A stretch of 64,000 nt of DNA from Candidatus Woesearchaeota archaeon (GCA_964530955.1 CAZHCL010000002.1:1-64000); one strand, 5' to 3'. Counted from the stretch's first letter, positions 1-64,000 are shown. A program made the numbers and translations. The notes: generated from the letters alone by a model not told the origin.

Positions 1-212
1 TGACTTAAAAAACTTAGAGAAATTTGTAGAAAAGCACTCATCGTTATGAATTATAAAGAAGGCTTGAAGCTAAACTTGAAGAATGCTGATTTATACTGTG
101 CTTGTCAAGAAATTAATATAATAGCTAATAGCAAGATTATAATACTGATTTAAAATAAGCAGTCATTTACCAGAGAAAGTTTTAAATATATTTGATAACT
201 ATTAAAAATAAG

Positions 213-581
213 ATGAAAATCTGGAAATCGATATGGTTCGGTGCGATTTTATGGGTATTGATATTTTTTGAAGTGTCTATTTTAATGTTTGGATTCGGAT
301 TAAGCGGAGGAGCACCTTACTACATAACACATTACATATTATCTATTCTGTTAGCAGGAATTGTAGCATTGATTTACTTCCGCAATGAAAAGACAAGCTT
401 CGGCAATGGAATTCTAACAGGAGTTATATTTGCGATTACAGGAATAATTCTGGATGCAATAATAACTGTTCCATTATTCGTTAAAAGCTATGCATTAATG
501 TTTGGTAATTTTATGACTTGGATAGGCATTCTACTAGGAATTTTGACAGTAGGAATAGTCGGCGCAATTAAGAAAAAATAA
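213..581 (+). CDS. Small multi-pass membrane protein, function unknown
   Basis: About four hydrophobic segments. The ORF track starts at TTG 192, but ATG 213 lies 25 nt after a TTTAAATA box (181-188). Confidence 0.7.
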   Translation: MKIWKSIWFGAILWVLIFFEVSILMFGFGLSGGAPYYITHYILSILLAGIVALIYFRNEKTSFGNGILTGVIFAITGIILDAIITVPLFVKSYALMFGNFMTWIGILLGILTVGIVGAIKKK

Positions 582-645
582 GCAGCCAATTAATTCTCAA
601 TCTGATTATACAAATCATTAAATAGTGAATCCTAAAGCTTAATTT

Positions 646-1158
646 ATGGTAGATGATAGAGATTCTTACTTTATGAGATTAGCATTATCAGAAGCTCAAG
701 AAGGATACAATAGAGATGACTTTCCAGTTGGAGCAGTCTTAGCAGTAGATGGAGAATATTTGGGAAAAGGAAGTAATAGTACAAAAACAAACAGAGAATG
801 GTCTTCTCATGCAGAATCTTCCCTAATAAGATCTTTCGCTCCAGCAATTCAAAGAAATAAAAAAGATGAAAAGTCAATTGAACTATATACTACACTTGAA
901 CCTTGCTTAATGTGCCTTGGAACAATCGTACTCAACAGAATAACTAGAATTGTTTATGCCTGTCCAGACCCAAATGGCGGAGCAGCAAGATTAGACCCTA
1001 ACCAGTTAGGAAAATGGTATGTTAAAAAATGGCCTATGATTGAACAATGTAATGAATTTAGAGAGGAGTCATATATATTACTAACCGATTATATGAGAAA
1101 GCATGAAAAATGGAAAAATATTCTGGCCTCTTTTGAAGATATGCATAAGCAAGGGTAA
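646..1158 (+). CDS. Zn-dependent nucleoside/nucleotide deaminase (CDA superfamily, TadA/guanine-deaminase-like)
   Basis: FMRLAL..A, PVGAVL, HAE and TLEPCLMC zinc motifs, plus the TadA-like 'YACPDPNGGA' segment. Confidence 0.9.
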   Translation: MVDDRDSYFMRLALSEAQEGYNRDDFPVGAVLAVDGEYLGKGSNSTKTNREWSSHAESSLIRSFAPAIQRNKKDEKSIELYTTLEPCLMCLGTIVLNRITRIVYACPDPNGGAARLDPNQLGKWYVKKWPMIEQCNEFREESYILLTDYMRKHEKWKNILASFEDMHKQG

Positions 1159-1235
1159 TTTAGATTACCATATTTCTATTTTAGTCAACAATTCTTGACT
1201 TTCCATTATTTAAGCATCTTCTTTTCTTGAAGATT

Positions 1236-2276
1236 ATGAATTGCGTTGATATTTTAGTTGGATTGCAATGGGGTTCAGAAGGAAAAGGAAAGGTAACAAA
1301 ATACCTCTCCTCAGAATACAATGCAATTATTCGCTCAGGAGGTCCTCAGGCAGGACATACCTTTTATCATAATGGAACTAAGTATATCAATAGACAGATT
1401 CCATGTGGTGTTTTTGATGATTGTTTATTATACCTCTCACCGGCAAGCATAATCAATATTGAAGTTTTAGAAGAAGAAATAAAAAGATACAATTTGTCTC
1501 CAAAAAAGTTGATGATTGACAGTAAAGCAATGGTTCTCACAAAAGAGAATATTGAAACTGAAATAAATTCTTCATTAAAAAGCAGATTAGGCTCCACATG
1601 TGAAGGAGTTGGTGCCGCACAAGCTGATAAGATTATGAGAAAAGGAGTTCTATTTGAAAAATTTGCAAGAAATTCTCCTCTTGAAAAATATTGTGGAGAT
1701 GTTGTAAAAGAAATTCATTCACACATAAAAAAAGAGGAATTTATTTTAATTGAAGGAACGCAGGGATTCGGACTTTGCTTGAATCATGGGAAATATCCAT
1801 TTGTAACAAGCAGAGATGTAACTTCCTCTGCCTTGTTAAACGACTGCGGCATTCCACCAAAAGCCCACAGAAAAACCATAGGAGTAATGAGAACATATCC
1901 AATCAGAGTAGGAGGTAATTCAGGCCCTACTAATTCAAGAGAAATCAGCTGGGAAGAAATTGAAAGAAGAAGCAATTCATCAAGAAAAATAAGAGAATAT
2001 ACCACAGTTACAAAAAGATTAAGAAGAATCTTTGAGCAGGATTATGACAACTTAGAAAGAGCAATAATGGTAAATGCCCCTGATGAATTAGCTCTTATGT
2101 TTTTAGATTATATTAATGCAGAAGACTATGGAAAAAGCTCTTTTGAAGACTTATCAGATAAGTCAAAATCATATGCCTCAGAGCTAGAACTCAAACTAAA
2201 AGTACCTATAACCTTGATTGGAACTGGCCCAGATGAAAAACATATAATTGACAGAAGAAAAAGAAGAAATCCTTAG
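1236..2276 (+). CDS. Adenylosuccinate synthetase-family protein (short archaeal/phage type) with PurZ0-like signature
   Basis: Family motifs QWG.EGKGK, GGPQAGHT, GSTCEGVG, EGTQGFGL, YPFVTSRD, TTVTKRLRR and IGTGP are present. Deviations from PurA: GSEGKG (not GDEGKG) and PIRVGGNSG (not PTRVGxGP). ATG 1236 is preferred over TTG 1227. Confidence 0.92.
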   Translation: MNCVDILVGLQWGSEGKGKVTKYLSSEYNAIIRSGGPQAGHTFYHNGTKYINRQIPCGVFDDCLLYLSPASIINIEVLEEEIKRYNLSPKKLMIDSKAMVLTKENIETEINSSLKSRLGSTCEGVGAAQADKIMRKGVLFEKFARNSPLEKYCGDVVKEIHSHIKKEEFILIEGTQGFGLCLNHGKYPFVTSRDVTSSALLNDCGIPPKAHRKTIGVMRTYPIRVGGNSGPTNSREISWEEIERRSNSSRKIREYTTVTKRLRRIFEQDYDNLERAIMVNAPDELALMFLDYINAEDYGKSSFEDLSDKSKSYASELELKLKVPITLIGTGPDEKHIIDRRKRRNP

Positions 2277-2293
2277 TTTCTTAGAATATAATA

Positions 2294-2331
2294 GTAACTA
2301 TAAAGTAGTTACAAATACAAAGATTTAAATA
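2294..2331 (+). promoter_or_regulatory. 38-nt operator+BRE/TATA element, copy 1, containing the perfect palindrome GTAACTA-N5-TAGTTAC
   Basis: gtaactataaagtagttacaaatacaaagatttaaata. The TATA box ends 28 nt before ATG 2359. Near-identical copies at 41586-41623 and 24645-24682. Confidence 0.65.
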
Positions 2332-2358
2332 TCCATCCTACCTGGTAGCATAAAGAAG

Positions 2359-2508
2359 ATGAAATATAAAATAAGCATTTCAGTAGATGAAGAAACCCTG
2401 AACAAAGTAGATTTAGGAGTCCTCAGGAGAAAATTCAGGAACAGATCTCATGCTTTTGAATACGCTCTTACTAGGATATTAAAAATGGAGGAAAACAAAA
2501 ATGAGTAA
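2359..2508 (+). CDS. Ribbon-helix-helix (CopG/MetJ-like) small DNA-binding protein, 49 aa; missing from the ORF track
   Basis: Manual translation MKYKISISVDEETLNKVDLGVLRRKFRNRSHAFEYALTRILKMEENKNE fits the RHH pattern and overlaps the kinase start. Confidence 0.75.
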   Translation: MKYKISISVDEETLNKVDLGVLRRKFRNRSHAFEYALTRILKMEENKNE

Positions 2509-3745
2509 TACATTGAATTTGTCAACAAATGAGCAAGAGAAGTTAGTCGCTAAAGGCGTTGACCTGACAAGGGCAAGATACTTAGGTGAGGGAAAGAATA
2601 GAACAGCATATTCTGCTTATAGAACTACAGGTACAAAATCATATCCCGTTACAATTTGTGTTCCAAAGACAAATCCAAAGGATCAAACTCCAAATGCAGT
2701 AATAAACCGGGAAAAATTGGATGGAGATCTTAATGAATATGAAGTATTAAGAAACATCGGAGTATCTGAAGCAGATTCAATTGAAGGGGATGGAAGAAGA
2801 ATTAATATGATCCCTTTTCCTTCAGAAACAGATTTAGAAAGACTTGTTGAATCACGCGGACCTCTGAGGGAAAGGTGCCAGGTTCAGCATATTATTGGTG
2901 GATTGCTTAATGACTTGGAATCTCTTTCGGCACACGGATTGTTACATAGAGACATAAAGCCGGATAATGTATTCATTGATTACGACCTAAGAGAGCCAGT
3001 AGGAAGTCTAGGAGATTATCAGTTAACAGGAAGGATTGATTCATTGAAAGAAAGTCCATTGCCAACAAGAGGAACTGGTGCATACGCGCACAGAAGTCTC
3101 TTGAACGCTTGGGCAACAGGAAAGCCTGCAAAAGCAAGTGAACGGACAGATGTTGCATCTTTTGGAAACACAATATATTTCCTATTTACAGGAAAAAAGC
3201 CTTCAAGCTATAACCTCGTTGAGGCAGAAAACGGAAGAGAAATTGAGTTCAATGGAAGAAAGTTTAAGGTTGCATTAGTAAAGAAAGATGGTCAAGGAAC
3301 ACATAGATTAGAAAGACTAGAAGATAAGGACGAAGAGTTAAGAATATCACAGATGAGCAAAGAAGTTCCTGCATGGGCTCAAGAATTGGTTTATCGATGC
3401 TTGACTGATAACCCAAGAAAATCATTTAAGTCATTTGGTCAAGTTAGACAGTACTATGATAAGCTGTCTGAACAGTTATATGTTAAAGAGACTGAGGGAC
3501 CCGATTGGAAATTTTTAGCCAAAGCCGGAGGAATCGCTGCAGGAGTTATGCTTGGGCTTGGAACTTTATTTGGACCAAGCAAAGAAACTGTCAAGATATA
3601 TGAAAAGAATCCTACAGAGTTACATCGAATGATGCTTAAGCCTAATAATGCAGCTTACGCTCCATCAAAAACTCCTTTAGAACTTTATCAAAATTATATC
3701 GCTCCGAGAATAGATAAGCCCATCAATGGGGAAGAAGCTGAATAG
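2501..3745 (+). CDS. Atypical Hanks-type Ser/Thr protein kinase with C-terminal transmembrane helix
   Basis: LGEGKNRTAY Gly-loop, HRDIKPDN catalytic loop, GDYQL in place of DFG, GTGAY, TDVASFG. Hydrophobic segment AGGIAAGVMLGLGTLFG near the C-terminus. Confidence 0.85.
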   Translation: MSNTLNLSTNEQEKLVAKGVDLTRARYLGEGKNRTAYSAYRTTGTKSYPVTICVPKTNPKDQTPNAVINREKLDGDLNEYEVLRNIGVSEADSIEGDGRRINMIPFPSETDLERLVESRGPLRERCQVQHIIGGLLNDLESLSAHGLLHRDIKPDNVFIDYDLREPVGSLGDYQLTGRIDSLKESPLPTRGTGAYAHRSLLNAWATGKPAKASERTDVASFGNTIYFLFTGKKPSSYNLVEAENGREIEFNGRKFKVALVKKDGQGTHRLERLEDKDEELRISQMSKEVPAWAQELVYRCLTDNPRKSFKSFGQVRQYYDKLSEQLYVKETEGPDWKFLAKAGGIAAGVMLGLGTLFGPSKETVKIYEKNPTELHRMMLKPNNAAYAPSKTPLELYQNYIAPRIDKPINGEEAE

Positions 3746-4602
3746 AAATTTCTAATTGAACTTAAAATACGGTGTAATACCAGCCTTTCATTTGGATCGC
3801 TGCATTTCTTAAGTAAGTTATATCCTTTTTCAAATGTCGCTTCTTTTTCTAACTTATGTATTTTTTCCAGAAGGGAAAAGTCTTTTGTTTCAATTGCCTT
3901 TATTAGATGATCAAAAATGTTCTTAGCTTCTTCTGACAAAGTTGCCAAGGAATTAGACTTTACTTTTGAGGTGGATATCAATTTTAGAGCATAATAAAGA
4001 TCCCTCTGAGCATGATAAACTGCACTATGAAATGCAAGCCATAGTTGTGCATCATCATAACTCCCTTTTGCAATCATTCTCCTACAGAAGTTATCAAAAG
4101 ATTGAATTTGGCTCTCTGTTGATTCAAATTCTGTTTTTTTGCCTTCGGAAAAACCATTTATTGCTAAGAAAAGATAATCAATATTTAAAAATAATTTTGA
4201 TTGTATGTTGTCAAATTGGTCTTTAGAGTGTTCTAAAATATTTTCTATAATACAGCTACCCTTGCTTCTTTTTATTATCTCAAATCCAATAAGACTACTC
4301 TTGGTTTCTTTCTCGATTACTTTCAATATCCCGTCATCAGCATAGTTTAGAGTAATCTTCTCATAACTTAGTCGATATAAATTAGTCAAAATTGCTCTGA
4401 TTGATGATTCCGTATCACTAGTAATCTTTATTTCTATTTGTTTCTTAGTCTTATTGGCGCTTCCCTTAAGAAGAAGTTCATTGCCTTTTTCTTCTACATT
4501 TATTTCATCACCTTTGGCAAGATCATTTTTCTTAAGCCACTTTGCAGGCAAGCTAACCATAAGCGTTGCCGGTCCGTGTTGTACTAGCCTTCTTCCATCC
4601 AT
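3694..4602 (-). CDS. AbrB-domain / PhoU-like transcriptional regulator (archaeal phosphate-uptake-regulator family)
   Basis: N-terminal RRLVQHGPATLMVSLPAKWLKKNDLAKGDEINVEE swapped-hairpin motif followed by helical PhoU-like repeats. Confidence 0.8.
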   Translation of the reverse strand: MDGRRLVQHGPATLMVSLPAKWLKKNDLAKGDEINVEEKGNELLLKGSANKTKKQIEIKITSDTESSIRAILTNLYRLSYEKITLNYADDGILKVIEKETKSSLIGFEIIKRSKGSCIIENILEHSKDQFDNIQSKLFLNIDYLFLAINGFSEGKKTEFESTESQIQSFDNFCRRMIAKGSYDDAQLWLAFHSAVYHAQRDLYYALKLISTSKVKSNSLATLSEEAKNIFDHLIKAIETKDFSLLEKIHKLEKEATFEKGYNLLKKCSDPNERLVLHRILSSIRNFYSASSPLMGLSILGAI

Positions 4603-4768
4603 ACATTCTGCAGGAAAAAGCGATATTTAAACCTTTCTATAATATATACATATTTGATACAATAATATACATGTAATAAAAAAGATTAAGTATCTATAAA
4701 ATATGTAAATATTGTGTCATTAGAGAGTAGCAATACCTTCTAAGGCATACAAATAAGGAAAAAGCAAA

Positions 4769-6985
4769 ATGACAAATGAAAAACAAACACTAGAACAAAG
4801 GTTAATAGAAGTAGCAAGTGCCGAAGGACTAACTAAAAAAGAGCTATCCGCTCGAATTCAGCAAAAATTAGTCGAAATAGCCAAACTGAGTTTAGACCAT
4901 ACTGAAGCGATTAATGCTGCAAAGCTTTTGGAGACAAAAATTGATGAATCAAGCGTTCAGCAAATATATTCTCACTTATCTCAAACAAGATCTACAAATA
5001 AGTTAACTCCTGAAAATTCATGGCAATACAATCATACTTACCTAGCCCCAATCAAAAAATTCTATGAAGCCACAGATGTAGTCCCTGCTTTTGAACCTGC
5101 AGAGTTAAAAGAGCTTGTAATTAGAGAATCATTGCCTATAAGTGTTGCTGTATCCGGCCTACACTCAAACGTTTTTGATTCAGAATTTTATGATAAATAT
5201 CTTAAGAGCCTTTTCAAAAGGGAGGGATTTTATGATGATGAGAAAGAGGCATTAAAGATAGTTAAAACTAAACGCCCAGAAGAATTTGCAAAAGCAAGAG
5301 ATAATCTTTTAGAAGAAGCGGTCAGAGATAAAGATATTTCTCTACTGTCTAGGATAGGCCAGCAATTACCAGAGGTTAAATTTGAGAAATATACTCCACA
5401 AATTGAAGAGATTCTGACAACTACCTTATGTAAAGGCGAAATGGATGAATTTGAAAGTATATCGAAGATTACAAAGGTTAAAGTAAAAGAAGACCCCCGC
5501 ATTCAAGAAAGATATGAAGAGATTTTTACAAAAGGGGAAGCATACAGATTTCGTGCAATAAAAAATGTACAAAAATTATCTGGAATTCCGATTAAAAGAA
5601 CACCTCAAATTGAAAAGATTATTAATGAAAAAATAATTCCAGGATCATTTTATGACTACTCTGGACTTGTTGATGAATTAAAGGATATCGGTTTAGAGGT
5701 TTCAGAAAAAGAATTAACTGAATATTTTTATAAGGAAATCAGTAAGCAATTAGTAATCCCTTCATTTGACAAGAAATATAACTCTAAAGAAGGTTATAGT
5801 CCTCTTTATTGGTTAAATAGAGTTCTCGAACCGTCAAAAAAGTTAAAAATTGTATTAACCCCAAAACTGGCAGAAGATATTTCTTCTCAACTTTATAGGA
5901 CTAATCCTCAAGAAGCAGAGTCTATTGCAAAAGGTACAAAAATAAATCTTGATGAGAAAAGAGTGCAAGACTCTATTGTAGAACAGCTGAAAGATGGAAA
6001 GATAGATCTTGCAATTGGTTGGGCTGAATATTTCTGTGTTAGACCAAAATTGTCTGATGAACAACTCTCTAACCTTGGAAAAGTTGCAATAGCTAAAGCA
6101 ACTGCTTCAGATTATGGAAAAATAGAGATTCTTGATAAGGTTAAAGACTTAGCAGAACTCGCAGAAAAGAAAGTTAATTATGACTCTGCGTCTATAGAAA
6201 GATTATTTGAAAGCGCAATTGATCAAAGAAGTTCAAGCGAATCACCTGCAAATCTGCGTAAATATCTTGGAGTTGAATATTCCCCCAAAATTTTAGAATT
6301 ATTACAGAAAAAGGTTCTAAAAAGTCTTTTAGATGAGAAATTGAACGGACGGGAATTAAGACCCTTATATACTCACGATCTCGAGCATATTGAAGCATGG
6401 TCTGGAATTCCAGTGTCTGAAAAAACTATTCGAGCGATTTACGATAAACAACTTGAAATAGGAAATTATGGAGATATAGTTTACTCAGTAAAAGAATGCT
6501 CTAAAGAAAATCCTCGATTACAAATGGGGCTTGAGCATATTATTGAATGGATTCAATCTCCAACAAAAGATCAAATAACCGAGCAAAAAAGTGCAAGACT
6601 CGCAAAAGAAAAGCAACGTGAGTTAGAGCATCAGGAAGAATTAAGAAGGCGCGAAAGTCTGCCAAAATATTCCCTTAGTCAACAGTCAAAAAATTACAAA
6701 GTAGATATAACTGTCCCATTAAATTCTGAAAATAAGTTTGTTTATGCCAAAACAAAAGAGGGTTTGGAACTTGTCTATGCAAGACCATTATATGACTGCG
6801 GGTATCATCGAGATATAGCTGCATTGATTCAGAAGGAACACGGCGAATTAACCGAAATAAGAGGTGGCTGGATTAAAGCAGGTAATTCTGGATTAGAAAT
6901 ATATGGTTCATCTGAGAGTTTTGGAACTGCGCCAATGAATCATATTAGAGAACTTCTATCAAAACGGGAGGTTTCGAAAAAATGA
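4769..6985 (+). CDS. Large helical-repeat protein with a C-terminal Janus/Ocnus (PHPT1-like) phosphohistidine phosphatase domain
   Basis: C-terminal KFV...YHRDI...GGWI...IYGSSESFG matches the PHPT1 pattern KYV...YHADI...GGGRI...VYGYSMAYG. The rest is helical, with loose G(I/V)xxxE repeats. Confidence 0.65.
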   Translation: MTNEKQTLEQRLIEVASAEGLTKKELSARIQQKLVEIAKLSLDHTEAINAAKLLETKIDESSVQQIYSHLSQTRSTNKLTPENSWQYNHTYLAPIKKFYEATDVVPAFEPAELKELVIRESLPISVAVSGLHSNVFDSEFYDKYLKSLFKREGFYDDEKEALKIVKTKRPEEFAKARDNLLEEAVRDKDISLLSRIGQQLPEVKFEKYTPQIEEILTTTLCKGEMDEFESISKITKVKVKEDPRIQERYEEIFTKGEAYRFRAIKNVQKLSGIPIKRTPQIEKIINEKIIPGSFYDYSGLVDELKDIGLEVSEKELTEYFYKEISKQLVIPSFDKKYNSKEGYSPLYWLNRVLEPSKKLKIVLTPKLAEDISSQLYRTNPQEAESIAKGTKINLDEKRVQDSIVEQLKDGKIDLAIGWAEYFCVRPKLSDEQLSNLGKVAIAKATASDYGKIEILDKVKDLAELAEKKVNYDSASIERLFESAIDQRSSSESPANLRKYLGVEYSPKILELLQKKVLKSLLDEKLNGRELRPLYTHDLEHIEAWSGIPVSEKTIRAIYDKQLEIGNYGDIVYSVKECSKENPRLQMGLEHIIEWIQSPTKDQITEQKSARLAKEKQRELEHQEELRRRESLPKYSLSQQSKNYKVDITVPLNSENKFVYAKTKEGLELVYARPLYDCGYHRDIAALIQKEHGELTEIRGGWIKAGNSGLEIYGSSESFGTAPMNHIRELLSKREVSKK

Positions 6986-7560
6986 ATTTCAAAATTTTAG
7001 AACTCCAAAAAACCAGTAGCAGCGAGGTATTTGTACCAAGAGCAGATAAAATCGTATTACAAGCTTTGATACCTTCACTCGAAAGAAGAATAGTAGATAT
7101 AAAAGAATATGCTGCTAAAGCATATTTTATAGACCAATCATCCTATGGATATGAGCGATCTTCTGGCAACCACTTAGTGGAAAGAGACTTGGCGGCATTT
7201 CTTGTTAGCCATTCTGTAGAGGGTTTTAACTATTTTGATAACGGCAATGTATACCGATGTCTTAATGCGATTATAGGAGTTAAACACGAAGGCAACAAAA
7301 TAACTTTGCGTCCTCTTAGAACTGGATTTAGTCAAGCAGGTTATGCTGATGTTTCAGAACATAAAAACTTTGAGCTCTTAAATCTTGAAAATGGAATACT
7401 TTCATACAATGAAACTTTAAGAACAGGTTTTGAAGAAAAAAGTGTTCATAACAAAGCTGGAGTAATTTATGCCGGTAGTAAAATAGTTAGGGTAGCAAAT
7501 GGCACAAAGAAAGAATTGTGTACCCTAGATCTGAAACAGGCAATGGAGGCAAAAAAATGA
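6982..7560 (+). CDS. Hypothetical protein
   Basis: ATGA overlap with the upstream gene and GGAGGT Shine-Dalgarno (SD); no recognised motif. Confidence 0.7.
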   Translation: MNFKILELQKTSSSEVFVPRADKIVLQALIPSLERRIVDIKEYAAKAYFIDQSSYGYERSSGNHLVERDLAAFLVSHSVEGFNYFDNGNVYRCLNAIIGVKHEGNKITLRPLRTGFSQAGYADVSEHKNFELLNLENGILSYNETLRTGFEEKSVHNKAGVIYAGSKIVRVANGTKKELCTLDLKQAMEAKK

Positions 7561-8057
7561 CCATTAACAAAATCTTAATCGCAGATGACAAAGAAGAAAA
7601 CAGAAAAGCTGCACTGCAAGCATTTCCTTTTGCAGATTGTGCATCTAGTGCAAAGCAAGCTCTCGAATTACTTGCATCGCATGATTATGACTTGGTCTTA
7701 ACAGATATGCAGATGGAGAAAGAAAATTCTGGTCTAGAAGTTATTGCGATGTCTCTAAGAAAAAGCATTTTGTGTTACACTATTTCAAACGCAGGTTTAA
7801 ATCATGGTGTTGAAAGCATTGAAGTAACCCCATATATTGATAATATTCAATACTCAAAGGGCAAAGCAAATCCAGAGACTTGGAAATATGTTCTTGAATT
7901 AATATCAAACGCAAAAGGATCGCATAAGTCCTACCAGGAAGTTCTATCAAAAATAAAAGGTAATTCAAAATCTAGCAAAGACCCATTAACAAATATTCCA
8001 GATGTAGTGATTACTGCATTGTATGCTCCTTGGAATACAAGAAGAAAAGCAAAATGA
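7557..8057 (+). CDS. Response-regulator receiver-domain protein with short C-terminal extension
   Basis: KILIADD...YDLVLTDMQM...SGLEV receiver motifs. True start is ATG 7557 (ATGA overlap, GGAGG SD). Confidence 0.85.
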   Translation: MTINKILIADDKEENRKAALQAFPFADCASSAKQALELLASHDYDLVLTDMQMEKENSGLEVIAMSLRKSILCYTISNAGLNHGVESIEVTPYIDNIQYSKGKANPETWKYVLELISNAKGSHKSYQEVLSKIKGNSKSSKDPLTNIPDVVITALYAPWNTRRKAK

Positions 8058-8422
8058 CAAGTAGAATACTGATAGGTGACGATAACGAGCAAATAAGGAA
8101 ATCCTTAGCAAGGACTCTAAAGTTAAGAAAGCTGGAAACAGATTTAGCAAGTACTCCTGAAGAGGTAATCAGAAAGGCAAAAGCAAATAATTATTCAGCA
8201 ATCATAACTGATTTAGAATATACTGAAGGCGGAAGAGAAGGATATGAAGTTCTGAGACAGATAAAAGAAACTCCATCAGTTAAAATTCTTTACACGGGAC
8301 AAATAGGATTTGAATTTTTGGCAGAAGGTCTTGCTAACGGAGCAGACTACGTTGTTCTTAGGAAAGAGATATCGCAATTAACTGAAGTTTTGGATAAAAT
8401 AATTAGGGGGAAAATGAAATGA
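8054..8422 (+). CDS. Stand-alone CheY-like receiver protein
   Basis: RILIGDD, AIITD (phospho-acceptor Asp), EGYEVL, ILYTG, GADYVVLRK. Start is ATG 8054 (ATGA overlap). Confidence 0.88.
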   Translation: MTSRILIGDDNEQIRKSLARTLKLRKLETDLASTPEEVIRKAKANNYSAIITDLEYTEGGREGYEVLRQIKETPSVKILYTGQIGFEFLAEGLANGADYVVLRKEISQLTEVLDKIIRGKMK

Positions 8423-9528
8423 CAAAACAACTAAACAAAAATTTACAAACAAGACGGCAACAATTATCAAATGAAAGAAGTAGATTGATAAGGTTAAATG
8501 ATAAAATATGCGAAGATGAACGGATCTGGAAGCGTTTGAATATTCGGAATGTTCAAAAAAGAACATTAGGGCAGTATTTTCAAGGAGATCTAGAAAAAGA
8601 ATTAACTGACTATGTAGATTTTATTTATGATTTTACCATAAATCGCTCAAAAATGGGCACATCAAATGCAGATCGTAATAAGTACGAAAAAATGTATCAA
8701 AATAAAAGTCAACTTGATAGTAAATTACATAAACACACACTGGCATTATTTAGGACAATAAGAAAAGCACCTGAGCCGGACAGACTTATATTGGCTCATG
8801 CGATTGGTCCGGCATTTCATTTTAATCTTGGGTCTAGTATAGACTTGGAATATATTTTCGGAGAAGTAAGATATAGTGACGGGGATATGGTTTTTAATGC
8901 TGAAAAGAGACTAAAAATCCTAAAATTAGATCATCTTGTTGACTGGAGCCCAAAGGGAAATAGTAATTACAGTGCGGGTATTCCACATGATAAAGTCAAG
9001 GAAATTTATCATTCTTGTTCGCACCTATCACGTGAATCAATCGAAACCAAAAGAAAACAACTGCAAGAAAGCAATGTAATATTGGAACAACAGGAAAAAG
9101 AATTAAAAACTGAGTTAAAATATAATGAACTTGCCCAATCTTTAAAAGTCCCCGCTCGAAAACTTAAACAAAGAATGCCTACATTAATGGAAGATTTAGG
9201 GCTTATTGAAAGAGATGTTGGAAGCGGGGTTCAGGAACTGGCTGTTGATCCAGATACGAATACTATTGTTACTATTTCTGATCGCTCAGTAATAGGTAGA
9301 GGTTGCGGTCATGACAAAATTGTTTCTGCATATAGAGATGGTTCAATTACTCGAAGAACATATTCATATAGAGATCCTGACAGCTGGGAGAGAGACAGAC
9401 CAGAATATAGCTTTAACAAAGTAGAAATAGTTCGTGCTGATGACAAAAGCGTAAATGCTAGACTTTCAAGTAACAGTTACACCGAAAATGTAGAATTTAA
9501 TTTTGGCGGAAACGGGAGAGCAAAATAA
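8419..9528 (+). CDS. Hypothetical protein with coiled-coil regions and a beta-rich C-terminal domain
   Basis: 369-aa ORF coupled by ATGA and TAATG overlaps. Confidence 0.7.
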   Translation: MTKQLNKNLQTRRQQLSNERSRLIRLNDKICEDERIWKRLNIRNVQKRTLGQYFQGDLEKELTDYVDFIYDFTINRSKMGTSNADRNKYEKMYQNKSQLDSKLHKHTLALFRTIRKAPEPDRLILAHAIGPAFHFNLGSSIDLEYIFGEVRYSDGDMVFNAEKRLKILKLDHLVDWSPKGNSNYSAGIPHDKVKEIYHSCSHLSRESIETKRKQLQESNVILEQQEKELKTELKYNELAQSLKVPARKLKQRMPTLMEDLGLIERDVGSGVQELAVDPDTNTIVTISDRSVIGRGCGHDKIVSAYRDGSITRRTYSYRDPDSWERDRPEYSFNKVEIVRADDKSVNARLSSNSYTENVEFNFGGNGRAK

Positions 9529-9857
9529 TGGGAAGCTTTGAAGAAGAATATTTCAGATATTCTCCAAAATATGGCTCTAAAATTGCGGACAAGTATATTA
9601 CATATTCAGAGAAAAATCCAATTAAAGAAAATGCAACCTTAGCTGAAAGAATGGAACATATGGGTGGCTTTTGTAAGTTATCTAAGCTAGAACGTCCCGC
9701 TACATTTTTAGAAATCGAACAGAAGAGAGATGAAACTAAAATGGGGCATCTTAGACATTATGCTGCTGCAGCAATTATGATAAGAGGAGAAAGCGTGCCA
9801 GTATCCCCTATACTAAGAGAAAAGATAAAAGCAAGAATGAGAAGGAAGGCCAAATGA
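9528..9857 (+). CDS. Hypothetical protein
   Basis: 109-aa ORF coupled to both neighbours by overlaps. Confidence 0.65.
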   Translation: MGSFEEEYFRYSPKYGSKIADKYITYSEKNPIKENATLAERMEHMGGFCKLSKLERPATFLEIEQKRDETKMGHLRHYAAAAIMIRGESVPVSPILREKIKARMRRKAK

Positions 9858-10981
9858 CCTGCCTTTTTGAGAGAATAGTGGATGGAAGGATGAGGTTCGC
9901 AGAAAGAATAGAAGAAAGAGCAAGGCAGTTATTAACCGGTTATATTGAAAGGGATTTTGAGTCTCTTGTGGCGCAACCACTCCAAAATCCTTCTAAGAAA
10001 CCGTATTTTCAGGAGAAATACAAGAAGATTGAGGGAAATAGATTTTCATGGAATGCTCTTAAAAATATTGAAGATATAGCAGGAGTTTCAACAATTGATC
10101 ATTCCAGTATTTTTGGGTCTTTGAAACAAATATCTGCGTGTGTTGATGGTTATAACGGTCAATTGTTAGAAGCGGCTGCTTCTATTCCTGCCATTTATAT
10201 GGATAAAACTTCTGGTATAGAACCAAATTGTGTTGGAGCCTCGCAAATTATTGCTTCGTTATATTCATTTAAGAAACCCATGAGTAATCTGGAAATGCTT
10301 TTTATCTTATCATCAAGAAGAAGAGATAATCTGTTAAAATATTTAAGAGAATTCGACACGTTACCTACAGAAAGATCAGGTTATCAAGAATATGTCGAAC
10401 TAAAAGTTGATTCATTTAGCGGGCATTTTCCAAAAAAAGAAGCAAGAGACAAATTGCTTGATGCAGCTTTGCAGATAGAAGATACCGGTCATGTTGCAGT
10501 AAGAAAGAAAGGCGGAGAAATCTTTGATTTTGAAATTGAAAGAAATAATTTCAAGAATGTGGAAATCTGTCCAATTCAGGAAGGGATTTGGGCTTCGGCT
10601 GTTTGCAATCTAGTAAGCCTTTACAATTACCTCGGATTTGATTCTGAAAATCAGTGGAAAAAAGTTTCAGGAAAAGTAGAATCAATCAGTTCAGGATTGG
10701 CTGCAATGATTAATTATTCATTAGGCATTGGGAATTTTAACAAATTGCAGACAATATTCGGAGAAGATTTGCCTTCAAGATATTACATGGCTGAGATGGC
10801 AAAACGCAGAACAGACCTTCAATTCAATAGCGCCGCGATTCAACAGATACAAAATACCTATGTCCATACCGAAGCCCTTAAAATCGTTGGAAAAAAGTAT
10901 CTCTCTGAAGAAGACTATTCTATTTTAATTGGTTCTCTGGATTCTAGGATATTTCAATCGCCATTAAGGAGATTAAAATGA
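9854..10981 (+). CDS. Hypothetical protein with a putative transglutaminase/papain-like Cys-His-Asp triad
   Basis: NCVGAS (C126), GHVAV (H213), FDFE (D225). Confidence 0.5.
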   Translation: MTCLFERIVDGRMRFAERIEERARQLLTGYIERDFESLVAQPLQNPSKKPYFQEKYKKIEGNRFSWNALKNIEDIAGVSTIDHSSIFGSLKQISACVDGYNGQLLEAAASIPAIYMDKTSGIEPNCVGASQIIASLYSFKKPMSNLEMLFILSSRRRDNLLKYLREFDTLPTERSGYQEYVELKVDSFSGHFPKKEARDKLLDAALQIEDTGHVAVRKKGGEIFDFEIERNNFKNVEICPIQEGIWASAVCNLVSLYNYLGFDSENQWKKVSGKVESISSGLAAMINYSLGIGNFNKLQTIFGEDLPSRYYMAEMAKRRTDLQFNSAAIQQIQNTYVHTEALKIVGKKYLSEEDYSILIGSLDSRIFQSPLRRLK

Positions 10982-11142
10982 TAAACAAACAGTTCACAAT
11001 CACAAAAAGAATCGCAAAGCATGGAAAGCAAGCCATAATTGTTATTCCTAGACTGATTGAAGAACATCTAAAACCTGGAACGATTGTTGAACTAAAGATT
11101 GAAATCTTACAAGAAACTGAGACCTTGCCTATTCTCTCTTAG
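10978..11142 (+). CDS. Small AbrB-like (DUF2080-type) DNA-binding protein, 54 aa; missing from the ORF track
   Basis: Manual translation MINKQFTITKRIAKHGKQAIIVIPRLIEEHLKPGTIVELKIEILQETETLPILS; ATGA overlap with the previous gene. Confidence 0.75.
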   Translation: MINKQFTITKRIAKHGKQAIIVIPRLIEEHLKPGTIVELKIEILQETETLPILS

Positions 11143-11630
11143 AGCGCCCAAACATTCAGTGAAGGAAGAATGCCAAATATGACCAAGAGTATTATAAAGA
11201 ACAAATCTTTCAAGATTCTTGATTTTAGTTTATCCTTGCTTTCCACCACTTCAAATGCAGAATAAGTTATTGCCATTAATATGTTTAGGCTGAAAAAAAT
11301 CATTCCGATTTTAACGCTGACAAGGGTTGATAGCAATATTCCAACTACACTTAAAAGAAAACTATATCCTATTGTAAAAGTTATGTATCCAAACTTATCC
11401 CACATTTTAGGTCTCCTAGTATAAGCGAGCTTTGTTCTTGCAAAAACGGAACTTAAAAAGAAAGGAATAGCTATGCTCAATTCTGTTGCCAAAAGAAAAT
11501 TACTTTGAAGAATCTTAGAATTTATAGCAATGATAAATGTAAAAAGTGAGAAACATGTTCCCAAAAAAGAAAGATTTATTTTACTTCTTTCACTCGATTT
11601 ACTCTTCCTTATATCTTCCTCTTTAAGCAT
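11139..11630 (-). CDS. Multi-pass membrane protein, function unknown
   Basis: About five hydrophobic helices. Confidence 0.65.
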   Translation of the reverse strand: MLKEEDIRKSKSSERSKINLSFLGTCFSLFTFIIAINSKILQSNFLLATELSIAIPFFLSSVFARTKLAYTRRPKMWDKFGYITFTIGYSFLLSVVGILLSTLVSVKIGMIFFSLNILMAITYSAFEVVESKDKLKSRILKDLFFIILLVIFGILPSLNVWAL

Positions 11631-11668
11631 AATAATATATAGATTTTAGGTTTATATTCCTTTTGAGA

Positions 11669-12163
11669 TTAAACACGTCTCCCACGCTTGCCACCCTTCT
11701 TCTTAGGACCGCCACGCGCAACTCTTGTTGTTTCAAGAATATTAATTACTCTAAATCCGCTCTTGCTTAAGCTCTTTATTGCTGCATGAGCTCCAGAACC
11801 AAGACCAATACTTCCTGTCTTCGCTCTCATTCTAACATAAAGCGCATTAATTCCGAGGTCCTTTGCTCTTTCAGCTGCCTTTTTAGCAACGAACATTGCA
11901 ACAGTGGCGTCTGCTTTCAATCTTGAATGTTTAGTTACCATTCCACCAGTTACCCTTGCAAGAGTATTTCCAGCCAAGTCAGTAATATGCACCATTGTAT
12001 TGTTAGAAGAACTATAAATGTAAGCGATTCCTGCTCTCTCTTCTTTTTTCTCTTTAACTTCTTCCTCTTTAGCAGGTTCAACAACTTTTTCAGATTCTTT
12101 TGCAACAACCTTCTCTTCCTGTTTAACTTCAGCTACTGCTTCGGTCTTTATTTTCTCTACCAT
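11669..12163 (-). CDS. rps11: 30S ribosomal protein S11 with acidic N-terminal extension
   Basis: IAYIYSSSNNTMVHITDLAG...TRVARGGPKKKGGKRGRRV. Confidence 0.95.
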   Translation of the reverse strand: MVEKIKTEAVAEVKQEEKVVAKESEKVVEPAKEEEVKEKKEERAGIAYIYSSSNNTMVHITDLAGNTLARVTGGMVTKHSRLKADATVAMFVAKKAAERAKDLGINALYVRMRAKTGSIGLGSGAHAAIKSLSKSGFRVINILETTRVARGGPKKKGGKRGRRV

Positions 12164-12164
12164 T

Positions 12165-12680
12165 TTACTTCGCTACCTCCGCAGGAACAGCAATAGGTTC
12201 AGCAGCAACTTCTGCCTTAGGCTTCTTAACCTTTGCTTTAACTCTTAGTGAAATCGAATTCTCCTCCGCAACCGGAACGATGTAGCTTGGGCTGTTAACA
12301 ACGTTATTATTTATAAGAACATTTTTATGAGCTACAAACTGTCTTGCCTGCTGAGGTGTCTTTGCAAGTCCTTTCCTAAATAATATGTAAGGCAATCTTC
12401 TTTCAAGGAAGTTTTCAATCTTAAGAGCAAGTACATCTGCAATTGAATCAACTTTTATTCCTAGAGAAGTTAATTTACCAAAAAGAATCTTCTGCTCTTC
12501 CATAGATGCTTTTGCAAGATCTTTAGCTCTTGACCTGTAATAATCGACCTTAGCATCGACTTTCCAAACTTCTCTCTTACTCTTCAAAGCATATTTTTTC
12601 TTGAGATTATTTTCCTCTTCAATTCTGACCTTCTCATACATTTTCTTAGGTCTTACATAAAGTTTCTTTTTCCTTATCAT
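12165..12680 (-). CDS. rps4: 30S ribosomal protein S4
   Basis: KYALKSKREVWK, FLERRL, ARQFVAHKNV, NSPSYIV. Confidence 0.95.
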   Translation of the reverse strand: MIRKKKLYVRPKKMYEKVRIEEENNLKKKYALKSKREVWKVDAKVDYYRSRAKDLAKASMEEQKILFGKLTSLGIKVDSIADVLALKIENFLERRLPYILFRKGLAKTPQQARQFVAHKNVLINNNVVNSPSYIVPVAEENSISLRVKAKVKKPKAEVAAEPIAVPAEVAK

Positions 12681-13213
12681 TTCTTAGTGCGCTTTACCCC
12701 CATCGCTACTCCCTTCTTTCTGAAGTGTGACCTTGTTCTCTGTCCTCTTACTGGAAGCTTCAAAGCATGTCTCAATCCACGATAACTCTTTATCTCTCTA
12801 AGTCTCTTAATATCAAATTCTTTCTTTATATCAAGGTCAGAGCCAAGATAATGTTTTGTCTCTCCCGTTTCAACATCAGAGCGCCTATTCTTAAGAAAAT
12901 CAGCTACATTAAGATTGTGAAAAAACTTTTCTATTTCCTGTATCTCTGGCTTTGAAAGATCAGAGATTTTCTTTGATTTTGGCATGTTAAGTTTTATGCA
13001 AGCAGCATTTGAAATAGACCATGAAATTCCTTTTATTCTTGTTAATCCAGTAATTAGATTCTTTGAACCAGGTATGTCATATCCCAAAATTCTTATAAGA
13101 AATTCTCCCTTGTCTTCCTGCTGATAAGCTGCTTTCTTTTCTGCCTTTGCTAATACACTCTCAGGCTTTTTCTTATCCTGTTTCTCCTTGTTATCTTGTT
13201 TCTTTTCTGCCAT
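12677..13213 (-). CDS. rps13: 30S ribosomal protein S13
   Basis: LTRIKGISW, DIKRLREIKSYRGLRHALKLPVRGQRTRSHFR. Confidence 0.96.
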   Translation of the reverse strand: MAEKKQDNKEKQDKKKPESVLAKAEKKAAYQQEDKGEFLIRILGYDIPGSKNLITGLTRIKGISWSISNAACIKLNMPKSKKISDLSKPEIQEIEKFFHNLNVADFLKNRRSDVETGETKHYLGSDLDIKKEFDIKRLREIKSYRGLRHALKLPVRGQRTRSHFRKKGVAMGVKRTKK

Positions 13214-13214
13214 T

Positions 13215-13757
13215 TTATTTTACAAAAAGATAAAACCTCTGCCTTTCAGTCAATTCCTCCAAAAGCCTTTTCTCAATCGCTTTCTTCGGATCCGGCATGT
13301 TCTTTACCCTTTCCTTTATGTCATCAAAAGACGAGAATTCTTTTTCTTCCCGCGCCTTTAATACCTCTTCAGTGTGCTTCTTTCCAAAACCTGGAAGCAG
13401 TTCGAGTTGATGCATTCTGGTATTTATTGCCTGAGCGTGGTTGAAGAAATCTAAAAATTTCTTTTCCTGCTCCGCAACCACCATCTCGATATGTTCCTGT
13501 AGTTGGATCTTCGCAGCTTCAGTAAGCTTTTCTTTCGAAAGCCTTCCTGCAATGAAGTATATCTTATCTCTCTTATCTGGGCCTATATAAACTTTTTCTT
13601 TTACAGCAAGATTTATTCCCCTTCTTGGAACAAGCTCAAGAAGAGAAAGACTCTTCTCTCCGATAGCCTGTGCTATAGGAGTCATCCTTCCACCAGCTAC
13701 AGGATAGCCGTAAGGCAAGTAATCTAGTATTATTGCATAATCTTCTTTTTCGGTCAT
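13215..13757 (-). CDS. DUF655 family putative RNA-binding protein
   Basis: AIILDYLPYG, AQAIGE..LLEL, INTRMHQLELLPGFGKK HhH motif; usual position after rpoF. Confidence 0.88.
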   Translation of the reverse strand: MTEKEDYAIILDYLPYGYPVAGGRMTPIAQAIGEKSLSLLELVPRRGINLAVKEKVYIGPDKRDKIYFIAGRLSKEKLTEAAKIQLQEHIEMVVAEQEKKFLDFFNHAQAINTRMHQLELLPGFGKKHTEEVLKAREEKEFSSFDDIKERVKNMPDPKKAIEKRLLEELTERQRFYLFVK

Positions 13758-13759
13758 GT

Positions 13760-14056
13760 TCAGTATTTTTTGACAATCGCAAGTATAGAATTTGATTCCT
13801 CGTCAGTCAATCCGACATCAAGGAAAATCTTGTTTAAGTCCTCGGAGTCCTTAGGAACAAAATCAATTATTTTAACAATAGTTTCTTCCTTTATCTTTGG
13901 ATTATTGAGGGCTTTTATCTCTTCAGTACACTTCTCAGTATCATCCTTAGAAATCTTTGCAAATGCTTTTATGTAATCTTCCATGACCTTATTGTCAACA
14001 TCTTTTACATAATCCTTGACTTGACCAAGAGTTACTGGAGTTTTACTTATTATCAT
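13760..14056 (-). CDS. rpo4: RNA polymerase subunit Rpo4 (RpoF), short form
   Basis: IISKTPVTLGQVK...IVKIIDFVPKDSEDL..I; synteny rpl21e-rpoF-DUF655. Confidence 0.8.
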   Translation of the reverse strand: MIISKTPVTLGQVKDYVKDVDNKVMEDYIKAFAKISKDDTEKCTEEIKALNNPKIKEETIVKIIDFVPKDSEDLNKIFLDVGLTDEESNSILAIVKKY

Positions 14057-14313
14057 GCTTTTACCTCTATCTTTTTCAAATGTATCGGTTTAATTGAATA
14101 TCTCTTGGCTTTTCCCAAATCAGCAATCTCAACATAATAGCTGTTTCCTCTCTTTGCAAGAACTTTTCCAGTTCTTCCCTGCAATCTGTGAGAATATTGG
14201 AAAGGAACACTATGCTCTTTAGCGACGGCTACAGAGTCTCCTACCTTAAACTGCTGAAAATATCTTGTAAAAGAAAATTTTCCTTTCTGCCTTGGATTCT
14301 TGTGACTAAGCAT
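14053..14313 (-). CDS. rpl21e: 50S ribosomal protein L21e
   Basis: FKVGDSV, RLQGRTGKVLAKRGNSYYVEI, PIHLK. Confidence 0.93.
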   Translation of the reverse strand: MLSHKNPRQKGKFSFTRYFQQFKVGDSVAVAKEHSVPFQYSHRLQGRTGKVLAKRGNSYYVEIADLGKAKRYSIKPIHLKKIEVKA

Positions 14314-14363
14314 GGATATACCTCATAAAAGTAGTTTAAAAAGCTTTTCCTTAGAAAAAGTGT

Positions 14364-14540
14364 CTAAGCTCCTGAAACAGAACCTTGAAACAAATCGCCC
14401 GACTGCCTGGATTTTTCCATGCTTTCTACTATAGCATTGAACATTTTTTCTCCCCAAACACCAACTCCACACCTTTTGCAGAAGTCAATAACTGAATCCT
14501 GAGAAATTTCAGTCTTACAATAAATACATTGTTTTGCCAT
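14364..14540 (-). CDS. Small zinc-finger protein, 58 aa (CxxC...CxxC); missing from the ORF track
   Basis: Manual translation MAKQCIYCKTEISQDSVIDFCKRCGVGVWGEKMFNAIVESMEKSRQSGDLFQGSVSGA; GAGGT SD upstream. Confidence 0.75.
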   Translation of the reverse strand: MAKQCIYCKTEISQDSVIDFCKRCGVGVWGEKMFNAIVESMEKSRQSGDLFQGSVSGA

Positions 14541-14616
14541 TTTACCTCTTTTATTAATTTATTCTTTTAGTTGCAAGAATAAGTATTTAAATATTCTTAT
14601 TCTTTACAACAATTGT

Positions 14617-14841
14617 ATGGTTAAAATAAAAATAGAAAGAAAAGGCTATTTCTGGTCAGGAATAGCTATTTTAGCCTTGCTAATTCTAACCTATATTGTA
14701 AAATTTCCAGCAGATGCAGGCAGCAATTTCATTACCTATGATTCTTTACTCGGAATTATCATTTTTCATAACCCCTTCATTCTTGCAGTTTACCTGATAA
14801 TAGCAATAAAATTAATTATGAATGGCTTGAAAAAGAAATGA
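14617..14841 (+). CDS. Small 2-TM membrane protein
   Basis: Two hydrophobic helices. Confidence 0.65.
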   Translation: MVKIKIERKGYFWSGIAILALLILTYIVKFPADAGSNFITYDSLLGIIIFHNPFILAVYLIIAIKLIMNGLKKK

Positions 14842-14887
14842 AAACAAAATTCACAAGCTTTAAATAATCTAAAAATCTGCAAAACCA

Positions 14888-15691
14888 ATGACTGAAGAAA
14901 CTCCCAAAAGTGAATCAATAACTATTAAGAAAGAGAGTCTCTGGAAATATTCTACGTTTATACTTGTTGCAATACTGATTGTTGGAGCATTTATTTTCTT
15001 CAGAAGCGGAACTACAAGCGGAAATGCAGTTAATACTGGAAACACTGCAGGAAATGCTGCTGCGGGAGCAGCGACAGGGCCTGTAGATGTAAGCGCCTTC
15101 ACAGGTAATTCTGATATATTCCCATCCATAGGACCAGCAAATGCACCAGCAACGGTTATTGAGTTTGCAGACTTCCAATGCCCCTACTGCGCTCTAGCTT
15201 CAGGGCAAGCAACCTGGGCAAGCCAATATAGTCAATATTCTGATTTAATTAATGCTGGAGGAAAAGCAGAAAAATTGGCTCAAGCAGGCAAGATAAAATT
15301 CATATTCGTTACAATGAACTTCCTTGACCAAGGAAAAATAGGCGAGTCAAACTGGGCTGCAGAAGCAGCTTATTGCGCAAATGACCAAGGTAAATTCTGG
15401 GAAATGCATGATGCTATTTACAAAGCAAGCGACGGACCAAGTGAGGATAATGGCAAGTATGCCAAGGCAAAATTGGAAACAATCGCACAAAGTATTTCAG
15501 GATTAGACCAGACTAAGTTCAAGAGTTGCCTTGAAAGCGATGCAGACCTAAGCAAGGTTCAGCAATCTCAGCAGGCAGCAAGTGCAGTCGTACAGGGAAC
15601 ACCAACCTTCTTCGTAAATGGCCAGCAGGTCAATGCAGGATGGTCCACAATATCTGCAGCATTACAAAGTGCTGGTGTAAGTACAAATTAA
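14888..15691 (+). CDS. Membrane-anchored DsbA/thioredoxin-fold oxidoreductase
   Basis: N-terminal TM helix, IEFADFQCPYC, AAEAAYCANDQGKFWEMHD, GTPTFFVNG. Confidence 0.9.
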   Translation: MTEETPKSESITIKKESLWKYSTFILVAILIVGAFIFFRSGTTSGNAVNTGNTAGNAAAGAATGPVDVSAFTGNSDIFPSIGPANAPATVIEFADFQCPYCALASGQATWASQYSQYSDLINAGGKAEKLAQAGKIKFIFVTMNFLDQGKIGESNWAAEAAYCANDQGKFWEMHDAIYKASDGPSEDNGKYAKAKLETIAQSISGLDQTKFKSCLESDADLSKVQQSQQAASAVVQGTPTFFVNGQQVNAGWSTISAALQSAGVSTN

Positions 15692-15696
15692 AAGAA

Positions 15697-16278
15697 TTAA
15701 ATTTTATCCTTATTTTTTATAAATCTAATAAGCTCTTTACTTATGAGTGGTTTTCCATTTACTAAATTATATCTATAAGGCAACTGTGTAGACTGTATTT
15801 TATCAATTTTAATTTCGACATTATCCTGAAATTTTAATTCACCAAGTTTCTTTCCAGATAATATCCTCTTAACAGTATAAACTGCATTATCCGTGCTCAT
15901 TTGCTCCTTTCCTATATCGAATCTCTTTACATCAGGCAAGAACTTTGACAGCTCATCCTTTGTCCTTTTTTTAGGAGGATAATCGCCCAAAATCCCGCCA
16001 AAAATAAAGTAATCATATTTGGAAGAATTACTAGGACTTAGAGTCTCATCTGCCTCAGGGTCAAGTATGCAAGAATTACTCAAGCCCATATCTCTAACAG
16101 ATTCCAAAAAGACTTTCCCTAACCCTACAAGCTTTTTCCTATCCTTTTCTTTTATATTGGTAAACCAAAGATTCTTTTTTCCAACAATCTTAGAAATATG
16201 CTTGTATTCAATTAAGCACCAAGGCCATAACTCTGGTTCAAGATGCTCTATAACATATATCCTGTTCTTAACTTGCAT
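15697..16278 (-). CDS. SPOUT-class SAM-dependent methyltransferase (Sfm1-like)
   Basis: YVIEHLEP, CILDP.A...L, FIFGGILGDYPP..RT, QMSTDNAV, LPYRY. Confidence 0.75.
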   Translation of the reverse strand: MQVKNRIYVIEHLEPELWPWCLIEYKHISKIVGKKNLWFTNIKEKDRKKLVGLGKVFLESVRDMGLSNSCILDPEADETLSPSNSSKYDYFIFGGILGDYPPKKRTKDELSKFLPDVKRFDIGKEQMSTDNAVYTVKRILSGKKLGELKFQDNVEIKIDKIQSTQLPYRYNLVNGKPLISKELIRFIKNKDKI

Positions 16279-16314
16279 ATAAATTAAAGAAAAAGTTATT
16301 TTATAAATCCGTTG

Positions 16315-16563
16315 CTAGACCTTTGTCTGAGATTCAGCAGGAGAAGGCTCTTCCAAATCCTTTTCATCAACTGAATTTATTGCTGCCTTGAATATCTTGA
16401 ATTTATCAGAAGGTATTCGCAGTCCAGACTTTGTAAACCCTGTATATCTCTCAGATTTAACAAATTCCCTTATGGTCAGACCCCTATGACCTCCAAAGTC
16501 ATCAATCCTTATTACTATATCCGTATCAGCACTTTTCTCTATCCTGTCTATGTCTTTCTCCAT
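16315..16563 (-). CDS. PC4/Sub1-like ssDNA-binding protein
   Basis: IVIRIDDFGG.RGLTIREF...FTKSGLRIP pattern. Confidence 0.7.
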   Translation of the reverse strand: MEKDIDRIEKSADTDIVIRIDDFGGHRGLTIREFVKSERYTGFTKSGLRIPSDKFKIFKAAINSVDEKDLEEPSPAESQTKV

Positions 16564-16641
16564 TAAATAATAAGGACGTCAAATTATATAAATATATCCA
16601 AATATCAAGGTAAAGGATATAAACGACCATATCTTGCAAAA

Positions 16642-17580
16642 ATGATGAAATCAATAAAAATAGGTAATATTAAACTAAAAAATAAACTTTTCCTAGCTCC
16701 AATGGTTGACGTGACTGACTTGGCTTATCGTTTAATATGCAGGAAAGCAGGAGCAGGCATGGCCTATACGGAAATGCTCTATGTAGATGCAATAACCCAT
16801 GAAAATGAGAAAACTCAAAAGCTAATGAAGACTTCCAAAGAAGACAAACCAGTTGGAATCCAAGTAACAGGGAATAATGTCTCTGAATTTGAAAAAGCAA
16901 TTAAAATGAAAGTCTTTGAAAAATATAATCTAGTTGATATTAACTGTGGATGCCCTAGCATAAGAATAACTGGAAATCAAGCAGGCTCTTTCTTACTAAA
17001 AAATCCTGATAAAATTTCAGGGATGATTAAAACACTTAAGAATTCAGGTTATACCACAACTGCAAAAATAAGACTTGGATTCGAAAACAATAACGTTATG
17101 AAAGTTGCAAAGAGTATTGAAAAAGCAGGAGCAGATGCATTAACAATTCATGCAAGGCTCGCAACACAAGGAACAGGCACAAAGGCAGACTGGAAGTGGA
17201 TTCAGGAAGCAAAAAAAGAAATTGGAATTCCAGTAATTGGAAATGGAGATATTTTTTCTGGCAAAGATACAGAAAGAATGCTTGAAATTGCTGATGGAGC
17301 CATGATTGCAAGAGCAGCCATTGGAGACCCGCACATTTTTGAAAGAATTTCATTCTATCTTAAAACTGGAAAAGAAAGAGAAAGAAATTTCAAAAAGAAT
17401 ATTGATTATTTCAAAAAATACCTCTACCTAGCAAAAAAACATGACATTATAGATATTCCAAGAATAAAATATCTCGGAACAAATTTCCTGAGAAATAAAG
17501 AAGGCGCCGCAAAACTAAGAAATGAATTAATGCAAAAAAAGGATTTCAATGAAATTCAGGATTTCATTAGGAATATTTAG
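16642..17580 (+). CDS. dus: tRNA-dihydrouridine synthase
   Basis: LAPMVDVTD, DINCGCP, TAKIRLG, LTIHAR, PVIGNGDI, MIARAAIGDP. Confidence 0.92.
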   Translation: MMKSIKIGNIKLKNKLFLAPMVDVTDLAYRLICRKAGAGMAYTEMLYVDAITHENEKTQKLMKTSKEDKPVGIQVTGNNVSEFEKAIKMKVFEKYNLVDINCGCPSIRITGNQAGSFLLKNPDKISGMIKTLKNSGYTTTAKIRLGFENNNVMKVAKSIEKAGADALTIHARLATQGTGTKADWKWIQEAKKEIGIPVIGNGDIFSGKDTERMLEIADGAMIARAAIGDPHIFERISFYLKTGKERERNFKKNIDYFKKYLYLAKKHDIIDIPRIKYLGTNFLRNKEGAAKLRNELMQKKDFNEIQDFIRNI

Positions 17581-17581
17581 A

Positions 17582-18202
17582 TTAAGTGCCTAAAAGATTG
17601 CTAGCTTCCTGACAAGCAGCAATATTATGCTCTAAAAACTCTCCGGTTTCAAGGTCATGATTAACATAGCTCAGTATTTTTTCCAAAGAAAAGTCACCTA
17701 CTCCTGCTTTTTCCCCTTCTTGAGCAATTATTTGCTCAGAAAATTTCCTTATTGCGAAACCCAATGCATCTAACTCATATCCTTTTCTTTTAGGAATATA
17801 AATACTAGCAGTAATATCACCATCTTCAAATAAACCGCAGGAAGAGATAAATAAACCATGCACTTCAAATGAATATTCTTTTCCCACTCTTAAGACATCA
17901 AATAATCTATATGCAGATTCCCAAGATGAATCATTAGAAGTAACTTTTTTTCTCAAGAAGTAGTCCCTGCTGTCTCGATGATTTACTGGGCTGGCAACCA
18001 CTTTATCTTGATCAAGAATATTTGCATTCCCGAACAAATGAAAATGAGCCTCGCCCGTTAAAAATTTACCAGTCATTACACCTCCATCATAAGAACAACT
18101 TATTGAAGGGCGATATAACAATAATTTTCCTCTCTTGAATTTTAACTCCCTCGTAACCCGATGTAAATTATCTGAATTAACCAGAACATATCCATCACTC
18201 AT
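17582..18202 (-). CDS. Hypothetical (orphan) protein
   Basis: About 206-aa ORF with its own TATA box; ATG 18202 is preferred over TTG 18208. Confidence 0.6.
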   Translation of the reverse strand: MSDGYVLVNSDNLHRVTRELKFKRGKLLLYRPSISCSYDGGVMTGKFLTGEAHFHLFGNANILDQDKVVASPVNHRDSRDYFLRKKVTSNDSSWESAYRLFDVLRVGKEYSFEVHGLFISSCGLFEDGDITASIYIPKRKGYELDALGFAIRKFSEQIIAQEGEKAGVGDFSLEKILSYVNHDLETGEFLEHNIAACQEASNLLGT

Positions 18203-18251
18203 ACACAAACTAATTTTATTTTATATTTAAACAAATATGTTTTAAAGGATA

Positions 18252-19574
18252 CTAATACCTTCTTCCTCTTCCGCCGTAACTTCTACCTCTAGAACTAGAA
18301 CCATACCTGCTTCTTCCACCCCTATCTCCGCTATCTCCTCCCTCTCTGCCATGGCTTCTGTTATCACTTCCTCCACGATTGCCTCTGTAGCCCCCATGTC
18401 CTCCGCCTCTGCTGCCGTAACTTCTTCCTCCTCTTCTATCCTGATCAAAACTGATGTAGACCTTCTTAACATCTTCAGGAACTGGCTCCTGCTGAATTTT
18501 CAAACTATCATCTCTGAGCACATTTCTAAAGTTATCATAATCTCTCTGTGATAAAATAGTAATTGCAATTCCATCTTTGCCAGCTCTTGCTGTTCTGCCT
18601 ATTCTATGAATATACTCTGAACTTGTCTTTGGACTATCGTAATTGTAAACATGAGAAACATTCTTTATATCCAAACCACGAGCAGCCACATCAGTGCAAA
18701 CAAGAACAAAAACGCTCTGAGATTTGAAATAATCAAGTATTCTGTTTCTCTTTTGCTGTGTAAGACCTCCGTGAATAGCAGTTGCTTCAATACCTTGTTT
18801 GCTTAAATTATTAGCAACAAAATCAGCATTGATTCTAGTATTACAGAAAACCATAACCAATCCTGCTTTTTCTTTCTTAAGTAAATGAACTAGCAAAGAG
18901 AACTTTATTTCTTTTGGAGCATCATAATAAACCTGTTTCAATAATGAAGGGTCAACATAAGATTCAACAGATACCTGAACCGGATTGTTCATGTACTTCT
19001 TTGCCAATCTTTCAATATCTGGAGAAATTGTTGCTGAGAAAAGCATTGTCTGTCTTTGTTTAGGACAGGCAGATATAATTCTCTCCACATCTTCTATAAA
19101 ACCCATATCCAACATTCTATCGGCCTCATCAAGAACAAGAATATTCAAATGCTTAAGGTCAATAGTTCCCCTTTGCAAATGGTCTAATATTCTTCCAGGA
19201 GTTCCAACAACTACCTCTGCAGTCTCCAAATCAGAAACTTGAGGACCTATTCCAACTCCACCATAAATAATAGAGACTTCCAATTTCTTGAAAGTAGAAA
19301 AATGATGCATAACTTTCCCAACCTGCTCGGCTAATTCACGCGTAGGAGTTAGAATAAGGGCTTGAATACCTTTTCCTTTTTCAGAATGCTCAATAATACT
19401 TGAACCAAAAGCAAGAGTCTTACCGCTTCCCGTTGCAGAACCACCGATAATATCTTTCTTGGCAAGTGCTAAAGGTATTGTCTTTTCCTGTATTTCGCTC
19501 GGCTCAGTGAACTTTGCCTCTTGAATTATTTTTATGAGGGGTTCTGATAAGCCTAATTTTCTAAAGCTTTCCAT
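18252..19574 (-). CDS. DEAD-box RNA helicase (DeaD/CshA-like) with RGG-rich tail
   Basis: Q motif, TGSGKT, PTRELA, TPGR, DEAD, SAT, ARGLD, HRIGRTAR; C-terminal RGG repeats. Confidence 0.97.
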   Translation of the reverse strand: MESFRKLGLSEPLIKIIQEAKFTEPSEIQEKTIPLALAKKDIIGGSATGSGKTLAFGSSIIEHSEKGKGIQALILTPTRELAEQVGKVMHHFSTFKKLEVSIIYGGVGIGPQVSDLETAEVVVGTPGRILDHLQRGTIDLKHLNILVLDEADRMLDMGFIEDVERIISACPKQRQTMLFSATISPDIERLAKKYMNNPVQVSVESYVDPSLLKQVYYDAPKEIKFSLLVHLLKKEKAGLVMVFCNTRINADFVANNLSKQGIEATAIHGGLTQQKRNRILDYFKSQSVFVLVCTDVAARGLDIKNVSHVYNYDSPKTSSEYIHRIGRTARAGKDGIAITILSQRDYDNFRNVLRDDSLKIQQEPVPEDVKKVYISFDQDRRGGRSYGSRGGGHGGYRGNRGGSDNRSHGREGGDSGDRGGRSRYGSSSRGRSYGGRGRRY

Positions 19575-19695
19575 TTTATCTGTTAATTATCTGAAGGAGA
19601 AATAGTCGTTGTATGCTATCTCTCAACCACAACGCATGAAATTTACTAAATTTATGCACTAACAAAATAAACAGAAAAAGAGGCTATTTAAATCT

Positions 19696-20022
19696 TTATT
19701 TCTTCACAATAACTGCAGTTCCATAACAAAGAACTTCGCTTATTCCTGCAGCAATTTCAGTAGCATCATACCTTACACCTATAATTGCATTTGCGCCAAG
19801 CTCTTCAGCATGCTTTAGCATCATTTCAAATGACTCTTTTCTAGCCTGCTCACAAAGCTGAGTGTAAAGAGTAATGTTTCCTCCGAATAAAGACTGTATT
19901 CCTGCGCCTATATTACCGATTATAGAACGAGAACGAACAACAATTCCCCTCACAACTCCTAAATTCTTAACTGTCTTATATCCCTCAAGCTGAAAAGCGG
20001 TTGTAGCCATATCTGATTTCAT
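19696..20022 (-). CDS. YbjQ/UPF0145 family protein
   Basis: LGVVRG...[11 protein letters not shown]...EVLCYGTAV. Confidence 0.92.
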
Positions 20023-20052
20023 AAAGCCACTAAATGACAGAAGATTATAAAG

Positions 20053-20430
20053 TTATCTTTTCCCATTTATTGTAAATGCAAGGGGATTACCTAGTATGTC
20101 CAAAAAAAAGGGAGTTGTCGTTTTGTTTAGCCCGCTAACTATCTGAGCAGGATTAGTATCTGGACTGACTAAATCATCTATTGCTCGAAAAGTAGTTATG
20201 CCTGAAAGCGCGGCAATAGTATTTATTCTTCTTACCACAGTTTCAGTATTGCCTCTTCTCTCTCCGTTTAATCCGAAAAGCTCAACATCAAGACTCCCCT
20301 CATATCCAGTAGAAGAGTCATAATTACCTACACGCTCTTGCAAATAGTCAAGAGTTTCAAGGTTACTTTCAGTCCAAAATGGATCATATACCATATTCTT
20401 TATCCCAGAAATCGCTGAGGCCCGAATCAC
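20053..20430 (-). CDS. Hypothetical (orphan) protein
   Basis: 125-aa ORF with upstream TATA box; start uncertain (GTG 20430 or ATG 20394). Confidence 0.5.
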   Translation of the reverse strand: MIRASAISGIKNMVYDPFWTESNLETLDYLQERVGNYDSSTGYEGSLDVELFGLNGERRGNTETVVRRINTIAALSGITTFRAIDDLVSPDTNPAQIVSGLNKTTTPFFLDILGNPLAFTINGKR

Positions 20431-20520
20431 CTCTCAAAATTATGGAATATTCTACTAATTTAAACCTTTCTTTTTACCCCTTGGCAAAAGGCTTAAAATC
20501 CTGGCTTTCTTGGGAATATC

Positions 20521-21876
20521 ATGCTAAAGATTTACAATACGCTTACAAGAAAGAAGGAAGTCTTCAAACCAATAAAGAAAGGAGAAGTCAAAATGTATGT
20601 ATGTGGTCCAACTGTAAATGGAATACCTCATTTGGGTCATGCCAAACAACAAATAACTTTTGATATTCTTAGAAAAACACTTAAATATAACGGATTAAAA
20701 GTTAAGTTTGTCTCAAATATTACTGATGTTGATGATAAAATAATAAACAAGGCAAATGAACTTCATGTTGACATAAAAAAATTCACCGAAGAAAACACTA
20801 AAATACATCTTCAGGATTATAAAGAACTAAATGTTGAAAAATCAGATATTCAGCCAAAAGCTTCTGAGTACATAAAAGAAATGATTGATTTAATTAAAAA
20901 TCTTGAACAAAAAGGTTATGCATATATTATAGAAGAAGATGGAGTTTATTATAATACTTCAAAATTTAAGAAATATGGAAAGCTGTCAGGCCAAAAAAAG
21001 GAAGACTTGAAAGCTGGAGCAAGAGTAGCAACAAAAGAACTAAAGAAAAACAAAGAAGATTTTGCATTGTGGAAATTTAGTAAGCCAGGAGAGCCTAAAT
21101 GGAACTCTCCCTGGGGAGAAGGAAGACCTGGTTGGCATATTGAATGCTCTGCAATGTCAAAAACCCTTTTAGGAATACCTTTTGATATTCATGGAGGCGG
21201 CCAAGACCTAATCTTCCCTCATCACGAAGATGAAATAGCACAAACCGAGGCAGCATATGGAAAGAAAATGGCAAATTACTGGGTTCACAATGGATTGGTC
21301 AATGTAGATAATGTAAAAATGAGTAAGAGTCTTGGCAATTTTACAACTATTCAGGATTTGCTTGAAAAATATGATGGAAGTACGCTCAGATACTTCAGTA
21401 TGCTCTCCCACTACAGAAGTCCGACTGATTTCTCCCATGAAAAAATAGATGCTGCAAGAACTGCATTTGAAAGACTAAAAAGAAAAGTAATTGAGCTAAA
21501 GAAGGAAAGCCATAAAGGAACAGATAAAACCAAAGAATATGACTCAGAGTTTTTAGATGCAATAAATGATGACCTAAATACTCCTAAGGCCATACAAGTT
21601 TTCCAGAAAGCGCTTGATGATTTTGATTTTGACTCAAAAAAGAAACTTAAGCTCCTTGAAAAATTTGATGAAGTTCTCGGAATAGGAATAAAAGAGATGA
21701 AAGAAGAAAAACTTTCCATTTCAAAAGATCTTAAAGAATTAATGGAAGAAAGAGAAAATCTCAGAAAAGAGAAGAAATGGGCTGAAGCAGATGTAATAAG
21801 ACAAAAGATAAAAGAAAAAGGCTATTCTGTTCTTGATACCCCTGAAGGTCCCAAATTAGAGAAAATTAATACCTAA
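20521..21876 (+). CDS. cysS: Cysteine--tRNA ligase
   Basis: MYVCGPTV, HLGH, GRPGWHIECSAM, DIHGGGQDLIFPHHEDE, KMSKS. Confidence 0.98.
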   Translation: MLKIYNTLTRKKEVFKPIKKGEVKMYVCGPTVNGIPHLGHAKQQITFDILRKTLKYNGLKVKFVSNITDVDDKIINKANELHVDIKKFTEENTKIHLQDYKELNVEKSDIQPKASEYIKEMIDLIKNLEQKGYAYIIEEDGVYYNTSKFKKYGKLSGQKKEDLKAGARVATKELKKNKEDFALWKFSKPGEPKWNSPWGEGRPGWHIECSAMSKTLLGIPFDIHGGGQDLIFPHHEDEIAQTEAAYGKKMANYWVHNGLVNVDNVKMSKSLGNFTTIQDLLEKYDGSTLRYFSMLSHYRSPTDFSHEKIDAARTAFERLKRKVIELKKESHKGTDKTKEYDSEFLDAINDDLNTPKAIQVFQKALDDFDFDSKKKLKLLEKFDEVLGIGIKEMKEEKLSISKDLKELMEERENLRKEKKWAEADVIRQKIKEKGYSVLDTPEGPKLEKINT

Positions 21877-22351
21877 TCAATTTTTTCAATCTATCTCTCA
21901 GCCTAGCAGCGAGCTCATATTCTTCCGTTCTAACTGCAAAACCGATATCCCTTTCCAATTTCTGTATGGGAGAAAGTCTTGGTCTGCTTTTCTTAGTTCC
22001 TTTTTTCTTAGAAGAACCTCTTTCTTCATATGCAAGTCGAACAAAATCATTTTTCCAATCATCCTCAGGAGAATAATCACTAGAAAAGTGATTTTCTTCA
22101 ACAACCCATGAATTTCCTTTTCCTACCGTACTAACATCATAGTCCGATTCTCCAGGTCCAGTCCTTTTTATATGTAATTTCTTCTTATCTCCGTCATTTG
22201 CTTTAGAAACAATTGCTGTTAAGTCAAGATAAGGTCTCTTCTCAGTATCAAATTGGATTGCGGAGCTACGAATATATCCTCCCTCTCCTACCTTCATGAA
22301 TCTAACCCTATTCTTTATATTTTCGCCATTGGGTCTTCCTATAAAAGCCAT
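21866..22351 (-). CDS. Hypothetical protein with a C-terminal UvrB/UvrC (UVR) motif
   Basis: LERDIGFAVRTEEYELAARLRDRLKKL. Confidence 0.7.
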   Translation of the reverse strand: MAFIGRPNGENIKNRVRFMKVGEGGYIRSSAIQFDTEKRPYLDLTAIVSKANDGDKKKLHIKRTGPGESDYDVSTVGKGNSWVVEENHFSSDYSPEDDWKNDFVRLAYEERGSSKKKGTKKSRPRLSPIQKLERDIGFAVRTEEYELAARLRDRLKKLIRY

Positions 22352-22411
22352 ATCTCTTTTCTGAATTATGTGTTTAAATAATTAATTAATATGCAAATAT
22401 AGTATCTTAAC

Positions 22412-22933
22412 TTAAACCAAACTATGGAGTCTTATTACTTCAATCCCATTCGAAGTAAATTCTTCAACAAGATAGTCTCTTAATCCCATTCTAACAATAG
22501 GATCCTCAGGATCGCTTTCTTTTGGCAAATTAAAAAAATCTGTTAGTAGTGGACCAGTATATACTCTAGCAATCTTTGCTTTTTTTAAAACAGGAACGAC
22601 TTCATCAACTTTCAATACCCAATCCCGAGTTTGACTTACAGCAAATTCCTCCAAGCTATCTCCTTGTCTTAACCATAATTCTACTCCTTCACCAGAATCT
22701 CCTCCTTGCCTATGGGCGTAGGAGTCTTCAATCTCAAAAGCATATACTTTGCCATCAAGTTTTAATCTCTCCATAGAAGCTAAACCTGAATATATCCTCT
22801 GAAACTCATCAGGATTTAAAGTCGACATATTTCTGTCCTTGATTAAATCCAATAATCCTCTTAATCTTGAGATATCATGCTCATCAAAGGCAAATGACAA
22901 TTCCTCAAGAGACTTAGCATCTGTTTTAAACAT
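22412..22933 (-). CDS. Hypothetical (orphan) protein
   Basis: 173-aa ORF with TATA box upstream. Confidence 0.6.
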   Translation of the reverse strand: MFKTDAKSLEELSFAFDEHDISRLRGLLDLIKDRNMSTLNPDEFQRIYSGLASMERLKLDGKVYAFEIEDSYAHRQGGDSGEGVELWLRQGDSLEEFAVSQTRDWVLKVDEVVPVLKKAKIARVYTGPLLTDFFNLPKESDPEDPIVRMGLRDYLVEEFTSNGIEVIRLHSLV

Positions 22934-23010
22934 AAAAATACTTTGTTTGTTAATATTTAAAGATAATTATAACCGAGTTTTATTAATAAAATTGTTATAG
23001 AAAACACTAT

Positions 23011-23214
23011 TTACTTTACTAAATAACGGAACAAGTCATAGACTAAAAATGCAGGCCAGACCAAAGCCTTCAAGACAGCCAGAACATCAGGCCAAAAACC
23101 AACAGAGCCTGATAGAAAATAGACTGCCGCGCCTATAAAACCAAGAAAATAAAACAATCCGCATCTATGACCAATGTGATGATGCCATCCGCAGTTGCAA
23201 TCCTTATCTTTCAT
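23011..23214 (-). CDS. Small 2-TM membrane protein with Cys/His-rich N-terminus
   Basis: CNCGWHHHIGHRCG followed by YFLGFIGAAVY...VLKALVWPAFLVY. Confidence 0.7.
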   Translation of the reverse strand: MKDKDCNCGWHHHIGHRCGLFYFLGFIGAAVYFLSGSVGFWPDVLAVLKALVWPAFLVYDLFRYLVK

Positions 23215-23290
23215 AATTCACATTGGAATAAAAACTATTTAAATATTGCCCAAACCAAAAGATTATATATGGAAGTAAAGATTTATTTTT

Positions 23291-23797
23291 ATGGGAGAAT
23301 ATGACTTTGTAGGCGGTAGAGAAGGAGACTATATAGCAAAGCCACATTCAATCGAACCGTTTGGTTTTGTGGCTACGAGCGATAAACATGCCTTTCTTAA
23401 GCGCTATTCAAAGAGAGATATTCCAAATGAACCTTTCTCTCAAAAAACAATGGATATTGCTTCAAGATTGGTTCTTGATAGAATAGAAAATGGAAGTATT
23501 GATAAAAAGCTCGGATTAGGTTTTATGATTTTATCTAATGGATACATAAATGTATCTTTTTGGGGAGGAGAATTACCTTCATTACTAAATAACAGTCTAT
23601 TTGGTTTTAAAAACGAGGAAAATATGGCTCGAGAAATTAATGAGTTAGACATAAGAAAAGAGGGGACCTATTGTGTATGGGAGCTCGGAGTCGTTGAGCA
23701 CGAAGCAAGAGCATGGAGAAGGTATCTTCAAAGTAAAAAAGAAGAAGCTGATAAGATTCAATATCTTAATGATTCTCTTAGAGGCACCATAAGATAA
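23291..23797 (+). CDS. Hypothetical protein
   Basis: 168 aa; YCVWELGVVEHEARAW motif looks conserved, but no function can be assigned. Confidence 0.65.
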   Translation: MGEYDFVGGREGDYIAKPHSIEPFGFVATSDKHAFLKRYSKRDIPNEPFSQKTMDIASRLVLDRIENGSIDKKLGLGFMILSNGYINVSFWGGELPSLLNNSLFGFKNEENMAREINELDIRKEGTYCVWELGVVEHEARAWRRYLQSKKEEADKIQYLNDSLRGTIR

Positions 23798-23948
23798 TCA
23801 AAATCAAATTATTTTATCTTTTGCCACACCTATTGAATAATTTCTTCATTTTAAAAAAAGTAGAATCATAGAGGGCGACGTTCTGTCACATTTTTAGGGC
23901 TTTCATTATTATAAAAATATAGTCTTAATTCAGCAATCTCTTATATAA

Positions 23949-24623
23949 TTAGCGATTAACATTAAATACAGTGTATACCTCGTCGGCCACATCTTGCCAT
24001 CTGAAGAAAAATTCCGAACTATCTCCTGCTCCGCCTGGAGAGACATTCAGCGTTATAGGCTCAAATTTACCATCGGAATAAGTCCCTCTTTCTATAAAGC
24101 CTAAATTACATTCTTCATAATCTAAACTATTGTCTGTATTTGGAATACATAAAAAATTATTTCCTTGCTTAAGATAGGGTTTTGAAACATTTCTTGCTAT
24201 GGCCCATGAAACTATTCTACCTTCCAGATTATTAGGCAAGTTACAAAAAGTATCATAATTATCAGACACTATATTCAATCCATCATTGCCCAATCTTATT
24301 TTAGCAATTATTGGTCCACAGGTAGGATTAAAAATATTGGGTGAATTTATAGGAATTCCTGCTCCTTCTCCAGACAATAATCTATGATATTTATCGCGGG
24401 GACTATCTTGATCCTCGTAACAAATAGAATCTAATTCTGAAAGTCCTTCTCTTATTGCATGCGCCCTCATAAAAGATAATTCATAAGTGTTAGGCAGACT
24501 TATTCCTTTCTGTAAAGCGTCTCTTGCACTCATATATCCTGCAAATTCAGCTTCAATCTCAAATTCTAAATGTTTTTGAGTAGTCGCATCTTCATATAGC
24601 CTTATTGGAACTATCATTTTCAT
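23949..24623 (-). CDS. Hypothetical (orphan) protein downstream of tRNA-Ser(CGA)
   Basis: 224-aa ORF preceded by copy 3 of the 38-nt element. Confidence 0.6.
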   Translation of the reverse strand: MKMIVPIRLYEDATTQKHLEFEIEAEFAGYMSARDALQKGISLPNTYELSFMRAHAIREGLSELDSICYEDQDSPRDKYHRLLSGEGAGIPINSPNIFNPTCGPIIAKIRLGNDGLNIVSDNYDTFCNLPNNLEGRIVSWAIARNVSKPYLKQGNNFLCIPNTDNSLDYEECNLGFIERGTYSDGKFEPITLNVSPGGAGDSSEFFFRWQDVADEVYTVFNVNR

Positions 24624-24644
24624 ATATTCATATCTCTTTTAGTC

Positions 24645-24682
24645 TATTTAAATCTTCCTATTTATTATCACTTAATAGTTAC
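24645..24682 (-). promoter_or_regulatory. 38-nt operator+TATA element, copy 3 (31/38 identical to copy 1)
   Basis: Minus strand gtaactattaagtgataataaataggaagatttaaata. Confidence 0.5.
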
Positions 24683-24693
24683 AACTTTTAACA

Positions 24694-24775
24694 CGCCCAG
24701 ACCAGGAGTCGAACCTGGAAATCCTTGCGGAAACGCGATTTCGAGTCGCGCGGAGTACCGTTGTCCCATCTGGGC
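24694..24775 (-). tRNA. tRNA-Ser(CGA)
   Basis: Acceptor stem GCCCAGA/TCTGGGC, discriminator G; anticodon stem CGCGA/TCGCG with loop CT-CGA-AA; long variable arm; TTCGACT T-loop; no encoded CCA, no intron. Confidence 0.95.
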
Positions 24776-24828
24776 TGAAATAAATAAAAAGCACGGCTTT
24801 AAATACTATATTCTTTTATTTTCACATT

Positions 24829-25035
24829 ATGGAAAAAACGCCCGAAGAAAGCAAGATGTCAAAGGAAGAGCAGATAGGATTTCATAAGGGAGCGATAAAT
24901 ACTCTTATGGCTGAAAGAAATGAATTACTTAGAATAGTAAGTGTCACAGAAAATCTGATAAACGCACACATAAGCGAACTTGGGAAGTTAGGTGTCAAGA
25001 TTATTGACAAAGATGCTTCTCAAAAAAATAAATAA
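24829..25035 (+). CDS. Small coiled-coil protein
   Basis: 68 aa, EQIGFHKGAINTLMAERNEL helix; TATA box upstream. Confidence 0.7.
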   Translation: MEKTPEESKMSKEEQIGFHKGAINTLMAERNELLRIVSVTENLINAHISELGKLGVKIIDKDASQKNK

Positions 25036-25045
25036 TTAACTTTCT

Positions 25046-25300
25046 TTAGGAAGATTCTAAAAATCTAGTTATATCTTGCGCAGATAAAGAAGGATTATGA
25101 CTTCGGACTGCTTGCACATACTCCACATCTGAAGAATATAATCTTCTTCCATTTAATATCCAATCTTGCCAGTATCTACATTCAGTACATCCTTTATAAA
25201 AAGTACACTTAGGTTTTTTTAAAGCCCATCCTATTCTGCCCCAGAGACTTAAACGTCCAGTAGGGTCATCCTCTTTTTCATCCATCAAACTCGCAGACAT
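25046..25300 (-). CDS. Small Trp/Cys-rich protein, tandem paralog 2
   Basis: Shares LW.R.GWA...P.C.F..G...C.YW..WILNGR...EY...R..NP with 25325-25618. Confidence 0.7.
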   Translation of the reverse strand: MSASLMDEKEDDPTGRLSLWGRIGWALKKPKCTFYKGCTECRYWQDWILNGRRLYSSDVEYVQAVRSHNPSLSAQDITRFLESS

Positions 25301-25324
25301 TATCTTTTTAGTAAAATAGAATAT

Positions 25325-25618
25325 TTAAATAATATTGTTCTGATTTAGTATACTAGTTACATCGTCGGCAGTTATTCTAGGGTTATACTCTCTAATTTCA
25401 GCGATATATTCTCTTTCACCTTCTCGGCTAGAATCATAAAATTGTCTGCCATTTAGAATCCAAGACCTCCAATATCCACATATGACTCCACCATCATGAA
25501 AACCACATGTAGGCATATTTTGAGCCCAGCCCACTCGGTCCCATAATCTATTCCAATCAGTTCTATCCAGAATCTCCTGTAAATTGACTTCTGCTACCTT
25601 CAATAACGTTGTAGACAT
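25325..25618 (-). CDS. Small Trp/Cys-rich protein, tandem paralog 1
   Basis: Clear paralogy with 25046-25300. Confidence 0.7.
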   Translation of the reverse strand: MSTTLLKVAEVNLQEILDRTDWNRLWDRVGWAQNMPTCGFHDGGVICGYWRSWILNGRQFYDSSREGEREYIAEIREYNPRITADDVTSILNQNNII

Positions 25619-25671
25619 AAATAAATATATGCTTGAGAGTATTTAAATAAAATTATTCCAAATCACAATAA

Positions 25672-25765
25672 AAAGGGGAAAGGGGCGTCTTTCAGCCCCC
25701 GAATACGTGTGGCATTCCCTTGCGTGTCATTCGATAATTTATCACCTCCACAGTGAATTGATTTA
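25672..25765 (-). other. Candidate small transcript (sRNA or 12-aa peptide MTRKGMPHVFGG, 25730-25692)
   Basis: TTTATATA box (25795-25788), perfect GGAGGTGAT SD, GC-rich body, GGGGC/GCCCC hairpin followed by a T-run. Confidence 0.35.
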
Positions 25766-25867
25766 GTTAATATTTCTAAGAAGAGTGTATATAAATCACT
25801 TGAGAAGAAAAACTCAGGAGAACTTCTTCATAAGCTTTAAAAACCAATTCGTGCATAAATTATCATA

Positions 25868-26527
25868 ATGAATTACTCATATCTGCTTCCTAACTGGTTC
25901 TTTGGTTTTAGCATCGGAATGGAATTATTATTTGGAATAGTAACCCTTCTTGTTGCCATGTTTGCTTTCAGAATATTTAGTGTAACAAAGGAACGAAAAA
26001 CAAGACTCTTTGGAACTTCTTTCCTCTTGATAGGCCTATCGTACATTATTTGGGCAGGGATTAACTTTTGGTTTTCCTACATCGACCCTGAAGGTCTAAG
26101 AGAAATTACAATAGAAGGCTTAGCACTAATAGGAGTAACAAGTCTTTATGCTTATATGATTCTATTCATAAGCGGCCTTGTAACTCTGGCATACATTGCA
26201 TGTGACGTTAAAAAAGGAAAAGTTTACTATATGCTGATGGGTCTGAGCCTATTAGTAATAGCAGCCAGCTTCTATAAATTAATAAGTTTCAGAATACTCT
26301 CAGTATTTTTAATCGCCGTAATAGCATATCATTACCTTGAAGAATACCTTAATAACAAAAATAGGAAAACATTCCTTGTTCTCCTTGCGTTCATACTTCT
26401 TTTCTTGAGCAGTTTAGTCTTTGCTTTCTCTTCTGCCTACTATATGGCTTATGTAATTGGACATATATTGGAGTTAGCTGCATATATGCTGATTTTGATA
26501 AATCTTATTAAAAGCGTGAAAAAATGA
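25868..26527 (+). CDS. Multi-pass (about 7 TM) membrane protein, possible sensor
   Basis: Seven hydrophobic segments; ATGA-coupled to a winged-helix gene. Confidence 0.7.
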   Translation: MNYSYLLPNWFFGFSIGMELLFGIVTLLVAMFAFRIFSVTKERKTRLFGTSFLLIGLSYIIWAGINFWFSYIDPEGLREITIEGLALIGVTSLYAYMILFISGLVTLAYIACDVKKGKVYYMLMGLSLLVIAASFYKLISFRILSVFLIAVIAYHYLEEYLNNKNRKTFLVLLAFILLFLSSLVFAFSSAYYMAYVIGHILELAAYMLILINLIKSVKK

Positions 26528-26817
26528 GCAAAAAGCGAAACAGATTAGAAATAATAAAGGACATACTAGAAGTTATAAAGAATAAAAGCGGCAAAGTCAA
26601 ACCTACACATATACTTTACAAATCAAATCTTTCGCATCAGATGATGGAGCAGTATATGAATGAACTGAAACAAAAACAAATGATTACAGAAGGAAAATTA
26701 GGAAATGGAAAAACATATTTAATAACAAGCAAGGGAATTGATTATTTGAGTAAGTATAGAATGATTTCTGAGTTCACAGCCTCTTTTGGCTTGGGCGAAG
26801 AACAGGCTCAACAATAA
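26524..26817 (+). CDS. Winged helix-turn-helix regulator (archaeal HTH_45-like)
   Basis: KRNRLEIIKDIL, KPTHILYKSNLS, YLITSKG..YL. Confidence 0.82.
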   Translation: MSKKRNRLEIIKDILEVIKNKSGKVKPTHILYKSNLSHQMMEQYMNELKQKQMITEGKLGNGKTYLITSKGIDYLSKYRMISEFTASFGLGEEQAQQ

Positions 26818-26823
26818 CTAATA

Positions 26824-28143
26824 TTAGTCCTGAGGAACTTTTATAAATTCTTTTGGATGAAACCCTGATTTTCTAAGATCTACCGAATCAACAAAAGATT
26901 TGTAAGAGTCTACAATGCCATTCAAAGAAAAATATTTTCTGATTTCCCTAACTCTTGCTTGACTTCCAAAGATAGCTCTGCTTACTTCATAGTTAGTTCT
27001 CCCTTCAACCTGAAAATCAGAGTCTATCTGTTTGCCAACGAAATAAAGCAAGGGCGTGCCTCCAAGCTTGAAACCTTGAAATATAGGATCCATCCTCATT
27101 TTATGAAGTATTGTTCCTAAAGGTTCTCTGCCAACATTGCCGTAAGAGCTCTCCCTCCCAAATATTCCCTTGCAATCACTAAAGTGGACTTCCCCATTAT
27201 GAAAGACATAGAAATCAGAGACTGGTTCATGTTCGATAAGAATATCTCCCAGGTCTAATTTTTTCCTAGGCATTATTCTTTCAAACAAAGGCAGATTTGC
27301 TGCTCGTCCGTAGGGTTCAACTTGTCCTATTGAAATTCTCATAGGACTTGGATTATATTCCACAATTTCTCCGTTTGCCAACTTAAACCCTCTTGATGGA
27401 TAAACATATACTGCATCTTCTATTCCCAATTTTCCCATTCTTTCACTTCTTCTTTTTCCAAATGATTCATTTATGGTAAGAATTAGCTCATTAACTCTCC
27501 TCACTGTGTCCTTTATCTCTCCTAACCCTATAAAATTATAATAAACATTCAAACCTAAATCCTCAAATGGGTAAACTACCTTCAGAGCATCATTAATAAA
27601 CCTGAAATTATCTTGTGTTGTAGGATACATTCTTCCGAAACTTATGCAAAGATTGTTTGACTTTCTAGATAAATCAAAACCTTTTTCTTTTAAAAAGTTC
27701 ACCCAAGCAAGAGCATCACTATAATTAGAAGCAAAAGTTCCATTTGTAACAACATTAATTTTAATGAATTCTGAATAATTCACCGCGGAAGCCACCGCGT
27801 CCCTATTCTCTTCTCTTAATGGTTCTCCACTGGTTAGACATGCTTTCAATACTCCTGCGTGTATAGCTCCACCCATAGCCCTCTGAATAATATCTGGACT
27901 TGGCAATCCTTTTCTGTCTGGTCCGCATTCATCTAGACAATGAAAACATTTCAAGTTGCAATTTGGTCCCATTTCTAGAAGCATAGTGTATAAATCGTAG
28001 TCAAATAACCTTTTATGAATAAAATCATTCGTTCTTAAATAAGAAGGAGTCTTTCTAGCTTTTTCAACTGCTTTGCAAGTTTCGGTCTCAATCATTTTAG
28101 TCTCAGAAGTCGCTGAGGTCGAATCACCCTCAAAAATAAGCAT
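26824..28143 (-). CDS. Radical SAM protein of unknown function
   Basis: CNLKCFHC (CxxxCxxC), LTSGEPL, VVTNG, GRAANL. Start may be further downstream. Confidence 0.85.
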   Translation of the reverse strand: MLIFEGDSTSATSETKMIETETCKAVEKARKTPSYLRTNDFIHKRLFDYDLYTMLLEMGPNCNLKCFHCLDECGPDRKGLPSPDIIQRAMGGAIHAGVLKACLTSGEPLREENRDAVASAVNYSEFIKINVVTNGTFASNYSDALAWVNFLKEKGFDLSRKSNNLCISFGRMYPTTQDNFRFINDALKVVYPFEDLGLNVYYNFIGLGEIKDTVRRVNELILTINESFGKRRSERMGKLGIEDAVYVYPSRGFKLANGEIVEYNPSPMRISIGQVEPYGRAANLPLFERIMPRKKLDLGDILIEHEPVSDFYVFHNGEVHFSDCKGIFGRESSYGNVGREPLGTILHKMRMDPIFQGFKLGGTPLLYFVGKQIDSDFQVEGRTNYEVSRAIFGSQARVREIRKYFSLNGIVDSYKSFVDSVDLRKSGFHPKEFIKVPQD

Positions 28144-28188
28144 AAATTATACTATAAAAACATTTGTTTAACGTTAAAAAGATAAAAA

Positions 28189-28270
28189 CGCTAGCGGCAG
28201 GAATTGAACCTGCATATCCTTGCGGAAACTTGCTCTCCAAGCAAGCGAGCTACCACTGCTCAACGCCAGC
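28189..28270 (-). tRNA. tRNA-Ser(GGA)
   Basis: Acceptor stem GCTGGCG/CGCTAGC; anticodon stem CTTGC/GCAAG with loop TT-GGA-GA; long variable arm; TTCAATT T-loop. Confidence 0.95.
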
Positions 28271-28314
28271 ATATTAAATTAGTCATAAAAAATGATTATA
28301 AACCTAACGATTAT

Positions 28315-28998
28315 TCAAAAAAGGCTATTAATTACATGCTCATAAATTTCTTCAGAAATATCTTCTCTTTTTCTTAATGAGCTTAATGTTTTATCAGGTG
28401 CACAATCCACTCTAGTCCAATTAAATCTCTCTGAAAGTTCTAAATAAGATTGTTCTGCATTTCTCAAATGAGAGGGATTAGATTCATGCCCATCCGCTTC
28501 TCCTACCCTACCTTTTCTCAACTCAATAGCAACTTCAAGAGGCATATAAAGAAAGAATACCTTATCTGGTCTGGGAAGTCCAAAATTGCCATATTCTAAT
28601 TCTTCCAACCAAGAAACAAAGTTTGACCTTTCATCCTTATCGGCAATTTTTCCTCCCTGATGCCCCATATTAGATTCAACGTATCTATTCAAAAATAAAT
28701 TATTTCCTTTAGAGACTATTGCTTCCATATCCTTAATAGAAGCATATCTGTCAACAGCATATAAGCAAGATGCAATTTTCGGATTTACATTATTAGAAGG
28801 TCCAAACTCTTGAGTGTAAGGCTGCTTTCCCAAATATCTCCTAAGAAGATTACCAGTAGGAGTATCATATCTAGGGAAACTCATTACTTCAGAAGAGATA
28901 CCTTCAGAATTCAGTCTCGCAACAATAAGATTAGCCTGAGTTTCTTTGCCAGAAGCATCAGTTCCCTCAATAACAAATATTTTTCCCTTTTTTATCAT
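28315..28998 (-). CDS. tmk: Thymidylate (dTMP) kinase
   Basis: FVIEGTDASGKETQ P-loop, FPRYDT, NRYVESNMGHQG, LPRPDKVFFL. Confidence 0.9.
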   Translation of the reverse strand: MIKKGKIFVIEGTDASGKETQANLIVARLNSEGISSEVMSFPRYDTPTGNLLRRYLGKQPYTQEFGPSNNVNPKIASCLYAVDRYASIKDMEAIVSKGNNLFLNRYVESNMGHQGGKIADKDERSNFVSWLEELEYGNFGLPRPDKVFFLYMPLEVAIELRKGRVGEADGHESNPSHLRNAEQSYLELSERFNWTRVDCAPDKTLSSLRKREDISEEIYEHVINSLF

Positions 28999-29507
28999 GG
29001 CCTATTTTTATGTACATAAGTGACGAAATCAAAATACTCTTTTCTTTCCCTTGATAATTGAGTCCATTCAGCTCTATCCCAATCTGGGAATAAAGCATCT
29101 CCCTCATACTCTCTATGAACTTCCGTTAATTCCATCAATCCGGCATACTTCAAGCCATCCGCATAAACTTGCTGACCGCCAATTAAGTAAATATCCCTTT
29201 CTCCCTCTTGTCTATAAGCAAGTTCTAATGCATCAATAAGAGAAGGAGCCTTAAGAACACCTTCTGGAACATTATAACTTGCTCTGTTAGTTAAAACAAT
29301 GTTCAATCTATTTTTAAGAGGACCATTTGGAAAAGACTCATAAGTGTTTCTTCCCATTACAACTATATTTCCAGTTGTTAATTCTTTAAAACGCAACATA
29401 TCAGGTCTAAAAAGTTCCCTTTCTTGAGGAGAACTCCAAGGCAATTTACCATTTATTCCTATGACTCCATTTTTTGCAACTGCCGCAATTATACTTATTT
29501 CTCCCAT
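28995..29507 (-). CDS. folA: Dihydrofolate reductase
   Basis: IIAAVAKNGVIG..GKLPW, DM..FKELT, VVMGRNTYES, RLNIVLT, IGGQQVY, GDALFP. Confidence 0.93.
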   Translation of the reverse strand: MGEISIIAAVAKNGVIGINGKLPWSSPQERELFRPDMLRFKELTTGNIVVMGRNTYESFPNGPLKNRLNIVLTNRASYNVPEGVLKAPSLIDALELAYRQEGERDIYLIGGQQVYADGLKYAGLMELTEVHREYEGDALFPDWDRAEWTQLSRERKEYFDFVTYVHKNRP

Positions 29508-29508
29508 T

Positions 29509-30648
29509 TTATGCAGCCATTACTGCTCGGCAATCCCATTTAATTGGTTCATATCCTGAAATACTTATTACTTCCTTAGCAGGCATTTCAATCATTTGAA
29601 ATAAATGCAAATCTTTCATTTGAAGATGAGGCAAGCTTCTGGGTTCTTTTGACAACTGCTCCAACACAAAAGGAACATGATCTTTCCTTTCATTACCCTC
29701 ACTTTCAGCAGGAGCATGTTTTAGATACCATTCTCTAATATCAAGATAATCCTCAGGTTTTCCAGCCATCTTGACTTTTCTCTGCAGTTTAGATAAATTA
29801 TCCTCTACTCTTAAGAAATCTGTTCTTGGAGCAACCCCATTATAAATATGTAAATTGCTATAGGTATGATAAAAACCTAATGGATTTAAACCAGTCTCTC
29901 TTGCAATCATATTAGTAAATAAAGCATACTGAGCAATATTGAAAGGAACACCCAAAAATAAATCACAAGACCTCTGAAACATATGTGCTTCTAAATCCTT
30001 ATCCCTAGTAACAGTAAAATGTACCATTGGATGGCAGGGTTTTATCGCCATTTCATCAATTTCCGCCACATTCCATGCATTAATAACATGATATCTTGAA
30101 CCGGGATCTTTCTTTATTCCAGCTATCACTTTTTTAATCTGATCAACTGTTTCTCCATTATACTTTTTCCAACGTCTCCACTGTTGCCCATAAATAGGAC
30201 CTAAAGTAGAATCGTTCTTGTCAAATCTTTCTTCATGAAATAATTTTTGCTGCGAACCTTTAACTTCTAGCCCAGAATTAAATCTCCTATCATCTTTCAT
30301 TGCCGATTCATAAGTTTCAAAAAGCTGATTCCATAAATGAGTATTCTTTTTTACCTGTTTATTCAGACCCATTCTGTCTAAATAATGCTGAAAAGCATTT
30401 CTATTCCAGATATTAACCCCTCTTAAATTCAAGCTATAATCATCCGTTTCTCCCCTAAACATCCAAAATAGTTCTTCTCCTACCCATCTCATCTGAACCG
30501 GCTTTGTAGTAAGTAATGGGAACCCTTGGGAAAAATCAAAATAAGATTGATCACCGCTCTTAACAATCATGAACTGCTCTGTTCTCTCATTATACTGTGG
30601 CTTGCCCTCTGATAAAACCCTTTTTAATAATCCTAGATATTGTTCCAT
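29509..30648 (-). CDS. thyA: Thymidylate synthase ThyA with two insertions
   Basis: FPLLTTK, EELFW, LGPIYGQQWR, PCH, QRSCDLFLGVPFN, HIY. ATG 30648 is preferred over TTG 30660. Confidence 0.95.
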   Translation of the reverse strand: MEQYLGLLKRVLSEGKPQYNERTEQFMIVKSGDQSYFDFSQGFPLLTTKPVQMRWVGEELFWMFRGETDDYSLNLRGVNIWNRNAFQHYLDRMGLNKQVKKNTHLWNQLFETYESAMKDDRRFNSGLEVKGSQQKLFHEERFDKNDSTLGPIYGQQWRRWKKYNGETVDQIKKVIAGIKKDPGSRYHVINAWNVAEIDEMAIKPCHPMVHFTVTRDKDLEAHMFQRSCDLFLGVPFNIAQYALFTNMIARETGLNPLGFYHTYSNLHIYNGVAPRTDFLRVEDNLSKLQRKVKMAGKPEDYLDIREWYLKHAPAESEGNERKDHVPFVLEQLSKEPRSLPHLQMKDLHLFQMIEMPAKEVISISGYEPIKWDCRAVMAA

Positions 30649-30696
30649 ATTTAATTCCAAACAAAATGCTATATAAACAAATATATTCTGGAAAAT

Positions 30697-31311
30697 CTAT
30701 TTCGAAAGTAAAATCTGCTTGACAACCGGCCAGGCAATTTTGGACCACTCCTCAAGATTATTTTTTGGATCTGCAACTAATTGTTCAAACTCAGGTACAG
30801 TATAAAACTTGCATCCCACCATTTCATCATCGCCCTTTTCTACTTTGCCTGTCGTCTCTACCAAAGCAGCAATACCGAAATGAACCTTTTCAACTTCACC
30901 TTTAGTATCATCGTTGATATACCCTATTATTCTTGGTTTTTGGGGTCTTTCCATTCTAACTTCCTCCGCCAATTCTCTATCCATTCCAGATTCAATAGGA
31001 TTGCTTCCATCCTGTCTTTCAACATGCCCTCCGACCCCTATGCTGATTTTGCTTCTAAGTCTTTCCTCAGAATAACTCTTATCTGCTCTTTTATATGCTA
31101 AAATAGTATGGTCGACAGGATTAATAATCATAACATAAGGGATAATTTGTTTCAAAGATATATCTCTTTCAAGAGCATCTCCTCTCTCGTGATAAGAATA
31201 ATTTTGTAATATCAAAGGAAGATAGTCATATTCTCCAGCACTAAGAAAACCATTAAAACTCCTTTCTCTGAACAAGTCTTCTCTCTTAACAACAAGTGCT
31301 TCCTTCGGCAT
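30697..31311 (-). CDS. NUDIX hydrolase
   Basis: SIGVGGHVE...DRELAEEV Nudix box; KQIIPY; VHFG. Confidence 0.82.
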   Translation of the reverse strand: MPKEALVVKREDLFRERSFNGFLSAGEYDYLPLILQNYSYHERGDALERDISLKQIIPYVMIINPVDHTILAYKRADKSYSEERLRSKISIGVGGHVERQDGSNPIESGMDRELAEEVRMERPQKPRIIGYINDDTKGEVEKVHFGIAALVETTGKVEKGDDEMVGCKFYTVPEFEQLVADPKNNLEEWSKIAWPVVKQILLSK

Positions 31312-31361
31312 CCATAATTCTGTTCGGCAGGTTATTTAAAGATTTATATTCTAATTAAGAT

Positions 31362-32282
31362 ATGAGTCAAATGTATCAGCAAAAAATGGAAGAAGAGTTC
31401 TTTAAATTTATTTACAAAAGACAATTAATCTGGTACAAGAGGTTTGTCTTACATGAAAAGCAGCCCTGGACAGAAGATGATGTTCTAGGAAAGTACAAAA
31501 TAATAAATGTCTATAGAGAACTAGATAAATGCACGATTTATGCAATTGAAAAGTTTAAAGATATTAAAAACAGAGAAAAACTCTTTCTGAATATTGTTTT
31601 TTATAGATTCTTTAATCAAACAAATTTATATGAAAAGATTGGAATTGAACCTTTTTCAGAAATAGATGATAAATTAAAGGATAAAATAATAGACTCATTT
31701 GAAAATCTTAAAAGAAAAGGATATCCTATTTTCAACAATGCTTATCTAATCTCTTCTGGAACTGCTGGACAAAAGAAGCATGTCAGCATAATTAGTAATC
31801 TGCAGAGATTAAAGTTAAAAGAGCTAGTGGATGAAATAGACAAATGCAAATCTCCAGAAGAATCTCTTGCAATTATCCAAAAAATACCTATGGTTGGACC
31901 TTTTCTAGCCTGCGAAATATGGACTGACCTAACCTATTTCAATTTTTTCAAGCAAGAATGGAATGATAATGATTTTGTAAATGTTGGACCAGGAGCCAAA
32001 TGGGGATTGGAAATAATTTTTAACAGTCCTCTTAGCAAAAAAGAGCAAAAAGAGCATCTTTCTAAGTTGTATGAGCTTCAGAAAGATTATCTGAAAAATA
32101 TAAATGAAAAAATTAAGGAACCTTTAAAATGGAAAGATATTGCTTTCAAAAAAGCATATTCAAATTATCCATTTCTTTCTATAACTAACATTGAAGGAGC
32201 ATTATGTGAATTCAGAAAGTATTGGAATATAAGTCACGGAAAAGGAAGAAGAAAGTATTTTCACCCTATAGATTATAAGTAA
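31362..32282 (+). CDS. aGPT-Pplase1 / 5-hmdU DNA kinase helical-domain family protein
   Basis: FIYKRQ..W, PWTEDDVL.KY..INVYRELD, RFFN, NAYLI, GPFLA.EI.TDL, FVNVGPGA..GL, IEGALCEFRKY follow the family pattern as recalled (PF18723). Confidence 0.8.
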   Translation: MSQMYQQKMEEEFFKFIYKRQLIWYKRFVLHEKQPWTEDDVLGKYKIINVYRELDKCTIYAIEKFKDIKNREKLFLNIVFYRFFNQTNLYEKIGIEPFSEIDDKLKDKIIDSFENLKRKGYPIFNNAYLISSGTAGQKKHVSIISNLQRLKLKELVDEIDKCKSPEESLAIIQKIPMVGPFLACEIWTDLTYFNFFKQEWNDNDFVNVGPGAKWGLEIIFNSPLSKKEQKEHLSKLYELQKDYLKNINEKIKEPLKWKDIAFKKAYSNYPFLSITNIEGALCEFRKYWNISHGKGRRKYFHPIDYK

Positions 32283-32592
32283 TAGAAGAACTTCTTAGCA
32301 TCAAATTTTCTGTAGAAACAGATAATTTAGTTTGTCTCAAATATGCTTCAAATTCTGTAATCGCCTTTGTCTCTACACTTCTTCGAGCCAATTGATCTTG
32401 AATAGTCTTGACCTTAACCACAAAAGTCAAACCAGAATGATATTTAGTAATCTGAGGAAGAAATGCATTCAAAGCCAAATCAAGATTCAGCATATCTTCC
32501 TGAGCGAGAGAATAACTTCCTCTTTCAATTGCAGGTTTTACCGTTTCTCTCCAGCCAATTTCTATCTCGGTCAAAACAGCAGATAAATCCAT
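32266..32592 (-). CDS. Hypothetical protein
   Basis: 108-aa helical ORF with TATA box upstream. Confidence 0.55.
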   Translation of the reverse strand: MDLSAVLTEIEIGWRETVKPAIERGSYSLAQEDMLNLDLALNAFLPQITKYHSGLTFVVKVKTIQDQLARRSVETKAITEFEAYLRQTKLSVSTENLMLRSSSITYNL

Positions 32593-32631
32593 AAAAAACC
32601 TATAAGAAAAGCATATTTAACTCTTTCCAAC

Positions 32632-32940
32632 TTAATCTTTCATTTCAATCTTAATCTGAACAGATCTTGGAATCTGAAGCTTCATGATAGGATGCAAAAC
32701 TCTGTCTTCAGCAGGTATGTCAATTATCCTTCTATGAACTCTCATCTCAAACCTGTCAAAAGTAGCAGTTCCATTTCCACATGGAGATTTTCTTGTGGTA
32801 ACTTTAAGATGCCTTGTTGGAAGTGGAATAGGACCCCTCATTAAAACACCTGCTCTTTCAGTAATTTCTTTTATTGAAGCTATAACTGGATTCAATGCAT
32901 TTATGTCAATGCTCCCCAACTTTATTCTTACTTTAGCCAT
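32632..32940 (-). CDS. rps10: 30S ribosomal protein S10
   Basis: GPIPLPT, TTRKSPCGNGTATFDRFEMRVHRRIID. Confidence 0.97.
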   Translation of the reverse strand: MAKVRIKLGSIDINALNPVIASIKEITERAGVLMRGPIPLPTRHLKVTTRKSPCGNGTATFDRFEMRVHRRIIDIPAEDRVLHPIMKLQIPRSVQIKIEMKD

Positions 32941-33186
32941 TCTGAATGGAAAGAAAAATGCTTTTTAAACCTTATGTTAAAAATGATTTTCGAGTAATCT
33001 TAGATTATTCAATTTAAAAACAAAAGATAGTACATAAGATTTAAATAGGCTGTTTGACAATTTTATCCATAGAAAGAAAAGTTAAGAGATTAACTAAATT
33101 TCATATTCACGCCCGTGTGGGGCATAGTTTGTTTGATGACTTTCTTTCTAAAAGAATAAGGAAATAGATTTCCTTTAATACATAAA

Positions 33187-34368
33187 ATGGCAAAAGTAAG
33201 TCCAGTATCAATAAAATATATGATACATGCGTCGTTCAAGGCCGAAGGTCCTTTAGAAAAACCCGATGTAATCGGAGCTATATTCGGGCAGACAGAGGGA
33301 TTGTTAGGTTCTGAACTTGAAATGCGCGAATTACAAAAAGAAGGCAAGATAGGCAGAATAGAAGTCAATCTTGAGACAGTTGATGGCAAGAGCGTAGGAG
33401 ATATTTTAGTCCCAACAGCCCTTGATAAGAGTGAAACAACCATAATCGCAGCAGCTCTTGAAACAATTGATAGAATAGGTCCTACTGAAGCTTCAATCCA
33501 GGTATCAAAGATAGAAGACGTAAGAGGAAGCAAAAGAGATTTCATAATAGAAAGAGCAAAGAAACTTCTTGAAGGGCTTGACGGAAACAGCGATTTCGAG
33601 GATATGTCAAAAACACTTAAAGAAGAATCAAGAGCAGCCAAAATAATGGAGTACGGAGATGAGAAACTCCCAGCAGGAGATTTATCAGGAAATGAAATAA
33701 TAGTAGTTGAGGGTAGAGCAGATGTAGTTAATCTTCTTAAAAACAGAGTAAACAATGTCATAGGCATGAACGGGACTAAGTTGCCTGCAGAAATAGCAAA
33801 ACTAGGAAGTACAAAGGAAATTACCTTATTTGTTGATGGAGACAGAGGCGGAAAACTTATAGCAAAGAACGTCATAAGTAATGCTAACATAAAATATGTG
33901 GCCGTAGCTCCAGATGGAAAAGAAGTTGAAGAATTAGCAGGTAAGGAAATATTGATTTCATTAAGAAAAAGAATTAGCGTATCTGAATTTATCAGAAAGG
34001 CAGACAGCAATGGATACAGCAATGGAAATGGATATTCCCCTGCCCCAAAAGAAACTCCTCAGGAACCAGTTAAAGAAGAGTATAAGGGAGATGTAAAAGA
34101 AGCTCTAAGAAAATCCTACGAAGAAAAGATCAAGGGAAGTAAGAATGCTCTACTTTTAGATGGAAGCCTTGATGTCATAAGAAAAGTAAGTTCGAGAGAA
34201 GTTGGAAAAAGCTTGGATATGTCAAGACAGAAAGTCTTTGCAGTGATAGTCGATGGAGCTGCAACATCAGGAATAGTCAGAGCATGCGATGATTACAATG
34301 TTAGATATCTTGCTGCTACAACTTTCTCAGCAACCGAAGGCGCGAAAGTCAATTTAATTAGTCTTTAA
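33187..34368 (+). CDS. dnaG: Archaeal DnaG (TOPRIM) primase/exosome-associated protein
   Basis: [58 protein letters not shown]. Confidence 0.94.
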
Positions 34369-34450
34369 TTCCAGATTTCTTGTAGCTGGGAATAAAAATA
34401 AAAGAGTTATCTTACATCATGTTATTAAGCAACCTTCACCTACCATAATA

Positions 34451-34864
34451 ATGAAATCTATACCGAAAACAGAAGCTGAATGGAAGAAAAAGCTAACTCC
34501 TGAACAGTATGAAATATTAAGGAAGAAAGGAACTGAAAGAGCATTTACTGGAAAATACTGGAACAGCAAAGAAGAAGGATATTACCTATGCGCAGCATGT
34601 GGTGCAAAACTCTTTTCTTCAGATACAAAGTTTTATTCTGGAACAGGCTGGCCTAGTTTTTCAAATCCCATGGTAAAAAAGAACATAGAAACAAAAGATG
34701 ATTTCACCCATGGAGTAGGAAGAATAGAAGTTATATGCAGGAACTGTGGCTCTCATCTAGGTCATGTGTTTAATGACGGACCTAAAGCAAATGGTAAGAG
34801 ATATTGCATTAATTCCTGTTCACTTGATTTCAAAAAGAGCGATTCGAACAAGAGCGAGAACTAA
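34451..34864 (+). CDS. msrB: Peptide-methionine (R)-S-oxide reductase
   Basis: [40 protein letters not shown]. Confidence 0.97.
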
Positions 34865-35710
34865 TTATCTTAATTCTTTTAGTTTATTCATTTGCACCAA
34901 TCTTACTTTAGCATCTATAGAGGAGGAAAACATCTTCCAAAATATTTTAGAAAGCCATTCAGACCACTCCTTATTTTTAATATTGTAAATAACATAAACT
35001 TCCTCTTTCAATTCACCTTTCTTTAAGGTAGGAATATTAACTTCCTTTAATCTTATCCGTTTATTATCTATTATCGCTCCTCTTATTGGCTGATCGTGAT
35101 GTCTTATCTCAATCATCTCTTTTCCGTGCTTAAAGTTTAAAGAAAGTAGTTTTTCCACATTGCTTTTGCCAGCCAAGTCAACCCTGCAAAGTACCTTTAT
35201 AGGTATCTTCTTCTTTATCAAAGATTCAAAAGTTTCCATCATATCAAAATTCTTACCCTTTAAATTTATAAAAGATAAATTACCAGAAAAGATTAAAACC
35301 TGCTTTTCGGCCTTTTCAAGTAAACGTGCATAATCTCTAAGATTATCATCTGTCTGTTTGCTATTTGACTCTCTATATGCCTCCTTGTCTTTATCCCCTA
35401 CATACTGAAATATATCAAAAGGTGAAAATTCTTCTTTTCTCCTAGCCTTTAATATCTGCTCCTCAAGATTCTGCTGGAAAACAGAAGAACTGACCTTTTC
35501 AACAGAAGACCAGAAAACGATTTTTAAGGCTCCCCTTGTACCTTCTCTAAACACTTTCGTAGAGAGAGTTCCAAAATCAGTTTCTATTTCCTGTATATAT
35601 CTATCGGCAGTCCTCCAATTTTTGCCTATATGCAATGCGACTTCCTGTATACTTCTAGGTTTTGAATAAACAAAATCCTCTATTTTCTTTATAATTTCAT
35701 TGCTCAGCAT
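34865..35710 (-). CDS. Transcriptional regulator: N-terminal wHTH plus TrmB-like C-terminal domain
   Basis: PRSIQEVALHIGKNWRTADRYI HTH; C-terminal IRGAIIDNK segment. Confidence 0.6.
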   Translation of the reverse strand: MLSNEIIKKIEDFVYSKPRSIQEVALHIGKNWRTADRYIQEIETDFGTLSTKVFREGTRGALKIVFWSSVEKVSSSVFQQNLEEQILKARRKEEFSPFDIFQYVGDKDKEAYRESNSKQTDDNLRDYARLLEKAEKQVLIFSGNLSFINLKGKNFDMMETFESLIKKKIPIKVLCRVDLAGKSNVEKLLSLNFKHGKEMIEIRHHDQPIRGAIIDNKRIRLKEVNIPTLKKGELKEEVYVIYNIKNKEWSEWLSKIFWKMFSSSIDAKVRLVQMNKLKELR

Positions 35711-35815
35711 AAAAATAAAGAGATAAAGTCATATTTATTCTTTTCTATAATATACAACTATAAGCCTATTTTTATGTAAGTAAAATACAACTATTTTACA
35801 ACTCTATGTATTATT

Positions 35816-36016
35816 ATGAAAAGCAGAAAAACTGAGATAAAAGAAATACTATTCGATGAAGGATTCATAGGTAACCCATTTGTTATGAAAGAACTAATTC
35901 TGAGGGGATATCGAATAAACTCGGTATCTCCCTCATCCTATAACTCTTCTCAACAATCCTCACACCAGCAAGAATATTCCATAATATCAAGAGAACAAAT
36001 ATCTCCAAATAATTAA
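35816..36016 (+). CDS. Small hypothetical protein
   Basis: 66-aa ORF, divergent from the regulator. Confidence 0.4.
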   Translation: MKSRKTEIKEILFDEGFIGNPFVMKELILRGYRINSVSPSSYNSSQQSSHQQEYSIISREQISPNN

Positions 36017-36017
36017 A

Positions 36018-36395
36018 ATGACAAAGAAAAATATAACTCCTATAGATGTACTTATCGGTATTGCCTATCATTTGCCAAAAGGACAAAGAAGTTATCTTCA
36101 TAATTCGGAGAGATTCTTTAGATTCTTTTATGAACAAAGAGATAAGTACCCCAAACTGCTTGGAGAATTAAGATTTGACTGCGATGGCCTCTGGCCCGTC
36201 AGTCCTGACCTGGAAGGAGCATTGGATACCTTATTTACTGCAAGAATGCTTTCATACAACACTGCCCAACCAACAAGAAATCTATTCGATGAAGGAGCAT
36301 GCGAATGCTATTTTGAAAGGATATTAAGTACATTGCCAAGACAAACAAGAAATGAAATGTCAGTTCTTTCTGACGAATTTCGAAGGTATATGTGA
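36018..36395 (+). CDS. Hypothetical protein
   Basis: 125 aa, starts 1 nt after the preceding stop. Confidence 0.6.
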   Translation: MTKKNITPIDVLIGIAYHLPKGQRSYLHNSERFFRFFYEQRDKYPKLLGELRFDCDGLWPVSPDLEGALDTLFTARMLSYNTAQPTRNLFDEGACECYFERILSTLPRQTRNEMSVLSDEFRRYM

Positions 36396-36435
36396 TAATC
36401 ACAATCTTTAAATAAAGCTAATTTTCTAAAATAAC

Positions 36436-36846
36436 ATGGACGAAGATAATTTTGACAGGATAAAATTCAAGCACCCCCTAGCTGAGCAAGAACTAATGAA
36501 GCTATTCAGATATTTCAGAGAAGGAACTTCTAGAAGAATAGATTACCAAGGAGAATTGATAGGAAAAATAGGTTTGGAAGAGCCAATCGAAGGAAAAGAT
36601 GAACTTGAAGAAAGAGTTATTTCCAGAGGAGCTATTCATTTCGAAGATAATCATAGATGGCTTAATTTTAGATTATCCTATGATCTGGGGAGAGAAGAAA
36701 GAAATATAGCATACACTGAAATACAATTTGATATTCCTCCAGGGTATAAGAGAAGAGAGCTAGTAAATAGTCCTTGTTCAAACCCTGCTGATATGGATTT
36801 AATCAGAACATCTGTTAGCAATTATTTCAGCCAATTTCTTATATAA
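36436..36846 (+). CDS. Hypothetical (orphan) protein
   Basis: 136 aa with its own TATA box. Confidence 0.6.
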   Translation: MDEDNFDRIKFKHPLAEQELMKLFRYFREGTSRRIDYQGELIGKIGLEEPIEGKDELEERVISRGAIHFEDNHRWLNFRLSYDLGREERNIAYTEIQFDIPPGYKRRELVNSPCSNPADMDLIRTSVSNYFSQFLI

Positions 36847-36905
36847 CAATCTTTAAATAAAGGTTCGTTTTAATGAAATAAGATAAATCTCATAAAGAGG
36901 GGAAA

Positions 36906-37730
36906 ATGCAAGAATTAGAAAAATTAAAAAGTGAACTGAAGCTTAGAGGCTTTTCGCAGATGACTGTTAGGAATTATAGTTTCTTTGTTGACAAATTTCT
37001 TAAAAAAGCGAACAAAAATGCAGAAGAACTTAATCAGGATGATGCAAAATTATACCTTTCAGAACTCTTCGATACAAAGTCAAAAAACACAATAATGCTT
37101 GCAGCAGCTTCTTTGAAATTCTTTTACAATGAAATATTAAAAAAAGATTTTTCTGGAGTAAAGATTCCAAAGAAAGATAGAAAACTTCCTGAAGTTCTGA
37201 ACAAAGAAGAAGTAAAAAAGCTTATTGAGACAACCGATAATGAAAAGTCCAGACTAATTATTTCTCTTCTTTATTCAGGTGGATTAAGAGTCTCAGAACT
37301 TGTAAATCTGAAAGTAAACGATGTTAATTTCCAGGAAAAAACGGGATGGGTAAGAAAAGGAAAGGGCTCGAAAGACAGGTTATTCATACTTTCAGAATCA
37401 ATATGTAAAGAAATACAAGAATACTTGCAGGGAAAAAGTTACAACTATGTATTTTCAAAAGATTCTCCTTTAACAACAAGAAACATCCAAAAAATAATTG
37501 CCCTAACGAGAAAGAGAGCAGGAATAAATAAGAAAGTCACCCCCCACACATTAAGGCACAGTTTTGCAACTCATCTTCTTGAGCAGGGAACAGATATAAG
37601 GATGATACAAGTCCTTTTAGGCCACAGCTCTCTAAGTACGACTCAAATGTACACACATATATCTTCTGAGCAAATAAAGAAAATTAAGAATCCTTTAGAT
37701 GGACTATTCGACAAACCAACAAGTCAATAA
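36906..37730 (+). CDS. xerA: XerA-like tyrosine recombinase
   Basis: N-terminal SAM-like domain; GLRVSE (R), GKGSKDR (K), HTLRHSFATHLL (HxxR), LLGH, TQMY (Y). Confidence 0.88.
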   Translation: MQELEKLKSELKLRGFSQMTVRNYSFFVDKFLKKANKNAEELNQDDAKLYLSELFDTKSKNTIMLAAASLKFFYNEILKKDFSGVKIPKKDRKLPEVLNKEEVKKLIETTDNEKSRLIISLLYSGGLRVSELVNLKVNDVNFQEKTGWVRKGKGSKDRLFILSESICKEIQEYLQGKSYNYVFSKDSPLTTRNIQKIIALTRKRAGINKKVTPHTLRHSFATHLLEQGTDIRMIQVLLGHSSLSTTQMYTHISSEQIKKIKNPLDGLFDKPTSQ

Positions 37731-37778
37731 AAATAAATAGAATATTATAAAGAGTTCTTACAATTCACAAATAAAAAA

Positions 37779-38189
37779 CTATCTGTAAGACTTCTGTCTC
37801 TTGGCTCTTGCTTTGGAATCCCCTGGCTTTCTGGTTTCCTTTCTTCTTGAGTCCTGGACAAGCATATTTCTATCATAGGTAATAAATGCCTTTCTAAGAA
37901 CATCAGACCCTGTTATTCTTACTAACGCACGAGCAATGGCAAGCCTTGCCGCCTGTATCTGTCCTTCCTTTCCGCCACCAGTTACCTTAATATGAAAATC
38001 ATTCTTTAAATTTCCTAAAACATGCTCATGTATCTTTAAAGGTTCTGATAAAGCTAGTTTATGAAAAAGATTAAGTTCAGAAGAAGGAACATAATTAAAG
38101 AATATTTTACCAGTACCAGGAAGAATTCTAAGTTTTGCAATTGCAGTTTTTCTCTTTCCAGATATTATTATTTTGTCTGTTTTTTCCAT
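37779..38189 (-). CDS. rps9: 30S ribosomal protein S9
   Basis: SGKRKTAIA, VTGGGKEGQ, GDSKARAKRQKSYR. Confidence 0.96.
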   Translation of the reverse strand: MEKTDKIIISGKRKTAIAKLRILPGTGKIFFNYVPSSELNLFHKLALSEPLKIHEHVLGNLKNDFHIKVTGGGKEGQIQAARLAIARALVRITGSDVLRKAFITYDRNMLVQDSRRKETRKPGDSKARAKRQKSYR

Positions 38190-38190
38190 T

Positions 38191-38631
38191 TTATATTTCC
38201 TTGCTGAGTTCTTTTAGAGTGATTGTTTTAGCCTTCGACTCTCTTACCATGGAAACTTTCTTAACAGAGGCATATTCAGCAGGAACATCAGAATAACACA
38301 TGACTCTCTTTAACGCATCTAATCCCCTTTGCTGAGTGTATGAAAGCATTCCTCTTATCGTTCTCTTGACAATTCTCTCAGTATATTTTGGAAAATGAGG
38401 TCCATTTAAGCTTGTTCCACCCCTTCTTCTTGCAGTATTATATTCGCCAACAACCATTCTTGTACGACCAGTTAATTTTATAGAATCACAATTCACTATA
38501 ACTACATTTTTTCCAAGAAGGGCCTGCTTTGCAGCATAACTTGCAATTCTACCAAGAACTGCCCCAGAAGCATCTATAACAAATTCAACTTTTTTAACTT
38601 CCGTCGCCTTATTTTTCTTATTATCTGCCAT
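38191..38631 (-). CDS. rpl13: 50S ribosomal protein L13
   Basis: VIDASGAVLGRIAS, KRTIRGML. Confidence 0.94.
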   Translation of the reverse strand: MADNKKNKATEVKKVEFVIDASGAVLGRIASYAAKQALLGKNVVIVNCDSIKLTGRTRMVVGEYNTARRRGGTSLNGPHFPKYTERIVKRTIRGMLSYTQQRGLDALKRVMCYSDVPAEYASVKKVSMVRESKAKTITLKELSKEI

Positions 38632-38632
38632 T

Positions 38633-39019
38633 TTAATTTATTACCTTTATTCCCTCAGCCTTAGGATTCTTCTTTATCTCTTCAGCTATTGAAACAGGCT
38701 CTGATTTTGTCTTCCTAAGCTTGTCAAGAGCTGATTTTGAAAATCCGAATGAACATATCCTTACTTTTTTTGTAACGTCCCCATTGCCAAGAACCTTTCC
38801 GATTACAACAACAGTATCTCCTGCTGAAGTTTGTGCTTCAATCTCAGAAAGATTAACTTTTGAATACATTCTTCTCGAAGAAGAAATCCTTTTTGCAATA
38901 GCTAACCAGCCCTTATTCTTTAAAGCTAGACTTATCGCTTCAGATACCTCTGGATTTGTCTTTTTCTTTAAGTTAAACTTTATCTTTGTCTTACTTACTT
39001 TATTTACCAATACTTTCAT
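38633..39019 (-). CDS. rpl18e: 50S ribosomal protein L18e
   Basis: VNLSEI, TVVVIGKVLGNG, FSKSA..K. ATG 39019 is preferred over TTG 39031. Confidence 0.9.
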   Translation of the reverse strand: MKVLVNKVSKTKIKFNLKKKTNPEVSEAISLALKNKGWLAIAKRISSSRRMYSKVNLSEIEAQTSAGDTVVVIGKVLGNGDVTKKVRICSFGFSKSALDKLRKTKSEPVSIAEEIKKNPKAEGIKVIN

Positions 39020-39089
39020 AATTCTTCTCAATCTGCACGCTATTTAAATCTATGTAGAAAGAAAGATTTTTATACCTTAATATACATTA

Positions 39090-39341
39090 ATGTGTATGAA
39101 ATCAAAAAACATCAAGGAAGAAAGTAAGATAAGAGTTAATATCACCATAGACAAAAAACTCCTTGATAAGGCAAAGACAAAGCTCAATCTGTTCGGGGGA
39201 AAATTAAGCACTTTATTCAATGCATATCTCAGCGATTTCGTTGAGTCAATGGATAAAGATTTTGATTCAGGCAGAAAAGAAATGCAAATTAAGATAAAAG
39301 AACTGGAAGAAAGACTCAAAAAACTGGAAGAAAGAAAGTAA
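39090..39341 (+). CDS. Ribbon-helix-helix protein with C-terminal coiled coil
   Basis: KIRVNITIDKKLLDKAK...KLSTLFNAYL. Confidence 0.65.
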   Translation: MCMKSKNIKEESKIRVNITIDKKLLDKAKTKLNLFGGKLSTLFNAYLSDFVESMDKDFDSGRKEMQIKIKELEERLKKLEERK

Positions 39342-39343
39342 AA

Positions 39344-39841
39344 TTAAAGATGAGCCATTCTTAAAAGCGAGCTAAATAATCCTGCTCTACGCTCATTAGT
39401 TGCTCTTTCTGAAAAAGGCTGAGAAGAGTTAGTTAATCTTCCAAAGTCGGGAGCAATTTCATCAGAATGCAAAAGTCTTGCATCTCTGGGAAAATCCCAA
39501 TAAATTACTTCTTCAGTCACAGCATTGCCGTCTTTGAAATGAAGAGGAAAGGACTTGCCGTTCCTTGGATAATATGATAAAAATCTTTCAAGAATAAAAC
39601 CAGCTTTCTGAAAGTCAGGAAGAGGGCCAGAGGGCCTAAGTATTCCATCTTGGTCAATATCATAAAAGCCAGGAATTAATCGTGTTACATCAAAATCAGA
39701 AACTTGAGAAGAAAGAGCCACCGCAGCACGATAAACCTTGCCATTCAGATCAGAGGATTGATTATCTAAAAAACGATCAACATTGTCGTAAGGAATAATC
39801 CTTAAACATACAAACCGCCTAAGTATTGATTCTTGGGACAC
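39344..39841 (-). CDS. Hypothetical (orphan) protein
   Basis: ORF track starts at 39892; GTG 39841 fits the TATA spacing better. Confidence 0.5.
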   Translation of the reverse strand: MSQESILRRFVCLRIIPYDNVDRFLDNQSSDLNGKVYRAAVALSSQVSDFDVTRLIPGFYDIDQDGILRPSGPLPDFQKAGFILERFLSYYPRNGKSFPLHFKDGNAVTEEVIYWDFPRDARLLHSDEIAPDFGRLTNSSQPFSERATNERRAGLFSSLLRMAHL

Positions 39842-39930
39842 TATTACTAAGAAGATTTCCATATTTAAACATATATGTAATAAAAAAGACAAATCAGATA
39901 AGTTTTAAAGAAAGAACGCTATTACTAAAT

Positions 39931-40413
39931 ATGAAAAAATTAAACAACTGGCAGAATTCTCTATACAATATAATAATCATTCTGAAAGGAGTTAATGGAA
40001 TATTCGAACTTATTCTTGGAACCCTAATAGCTATAATTAGTTCATCGACAGTCTATAAAATAGCCATAAAAATATTCAGTGAAGAGCTTTCTGATGACCC
40101 TCATGATTTTGTAGCAAACTTCTTCGTGAACCTAGCGAGAGACCTTTCTTTTAGCACAAAAGAGTTTATAGCAGCCTACGTTTTCATTCATGGAATAATT
40201 AATATTCTACTTTTCTATACTCTCTGGAAGAAGAAATTTGAGTTTTATCCTACTGCAATCATCACTTTAGTTTTGCTTACAGTATATCAGATATTTAGAG
40301 TTATCACAAAGCATTCACCTCTATTGATTTTAATCACAATAATAGATTTTGTAATAATTTACTTCCTAGTTAGGGAGTATCGTTTAGCTTTAAGAGAAAA
40401 AAGAAAACAGTAA
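39931..40413 (+). CDS. DUF2127 family membrane protein
   Basis: LKGVNGIFELILG, EDPHDF-like loop, HGIINI, YQIFR, IDFVIIYFLVREY; first ATG at 39931. Confidence 0.8.
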   Translation: MKKLNNWQNSLYNIIIILKGVNGIFELILGTLIAIISSSTVYKIAIKIFSEELSDDPHDFVANFFVNLARDLSFSTKEFIAAYVFIHGIINILLFYTLWKKKFEFYPTAIITLVLLTVYQIFRVITKHSPLLILITIIDFVIIYFLVREYRLALREKRKQ

Positions 40414-40443
40414 TATTTAAAAATAATAAGGTTACGTTGATTT

Positions 40444-40869
40444 ATGGTTGTTGAAGCAATAACCCAAACAGCAGAAGAAAGGGAAAGAGAAACTATCCCA
40501 GAATCCAGATTAAAGATTGCTCTTGGTTTACACAAAGAATCCAAAATTGATCTATATACTTTAGAATTGGAAGGAAAACCACAAGTAAGCGTATTTGTTT
40601 ATCCTCAAGAGTATATCCTTAATCCTAGTAAAATTACTAAAATAGATACAAGATTTAGAGGCGATATCACTAGAGTTATTACAAGAGAATTCAAAGATAC
40701 TTCAGTTGAGGATCTCAACGCTACTTTTCTTAATGATGCCAGACCAGCAATTTCTCTAATGGACCACACTTATGATATTGGTAGAGAGGCAACCATATTG
40801 GAACACTCTTTCCAAGATGGATCCCAATCGTATCTTGAGAGTGTTATAAAAGACATTAAGTGTAAATAA
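40444..40869 (+). CDS. Hypothetical (orphan) protein
   Basis: 141-aa ORF with TATA box upstream. Confidence 0.55.
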   Translation: MVVEAITQTAEERERETIPESRLKIALGLHKESKIDLYTLELEGKPQVSVFVYPQEYILNPSKITKIDTRFRGDITRVITREFKDTSVEDLNATFLNDARPAISLMDHTYDIGREATILEHSFQDGSQSYLESVIKDIKCK

Positions 40870-40875
40870 ATATTC

Positions 40876-41325
40876 TTAAGAAAGTTTAAAAAGGTTTAAC
40901 TGATAATCTAATTCCTTCTGACTCTCAGGACAATGAATTCCACAATAAACAAAAGTAACATTTCCATGTTTCAGGTTGTAATCAGCAGACAACCCAAATT
41001 CAGATCTTAATGAATCATCATTTTGTTTTTGATATCTGATAAAATTGCCCTTATCTTCATTCAAACGTTTTAGAGTATTGCCTTTTTTACTCTTCACAAG
41101 CAAAACTATGAACTCTTTACCGAATGAATGTTTACTGTATCCATCGATATATGTTTGTATTTCTTCAGCAGTAAATTCTGAATATATTTTTCTTGCATAA
41201 CTTAGCCAATCGGAATAACTCTTTTCAAATAAAATAAGATAACCTTTGTTCCCAAGAGATTTCTTCACACTTTCTATTTTACCAATAACTTCTGGCTTTA
41301 CAATTACTAAAGATACATCTTCCAT
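40876..41325 (-). CDS. Divergent nucleoside-diphosphate-kinase-fold protein
   Basis: SLVIVKPE (cf. TLxxIKPD), SLRSEFG (cf. TIRxxFG), GIHCPES (cf. NxxHxSDS, phospho-His retained). Confidence 0.6.
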   Translation of the reverse strand: MEDVSLVIVKPEVIGKIESVKKSLGNKGYLILFEKSYSDWLSYARKIYSEFTAEEIQTYIDGYSKHSFGKEFIVLLVKSKKGNTLKRLNEDKGNFIRYQKQNDDSLRSEFGLSADYNLKHGNVTFVYCGIHCPESQKELDYQLNLFKLS

Positions 41326-41374
41326 ATTTTATCTGGTGATATAGATTATAAAAGTTTTATCTTTTAAAACAAAA

Positions 41375-41458
41375 TGCGGGGAACAGGATTCGAACCTGCG
41401 CAAGCACTAAGCTACGACGGCCTAAACGTCGCCCGTTTGACCACTCCGGCATCCCCGC
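41375..41458 (-). tRNA. tRNA-Leu(TAG)
   Basis: Acceptor stem GCGGGGA/TCCCCGC, discriminator A; anticodon stem CGACG/CGTCG with loop TT-TAG-GC; long variable arm; TTCGAAT T-loop. Confidence 0.96.
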
Positions 41459-41585
41459 TTAGCTTTTAGCAAATTTATTAGAGTTAAAAAGCCTTCGATT
41501 TATAACTTTTTACAGGTATATTTTAGAAATAAATAAGAAATTGATTAGAAATCTGAGATTATTAGAAGAACTAAAGAACAATATA

Positions 41586-41623
41586 TTAACTATATAGTAG
41601 TAACAAATAAAAAGATTTAAATA
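41586..41623 (+). promoter_or_regulatory. 38-nt operator+TATA element, copy 2 (34/38 identical to copy 1)
   Basis: ttaactatatagtagtaacaaataaaaagatttaaata, ending 22 nt before ATG 41645. Confidence 0.6.
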
Positions 41624-41644
41624 CTCCCGTTCCCTATATAAAAT

Positions 41645-42706
41645 ATGAAAAAGATGATGACAACATTAACAGCAATAGGTCTAGCATCTTTAGTTGGCTA
41701 CGCTGGACAGAATAATTTAGAGGGACTAATCAGGAAAAACCAAGATAGACAAACTGAAAATAGTGCTACACAAATTGGGCAGAGTTTTCAACATGACAGT
41801 CCAAAGAACCTAGCAGATGCTTTTTTGACCATGGAGTCATATAATGGCGCAACTGAATCTGATCATAAAATTCTTAACGATATAATTAGCACTGCAGAAG
41901 GCAAAATAGAAAGAAAAGCTAATTACACCCATGAAGAAGCAGAAAAGTTATTGAGTGTTATTGATACAACAATAAGAGAGAAAGGATTTTCTTACAAGGA
42001 ACAGCGTTTTTTAAACAAGGGATTAAAAGAAAGAGAAATTGATTGTGACCTTTTCAGCGATATTTATTTTGGAATTGCTGATGACCTGAATCTTCCAGTT
42101 CGTGCAGTCATGATCGAAGGCAAAGAAGACAGTGGAGGAGGCCATGTTTTTGTAAGATGGAGATTAGATAGTCAGAATTATTTCAATTGGGAAGCAACAT
42201 CAGGTCAGGTTTGTTCTGATGAAGTTTATGATAAAAGAATAAGTGAAAATTCTACCAAGTATGGAAGTATGAAAGAGCTCTCAATACCACAATATGCAAA
42301 GCTGCAAACTGATGAACAAATATTTCCAGGTTCATTTTTGAAAGATAGTAATGCAAGAGCAGGAATAGCTCATCCAGACAACAAAGAATGCAGAGAACAT
42401 GAAAACCTAATATATAGAGTTCTGTACGATTATTTATCTAATAGACTTAGAAGTAATCCAGATAGCAGGGAATTACACGAATTAGAAGCTGAAACTGCTA
42501 TGAGATTAGAAAGATATGATCAAGCAATTGCAAATTATGATTTTTTACTTAAAGAAAGCCCTCAAAGTTCAAGTTTATACCACGAGCGTGGAAAAGCTTA
42601 CGAACTCATTTCACACACTGCGCCAACTTTTAAAGAAGAACTAAACTTTATGGAAAGAGCAAAGAAAGATATTGATAAGGCAGTTTCACTAGAAAGAAAA
42701 GAATAA
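41645..42706 (+). CDS. Secreted/anchored transglutaminase-like (SirB1/Transglut_core2-type) protein with C-terminal TPR
   Basis: Hydrophobic N-terminus; DCDLFSDIY...ADDLNLPV...GHVFVRW...NWEAT (C134/H167/E183); TPR-like helices ending LYHERGKAY. Confidence 0.75.
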   Translation: MKKMMTTLTAIGLASLVGYAGQNNLEGLIRKNQDRQTENSATQIGQSFQHDSPKNLADAFLTMESYNGATESDHKILNDIISTAEGKIERKANYTHEEAEKLLSVIDTTIREKGFSYKEQRFLNKGLKEREIDCDLFSDIYFGIADDLNLPVRAVMIEGKEDSGGGHVFVRWRLDSQNYFNWEATSGQVCSDEVYDKRISENSTKYGSMKELSIPQYAKLQTDEQIFPGSFLKDSNARAGIAHPDNKECREHENLIYRVLYDYLSNRLRSNPDSRELHELEAETAMRLERYDQAIANYDFLLKESPQSSSLYHERGKAYELISHTAPTFKEELNFMERAKKDIDKAVSLERKE

Positions 42707-42745
42707 ACATATCCAACAAACAATGAATAAGAAAAATAAACTGCT

Positions 42746-43441
42746 TTACTTAAGCTGCTTCTGGAAATCATCAAGGTTGTCAGAAAGAGCTTCTATTGCC
42801 TTAAGAAGGATATCCTTTGCAGGCATATTCCCATAGGATTCTATTACCAAAACAATTTCATTTGAGTCAGTTGTAGCCTGCTTGTCAATATCCTCAATTG
42901 CCTTTTCTTCAGCACCATTCAAATCGCAAAGCCATTTGCTACCTTTCTTTTCAGGCTTGATTAATGATTTTGACTTCTGAACTATTGCATCTATCTGTGG
43001 AGAAGACTTAACTTCCAATAAATGTCTGTAATAAAACAACCCAGGAGTATGTTTTGAATGTTCTATTCCTCTGCCAAGCTTTGCAGTTGCAACAAGTTCA
43101 AGTTTGCTTCCCTCTCCAAGAATAGTCAATGGAATTTTATCATATACTATGTCAGCAGCACCGCTTAAATCACCTGAATAAACAGTGCATGGTCCAGTCT
43201 TGCTAAGCTTAAAGTCTATTTTAGTCTTAGAAGTCATAGATTTTTCAGTCTTAAGGCAAACCAATCCAAGCCTGTGTGCTAATACCTCATCATAAAGAGC
43301 AGAATCATTCTTATACATTTCAACTTCATCAATTGCAAGAGTTGGAATCTCAGAAACGCTTCTTCTTATTGCATTTGCAAGAGCTTCATTAGCTTCAGTT
43401 CTCAGAACAATTTTCTGGTCAGATTTTTCAATTACTTCCAT
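42746..43441 (-). CDS. rpo3: RNA polymerase subunit Rpo3 (RpoD)
   Basis: [50 protein letters not shown]. Confidence 0.93.
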
Positions 43442-43514
43442 AGTGTTAAATGTAAAAAGAGGGTTTTAAACCTTCGGATTTTAAAGAAATTTTGGCTTTT
43501 TAAAGCTTTGTGAA

Positions 43515-45167
43515 TTAAATAGGCTGATAAGGATTTATCTGCTGAATAGGCTGGAGGTTGTTTTTAGCTTTTCTTATCTTAATTATATAATAAATAACGC
43601 CTATAACTGCGATAATAAGAATCAATATGAGCATGAAAGTTACTATTGAACGAGTAGAAAAATTTGAAGGAGAACATTCCTGCGACTCTAGAGGTATGTT
43701 AGCCGAGCCGGAAGAACAGGAATTGGAATCTGTGCATGTCCTTGTTTGAGTTCCATTCTGATTACAGATAGACCAATCAGCACAAGACCAGTTAGAAACA
43801 CACGAAGAAACACATTGTTGAGTTGACGTGTAGGTAGTATTTTGCGGATTGCATGAATTTGAGTCTGTGCAAGTCTTTGTCTGATTTCCATTTAGACAAT
43901 TACCCCAATCCCCACAAAACCAGTCTGGAGTACAAGTTTTTGAAGGTAATATCTCCCTCACTGCAGAACTTGTCAAACCTGAAATAGTGAATGTTGAATC
44001 TCCAATTGTACAGCTCAAATTAGAAGCAAAATCAAACCCAGGACAATCAAGCAATATTTCTCCGGAATTGCTGCAATCATCAGACATATCAGAAATTCTT
44101 AAAACGTGAGAATTTTTAGCACAAACCTGCGTACTTGAAGAGTTTATTTTATCAATAGTGATATTCTTTTCAACATTAAGACCAGAAACAAGAAGATAGC
44201 CAAAATCAGATGAACTATTCTGCTTTTCAATTGATATTCCAGTTAAATCAAGATTACCCGAAGAATTATAATAGAAGCTTATTCTAGTTATATTTCCTTC
44301 TTCCATTTGAACAAAAGAGTTGTTAGTCAAAGTAACAGAAGAAAGATCGCTTGTTCCATCAACAAACACAGTCACATTAAAGTTGTTCGCAGTTATTGAA
44401 CTCGAATCGCCAACTATATTTCCAAAACTGCAACTAGAAGTAAAGTTTGCATGACTTGAATCAGGAAGAATGTTACAAGAATTAGTATCATTATACCAAG
44501 TTAGATAAGTATTATTTGAATCACATGAATTTGTAACCTGCTGCCAGGTAGGAGTACAAGCACTACTCACATTAATGAAAACAAAAGAATCAATGGATTT
44601 ATTAGCATCAATTAAACCTGAGTTAGATAAATTATTATAAAAAAAGGTGCTTTGTGATGAAGTAAAATTAGCCGTCCAGGCAGAAGAGGCTAATCTAAAA
44701 ACAGACCTGAATTCAGTATCTGCGCTATTAGAACTAATTATCCCTCTATTAATTACGGAAGTAGAAAGAATATTCATATTTAAATTCTGATTTAAAGATA
44801 ATGTTGAGATAGCTAAAGGAACCCCGGAAGAATTAAAGATTATCTTAAAAGCACTTAAAGTAGGTGATGCAGAATAGTTTGAATTTCCTAAATAATAAAA
44901 ATCACCTGAAACATTCTTGTAGGCTATAAAATTATTACATCCGCTGGATGAAGAAGAATTCATTATTATAATATTATCAGAACTTATAAGAAATATAGAA
45001 TCCCAGACTGCTTTTATACTAGCAGTTGAACAGTCAGAAATCTGAGGAGGTGAGTAGATAGAGTAAGCATTAATATTACTGTTAAAAGCTAAAAATAAGA
45101 AAATAAGCACAACAGCTGTAGCAAAAACAAAATAGATATATCCCCTTATTTTCTCCATTAATTTCAA
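43515..45167 (-). CDS. Cell-surface protein, Ser/Asn-rich, with Cys-rich CxxxWxCxxWxxC repeats and a C-terminal TM anchor
   Basis: N-terminal TM/signal segment, many N-x-S/T sequons, repeats CTPDWFCGDWGNC and CVSNWSCADWSIC, TM helix with basic tail. Confidence 0.8.
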   Translation of the reverse strand: MKLMEKIRGYIYFVFATAVVLIFLFLAFNSNINAYSIYSPPQISDCSTASIKAVWDSIFLISSDNIIIMNSSSSSGCNNFIAYKNVSGDFYYLGNSNYSASPTLSAFKIIFNSSGVPLAISTLSLNQNLNMNILSTSVINRGIISSNSADTEFRSVFRLASSAWTANFTSSQSTFFYNNLSNSGLIDANKSIDSFVFINVSSACTPTWQQVTNSCDSNNTYLTWYNDTNSCNILPDSSHANFTSSCSFGNIVGDSSSITANNFNVTVFVDGTSDLSSVTLTNNSFVQMEEGNITRISFYYNSSGNLDLTGISIEKQNSSSDFGYLLVSGLNVEKNITIDKINSSSTQVCAKNSHVLRISDMSDDCSNSGEILLDCPGFDFASNLSCTIGDSTFTISGLTSSAVREILPSKTCTPDWFCGDWGNCLNGNQTKTCTDSNSCNPQNTTYTSTQQCVSSCVSNWSCADWSICNQNGTQTRTCTDSNSCSSGSANIPLESQECSPSNFSTRSIVTFMLILILIIAVIGVIYYIIKIRKAKNNLQPIQQINPYQPI

Positions 45168-45204
45168 AGATAAACAGACATTAAAAAGTTTATGTTACTC
45201 CGAT

Positions 45205-46302
45205 TTATTTGACTGCGCTTCCAACAGCCTCTGAGATATTTCTAAATCCCTCTCTTTCCAACATATCGGCAATACCTAAATTTATTTCACCAATCAAATT
45301 AGGTCCCTCATAAATCATTCCAGTAATAAGTTCAACTAAGTTAGCTCCTAATTTTATCTTTTTGTAAGCATCCTCAGCAGAGAATATCCCCCCAACACCT
45401 ATAAGAAAATATTTTCCCCTAGTTTTTTTATAAACATACTTTAACATTTTATTAGATTTTTCCTCGACCACTTTTCCTGAAAATCCACCTTTAGCGGACT
45501 TGCTTTTTTTAGTTAAGTTTGAGATGATAAATCCAGTTATTTTATGCTTTCCAGAGATATGTATAATTGTATCAACCTCTTTTATACTTAAATCAGGGGA
45601 TAATTTCACAAAAACAGGTTTTTTTATTTTTAACCTATCAGTTTCTTTCAAAAGAGATTCGTAAGCTTCTGCCCTGCTGAAAGGCTGTCCGCCATAGGCA
45701 TTGGGACAACTTATATTTAGAACATAAAAATTTCCCATATTTAGCTCATTAAATTTTTTTAAAGAATAAATGTAATCTTTCAAACCAACAGAATCATTTG
45801 CAGTTTCCCTGCAGTTAGTCTTGGCAATACTTATGCCAAAAGGAATTTTATATTTTTCTCCTGACAAAGAATTAGAAATACTATCGACTCCCCTATTATT
45901 CAAACCTAAGTTTATCCAGAGACTTTTCTTACCTGCTATCCTTTCAAGCCTCTTTCCAGTATTTCCACCACAGGAAAGCCCAGTTACACTTCCGACTTCA
46001 CTGAATCCAAATCCGACATCTTCACAGATGCTTATTATCTCAGCATTTTTATCAAAGCCGGCAGAGAGTCCCACAGGATTGTTGAAAGTTGTTCCCATTA
46101 CATTTTGTCTAAGAATAGGATTCTCGTAATAATACATATCTCTGATAATTTGTTTCGTCAGTCTATACTTTCCAAGAATTCTTCCAAATTTAATAAAAAA
46201 TCTATGCATTAACTCTGCATCAAAGTTAAAAGCAATTCTTTTAACAATATTAACATACAGCCAATGATTGACCTTATTTCTTACCTCAACTGCAGATTCC
46301 AT
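45205..46302 (-). CDS. pyrD: Dihydroorotate dehydrogenase, class 2 (quinone)
   Basis: NPVGLSAGFDKNA, EVGSVT, LGLNN.G, NISCPNAYGG, VKLSPD, GGFSG, IGVGGIFS.EDA..KI..GA.LV. Confidence 0.92.
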   Translation of the reverse strand: MESAVEVRNKVNHWLYVNIVKRIAFNFDAELMHRFFIKFGRILGKYRLTKQIIRDMYYYENPILRQNVMGTTFNNPVGLSAGFDKNAEIISICEDVGFGFSEVGSVTGLSCGGNTGKRLERIAGKKSLWINLGLNNRGVDSISNSLSGEKYKIPFGISIAKTNCRETANDSVGLKDYIYSLKKFNELNMGNFYVLNISCPNAYGGQPFSRAEAYESLLKETDRLKIKKPVFVKLSPDLSIKEVDTIIHISGKHKITGFIISNLTKKSKSAKGGFSGKVVEEKSNKMLKYVYKKTRGKYFLIGVGGIFSAEDAYKKIKLGANLVELITGMIYEGPNLIGEINLGIADMLEREGFRNISEAVGSAVK

Positions 46303-46341
46303 AAAAATAAAGAATGTGTTTGTTTAAAAACATTAAGTAAA

Positions 46342-48030
46342 CTACTCTCTCTGCTTACCTGCTTCTTTCTGTATATCTTTAAGAGAAGCAATATCTGAAA
46401 CATCTCTATCGGGACGGTAATTACTTATTCTTGGAAATCTGAGTGCATATCCCGAACTGTAGCTTATGCTTTTCTGAATATTCTGATAAGTCACAGAAAC
46501 AACAACTTTTGGCTTGATAAATACTCTATTACCTTCTGACTCAGTTATTAGAGGTTTTAGAAGTTTAGTCATTTCATCATAGCTTGTTCCCTCTCCTTCC
46601 TTCTCTTTCAATCCAGAGCTTACCATCCCGAGCTCAAGCATTTTATCTCCCTCTCTGCAAGCAACCATATAGCTTGTAAGCCAACCAGCCCTTTTACCAG
46701 TTCCATACTCTGCGCCCACAATTACTAAATCAAGATCATTTACAATAGGTTTCATCTTTACCATATATCCTACCTTCCTTCCCTGTTTATAGGGAGCATC
46801 GAGATTTTTCATCATAATCCCCTCCTCGCCTATTTTAAGTGCAGACTCGTAAAACTTCTCAGCTTCTGAATCTGAATCAGTTATTATTTGGACAGCAGGC
46901 CTTATCACAAAAGATTTTTCCTTTATTATTTTTTCAAGGAGCTTTCTTCTTTCAATAAATTTATTGTTTAACATTCCTTTGCCATTGTAAAAAAGTACAT
47001 CAAAAACGTTTATTTCAACAGGGAGCTCATTTATCAGCTTATCAATGTCATATTTTCTTTTTATTCTCTGACTTATTGCCTCGAATGGCCTATACTTTTC
47101 AGTTTTTGGATCAAAACCAACAGCCTCCGCATCTAAAATAAAGCTGTCCCCTTTTACAAATTTAGAAACAGCTTCAACTATATCGGGAAATTGTATAGTC
47201 ACATTCTCAAGCTTCCTTGTAAACAATGAAATTTTTCCCTTGTCCTTATTTATCAATATCCTGAAACCATCATATTTATGCTCAATTGCCGCAGGTCTAC
47301 CGCATATCCTGAACCCCTCATCAAAATCAGTCACTTTAGTGGCAAGCATGACCTTTATGGGCCTTCCTGGCTCAATATCTATCTTGTCCAACTCTTTTTC
47401 GCCTTTCATCGCAGCTTCAAAAACAAGAGCAGAGTCATTAGCAAGATCATATTTTTCTTCCAGTATTGGCTTCATCCTATCATCCGAATCAAAAAAAGCA
47501 GAATTTATTGCATCAACAAGTAATGCATCAGCAACTCCTACTCTGAGATCGTTAAGAATTGTTCTTATAATATATTTTGATTCATTTGGAGAAGCAGAAG
47601 TTAAAAGTTCAGAAACAAGGTCAAGTTTTTTTTCTATACTTCCTTTTCCTTCTATATCTACTATCGCCCTTAAATTATCAAAAACTTTCTTTGCATCAAG
47701 ATTTTGGGAGAATAAAGCCTTCTGTTTCCTTTTCTCTGTATAAAATTTTGCAATCTCGCCCCAATCTCCTATCTTTCTAACCTTATCTTCCACTTCTTCT
47801 TGCTTTATTCCAAAAGCAGAGCAGATAACTTTCAAAGTCAGCTGACCAGAAATACCGAATTCACTTGGGTCATAATCAGGAAATACTTTTCCTCTCAGAA
47901 GATAAATCCATCGAGCATCCCCTGATTTACTAAGTTTCTTCAAAAAAGAGGCAAGAATAGCTGTCTTCTCCAGTTTCTTAGTTGTCGATGCAAGAGATTC
48001 ATAAACTTCAACAAATTCCTTATATTGCAT
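46342..48030 (-). CDS. lig: ATP-dependent DNA ligase
   Basis: LRVGV, MLA, EHKYDGFR adenylation motif, LDAE, FDVL, EGIMMK, DLVIVGA..G.GKR, ALRFPR. Confidence 0.97.
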   Translation of the reverse strand: MQYKEFVEVYESLASTTKKLEKTAILASFLKKLSKSGDARWIYLLRGKVFPDYDPSEFGISGQLTLKVICSAFGIKQEEVEDKVRKIGDWGEIAKFYTEKRKQKALFSQNLDAKKVFDNLRAIVDIEGKGSIEKKLDLVSELLTSASPNESKYIIRTILNDLRVGVADALLVDAINSAFFDSDDRMKPILEEKYDLANDSALVFEAAMKGEKELDKIDIEPGRPIKVMLATKVTDFDEGFRICGRPAAIEHKYDGFRILINKDKGKISLFTRKLENVTIQFPDIVEAVSKFVKGDSFILDAEAVGFDPKTEKYRPFEAISQRIKRKYDIDKLINELPVEINVFDVLFYNGKGMLNNKFIERRKLLEKIIKEKSFVIRPAVQIITDSDSEAEKFYESALKIGEEGIMMKNLDAPYKQGRKVGYMVKMKPIVNDLDLVIVGAEYGTGKRAGWLTSYMVACREGDKMLELGMVSSGLKEKEGEGTSYDEMTKLLKPLITESEGNRVFIKPKVVVSVTYQNIQKSISYSSGYALRFPRISNYRPDRDVSDIASLKDIQKEAGKQRE

Positions 48031-48079
48031 TATTTCTAAAAGTAAAAATGATATATAATCATTGCTATCATCAAATAAA

Positions 48080-48775
48080 TTAAATCCAGCCAGCTTTCTT
48101 TATTCCGCCATCAACTATTTTAAATTCTAGCTCTTTCTCCTTCAAGCTTCTATGTTTCTTTAAAAAAGCAATTCTTTTTCCATTGTCGTTCACAAGTTCA
48201 ATTATACATTTACCCCAGTAATTCAAAATATCTCCTCCAACCATTCTTCTTTCATCCTGCCAATTATATACCTGATTAGTTACCAAAACAGGTATTTGCT
48301 TTTTCCTAGCTATCTCAGCAAGCGTTTTCATCTGAGAAACAAGCTCAGCATTAATCCTTCTTAATGAGTCATCATCTTTTTCTCTTGCGGCTGCAAAGTC
48401 AAGTCTGTAAAGTATAGTCATACCATCAACCACTATCAATGAAACTTGATCTTTCAAATATTCATTTAATTTTTTGAAAGCATCTTTCTGCTCAGTAAAA
48501 TTAGTAGGATTTAGTAGCAAGATATTTTTAAGAACTTTTTCAACTTCAGCCTTATCAGCATTAACAAGTTGTTTTACTCTTTCAGAACTGAAACCTCCTT
48601 CAGTATCAATAAAAATAACTTTGTTGCCTTTTTTTGCCTGAGAGACTGCAGCAAGCATACAAAAATTAGTCTTCCCAGAACCCGGGCCTCCATAAATAAC
48701 ACTTACAATGTCGTTCTCATACCCTCCGAAAAGCCATTTATTCAAGTCATAGCTTCCAGCAGATACTTTTACCAT
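48080..48775 (-). CDS. radB: DNA repair protein RadB
   Basis: GGYEND, YGGPGSGKT, FIDTEGGFS.ER, VVDG, VTNQVY, KHRS motif. Confidence 0.92.
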   Translation of the reverse strand: MVKVSAGSYDLNKWLFGGYENDIVSVIYGGPGSGKTNFCMLAAVSQAKKGNKVIFIDTEGGFSSERVKQLVNADKAEVEKVLKNILLLNPTNFTEQKDAFKKLNEYLKDQVSLIVVDGMTILYRLDFAAAREKDDDSLRRINAELVSQMKTLAEIARKKQIPVLVTNQVYNWQDERRMVGGDILNYWGKCIIELVNDNGKRIAFLKKHRSLKEKELEFKIVDGGIKKAGWI

Positions 48776-48830
48776 CAAATCCAAAGAAATAGAAGGTATA
48801 TAAAAATAATGAAAATAAAATAAATAGGTT

Positions 48831-49022
48831 TTACTTCCTTCTCGAAGCTCTTGCGTTCTTTTCAGGCATCTCCATAGCGCAGAAACAGTTCTTGCAGCTA
48901 AAAGAGTGTATAAGCAAAATTATACCTGCGATAACTACTATCCACTGTGAAATCGATGTCTGCCATAAAGCAAACACTATCACAACAATAGCAATTATCA
49001 ATTCACACCAACTCTTGCACAT
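48831..49022 (-). CDS. Small 2-TM Cys-containing membrane protein
   Basis: 63 aa, GGAGGTG SD upstream. Confidence 0.7.
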   Translation of the reverse strand: MCKSWCELIIAIVVIVFALWQTSISQWIVVIAGIILLIHSFSCKNCFCAMEMPEKNARASRRK

Positions 49023-49085
49023 GTCACACCTCCCATTATAGCGTCAATGAACTAGGGTTAATAAATATAAGCATTAACAAAAAAG

Positions 49086-49442
49086 TTAATATGCTTTTTT
49101 CTGTTTATATTGACTCCAATACTCAGGAGGAACAAGCAAGTTTAATTTACCTACTATTACGCTAACAGAATAATCAGCTTGAACATCACGGCGGTTATGG
49201 TTAACCCCTTTAAATTCTTCTTCAGCAGCACGTATTGCTCCTTCTAAAGAACCTTTATGCCTTGTAGTAGTAGACTTCTCTCCCTGGCTCTCCCATAAAG
49301 AATAAAGAAACACAGTATAATTAGCTCTCTCAGGGTTAAAACCCTCAAGCAGAGGCAATGCTTTTTCAGTTTGAATAATTTTTTCCCTTAATCTCTTAAG
49401 TGATTTTTTAACATCTTTTCTAAGATAAGTTTGCAATTTCAT
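49086..49442 (-). CDS. Hypothetical (orphan) protein
   Basis: 118-aa ORF with TATA box upstream. Confidence 0.55.
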   Translation of the reverse strand: MKLQTYLRKDVKKSLKRLREKIIQTEKALPLLEGFNPERANYTVFLYSLWESQGEKSTTTRHKGSLEGAIRAAEEEFKGVNHNRRDVQADYSVSVIVGKLNLLVPPEYWSQYKQKKAY

Positions 49443-49513
49443 ATTCTTACAAAAGAATTAAAGAAGGTTATAAAGATTATTGCATTAATTACATACTATT
49501 AGAAGATATACAT

Positions 49514-49768
49514 TTATTTCTTCAAACCAGAAGCAAGCTTGTCACAATCTTTCTTTATAGCATCAATAGCATCAGCAACTGCCTTTTTGACAGGCTTGTT
49601 ATTGCTCTCTATACTGAAAATAAGCGGTTTTGAAGGATGCTCTCTTCTCCAGGCAGCAAATTCAACTCCCTGCTCATACAAATAAACCCTTAATATCTCT
49701 GCAATGGTAGGATTGTCAATCCTAATTTCAATATCATTCTTTTCATTCTTAACAAGTTCAATGTTCAT
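49514..49768 (-). CDS. rpo11: RNA polymerase subunit Rpo11 (RpoL)
   Basis: TIAEILR.YL...GVEFAA.RREHP. Confidence 0.85.
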   Translation of the reverse strand: MNIELVKNEKNDIEIRIDNPTIAEILRVYLYEQGVEFAAWRREHPSKPLIFSIESNNKPVKKAVADAIDAIKKDCDKLASGLKK

Positions 49769-49821
49769 AAAAGAATTGCTTTTCCTTGGTTTATAAAACT
49801 TTCTAAAAATAGAATAACAAA

Positions 49822-50421
49822 CTACTTGCTCTCTTCAGAATCATCATTGCTTACATCAATAACATCAACAAGCTCCTCAGCTTTAGTTCCTGGTTTGCTA
49901 GCACCCATTCTTTCAGTCCATTTGGGTTGAGAAAGAGAATGCTTCCTTGCAGTAAACCCTGAAGAAGTATCAGTAGAACTGCCAGCTCTTCTAAGATTGA
50001 CTTTCAAATAACTCTCGAGCTTGTTTATCAAGATATAATCATTATGAGGTATGATTCCATTTTCAATCATCTTTATATCCTCTTCAGGACTGTTAATGGC
50101 CTGAGCAAGCTGCTTTCTGTTTAAGTTCATCTGCTTTCTCCTAGAACCAACAATCCAATGAAAGTTTTCTACCAAGCTAGAAATAATCTCATTCTTATCA
50201 TGCCAAGGTCTTCGGTATTTATCTATATCAAAATAAGCCTTTCTCTCTCCTCTTAATCTAGGAGTAAGTTTCATCTGCTTCTGGACAGCAGGAGAATCAA
50301 GTACTGATTGCTCAGGCTTTCTTATTACAAGTAATCCCTCTCTCTTTGCATATTCCGAGCTCACTCTTACAATTCTACCGTCCTCAATAGCTTCAACCAG
50401 ATTTTTATCATCTTCAGGCAT
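49822..50421 (-). CDS. XRE-type HTH protein (MBF1-like)
   Basis: LVENF...RRKQMNLNRKQLAQAINSPEEDIKMIENG...KLESYLKVNL. Confidence 0.6.
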   Translation of the reverse strand: MPEDDKNLVEAIEDGRIVRVSSEYAKREGLLVIRKPEQSVLDSPAVQKQMKLTPRLRGERKAYFDIDKYRRPWHDKNEIISSLVENFHWIVGSRRKQMNLNRKQLAQAINSPEEDIKMIENGIIPHNDYILINKLESYLKVNLRRAGSSTDTSSGFTARKHSLSQPKWTERMGASKPGTKAEELVDVIDVSNDDSEESK

Positions 50422-50445
50422 ACTTTTTAGTGTAGAACATAGTTT

Positions 50446-51114
50446 TTATTCTTTATTGCTATTGAAAATACTATTTTGAAGCTCATTAGAAGTAGGAACG
50501 CCATAGATAATTTTACTTTCATCTATCACTATTGCAGGTTCAGAAGTTACATTATATCTGTCTAAAGTCAAATTTACAGATTCAAGTCCTAGATTAGCAG
50601 CAATAGGAATAAGTAATATCTTACCAGGGTTCTTTCCTTTGGTATCTAACAAAAGATTTGACAAAGTATACTGCTCAGCTTTTATGTTAGTATCTGTAGA
50701 ATCATAATTAAAAAAGTAGGTTACTATGTGGAAGCTCTGATTACAGTTTTGCCTTATCTGAACAGCCTCATCCCACAACATTAATCTTAGTAAATCATAT
50801 CTTTTATGAACTTCTTTTAAATCAGAAGTGAACTTGCTTGCAGAATCATATTGTTCCAAAGCAGAGGCCTCTGCATAAATTCTGTCTGCAAAATTGAATG
50901 TGTCATTAACGGCGACACTGCAACTAATACTTCCCATTGTAACTTCCTTATTTCTTAATTGCTCATCGAGAAGACTTATTTCGGATTTCATAACATCAGA
51001 AGAAAGCTGGCTGGACCTCCCCTGCTCAAGGAAAAATCCCAAAGCTATTCCTATTATGAATACGATAATCGTAAATACAAGAGCCAACCAAAAAGCATGT
51101 TTGCTATTTACCAT
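50446..51114 (-). CDS. Membrane-anchored extracellular protein, possible thioredoxin-like fold
   Basis: N-terminal TM helix and a C-terminal ...EPAIVIDE..I.G beta pattern; overlaps the GT2 gene. Confidence 0.55.
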   Translation of the reverse strand: MVNSKHAFWLALVFTIIVFIIGIALGFFLEQGRSSQLSSDVMKSEISLLDEQLRNKEVTMGSISCSVAVNDTFNFADRIYAEASALEQYDSASKFTSDLKEVHKRYDLLRLMLWDEAVQIRQNCNQSFHIVTYFFNYDSTDTNIKAEQYTLSNLLLDTKGKNPGKILLIPIAANLGLESVNLTLDRYNVTSEPAIVIDESKIIYGVPTSNELQNSIFNSNKE

Positions 51115-52340
51115 GAATATTTTCCCGTTACCAGCTTATACAATCCGGCAATCATGATTGTGGGATAAACTGATAAGTATACTATACTATAGAAGAATAC
51201 GTTAAAAACATTGTTATTTTCGAACTTGTGCGCATCCATCATTCTTAAAACCAAAAAAGTAAAGGAAATTCCAAGGAAAAACAAAGCAAATCCAAAAAAA
51301 TTGAGAACAGAAGGTGAAAAGCTCAAATCCTGTAACTGTAAAACTGCTACGCTTGCATCGATTGAGTATTTGGTAGAGAGATAATACAAGAAAAGTTTTC
51401 TTGACAACAAGTAAGCAAGAAGCAAGAGCCCGAATAATCCTATAAAAAGAGAAATGCTAAAAAAAGGTATTATAAAAGAACCAAGCATCCCTTTACTAAA
51501 AGCTGAATCTCTGTATTTTATTATACACTGCGTGCCTCCAATGTTCCATCTTACTCTTTGCTTCCACCAATCCTTTAATTTAGTAGGAGTAGTTGTATAA
51601 ACCTGCGTTGCAAGACACATTCTTGGCCTATATCCGTATGAACGCATTCTCCACACAATCTCTATATCTTGAGTCATATTGTGAGTATCAAAAAGACCTA
51701 TTTCCATTAGAACCTTTTTGCTGTAAAGAGCAAAGGGCCCAGGAGTTACGTAAACAGCATCAACAGAATCAAGAAGCTTTCTCTGAAATCCTATAATAAA
51801 ATATTCTATCTGCTGCAGCCTCTGCATAAAAGTAACTGGTTTTTTTGATAACACTGAACAGGTTACTCCTCCAGTCTTTTCATCTTCCTGAAGAAATCCT
51901 ATCATTTTAAGAAGAGCATCTCTTGCAGGAGCAGAATCGGCATCAGCAACAGCAATATACTTGTACCTAGCGGCCTTTATGCCTATATTGGTTGGCTCTG
52001 CGGCTCCACCAGAATTTCTTTTGTTAACAATTAGCTGAACATTCCCATGTTTTGCAGCATATTTTCTAACTATTTCTGCAGAATTATCACTAGAACAATC
52101 ATCGACAACAATTATCTCTATCATCTCCCTAGGGTAATCCAAATTAAGTAAAGATTCTATTGCCTCGCCGATAGTTTCAGATTCATTGTAACAGGGCATC
52201 ACAATGCTCACAGGCTCAGGCTTTCCTTTAGGATAAACAAAGAGTTCTTTCCTAGCTGTAAAAAAGATAGTAAGAAAAAGAAAGGAAATATAAAACCCTA
52301 CAAAAATATAGAAAAAGAAAACAAAATCTAGCCAAGTCAT
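51108..52340 (-). CDS. Processive GT2 glycosyltransferase (PgaC/cellulose-synthase-like)
   Basis: PCYNE, VDDCS, DADS, TQD, QRVRW (D,D,D,QxxRW) plus TM helices. Confidence 0.9.
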   Translation of the reverse strand: MTWLDFVFFFYIFVGFYISFLFLTIFFTARKELFVYPKGKPEPVSIVMPCYNESETIGEAIESLLNLDYPREMIEIIVVDDCSSDNSAEIVRKYAAKHGNVQLIVNKRNSGGAAEPTNIGIKAARYKYIAVADADSAPARDALLKMIGFLQEDEKTGGVTCSVLSKKPVTFMQRLQQIEYFIIGFQRKLLDSVDAVYVTPGPFALYSKKVLMEIGLFDTHNMTQDIEIVWRMRSYGYRPRMCLATQVYTTTPTKLKDWWKQRVRWNIGGTQCIIKYRDSAFSKGMLGSFIIPFFSISLFIGLFGLLLLAYLLSRKLFLYYLSTKYSIDASVAVLQLQDLSFSPSVLNFFGFALFFLGISFTFLVLRMMDAHKFENNNVFNVFFYSIVYLSVYPTIMIAGLYKLVTGKYSW

Positions 52341-52858
52341 GCCGAAGGAGTGTTTTCTTCAGATTTATTTACATGAAAATAATCATGGAAACTCTCACTT
52401 AAGCTGAGTTCAGAGGTATGCCCCGTTTTCTTTTTGTGAATCAATCCCATCTCGGCAAACTTTTTTATGTGGTCATAGGCCTTGTTGCCTCTTATCTTTA
52501 TTATTACACTTTGTTTTATCGGCTGCTTGTAGGCAATTATCGCCAGTGTTTCCTGCTCTGCCCTTGAAAATTCAGAGCTTCCTGTAGCAAGCCTGTTAAC
52601 CATGCCAACATATTCCTGAGCAACATCCATCTTCCACATATTATTTTGCTGCACAAGCTCAATTCCTGAATTACTATACTTATCGCTTAAATCCTCAAGT
52701 ATTTTCTTAAGCAAAATAGGGTTAACATCTGTAAGAGAAACAAGTTCCTGAATGCTCAAATATCTTCCAGCAATGAAAAGTGCTGCCTCTACTTTTCTAG
52801 TGCTTTCAATCTCGGCAGCCTGATCAACTTCTTCGATGCTTTCTCTGCTTATTTCCAT
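52337..52858 (-). CDS. scpB: SMC-Scp complex subunit ScpB
   Basis: VEAALF, ETLAIIAYKQP, IRG.KAYDHI..L.E.GLI. Confidence 0.92.
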   Translation of the reverse strand: MEISRESIEEVDQAAEIESTRKVEAALFIAGRYLSIQELVSLTDVNPILLKKILEDLSDKYSNSGIELVQQNNMWKMDVAQEYVGMVNRLATGSSEFSRAEQETLAIIAYKQPIKQSVIIKIRGNKAYDHIKKFAEMGLIHKKKTGHTSELSLSESFHDYFHVNKSEENTPSA

Positions 52859-52904
52859 AGAATAAATTAGTCTTGTAACCTTTAAAAATTATATGTAATG
52901 AAAA

Positions 52905-53507
52905 TCATCTAAGAATAATAATCAAAATTCCTTCGATTGTTGCAGCAACTACGAGCAACGGCAGAACAATGAGAAAGAAAACCTTCAATGAGTTATAAAG
53001 TCTCAGCTTGAAATTCTTTCTAGCTGGCTTTGAAAATACCGATGCTCCAAGTTTTATGCCAAGTCCCAGAGATATAAAAATAGCAGGAAGCTCAAATATT
53101 CCATGAGGAAGTATTCTCCAAAACTCAGAAAAACCTGAAAGAGAATATACTTTTGCAAGCACATATCCCAAAACAAGCCCGTTTGAAACAGAGTTAATAA
53201 GAGGGAATATGCCTAAAACAATTCCAAAAAGAAGACCTTCAAAAGCAACACTAGCATTGTTAGCGAAAATAAAAAGTATTAAGTTTATTCCAGTAAGCCC
53301 AGCGGTTTTACTTATTATTTCTTTCAGCAGAGTATCAAGAAAGCCTAATTTAGAAGCAAATGCAAATCCAATTATTGCGCTAATTATGAAAATACCTATA
53401 ACAGAATAAATATAATTTCTAGAATCTTTGATATATAAAAAAGCATCTTCCACATACTCTTTTAATAGACTAAAAGTTCCTTTAGTTTTTCTTCTTTGAG
53501 ATTTCAT
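52905..53507 (-). CDS. Stage II sporulation protein M (DUF95) family membrane protein
   Basis: IFANN, NGLVLG, ILPHGIFELPA, AATIEG. Confidence 0.85.
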   Translation of the reverse strand: MKSQRRKTKGTFSLLKEYVEDAFLYIKDSRNYIYSVIGIFIISAIIGFAFASKLGFLDTLLKEIISKTAGLTGINLILFIFANNASVAFEGLLFGIVLGIFPLINSVSNGLVLGYVLAKVYSLSGFSEFWRILPHGIFELPAIFISLGLGIKLGASVFSKPARKNFKLRLYNSLKVFFLIVLPLLVVAATIEGILIIILR

Positions 53508-54190
53508 TGGAAAAACCTCTGCAAAGCAATAACCTTCTTTTTGTACCTGACTCTAAGAAAATATCCATAGGCAAGCCCAGCTAAAAATCCTCCAAGATGT
53601 GCAACATTGCCTATGGGAAGGCTTGCAGCAAGCGAGGCAAGCCAAGTAAGAATAAGCACAAGTGGAATCATGATATATCCTGGAAGAGAGAAAAATGGTA
53701 GGAATATTATGCTAAATCTCATTCTAGGTAATAGAACTACGAAAAGCCCTGCAACGGCAAATATTGCTCCCGATGCTCCAACCATATACAATTCAGGAGT
53801 ACCGAAAAGATTGGCCCAAAAACCATATCCGTAAAATCCTGCAAGAAAAACAGAAAGTAATCCTGCAAAAACTCCTGAAATCAAATAAAACCAGACAAAT
53901 CTTTTTCTTCCGATTATTTTTTCAGATAAACTACCTAATGAATAAAGGACAAACATATTTACTAGCAAATGCAGCACACTGGCATGCATAAACATATGAG
54001 TAACCAGAGTCCAGAGATATTTTCCATGGAGAATATTCGCAGGAGATAAAGCAAGATAATTCAAAACTTTATCTCCGTAGACTGCCTGAAGCAAAAGTGC
54101 TGCAATGAAAATAAAAACATTAATAAAAATTATCCAAGTGGTTGCAGAAAATTGAAAAGAACGTTTATTACCTACTAATTGGCTTTGCAC
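53504..54190 (-). CDS. Rhomboid intramembrane serine protease
   Basis: HMFMH...HLLVNM, GASGA, AHLGG; GTG start. Confidence 0.92.
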   Translation of the reverse strand: MQSQLVGNKRSFQFSATTWIIFINVFIFIAALLLQAVYGDKVLNYLALSPANILHGKYLWTLVTHMFMHASVLHLLVNMFVLYSLGSLSEKIIGRKRFVWFYLISGVFAGLLSVFLAGFYGYGFWANLFGTPELYMVGASGAIFAVAGLFVVLLPRMRFSIIFLPFFSLPGYIMIPLVLILTWLASLAASLPIGNVAHLGGFLAGLAYGYFLRVRYKKKVIALQRFFQ

Positions 54191-54192
54191 GA

Positions 54193-54891
54193 TTATCTTC
54201 CTCTTTTTTTACTTTTAGGTTTCTTACCCTTTGCAGGAATTTTAACTTTTAGCTTTCCTAATTTTTTAAGCTCTCTCTGTCTCTTTTTCTTCTTAGCTTC
54301 TTTTTCTTCTTTCTTTTTCTTCTCCTCAGCCTTCATCCTCTTAAGCCTAGTCTTCTGATTCTTAACATCAAGAATACCTATTTCTATATTGACTTTTTCA
54401 ATAAGAGCCTCATTCCTTGCAAGTTCTTTCTCAAGAAGGGCAGATTCTTTGCTATTATCTTTAAGCTGTAATATCTCTCCACACTCTGGACATACATAAT
54501 CATGAGTTAGTGCTGCTTCTTCTGTAAAATCAAGGCTACAATTAGGTGAATAATAAAATCTCTCTGTTTTTTTGCCATGTATATCCTGTTTAAGCGCCTC
54601 TATCTTCTTAAAAAGTTCATCTTTTGATTTGATTAATCCTTTGTCTGGATTTAATGTCCAAAAATAAGTATACCATCCGCCCTTCTTATTGTCCTTCTTT
54701 CTTATGAAACTGACAATTCCTTCATCTGCCAGTTTGTAAAGAACATTTCTTGTCTGATTAATTGTTAATTTAAGCTTTTTTGCAATCAAAAACTCATTTA
54801 CATTTTTCTTGTCTACTAGAAGGTCTATAATACCTTTAGATTTTTCTCCTGCGATGGATGAAACAACTTCCTTAAGAATTACAACTTGCAT
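54193..54891 (-). CDS. tfe: Transcription factor E (TFE alpha) with Lys-rich tail
   Basis: EFLIAKKLKLTINQTRNVLYKL, GWYTYFW, CPECG zinc ribbon. Confidence 0.88.
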   Translation of the reverse strand: MQVVILKEVVSSIAGEKSKGIIDLLVDKKNVNEFLIAKKLKLTINQTRNVLYKLADEGIVSFIRKKDNKKGGWYTYFWTLNPDKGLIKSKDELFKKIEALKQDIHGKKTERFYYSPNCSLDFTEEAALTHDYVCPECGEILQLKDNSKESALLEKELARNEALIEKVNIEIGILDVKNQKTRLKRMKAEEKKKKEEKEAKKKKRQRELKKLGKLKVKIPAKGKKPKSKKRGR

Positions 54892-54991
54892 ATATTCTCT
54901 TCCGATTATTCTTATTAAAAACCTTTCCCTTTTATGTTACTCTTTTATAGTTAATATAAAGCTATATAAATTAACTTAAAAACCTATCAAT

Positions 54992-55741
54992 ATGTTTTGG
55001 AATAAAAAGGAAAATAAAAATTCATTGCCAGATCTTCCAGCTATTAAATCGCCATTCAGCAAAGAGTTATTTGTCTCTTCCCAAGATAAGAACATAGTCG
55101 AAGAAAAAATGGAAGAAAACGCAGAGCCTGACGATGAAAAACATTCCCTTCCATCATTTCCCGATTCACTTGCAGAAAAGGGATTTTCTCAAACAGCAAT
55201 AAAAGAAGCAGTAAGTCAGGATGAGATAAAAGAACCTGAGGAAAGCGATTCTGAAGAGGAAAGCGATTTGCCAGTGGCAAAGCCAGAGCAAAATAAGTTC
55301 AAAACAATACAAGTAAATGAAGACCATGTTTCTTCAACAAAAGAAAATCCTTATCTTAAGAGCGTAAAAACTGGCCTAGAGAATAAAAATAAATATGTTC
55401 AGCCAATTAATACCTATAATGAACCTGAAGAACAGGAAAAACCATTCACTTTAGGTCTCCCTCCTTCGGAGCCAGAATTTGAGGATGAAATTGAAAAACC
55501 AATGCCTGCTGAAAACCAGAAGAAAGGAGATGTCTTCGTAAAAATAGAAAAATTCTACTCGGCTAAAAAATCACTTGACGGGATCAGACAACAAATAGAC
55601 CAAATAGATGACCTGCTAAAGAAGATAAGAGACATAAAGATGAAAGAAGAAAGAGAATTGTCAGTCTGGGAAAAAGAGATAGCCCTGGTAAAATCAAGGA
55701 TACAGAATGTCAATGAAACTATCTTTGAGAAGATATCCTAA
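54992..55741 (+). CDS. Hypothetical protein: acidic low-complexity linker and C-terminal coiled coil
   Basis: LPDLP motifs, Glu/Pro-rich middle region, heptad C-terminus. Confidence 0.7.
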   Translation: MFWNKKENKNSLPDLPAIKSPFSKELFVSSQDKNIVEEKMEENAEPDDEKHSLPSFPDSLAEKGFSQTAIKEAVSQDEIKEPEESDSEEESDLPVAKPEQNKFKTIQVNEDHVSSTKENPYLKSVKTGLENKNKYVQPINTYNEPEEQEKPFTLGLPPSEPEFEDEIEKPMPAENQKKGDVFVKIEKFYSAKKSLDGIRQQIDQIDDLLKKIRDIKMKEERELSVWEKEIALVKSRIQNVNETIFEKIS

Positions 55742-55752
55742 AAGGAATAAAA

Positions 55753-56085
55753 ATGAGTTCTGAATATATCAAATTGTCGCAACCCGAGGTCGTTTATGGG
55801 CAGAAGAATTTTTTGAAGGCACAGTTAGACGTCCTTGACATAACAAGACATTACTTAACATATCAAAAGCTGAGAAAGGAAGAATTCCTCCTCAAAATAG
55901 AATTAAGAAATAAAATAGGACATGTGCAAAATAATCTTCTTGCAATGGACAAAATTCTGCCTAAAACATATCCGGTTGAATCTGAGAAGAAGAAGAAAAT
56001 TGCATTAGAAACAGACTCAAAAGAAGTGGTTTCCCTTAAGCAGGAAATAGAGCTCATTAAGCAAAAACTTGCAAGGCTGAGATAA
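55753..56085 (+). CDS. Hypothetical coiled-coil protein
   Basis: 110 aa, GGA SD-like sequence upstream. Confidence 0.65.
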   Translation: MSSEYIKLSQPEVVYGQKNFLKAQLDVLDITRHYLTYQKLRKEEFLLKIELRNKIGHVQNNLLAMDKILPKTYPVESEKKKKIALETDSKEVVSLKQEIELIKQKLARLR

Positions 56086-56115
56086 TTTTAAATATACTCT
56101 GGTTTCTAATCCTTT

Positions 56116-57942
56116 ATGAATAATGAAATAAAAACAAGACAGCAACTTATTGAAAAGTATATTGAGTTCTTCAAAAAAAAGAATCATAAACATATACCTG
56201 GCTCTTCATTAATACCTGAAAATGATCCTACCGTTCTTTTCACAACAGCAGGCATGCATCCCCTAGTTCCCTTTTTACTTGGACAGAAACATCCACTAGG
56301 AAAAAGGCTTGTTGATGTTCAAAAGTGCATAAGAACTCAAGATATTGATGAAGTTGGAGATTCTGTGCATCATACTTTCTTTGAAATGCTAGGGAACTGG
56401 AGCCTAGGAGATTATTTTAAGAAAGAGGCAATAAATTTTTCATTTGAATTCCTTATAAAAGAACTTGGAATTCCTAAAGAAAGATTTGCGGTAACTTGTT
56501 TTGCTGGAGATAAAAGAGTCCCCGAATTATCTATTGATGATGAATCATCCGAAATCTGGCTTTCGCTTGGAATTCCTAAAGAAAGAATTTCTTTTCTAGA
56601 AGGAGGAGTTTTTGAATCTAAAAATAATTGGTGGGGTCCTGCTGGAGAAATAGGTCCATGTGGCCCAGACACTGAAATGTTCTATTGGAAACTAAACGAC
56701 AAAAAAGCACCAAAAAAATTCAATCCAGATGATGAAAACTGGGTAGAAATATGGAATGATGTTTTAATGCAATACGAAAAGAATAAGGCAGGACAATATG
56801 TTAAAGCAAAGCAGCAAAACATTGATACTGGAATGGGATTGGAAAGAACGCTAGCAGTTCTGAATGGATTAGAGGACAATTATCAAACTTCTATTTTCCA
56901 GCCAATTATAAAAGAAATAGAAAAAATATCAGGCAAAAGCTATGGTAAGAATAAGGAAGATACAAGAGCAATGAGAATAATCGCAGACCATGTCAGAGCA
57001 GCAACATTTATCCTTGGAGATGAAAAAGGAATAAAGCCTTCAAACCTAGGCCAGGGCTACGTTCTAAGAAGACTGATAAGAAGAGCAATAAGATATGGTA
57101 GAATGCTTGGAATAAAAGATAACTTCACTTCAAAAGTTGCAAAATCGGTCCTTCCAGTATATCCAGACTATCAAGAATTGCACAGAAATATAAAATTCAC
57201 TCTAGAACAACTCGAAGAGGAAGAAAATAAATTTGGTTTGACCCTAGAGAAAGGAATAAAAGAATTTAACAGAATAATAAAAAGCAGAAAAGAAAAGATC
57301 CTCACTGGAAAAGAAGCATTCTTGCTCTTCCAAAGCTATGGGTTCCCCATAGAATTTACGGAAGAATTAGCATCTGAAAATAATATAGATGTTGACCTTG
57401 ATGAATATAATGAAGAATTCAAAAGGCACCAAGATTTAAGCAGGACAGCATCATCAGGAATGTTCAAATCAGGACTCGCAGATAATTCTGAAGAAACAAA
57501 GAAACTACACACTGCAACCCACCTTCTCAATGAATCTCTTCGCCAAATTCTAGGAAAAGAAGTAAAACAAAAAGGGTCAAACATAACACCTGAAAGACTA
57601 AGATTTGATTTTAATTTCCCAAGAAAATTAACAGATGAAGAAATAAAAAAGATTGAAATTCTTGTAAATAGTAAAATAAAAAGCAAATTGAATGTAAGAA
57701 GAGAAGAAATCCCTCTGAAAGATGCAGTAAGTTCGGGAGCTCAGTCAGAATTCGGAACTAAATATCCTGAAATGGTTTCTGTTTATACAATCGAAGACTC
57801 CGAAGATGAGAAGAAATGGTTTAGCAGAGAAATTTGCACAGGCCCCCATGTAGATAACACCTCGGAACTAGGCAGTTTCAAGATAATTAAGGAAGAATCT
57901 TCTGCGGCGGGCGTCAGAAGAATAAAAGCCATTGTTGAATAA
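56116..57942 (+). CDS. alaS: Alanine--tRNA ligase, short form lacking the C-Ala domain
   Basis: LFTTAGM, HHTFFEMLGNWS, GPCGPD, IDTGMGLER, HTATHLL, CTGPHV, GVRRIKA at the C-terminus. Confidence 0.97.
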   Translation: MNNEIKTRQQLIEKYIEFFKKKNHKHIPGSSLIPENDPTVLFTTAGMHPLVPFLLGQKHPLGKRLVDVQKCIRTQDIDEVGDSVHHTFFEMLGNWSLGDYFKKEAINFSFEFLIKELGIPKERFAVTCFAGDKRVPELSIDDESSEIWLSLGIPKERISFLEGGVFESKNNWWGPAGEIGPCGPDTEMFYWKLNDKKAPKKFNPDDENWVEIWNDVLMQYEKNKAGQYVKAKQQNIDTGMGLERTLAVLNGLEDNYQTSIFQPIIKEIEKISGKSYGKNKEDTRAMRIIADHVRAATFILGDEKGIKPSNLGQGYVLRRLIRRAIRYGRMLGIKDNFTSKVAKSVLPVYPDYQELHRNIKFTLEQLEEEENKFGLTLEKGIKEFNRIIKSRKEKILTGKEAFLLFQSYGFPIEFTEELASENNIDVDLDEYNEEFKRHQDLSRTASSGMFKSGLADNSEETKKLHTATHLLNESLRQILGKEVKQKGSNITPERLRFDFNFPRKLTDEEIKKIEILVNSKIKSKLNVRREEIPLKDAVSSGAQSEFGTKYPEMVSVYTIEDSEDEKKWFSREICTGPHVDNTSELGSFKIIKEESSAAGVRRIKAIVE

Positions 57943-57945
57943 TTC

Positions 57946-58734
57946 TCAAATTAAATAAACCAATACTGCAGCAGCAATCAAAAAAACATAAAGAGCTAGC
58001 CATCTCAAATTCTTTCTGTTATTAAGAATATATGTGAAAGAAATATGTATTGTCAAAAGACCAGCAGCGAAAGAAACCAATGCAGCCCAAAGCATTTCAG
58101 GAGGAAGTGTCGCATTTCCTATTTCAAGAACATTCGCCCCAAAAACAACTGGAATTGAGAGCAAAAATGAAAACTTAACAGCACTCTTTTCACGCAATCC
58201 CAAAAGCAATCCCGATGAAATAGTTGTTCCTCCTCTTGATATCCCCCTAAAAAGTGAAAGCATTTCTGCAAGACCTATCAATAATGCAGATTTATAACTC
58301 AATTCACTTAATTTTTTTGCATTTTTACCAGATTTGTTAATATTTATAGATCCAATAAGAAGAATTACTCCTGTTGTGGCAAAACCTAGGCAAAGAAGCC
58401 AAAGATTTCCAAGAGTATTTTCAAATATATCATGAAAAAGAAATCCTGCAATCCCTGCGGGAATAGTTCCTATTATGAGCAAGAAACCTAGCCTGGAATT
58501 TTCAGTTTTCCAATTCCCTTTCAATAAATCCTCTATAATATCAATAATATCTTTTCCGAAATATACAAAAACAGCCATAAGAGTTCCAAAATGTAATGCG
58601 ACATCAAATGTTAAACTATTTGAAAATCCAAGGAGCTTTGAAAAGAGAACCAGATGACCTGAACTAGAAATAGGCAACCATTCAGCTATACCTTGTATTA
58701 AAGCCAAAATCAACGCAGATAATATTTGATTCAT
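57946..58734 (-). CDS. uppP: Undecaprenyl-diphosphate phosphatase
   Basis: QGIAEWLPISSSGHL, LHFGT, GISRGGTTI, FSFLLSIP. Confidence 0.93.
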   Translation of the reverse strand: MNQILSALILALIQGIAEWLPISSSGHLVLFSKLLGFSNSLTFDVALHFGTLMAVFVYFGKDIIDIIEDLLKGNWKTENSRLGFLLIIGTIPAGIAGFLFHDIFENTLGNLWLLCLGFATTGVILLIGSININKSGKNAKKLSELSYKSALLIGLAEMLSLFRGISRGGTTISSGLLLGLREKSAVKFSFLLSIPVVFGANVLEIGNATLPPEMLWAALVSFAAGLLTIHISFTYILNNRKNLRWLALYVFLIAAAVLVYLI

Positions 58735-58794
58735 TCAAATCCGTTGAAAAAAGCATTAATAAAATTAAGTGTTATGTAAGATTTACTTTGCAGT

Positions 58795-59010
58795 CTAAGA
58801 CATTTTTAGAATCATTCTGCTAAGACTGGCGGGAGAAAACTTTTCGGAAGCATCTAATATTTCCATGCCTATAACCTTTCCGTCTTTAGATATATCTACA
58901 ATAACTCCTTCGCCTATCTCTTCGCTATATTCGGACTTTCCTTCTTCTACGTAGATATACATCGCGTCTACTTCTTTGTCGTATCTTATTTTCATTTTAG
59001 TATTTTCCAA
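58795..59010 (-). CDS. DUF2283 family putative antitoxin
   Basis: IRYDKEVDAMYI, VIVD..KDGKVIGMEILDAS. Confidence 0.88.
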   Translation of the reverse strand: MENTKMKIRYDKEVDAMYIYVEEGKSEYSEEIGEGVIVDISKDGKVIGMEILDASEKFSPASLSRMILKMS

Positions 59011-59227
59011 GCCTAGTGTAATATGATGTTACAATTATATAAACCTTTTCTGTCTGCAAATAAATAACTCTTAATAATCTATTCCCGATAACTTTTTGAG
59101 AAATTTTTCTTCCTTTTCTCGACTCGGTAATTTTATCTGGATTTAGAATAGCTTCTTCCACATCCTCTTTAGAAATTCTTCTCTCAATCATATTCTTTCT
59201 TGCATGTATAGAATATATTATATTCAT
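58997..59227 (-). CDS. DUF4258 family putative RelE-like toxin
   Basis: YSIHARKNMIERRIS, LRVIY, IVTSY; overlaps the DUF2283 gene. Confidence 0.82.
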   Translation of the reverse strand: MNIIYSIHARKNMIERRISKEDVEEAILNPDKITESRKGRKISQKVIGNRLLRVIYLQTEKVYIIVTSYYTRLGKY

Positions 59228-59277
59228 AAGATAATAAAGATGTTAAGATATAAATATTTAACTCAAAGTTATTAAAA

Positions 59278-60270
59278 TTACCTACTATCTGCCCTTATTC
59301 TCTCTATAAGCTCAGGAATTCCAACAACTGCAGTTCCTGGTTTTTCAACAACAATTCCAGCAGCATAATTAGCAATCTGCGAAGCTTCAGCAATGTTTGC
59401 TCCAGACAAAAGTGAAAGTGTCAAAGCAGAAAGAACTGTATCTCCTGCACCACTAACATCTATTACTTGTTTAGCCTTAGTAGGAGATTCATGAAAATCT
59501 CCATCATAACTACACATTCCATGCTCACCGCAAGTAACTATCACATATTTGCTTCCTGTCATTTCTTTCAATTTAAGAGCGCTCTCTCTTCTTCTTTCAT
59601 AGCCCATTATTCCTGTTGCCTTTCCAGCCTCACTTAGATTAACACATAACAAATCAACTCCTGAAAACTTGCCTACATTTTCAGGTTTCGGTGCAGCAAA
59701 AACAGGTACATTCATTCTACGCGCAAGCTGTATAACTCTCTGCGCCAAGTCGCCTCTGAAAACTCTTTTATAATAATCAGAAAGAACTATCGAACCAACT
59801 CCTCCGCGAGAGGAATCTAAATTTTCTAATCCATTAAGAATTTGTAGAGAAATAGCACTACTAAGAGGAGATAGCTCAGTCTCACCATAATCTACCCTAG
59901 TAAGATAATGCCCGTCACCAAAAATTCTCTGCTTGCACATGGTTGGACCCTCTAGAAATAGATCGGGTGAAATTCCTGATTTACATAGCTTCCGAACTTC
60001 CGATCCATAGTTATCATTGCCTATTACTCCATAAAGATATGTCCAGGCATTGAAAGAAGAAATATTACTTGCGACATTTGCTGCGCAACCGAGCGTATAT
60101 TTAGATGTTGTTTTTTTTACAAGAGGGCAAGCTCTGTTTTCAGGATTCAATCTTTCTATTGTTCCATAAAGAGCCTCATCCAAAGCAACATCTCCTACAA
60201 CCGCAACCCTGTATGAATCAAATCCTTCAATTATACTTGCCAATCTATCAAAATTTACCTTTCCAGTCAT
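59278..60270 (-). CDS. PfkB-family sugar kinase, HldE/RfaE domain I (heptose-7-phosphate kinase-like)
   Basis: VVGDVALDE.LYG..ERLNPE, LGCAANVA.N, LSDYYK, DVSGAGDT, NYAAGIVVEKPGTA. Confidence 0.82.
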   Translation of the reverse strand: MTGKVNFDRLASIIEGFDSYRVAVVGDVALDEALYGTIERLNPENRACPLVKKTTSKYTLGCAANVASNISSFNAWTYLYGVIGNDNYGSEVRKLCKSGISPDLFLEGPTMCKQRIFGDGHYLTRVDYGETELSPLSSAISLQILNGLENLDSSRGGVGSIVLSDYYKRVFRGDLAQRVIQLARRMNVPVFAAPKPENVGKFSGVDLLCVNLSEAGKATGIMGYERRRESALKLKEMTGSKYVIVTCGEHGMCSYDGDFHESPTKAKQVIDVSGAGDTVLSALTLSLLSGANIAEASQIANYAAGIVVEKPGTAVVGIPELIERIRADSR

Positions 60271-60347
60271 TAAAAAAAGATAAACCTATGCCTTAAAAAG
60301 ATTATGAAAGCGCAAGATAATGAATAAAAAATCAAAAAAAGATTTTA

Positions 60348-60371
60348 GCCTCTGGTCAAGCCTTCAGAGGC
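60348..60371 (-). terminator. Hairpin followed by T-runs after the small Zn-finger gene
   Basis: GCCTCTG-N10-CAGAGGC perfect 7-bp stem; followed on the minus strand by TAAAATCTTTTTTTGATTTTTT. Confidence 0.5.
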
Positions 60372-60384
60372 AAGTTTAGTCTAT

Positions 60385-60552
60385 TTATTCTGACCTGCAT
60401 TTCCAGCAAAGCGAGGCCCGAGAATTTATCTTCGATCTCATCAATTCCATGATGAATCGCTCGGCGCTCATCCCCTCAAAATCATATCTGAGGTCGAACA
60501 GTTCCCCGCATCTTTTGCATTGCGCAGGCAGTGCAGTTATTGCTCTGTTCAT
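60385..60552 (-). CDS. Small zinc-finger protein, 55 aa (CxxC...CxxC); missing from the ORF track
   Basis: Manual translation MNRAITALPAQCKRCGELFDLRYDFEGMSAERFIMELMRSKINSRASLCWKCRSE; TATA box upstream, hairpin downstream. Confidence 0.72.
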   Translation of the reverse strand: MNRAITALPAQCKRCGELFDLRYDFEGMSAERFIMELMRSKINSRASLCWKCRSE

Positions 60553-60597
60553 TCACTTCAATGAGAGATTTTCTTTAAATACTAACATCCAATTACA

Positions 60598-60714
60598 AGA
60601 AATATTTTCTAAGATATAGAAACTTATATAGCGAGTCACTGAAAAGAAACAAAACTCTCTTTTTAAATGGTTTAAAAAGCCAGTCACTGAAAAGAAACAA
60701 AGAAAATATTTTCT
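60598..60714. repeat. Composite repeat: two 23-nt direct repeats flanking a 9-bp inverted repeat, bracketed by AGAAA(A)TATTTTCT
   Basis: GC(G/C)AGTCACTGAAAAGAAACAAA at 60631-60653 and 60679-60701; CTTTTTAAA-TGG-TTTAAAAAG at 60659-60679. Confidence 0.85.
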
Positions 60715-60724
60715 CGCCTATAAA

Positions 60725-63409
60725 TCATTCAGCATAAATTCCTGGCTTTCCAGGTTTTGCCTTTGCAGCCTTGCCTTCAGGATCATATTTTTTCTTATCA
60801 TTCACAGCAAAAACCTTGACTTTCTTTCCAACTTTTTTGCTCAATAAGTCAAAATCATAATTTTCAAGCTCATTTGGAAGCACATAGAGATATATATTTT
60901 CCATTTCCTTTCCCTGTTTTTCTTTTATTATTTTAATTACGTTGACAATATCAGAAACAGTTTTCTCAACTGCCTTTTCAGCAATATCAAATTTCTCATT
61001 TATCTTACTCTCATCAGCAGAAGGCCATTCAGCAACAGAAACAAAACCTTTTCCGCCTATTTTCTCCCAAAGCTCTTCAGCAATATGCGGAGTTATTGGA
61101 ACCATTAATTTTATCCATTTAGTTAACATTTGAGATAAAATTTTATTATCGCACTCTGCAACCTGAAGATATTTCTTAAACTCATTGTATAAGTTAAAAT
61201 ATATATCGTTAGAAGCAGTCCTGAAATCAAAATTGTCCATTGCTAGCTTTATTTCTTTTAACTTTTTATTGAAGGTAGACTCCACCATCGCATCAATATT
61301 ATTTTTACCATTCTTCTTTTTCATTAATTCATCTAAAAGCAAATTAATCTTTTCTAGTGACGCTCTGTAGCTTAGAGCAACCTCTTCATCCCATAAAACA
61401 TCTGCAGCTGGACTTCCTATATGTGCATAATACAATCTCATTCCATCGACAGAATATTTCTGAATTAATTCAGGAACTGGTTCAGACCCACCCTTACTTT
61501 TCGATATTTTACTGCCTTTCCCAGTAATCCAGTAATTGACAAATATTCCTTTAGGAAGTTTATTTTCTGGCAAAATTGCTACATGATTCATCAAAAAAAC
61601 AGGGAAGTGAACTGTTTGATGTTCTTTTCCTCCAAGATTTATATCTAAGGGATACCAATAATCAAAATCTTTCTTGATACTTTCCCACAGTTTATTCTTA
61701 GCTTTGCCTATTCCTAAATAGACATAATCAAAAAATTCTTCAGTTAATTCTTCAACTTTAATCTTTCCAGTATTAACATATTTAGATACAATATAATAAA
61801 CAGGATAAAGTGTTGAATCAGAAATAGGTTCAATTATCCAATTACCACCAAAAGGCATTTTAGTTCCTAGCCAACTACCCTGTCTCGCGCATGCTCTGTC
61901 CTGAAACCATTCCAAAACAGAGGGAATATTTCTTTTATAGTCCTCAGGATAAATAAGCATCTTTTGTGCATGTTCCTTTGAATCCTTAGTAAGCTTGAAA
62001 TCAGAATATCTTATAAACCACTGGTCATCAATCTTTTTGATTATTACTCTCTCTCCACATCTGCATATAACTTCTTCTGAGAGAGAATACATTATATCTG
62101 CTTTTCCAGATTTAATAAGCTCATCTTTCATTTTATCTTTAGCCTCAATAACTTTCATTCCAGAATATTTTCCGCAAATGGAGAGTAAAATTCCAGAATG
62201 GTATCCCTCCTTATAGACCTCCTGAGTCAATCCCTCAAGTTTAGGGTCTTCCTGATTCGAAACACCTTCCTTCTCTACAATATCTACTCCAGCCTTCTCA
62301 CCATACTTTTTAGTCTGAATTATAGGAATAACCTTAATAGCCTCCAACTCTTTAATTTGGTTTATATCAAATCCTAACTTTTTCTTATCTTTAGCAGACA
62401 ATTCCTGTAGCTCTTTCAAAGCAATATAATCATAAGGGGCGTCACTAGGCACTGAAGTCACAATCCCTGTCCCAATATCTGACTTAACAAATCTCGAAGG
62501 AAGAATAATTACTTCTCTTTCAATCATTGGTGCTACTGCTTTTTCGCCAAGTAATTTCTCCATTGTATATCCAATTAATTTAATATCGTCTTTTTGATAG
62601 GTTAATTTATTGAAAGCATCTTCGCTTATTATCCAAATCTCTTTTCCAACTTTAACTTCTACATACTTAATATCGGTATTAATCCATAGATTAGTCTGCC
62701 CATAAACCGTTTCTGGTCTTAATGTAGCCGCAACAAGATACTTATCTTTGAACTTGAACTTTAGTAAAGTAAATTCCATTCTTTCAGCATTGCCGCCTTT
62801 AGAGATATCTGTTTCAGAAGCATCAACCGCAACAGGACCATCTTTTGGACAGAAAGTTCCATAATATGGTTTTTGAACAAGAAGATTCTTTTCTTTCAAT
62901 TTTTTAAATTGCCATTCAATAAATTTATTATAATCTGGATTAATAGTACAAATGAATCTTCTTTCATCAATTAAAAATCCAAATCTCTTCCAGTATTCAA
63001 CGTAGTTTTTATTAAAAAAGTCTACTACTCCTTTTGGAGTCTCAAGATTAGATATTTTTTTCATATCGTATCCATTATTTTTGAGATAATCCAACATTCC
63101 CGAATCTTTCTTCCTAATTTTATTTGCAAATATAACTGAAGGGTTACCTGAAGCATGAGTTCCTACAGGAAAAAGAACATTATATCCATTCATCCTCTTA
63201 TATCTACAAATTGCATCAGAATAACTATAACCACGCATATGCCCCACATGAAGGTACCCAGATATTCCAGGATAAGCAAAAATTAAAAAAAACTTTTCAT
63301 TCTTATTTGGTTCAGCTTCTCCAAGTTTGGCATCATCCCATCTCTTCTGCCATTTCTTTTCTATACTAGAAAAATCAATTTCTTTCTTTATTTCGATATT
63401 CCTAGTCAT
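60725..63409 (-). CDS. leuS: Leucine--tRNA ligase (archaeal type)
   Basis: AYPGISGYLHVGH, ATLRPETVYGQTN, GTGIV.SVPSDAP editing domain, GKEH, KISKS. The ORF track starts at TTG 63430; ATG 63409 fits the TATA spacing. Confidence 0.97.
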   Translation of the reverse strand: MTRNIEIKKEIDFSSIEKKWQKRWDDAKLGEAEPNKNEKFFLIFAYPGISGYLHVGHMRGYSYSDAICRYKRMNGYNVLFPVGTHASGNPSVIFANKIRKKDSGMLDYLKNNGYDMKKISNLETPKGVVDFFNKNYVEYWKRFGFLIDERRFICTINPDYNKFIEWQFKKLKEKNLLVQKPYYGTFCPKDGPVAVDASETDISKGGNAERMEFTLLKFKFKDKYLVAATLRPETVYGQTNLWINTDIKYVEVKVGKEIWIISEDAFNKLTYQKDDIKLIGYTMEKLLGEKAVAPMIEREVIILPSRFVKSDIGTGIVTSVPSDAPYDYIALKELQELSAKDKKKLGFDINQIKELEAIKVIPIIQTKKYGEKAGVDIVEKEGVSNQEDPKLEGLTQEVYKEGYHSGILLSICGKYSGMKVIEAKDKMKDELIKSGKADIMYSLSEEVICRCGERVIIKKIDDQWFIRYSDFKLTKDSKEHAQKMLIYPEDYKRNIPSVLEWFQDRACARQGSWLGTKMPFGGNWIIEPISDSTLYPVYYIVSKYVNTGKIKVEELTEEFFDYVYLGIGKAKNKLWESIKKDFDYWYPLDINLGGKEHQTVHFPVFLMNHVAILPENKLPKGIFVNYWITGKGSKISKSKGGSEPVPELIQKYSVDGMRLYYAHIGSPAADVLWDEEVALSYRASLEKINLLLDELMKKKNGKNNIDAMVESTFNKKLKEIKLAMDNFDFRTASNDIYFNLYNEFKKYLQVAECDNKILSQMLTKWIKLMVPITPHIAEELWEKIGGKGFVSVAEWPSADESKINEKFDIAEKAVEKTVSDIVNVIKIIKEKQGKEMENIYLYVLPNELENYDFDLLSKKVGKKVKVFAVNDKKKYDPEGKAAKAKPGKPGIYAE

Positions 63410-63454
63410 ATTATCATTCATAAAAGGCAAGATTTAAACTTTATGCTGAAGTAA

Positions 63455-63814
63455 CTAAAAAGCTTCTTTAAGGGAATTCAGAATCCCTTTCTTTCTCAGC
63501 TGGCTCACAGCAGAAGGATTATACTTGAAAATAATATCGCCTTTTTCATTATCATCAGGCCAGGGCATTATGAGAACAATATCTCTTGGTCTAAGCCAAA
63601 GCTCCCTCTTGTATCTTCCAGGGACTCTGCAGTTTCTCTTCTTTCCATCGGTTCCAAGAACTTCCATTCTGTTTCCGCCGTATCTCTGACTTATAACTCC
63701 TATAACTTCTCCATTTCTAGGAGCTCTTACTCTGGCAGGAGCTACCACTTCTGTTGTGCTTTCCTGCGGAGGAGCGTCAGTAACAACTTCCTCGAATTCT
63801 CCGTAATCTCCCAT
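63455..63814 (-). CDS. eif1a: Translation initiation factor aIF-1A
   Basis: GEVIGVI.QRYGGNRMEV, RNCRVPGR.KRELWLRPRDIVLI.PW. Confidence 0.93.
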   Translation of the reverse strand: MGDYGEFEEVVTDAPPQESTTEVVAPARVRAPRNGEVIGVISQRYGGNRMEVLGTDGKKRNCRVPGRYKRELWLRPRDIVLIMPWPDDNEKGDIIFKYNPSAVSQLRKKGILNSLKEAF

Positions 63815-63886
63815 GATATCTCTAGAAAAGCTCCTTTTTTAAATATATTCAAATACGTTTATAAAACCTTTAAGATTATAATCTAT

Positions 63887-64000
63887 ATGATAAACTTATA
63901 TCTTACAGGAGACAAAATAATCTCAAATGAACAGGAAGCATTCTCTCTTTATGAAAAATCAGTATTTGGAGAGAAGAAAGAAGGCAGAATAGAATATAGC
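63887..64000 (+). CDS. 5' part of a gene running off the window, possibly tRNA-splicing endonuclease
   Basis: MINLYLTGDKIISNEQEAFSLYEKSVFGEKKEGRIEYS resembles archaeal EndA N-termini (..FG......L.LS); only 38 codons are visible. Confidence 0.45.
   Translation, partial: MINLYLTGDKIISNEQEAFSLYEKSVFGEKKEGRIEYS

What the first reader, a model, noticed from the sequence alone, without database searches (positions are those of the whole stretch)
1236..2276. The 'PurA' carries the PurZ0 (2-aminoadenine, Z-base) active-site signature in a cellular DPANN chromosome
Seen in sequence: the first motif is QWGSEGKGK (Ser codon TCA at 1275-1277), the central loop is YPIRVGGNSG (1896-1925) and the nucleotide-specificity loop is MFLDY (2097-2111). 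Established knowledge: canonical PurA has GDEGKG with a catalytic Asp (E. coli Asp13) and (S/P)TRVGxGP. The Z-genome enzymes PurZ and PurZ0 replace that Asp with Ser and have PIRV(G/A)G(T/N)SG, converting dGMP + Asp into N6-succino-2-amino-dAMP. ATP-using PurZ has Asn where GTP-using PurA/PurZ0 keep Asp. All three positions here read as PurZ0-like. Inference: this is not an IMP-to-AMP housekeeping enzyme. No other de novo purine gene, purB, datZ/mazZ or phage polymerase is in the window, and the context is chromosomal. The product could feed dZTP synthesis, act as a nucleotide signal or drain dGMP (defence or host manipulation).
Basis: partly seen in the sequence, partly recalled or inferred. 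Interest (0 to 1): 0.88.

Follow-up and report, generated by a model that had tools for sequence, protein, structure and literature searches.

The report
Cellular archaeal cousin of phage PurZ
A tiny symbiotic (DPANN-type) archaeon carries, as its only adenylosuccinate-synthetase-like gene, an intact enzyme with the active-site hallmarks of the phage enzymes that start synthesis of the unusual DNA base 2-aminoadenine, yet it has none of the partner genes, so what the cell uses it for is open.

Summary
Window 1236-2276 (+) encodes a 346-aa PurA-family protein with Ser in place of the catalytic Asp (GSEGKG), the PIRVGGNSG loop, TVTKRLRR, and the GTP-type Asp (MFLDY).

It belongs to a tight clade of about 80 protein clusters from DPANN MAGs that all keep these residues. 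In trees this clade lies inside the Ser-type PurZ/PurZ0 radiation. The best topology makes it sister to all other Ser-type enzymes (p-AU 0.89). Grouping it with Asp-type archaeal PurA is worse by 52 lnL but not formally rejected (p-AU 0.097).

The setting is an archaeal chromosome, 9.4 kb from the S11/S4/S13 operon, but in an accessory stretch. The gene was found in 0 of 60 relatives and 2 of 400 genomes of the phylum. The 0.76-Mb genome (83% complete) yielded no second PurA, PurB, IMPDH/GMPR, MazG or family-A polymerase, and only a sub-threshold HD hit.

Best reading: a GTP-dependent (d)GMP + aspartate synthetase of cellular, non-housekeeping use. Its physiological role is unknown.

The literature I could search only mentions four archaeal Ser/Gly sequences basal to PurZ. 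This scan has met other cellular Ser-type branches before (DarT-like cassettes). This stand-alone DPANN clade is different.

The parts
1236..2276 (+). Gene for a 346-aa Ser-type (PurZ-family) adenylosuccinate-synthetase homologue; the only PF00709 gene in the genome
   Evidence: ORF and translation. PF00709 at 5e-60. Sole hit in G000. AF2 model with pLDDT 92.8, TM 0.89 to P. horikoshii PurA and 0.85 to PurZ and PurZ0.
1266..1292 (+). P-loop QWGSEGKGK; Ser14 (TCA, 1275-1277) replaces the catalytic Asp13 of PurA
   Evidence: Column 14 is D in 100% of 78 Asp-type sequences and S in 100% of the PurZ, PurZ0, DPANN and cassette clades.
1890..1925 (+). RTYPIRVGGNSG loop: Arg219 (Lys in PurA), Pro222, Ile223 (Thr in PurA), two inserted residues (Gly226, Asn228), Ser229
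   Evidence: Column profiles. In S-2L PurZ the equivalent Val and the insertion after it are described as excluding a 2'-OH (PMC8342488, read).
2001..2027 (+). TTVTKRLRR aspartate-loop; Thr256 where PurA has Gly; Thr259, Arg261, Arg263 and Arg264 conserved
   Evidence: The equivalent loop contacts aspartate in PurZ (PMC8342488). Its conservation argues that aspartate is still the second substrate (inference).
2097..2111 (+). MFLDY: Asp291 of the purine-donor pocket is kept (GTP type, as in PurA and PurZ0); ATP-using PurZ has Asn here
   Evidence: Alignment to phiVC8 PurZ, LMFLDY against LNFCNY. Column 291: D 96% in Asp-type, D 100% in PurZ0, D 98% in DPANN, N 62% in the PurZ clade.
2220..2258 (+). 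C-terminal GTGPDEKHIIDRR segment, aligned end to end with P. horikoshii PurA (TGPELEHIIDRR); phmmer aligned phage PurZ only to residue about 295
   Evidence: alignments; columns 329-341.
1205..1216 (+). TATA-like box (cattatttaagc) centred about 26 nt upstream of the ATG; suggests the gene has its own promoter and a leaderless transcript
   Evidence: Read from the sequence. Inference only, not tested.

Best explanation
The gene encodes an active, chromosomally encoded member of the Ser-type (PurZ/PurZ0) branch of the adenylosuccinate synthetase family. It belongs to a DPANN-specific, stand-alone clade.

By homology with the characterised phage enzymes, it most likely phosphorylates O6 of a guanine nucleotide (dGMP, possibly GMP) with GTP and then displaces the phosphate with L-aspartate. 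The product would be N6-succino-2-amino-(deoxy)adenylate.

It is a rare accessory gene, not the cell's IMP-to-AMP enzyme. In this genome the next enzyme (PurB) and all phage Z-cluster helpers were not found, so the product's fate (2-aminoadenine nucleotides, a guanylate sink, or something else) is unknown.

Shown: sequence signatures, clade membership, fold, chromosomal context, rarity, and failure to find PurB and other partner genes. Inferred: substrate, product and role.
For: 1. The motifs are exact and conserved. It shares with PurZ and PurZ0 all columns that separate them from 78 Asp-type PurA: S14, R219, P222, I223, the two-residue insertion, S229, W239 and T256. It keeps D291, the GTP type.
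2. Trees. In FastTree on 427 sequences the Ser-type group is monophyletic (support 0.906) and the DPANN clade has support 0.998. In IQ-TREE LG+C20 on 104 sequences the values are SH-aLRT 79 and 99. In the AU test the best tree has the DPANN clade sister to all other Ser-type enzymes (p-AU 0.89), against 0.19 (nested) and 0.097 (with Asp-type PurA).
3. The model is confident (pLDDT 92.8) with a PurA/PurZ fold.
4. The aspartate-loop residues are conserved.
5. It is not housekeeping. It is the sole PF00709 gene. No PurB was found by Pfam or by tblastn with same-genus PurB, and the syntenic PurB site on an intact contig holds other ORFs. No IMPDH/GMPR was found. The gene is in 0/60 relatives and 2/400 high-quality genomes of the phylum, and a truncated remnant lies beside the conserved NUDIX neighbour in G057.
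6. It is cellular. Archaeal S11/S4/S13 lie 9.4 kb away, GC is uniform, and homologues sit next to ribosomal-protein operons, agmatinase, Dus and polyprenyl synthetase genes.
Against: - No enzyme of this clade has been assayed. Ser14 is correlated with dGMP use in only a handful of characterised phage enzymes.
- It scores below the curated PurZ cut-off (232 against 300) and slightly better, though also below cut-off, on the archaeal PurA model (291 against 368).
- Its nearest solved structure and sequence is P. horikoshii PurA.
- Grouping it with Asp-type PurA is not rejected at 5%.
- The clade has its own change, Gln38, in the NAGH motif where all other groups have Asn. The effect is unknown.
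- The genome is 83% complete, so absences are not proof.
- 6 of 9 relatives that hold an Asp-type PurA also lack a detectable PurB. This weakens 'no PurB' as an argument.
- A dead-end succinylated nucleotide has no obvious use.
Confidence: 0.55

Rival explanations
1. It is the cell's working adenylosuccinate synthetase (IMP + Asp + GTP). A Ser-type enzyme has replaced the Asp-type PurA that some same-genus genomes carry, and the lyase step is done by an undetected or non-orthologous enzyme, or by the host.
For: - It is the only PurA homologue in the genome, while same-genus G001, G003 and G007 have Asp-type PurA instead.
- G062 and G064 have the Ser-type gene plus a PurB-like lyase and no Asp-type PurA.
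- Its best overall similarity is to P. horikoshii PurA, full length, with the GTP pocket kept.
- Asp-type PurA without a detectable PurB is common in these MAGs.
Against: - The catalytic Asp is absent in all 82 clade members, together with the whole set of PurZ-type changes, including the loop insertion said to exclude ribose 2'-OH (PMC8342488).
- No PurB was found, and it is absent from its syntenic site.
- No IMPDH/GMPR or other IMP-linked enzyme was found.
- The gene is far too rare for a core function.
- G061 has the Ser-type gene in addition to an Asp-type PurA with an adjacent PurB.
Confidence: 0.15
2. It is a viral or mobile-element gene: part of, or a relic of, an integrated archaeal virus with a Z-type genome, or an auxiliary gene recently captured from one. 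It acts for the element rather than for the cell.
For: - The distribution is patchy.
- The first ~11 kb of the contig has no DNA-level counterpart in 16 same-genus genomes, and the gene is 1.2 kb from a contig end.
- Two homologue loci have many small ORFs, toxin-antitoxin-like genes or an integrase within 10 kb.
- The nearest non-DPANN relatives include a phage with terminase, dGTP diphosphohydrolase and an HD protein.
- A nested position near PurZ is not rejected (p-AU 0.19).
Against: - No virion, integrase, replication or Z-cluster gene was seen in the annotated first 13 kb of the window, nor MazG or PolA in the genome.
- GC is the same as in the rest of the window.
- Other clade members sit between housekeeping genes in three different stable contexts.
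- The best tree puts the clade outside all viral lineages.
- Against: the same chromosomal context persisting in related complete genomes without element borders.
Confidence: 0.12
3. It is a conflict (anti-virus or toxin-type) enzyme, like the Ser-type enzymes of the DUF7002 (DarT-like) / M78-Macro cassettes. When switched on it drains guanylate pools or makes an aberrant nucleotide.
For: - Most cellular bacterial Ser-type genes sit in such cassettes: DUF7002 in 49/74 loci and M78-Macro in 38/74.
- The gene is rare, accessory and lost in relatives.
- A wHTH?-NUDIX gene is divergently paired with it in three DPANN loci, plus the G057 remnant. This could be a local nucleotide-sensing regulator (inference).
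- The lack of PurB would make its product a dead end.
Against: - No DUF7002, Macro or M78 partner is present in this genome or in the 10 DPANN loci.
- There is no PADLOC hit.
- The DPANN clade is phylogenetically separate from the cassette clade.
- The NUDIX gene is not co-distributed with it.
Confidence: 0.1

Closest known systems
PurZ0 (GTP-dependent N6-succino-2-amino-2'-deoxyadenylate synthase of Gordonia phage Archimedes and relatives; PDB 7VF6; Tong et al. 2023, cited in PMC12884076)
   Same: It shares Ser in the P-loop, the PIRV(A/G)GNSG loop of the same length, the TTVT(K/N)xxRR aspartate loop, and Asp at the donor-base position (GTP type). The fold matches at TM 0.85.
   Different: - Identity is only 28-31%.
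- It is a separate clade, not inside the phage PurZ0 group.
- It is cellular and has no dutZ, dmtZ or dpoZ neighbours.
- It has Gln38, Phe266 and Met288 where PurZ0 has Asn, Gly/Ala and Thr.
- Its activity is untested.
PurZ (ATP/dATP-dependent, phiVC8 PDB 6FM1; S-2L PDB 7ODX)
   Same: It has the same Ser, PIRVGG(T/N)SG and TVTK signatures, and it shares Phe266. The fold matches at TM 0.85 and 0.82. The PurZ NCBIfam model NF038379 matches at 232 bits.
   Different: - It keeps Asp291 where most of the PurZ clade has Asn (GTP versus ATP donor).
- It keeps the archaeal-PurA-like C-terminus.
- It is below the PurZ model cut-off of 300.
- No datZ or mazZ was found.
Short archaeal PurA (Pyrococcus horikoshii PH0438, PDB 5K7X/2D7U; NCBIfam NF003295)
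   Same: It has the best overall match: 198 bits, 36% identity, aligned over residues 6-341, TM 0.89/0.92. Length, the GTP pocket and the C-terminal TGPxxxHIIDRR are the same.
   Different: - The catalytic Asp is replaced by Ser.
- K219R and T223I changes, the two-residue loop insertion and G256T.
- It is below the NF003295 cut-off (291 against 368).
- No PurB partner was found.
Cellular Ser-type PurA homologues of the DUF7002 (DarT-like) + M78-peptidase/Macro cassettes
   Same: It is in the same Ser-type supergroup, cellular, and keeps Asp291.
   Different: It is a different clade and stands alone. There is no kinase fusion, and no DUF7002 or Macro gene anywhere in the genome.

Membership tests
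PurZ/PurZ0 (succino-amino-deoxyadenylate synthases) | Adenylosuccinate synthetase fold (PF00709) | tested here: met
   PF00709 at 5e-60. AF2 model with pLDDT 92.8 and TM 0.82-0.85 to 6FM1, 7ODX and 7VF6.
PurZ/PurZ0 (succino-amino-deoxyadenylate synthases) | Ser replaces the catalytic Asp13 of PurA in the P-loop | tested here: met
   Ser14, codon TCA at 1275-1277. The column is 100% D in Asp-type sequences and 100% S in the PurZ, PurZ0 and DPANN clades.
PurZ/PurZ0 (succino-amino-deoxyadenylate synthases) | PIRV(G/A)G(T/N)SG loop with an insertion relative to PurA (the deoxyribose-selecting region in S-2L PurZ) | tested here: met
   YPIRVGGNSG at 1896-1925. Columns 226 and 228 are gaps in 98-100% of Asp-type sequences and filled in the PurZ, PurZ0 and DPANN clades. 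The structural meaning is taken from PMC8342488.
PurZ/PurZ0 (succino-amino-deoxyadenylate synthases) | Branches with PurZ/PurZ0 rather than with Asp-type PurA | tested here: met
   The Ser-type group is monophyletic and includes the DPANN clade: FastTree 0.906, SH-aLRT 79. The alternative with Asp-type PurA is 52 lnL worse, but its p-AU of 0.097 is not below 0.05. Support is moderate, not decisive.
PurZ/PurZ0 (succino-amino-deoxyadenylate synthases) | Scores above the curated cut-off of NCBIfam NF038379 (PurZ) | tested here: not met
   232.3 bits against a cut-off of 300. The model is built on phage PurZ.
PurZ/PurZ0 (succino-amino-deoxyadenylate synthases) | Encoded with Z-cluster helpers (datZ, mazZ/DUF550 or dutZ/dmtZ, dpoZ) in a phage genome | tested here: not met
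   No MazG, no family-A polymerase and only a sub-threshold HD hit in the genome. No such neighbours in 10 DPANN loci. Archaeal chromosomal context.
PurZ/PurZ0 (succino-amino-deoxyadenylate synthases) | Converts dGMP + Asp into N6-succino-2-amino-dAMP | not testable with these tools
   Needs an enzyme assay.
PurZ0 subtype | GTP-type donor pocket (Asp kept where PurZ has Asn) | tested here: met
   Asp291 in MFLDY.
PurZ0 subtype | Member of the phage PurZ0 clade | tested here: not met
   Archimedes PurZ0 falls in a separate clade with IMG/VR contigs that carry PolA and dUTPase-like genes.
Canonical PurA (adenylosuccinate synthetase, EC 6.3.4.4) | Catalytic Asp13 (GDEGKG) | tested here: not met
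   Ser14.
Canonical PurA (adenylosuccinate synthetase, EC 6.3.4.4) | Scores above a curated PurA equivalog cut-off | tested here: not met
   NF003295 at 291 bits against a cut-off of 368; TIGR00184 at 218 against 396.
Canonical PurA (adenylosuccinate synthetase, EC 6.3.4.4) | Partner adenylosuccinate lyase (PurB) in the genome | tested here: not met
   No PF00206 hit. No tblastn hit with same-genus PurB, and the syntenic site is occupied by other ORFs. The genome is 83% complete.
DUF7002 (DarT-like) / M78-Macro / Ser-type PurA cassette | Adjacent or genomic DUF7002 and Macro/M78 partner genes | tested here: not met
   Neither PF22531 nor PF01661 was found in the genome (the PF22531 control rang nowhere). 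Neither is present in the DPANN loci.

The most novel reading that the evidence does not exclude
The DPANN clade is the surviving cellular sister lineage of all phage PurZ/PurZ0 enzymes, and it really makes 2-aminoadenine-pathway nucleotides inside an archaeal cell. On this reading some DPANN archaea contain Z-type (or succino-Z) nucleotides in their pools, DNA or RNA, and the phage Z-genome pathway was recruited from such a cellular function.
Probability: 0.12. Interest if true: 0.9.

Novelty: new variant of a known kind. Interest (0 to 1): 0.6.

Why it matters
In the papers I could search, 2-aminoadenine (Z) biosynthesis is described only for phages, and its first enzyme is thought to derive from archaeal PurA. 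Here an intact, conserved, chromosomally encoded archaeal lineage carries the full PurZ-type active site and the ancestral GTP pocket. It is possibly the deepest branch of the Ser-type radiation.

This gives a concrete protein on which to test how and why the Asp-to-Ser switch arose. It also lets one test whether any cell makes Z-pathway nucleotides. If the enzyme uses (d)GMP in a genome without PurB, it points to an unrecognised use of succinylated guanine-derived nucleotides. If it uses IMP, it shows that the 'diagnostic' Ser does not by itself predict Z chemistry, which matters for annotating the hundreds of cellular Ser-type homologues.

Tried and rejected
- **Deaminase-synthetase module.** This is another first-stage note on the same stretch. 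The TadA-like deaminase at 646-1158 has no counterpart next to any other clade member. Its only close orthologue (G010, 66%) lies at a non-syntenic locus without a PurZ-like gene. The synthetase has its own TATA-like box. I rejected it as a conserved module.
- **NUDIX as an obligatory partner.** It is adjacent in L019, L022, L031 and beside the G057 remnant. But homologues occur in 22/61 relatives that lack the gene, and they are missing from four holders. It is not co-distributed.
- **Prophage or island signals.** I found no compositional shift and no viral or integrase domains in the first 13 kb.
- **PADLOC.** No hit for the protein.
- **Literature.** Searches for PurZ+DPANN, for DUF7002, and for adenylosuccinate synthetase in defence found nothing relevant. 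Tong et al. 2023 is not held, so I could not see which archaeal sequences it described. The supplement of PMC12884076 holds no names.
- **Tree search.** The quick IQ-TREE search placed the clade nested near PurZ, but a constrained search found a tree 29-32 lnL better. I therefore do not rely on the nested placement.
- **PurB co-occurrence as a discriminator.** It is weak, because Asp-type PurA holders among the relatives also often lack a PF00206 hit.

Full report
**Observation**

The ORF at 1236-2276 (+) gives a 346-aa protein. Ser14 is encoded by TCA at 1275-1277 within QWGSEGKGK. YPIRVGGNSG lies at 1896-1925 and MFLDY at 2097-2111, exactly as reported. Pfam assigns PF00709 at 5e-60.

NCBIfam places the protein between two models and below both cut-offs. 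The short archaeal PurA model NF003295 scores 291 bits (cut-off 368). The PurZ model NF038379 scores 232 bits (cut-off 300).

Among solved structures the best sequence match is P. horikoshii PurA (198 bits, aligned over residues 6-341). Next come phiVC8 PurZ (142 bits), S-2L PurZ (127) and PurZ0 7VF6 (125). An AlphaFold2 model (pLDDT 92.8) gives the same order: 5K7X at TM 0.89, PurZ at 0.85, PurZ0 at 0.85.

**The family around it**

All 120 best hits in the 5.8-billion-protein collection are Ser-type. Those at 51-73% identity come from MAGs labelled Nanoarchaeia, Nanoarchaeota, Woesearchaeota or Nanobdellota.

A scan of GTDB species genomes with Ser-type peptide patterns found at least 578 genomes, most of them bacteria. 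The same scan of IMG/VR found 275 viral contigs.

I clustered the neighbours of 164 loci. Three settings emerged:
- **Viral contigs:** the gene sits with family-A polymerase, dUTPase-like, PD-(D/E)XK, AAA_24 and PrimPol genes.
- **Bacterial chromosomes:** the gene sits with DUF7002 (49/74 loci), an M78-peptidase/Macro fusion (38/74), an unknown 262-aa protein and a DCD-like protein. This cassette was met earlier in this scan on other DNA.
- **DPANN loci:** there is no conserved operon.

**Diagnostic residues**

I compared 78 Asp-type sequences with the PurZ, PurZ0, cassette and DPANN clades. The DPANN clade (82 sequences) shares every Ser-type character:
- S14, R219 (K in PurA), P222 and I223 (T in PurA);
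- a two-residue insertion after RV;
- S229, W239 and T256 (G in PurA).

The aspartate-loop residues T259, R261, R263 and R264 are kept. D291 is kept, as in PurA and PurZ0; most of the PurZ clade has N there. Clade-specific states are Q38 (N in all other groups), F266 (shared with PurZ), E267, Q268 and M288.

PMC8342488 describes the Ser, the Val of PIRV and the following insertion as the elements that fit the 2-amino group and disfavour a ribose 2'-OH in S-2L PurZ.

**Phylogeny**

FastTree on 427 sequences, rooted on long Asp-type PurA, nests a monophyletic Ser-type group (support 0.906) within short archaeal Asp-type PurA. It recovers the DPANN clade at 0.998.

A quick IQ-TREE run (LG+C20+F+G4, 104 sequences) gave SH-aLRT 79 for the Ser-type group and 99 for the DPANN clade. 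It placed the DPANN clade nested near PurZ. A constrained search then found a better tree.

I compared three topologies in an AU test:

| Topology | lnL / ΔlnL | p-AU |
|---|---|---|
| DPANN clade sister to all other Ser-type enzymes | -54443.3 | 0.89 |
| DPANN clade nested near PurZ | Δ32 | 0.19 |
| DPANN clade with short Asp-type PurA | Δ52 | 0.097 |

The constrained node has zero length, so the base of the Ser-type radiation is effectively unresolved. The protein therefore belongs to the Ser-type radiation with moderate support. It may be its deepest branch.

This agrees with the remark in PMC12884076 that four archaeal Ser/Gly sequences are basal to PurZ0 and PurZ, with weak support.

**Context and genome**

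The window is the first 64 kb of contig C2 of a 0.76-Mb, 26-contig genome that is 83% complete. Archaeal S11, S4 and S13 genes lie at 11.7-13.2 kb. Three tRNAs are present and GC is flat at 0.32-0.37.

The first ~11 kb has no DNA-level match in 16 same-genus genomes. The ribosomal-protein operon from 11,669 onward is conserved in all of them. The gene therefore lies in an accessory stretch of a cellular chromosome.

Whole-genome searches of G000 gave:

| Feature | Result |
|---|---|
| Second PF00709 gene | none found |
| PurB (PF00206) | none found |
| IMPDH/GMPR | none found |
| MazG | none found |
| Family-A polymerase | none found |
| HD domain | one sub-threshold hit |
| DUF7002, Macro | none found |
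| Ribonucleotide reductase | present |
| AMP phosphorylase | present |
| PRTase | one present |
| NUDIX genes | six present |

tblastn with same-genus PurB also finds nothing. In G003, purB sits next to a 280-aa gene. The 82%-identical orthologue of that gene in G000 (C7:21981-22817) is followed by unrelated ORFs on an intact contig.

**Distribution**

None of 60 relatives in the same genus, family or order has a Ser-type gene. Nine have Asp-type PurA.

Two of 400 high-quality genomes sampled across the phylum have an orthologue. They belong to one genus and are 60-61% identical.

The six DPANN-labelled species genomes that carry a clade member (G061-G066) differ in the rest of the pathway:
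- G061 also has an Asp-type PurA with an adjacent PurB.
- G062 and G064 have a PurB-like lyase only.
- G063, G065 and G066, like G000, have neither.

Contexts differ between sub-clades:
- beside the L3-L4-L23 operon, with AMP phosphorylase nearby;
- between agmatinase and polyprenyl synthetase;
- divergent from a 234-aa NUDIX protein with an N-terminal extension;
- in one case overlapped by an AAA_18 kinase-like ORF.

G057 keeps the NUDIX gene (68% identity). Beside it is only the first ~28 codons of a Ser-type gene (…VDIFVGLQLGSEGKGR…stop), which indicates loss.

**Interpretation**

What is shown is an intact, conserved, rare, chromosomally encoded archaeal enzyme with a PurZ-type active site and a PurA/PurZ0-type GTP pocket, without a detectable pathway around it.

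From homology with the assayed phage enzymes, I infer that it condenses a guanine nucleotide (dGMP more likely than GMP, given the loop insertion) with aspartate at the expense of GTP.

The fate of the product in a cell without PurB is unknown. The options are:
- an undetected lyase that leads to Z nucleotides;
- a guanylate sink, or an aberrant nucleotide used in conflict with viruses;
- the Ser-type enzyme acting on IMP after all.

I put 0.55 on the first, enzymological reading. The rivals are a PurA substitute (0.15), a viral or mobile auxiliary gene (0.12) and a conflict enzyme (0.10).

**Novelty**

The kind of enzyme (PurZ/PurZ0) is known, and archaeal Ser/Gly relatives are mentioned in print. 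The stand-alone DPANN clade, its possible basal position, its rarity and its PurB-less genomic setting were not described in the papers I could search. Tong et al. 2023 could not be read.

I rate it a new variant of a known kind, with interest 0.6.

Noticed in passing
L038-L110 (GTDB genome loci), e.g. L083:7052-7717, L074:4012-5406: In bacterial and some archaeal chromosomes the Ser-type PurA homologue sits in a conserved cassette. Its partners are DUF7002 (49/74 loci), an M78/IrrE-peptidase (CapP-like) fused to a Macro (DarG-like) domain (38/74), an unknown 262-aa protein (20/74) and a DCD-like protein (14/74). Many forms (P0149, P0157 and others, 510-560 aa) carry a ~190-aa N-terminal fusion. 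Earlier notes of this scan describe the same cassette on other DNA.
   Followed up: partly
L199:735-1022 (G057:C49): This is a truncated remnant of a Ser-type gene: its last 28 codons read MVVVDIFVGLQLGSEGKGRISSYFLRSF, then stop. It lies divergently next to a 68%-identical orthologue of the NUDIX neighbour, in a genome that has Asp-type PurA and PurB. It is evidence of gene loss.
   Followed up: partly
window 2281-2331: A ~50-bp intergenic motif lies just after the gene's stop (…aaagtagttacaaatacaaagatttaaata). It recurs at 80-97% identity at many loci in every same-genus genome and twice more in G000 (C2:41575-41623, C13:12009-12045). It is probably a genus-wide promoter (BRE/TATA) or terminator consensus.
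   Followed up: no
window 646-1158: This TadA-like CDA-fold deaminase (NF008113 at 74 bits, cut-off 150) is itself rare. The only close orthologue is in G010 (66%), at a non-syntenic locus. It is not linked to the synthetase in any other locus examined.
   Followed up: yes
window 1-11000: The first ~11 kb of the contig has no DNA-level match in 16 same-genus genomes, whereas the S11/S4/S13 operon from 11,669 is conserved in all. The stretch holds a membrane protein, the deaminase, the synthetase, a membrane Ser/Thr kinase, an AbrB/MazE-domain protein, a 738-aa protein and two receiver-domain proteins. It is an accessory region at a contig end.
   Followed up: partly
P0023-P0066, e.g. P0038 residues ~345-388: Most members of the DPANN clade (388-436 aa) carry a ~50-aa C-terminal extension with a conserved (F/W)PxNxxGxxWDSG…F(I/V)(D/E)RKM motif. 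The window's protein lacks it.
   Followed up: no
L195 (IMG/VR UViG_3300009873_000088): This is the closest viral relative (46% identity). It is a phage contig with terminase, RusA, a DnaG-DnaB fusion, a dGTP diphosphohydrolase domain (PF18909), a YfbR-like HD protein and a Pol III alpha polymerase instead of the usual family-A DpoZ.
   Followed up: no
G007, G032, G035, G045, G050, G055 (relatives): Six of nine relatives that hold an Asp-type PurA have no detectable Lyase_1 (PurB) hit, at 77-92% completeness. Either PurB is too divergent to detect or it is missing in these DPANN genomes.
   Followed up: no
L032:738-1322: A second, partial (194-aa) PurA-like ORF lies 4.7 kb upstream of the full Ser-type gene in an Aenigmatarchaeota MAG.
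   Followed up: no
L031:5405-5992: An AAA_18 (nucleotide-kinase-like, weak hit) ORF overlaps the start of the Ser-type gene, with the NUDIX gene divergent upstream. This recalls the kinase fusions of the cassette clade. tblastn found no homologue in G000.
   Followed up: partly
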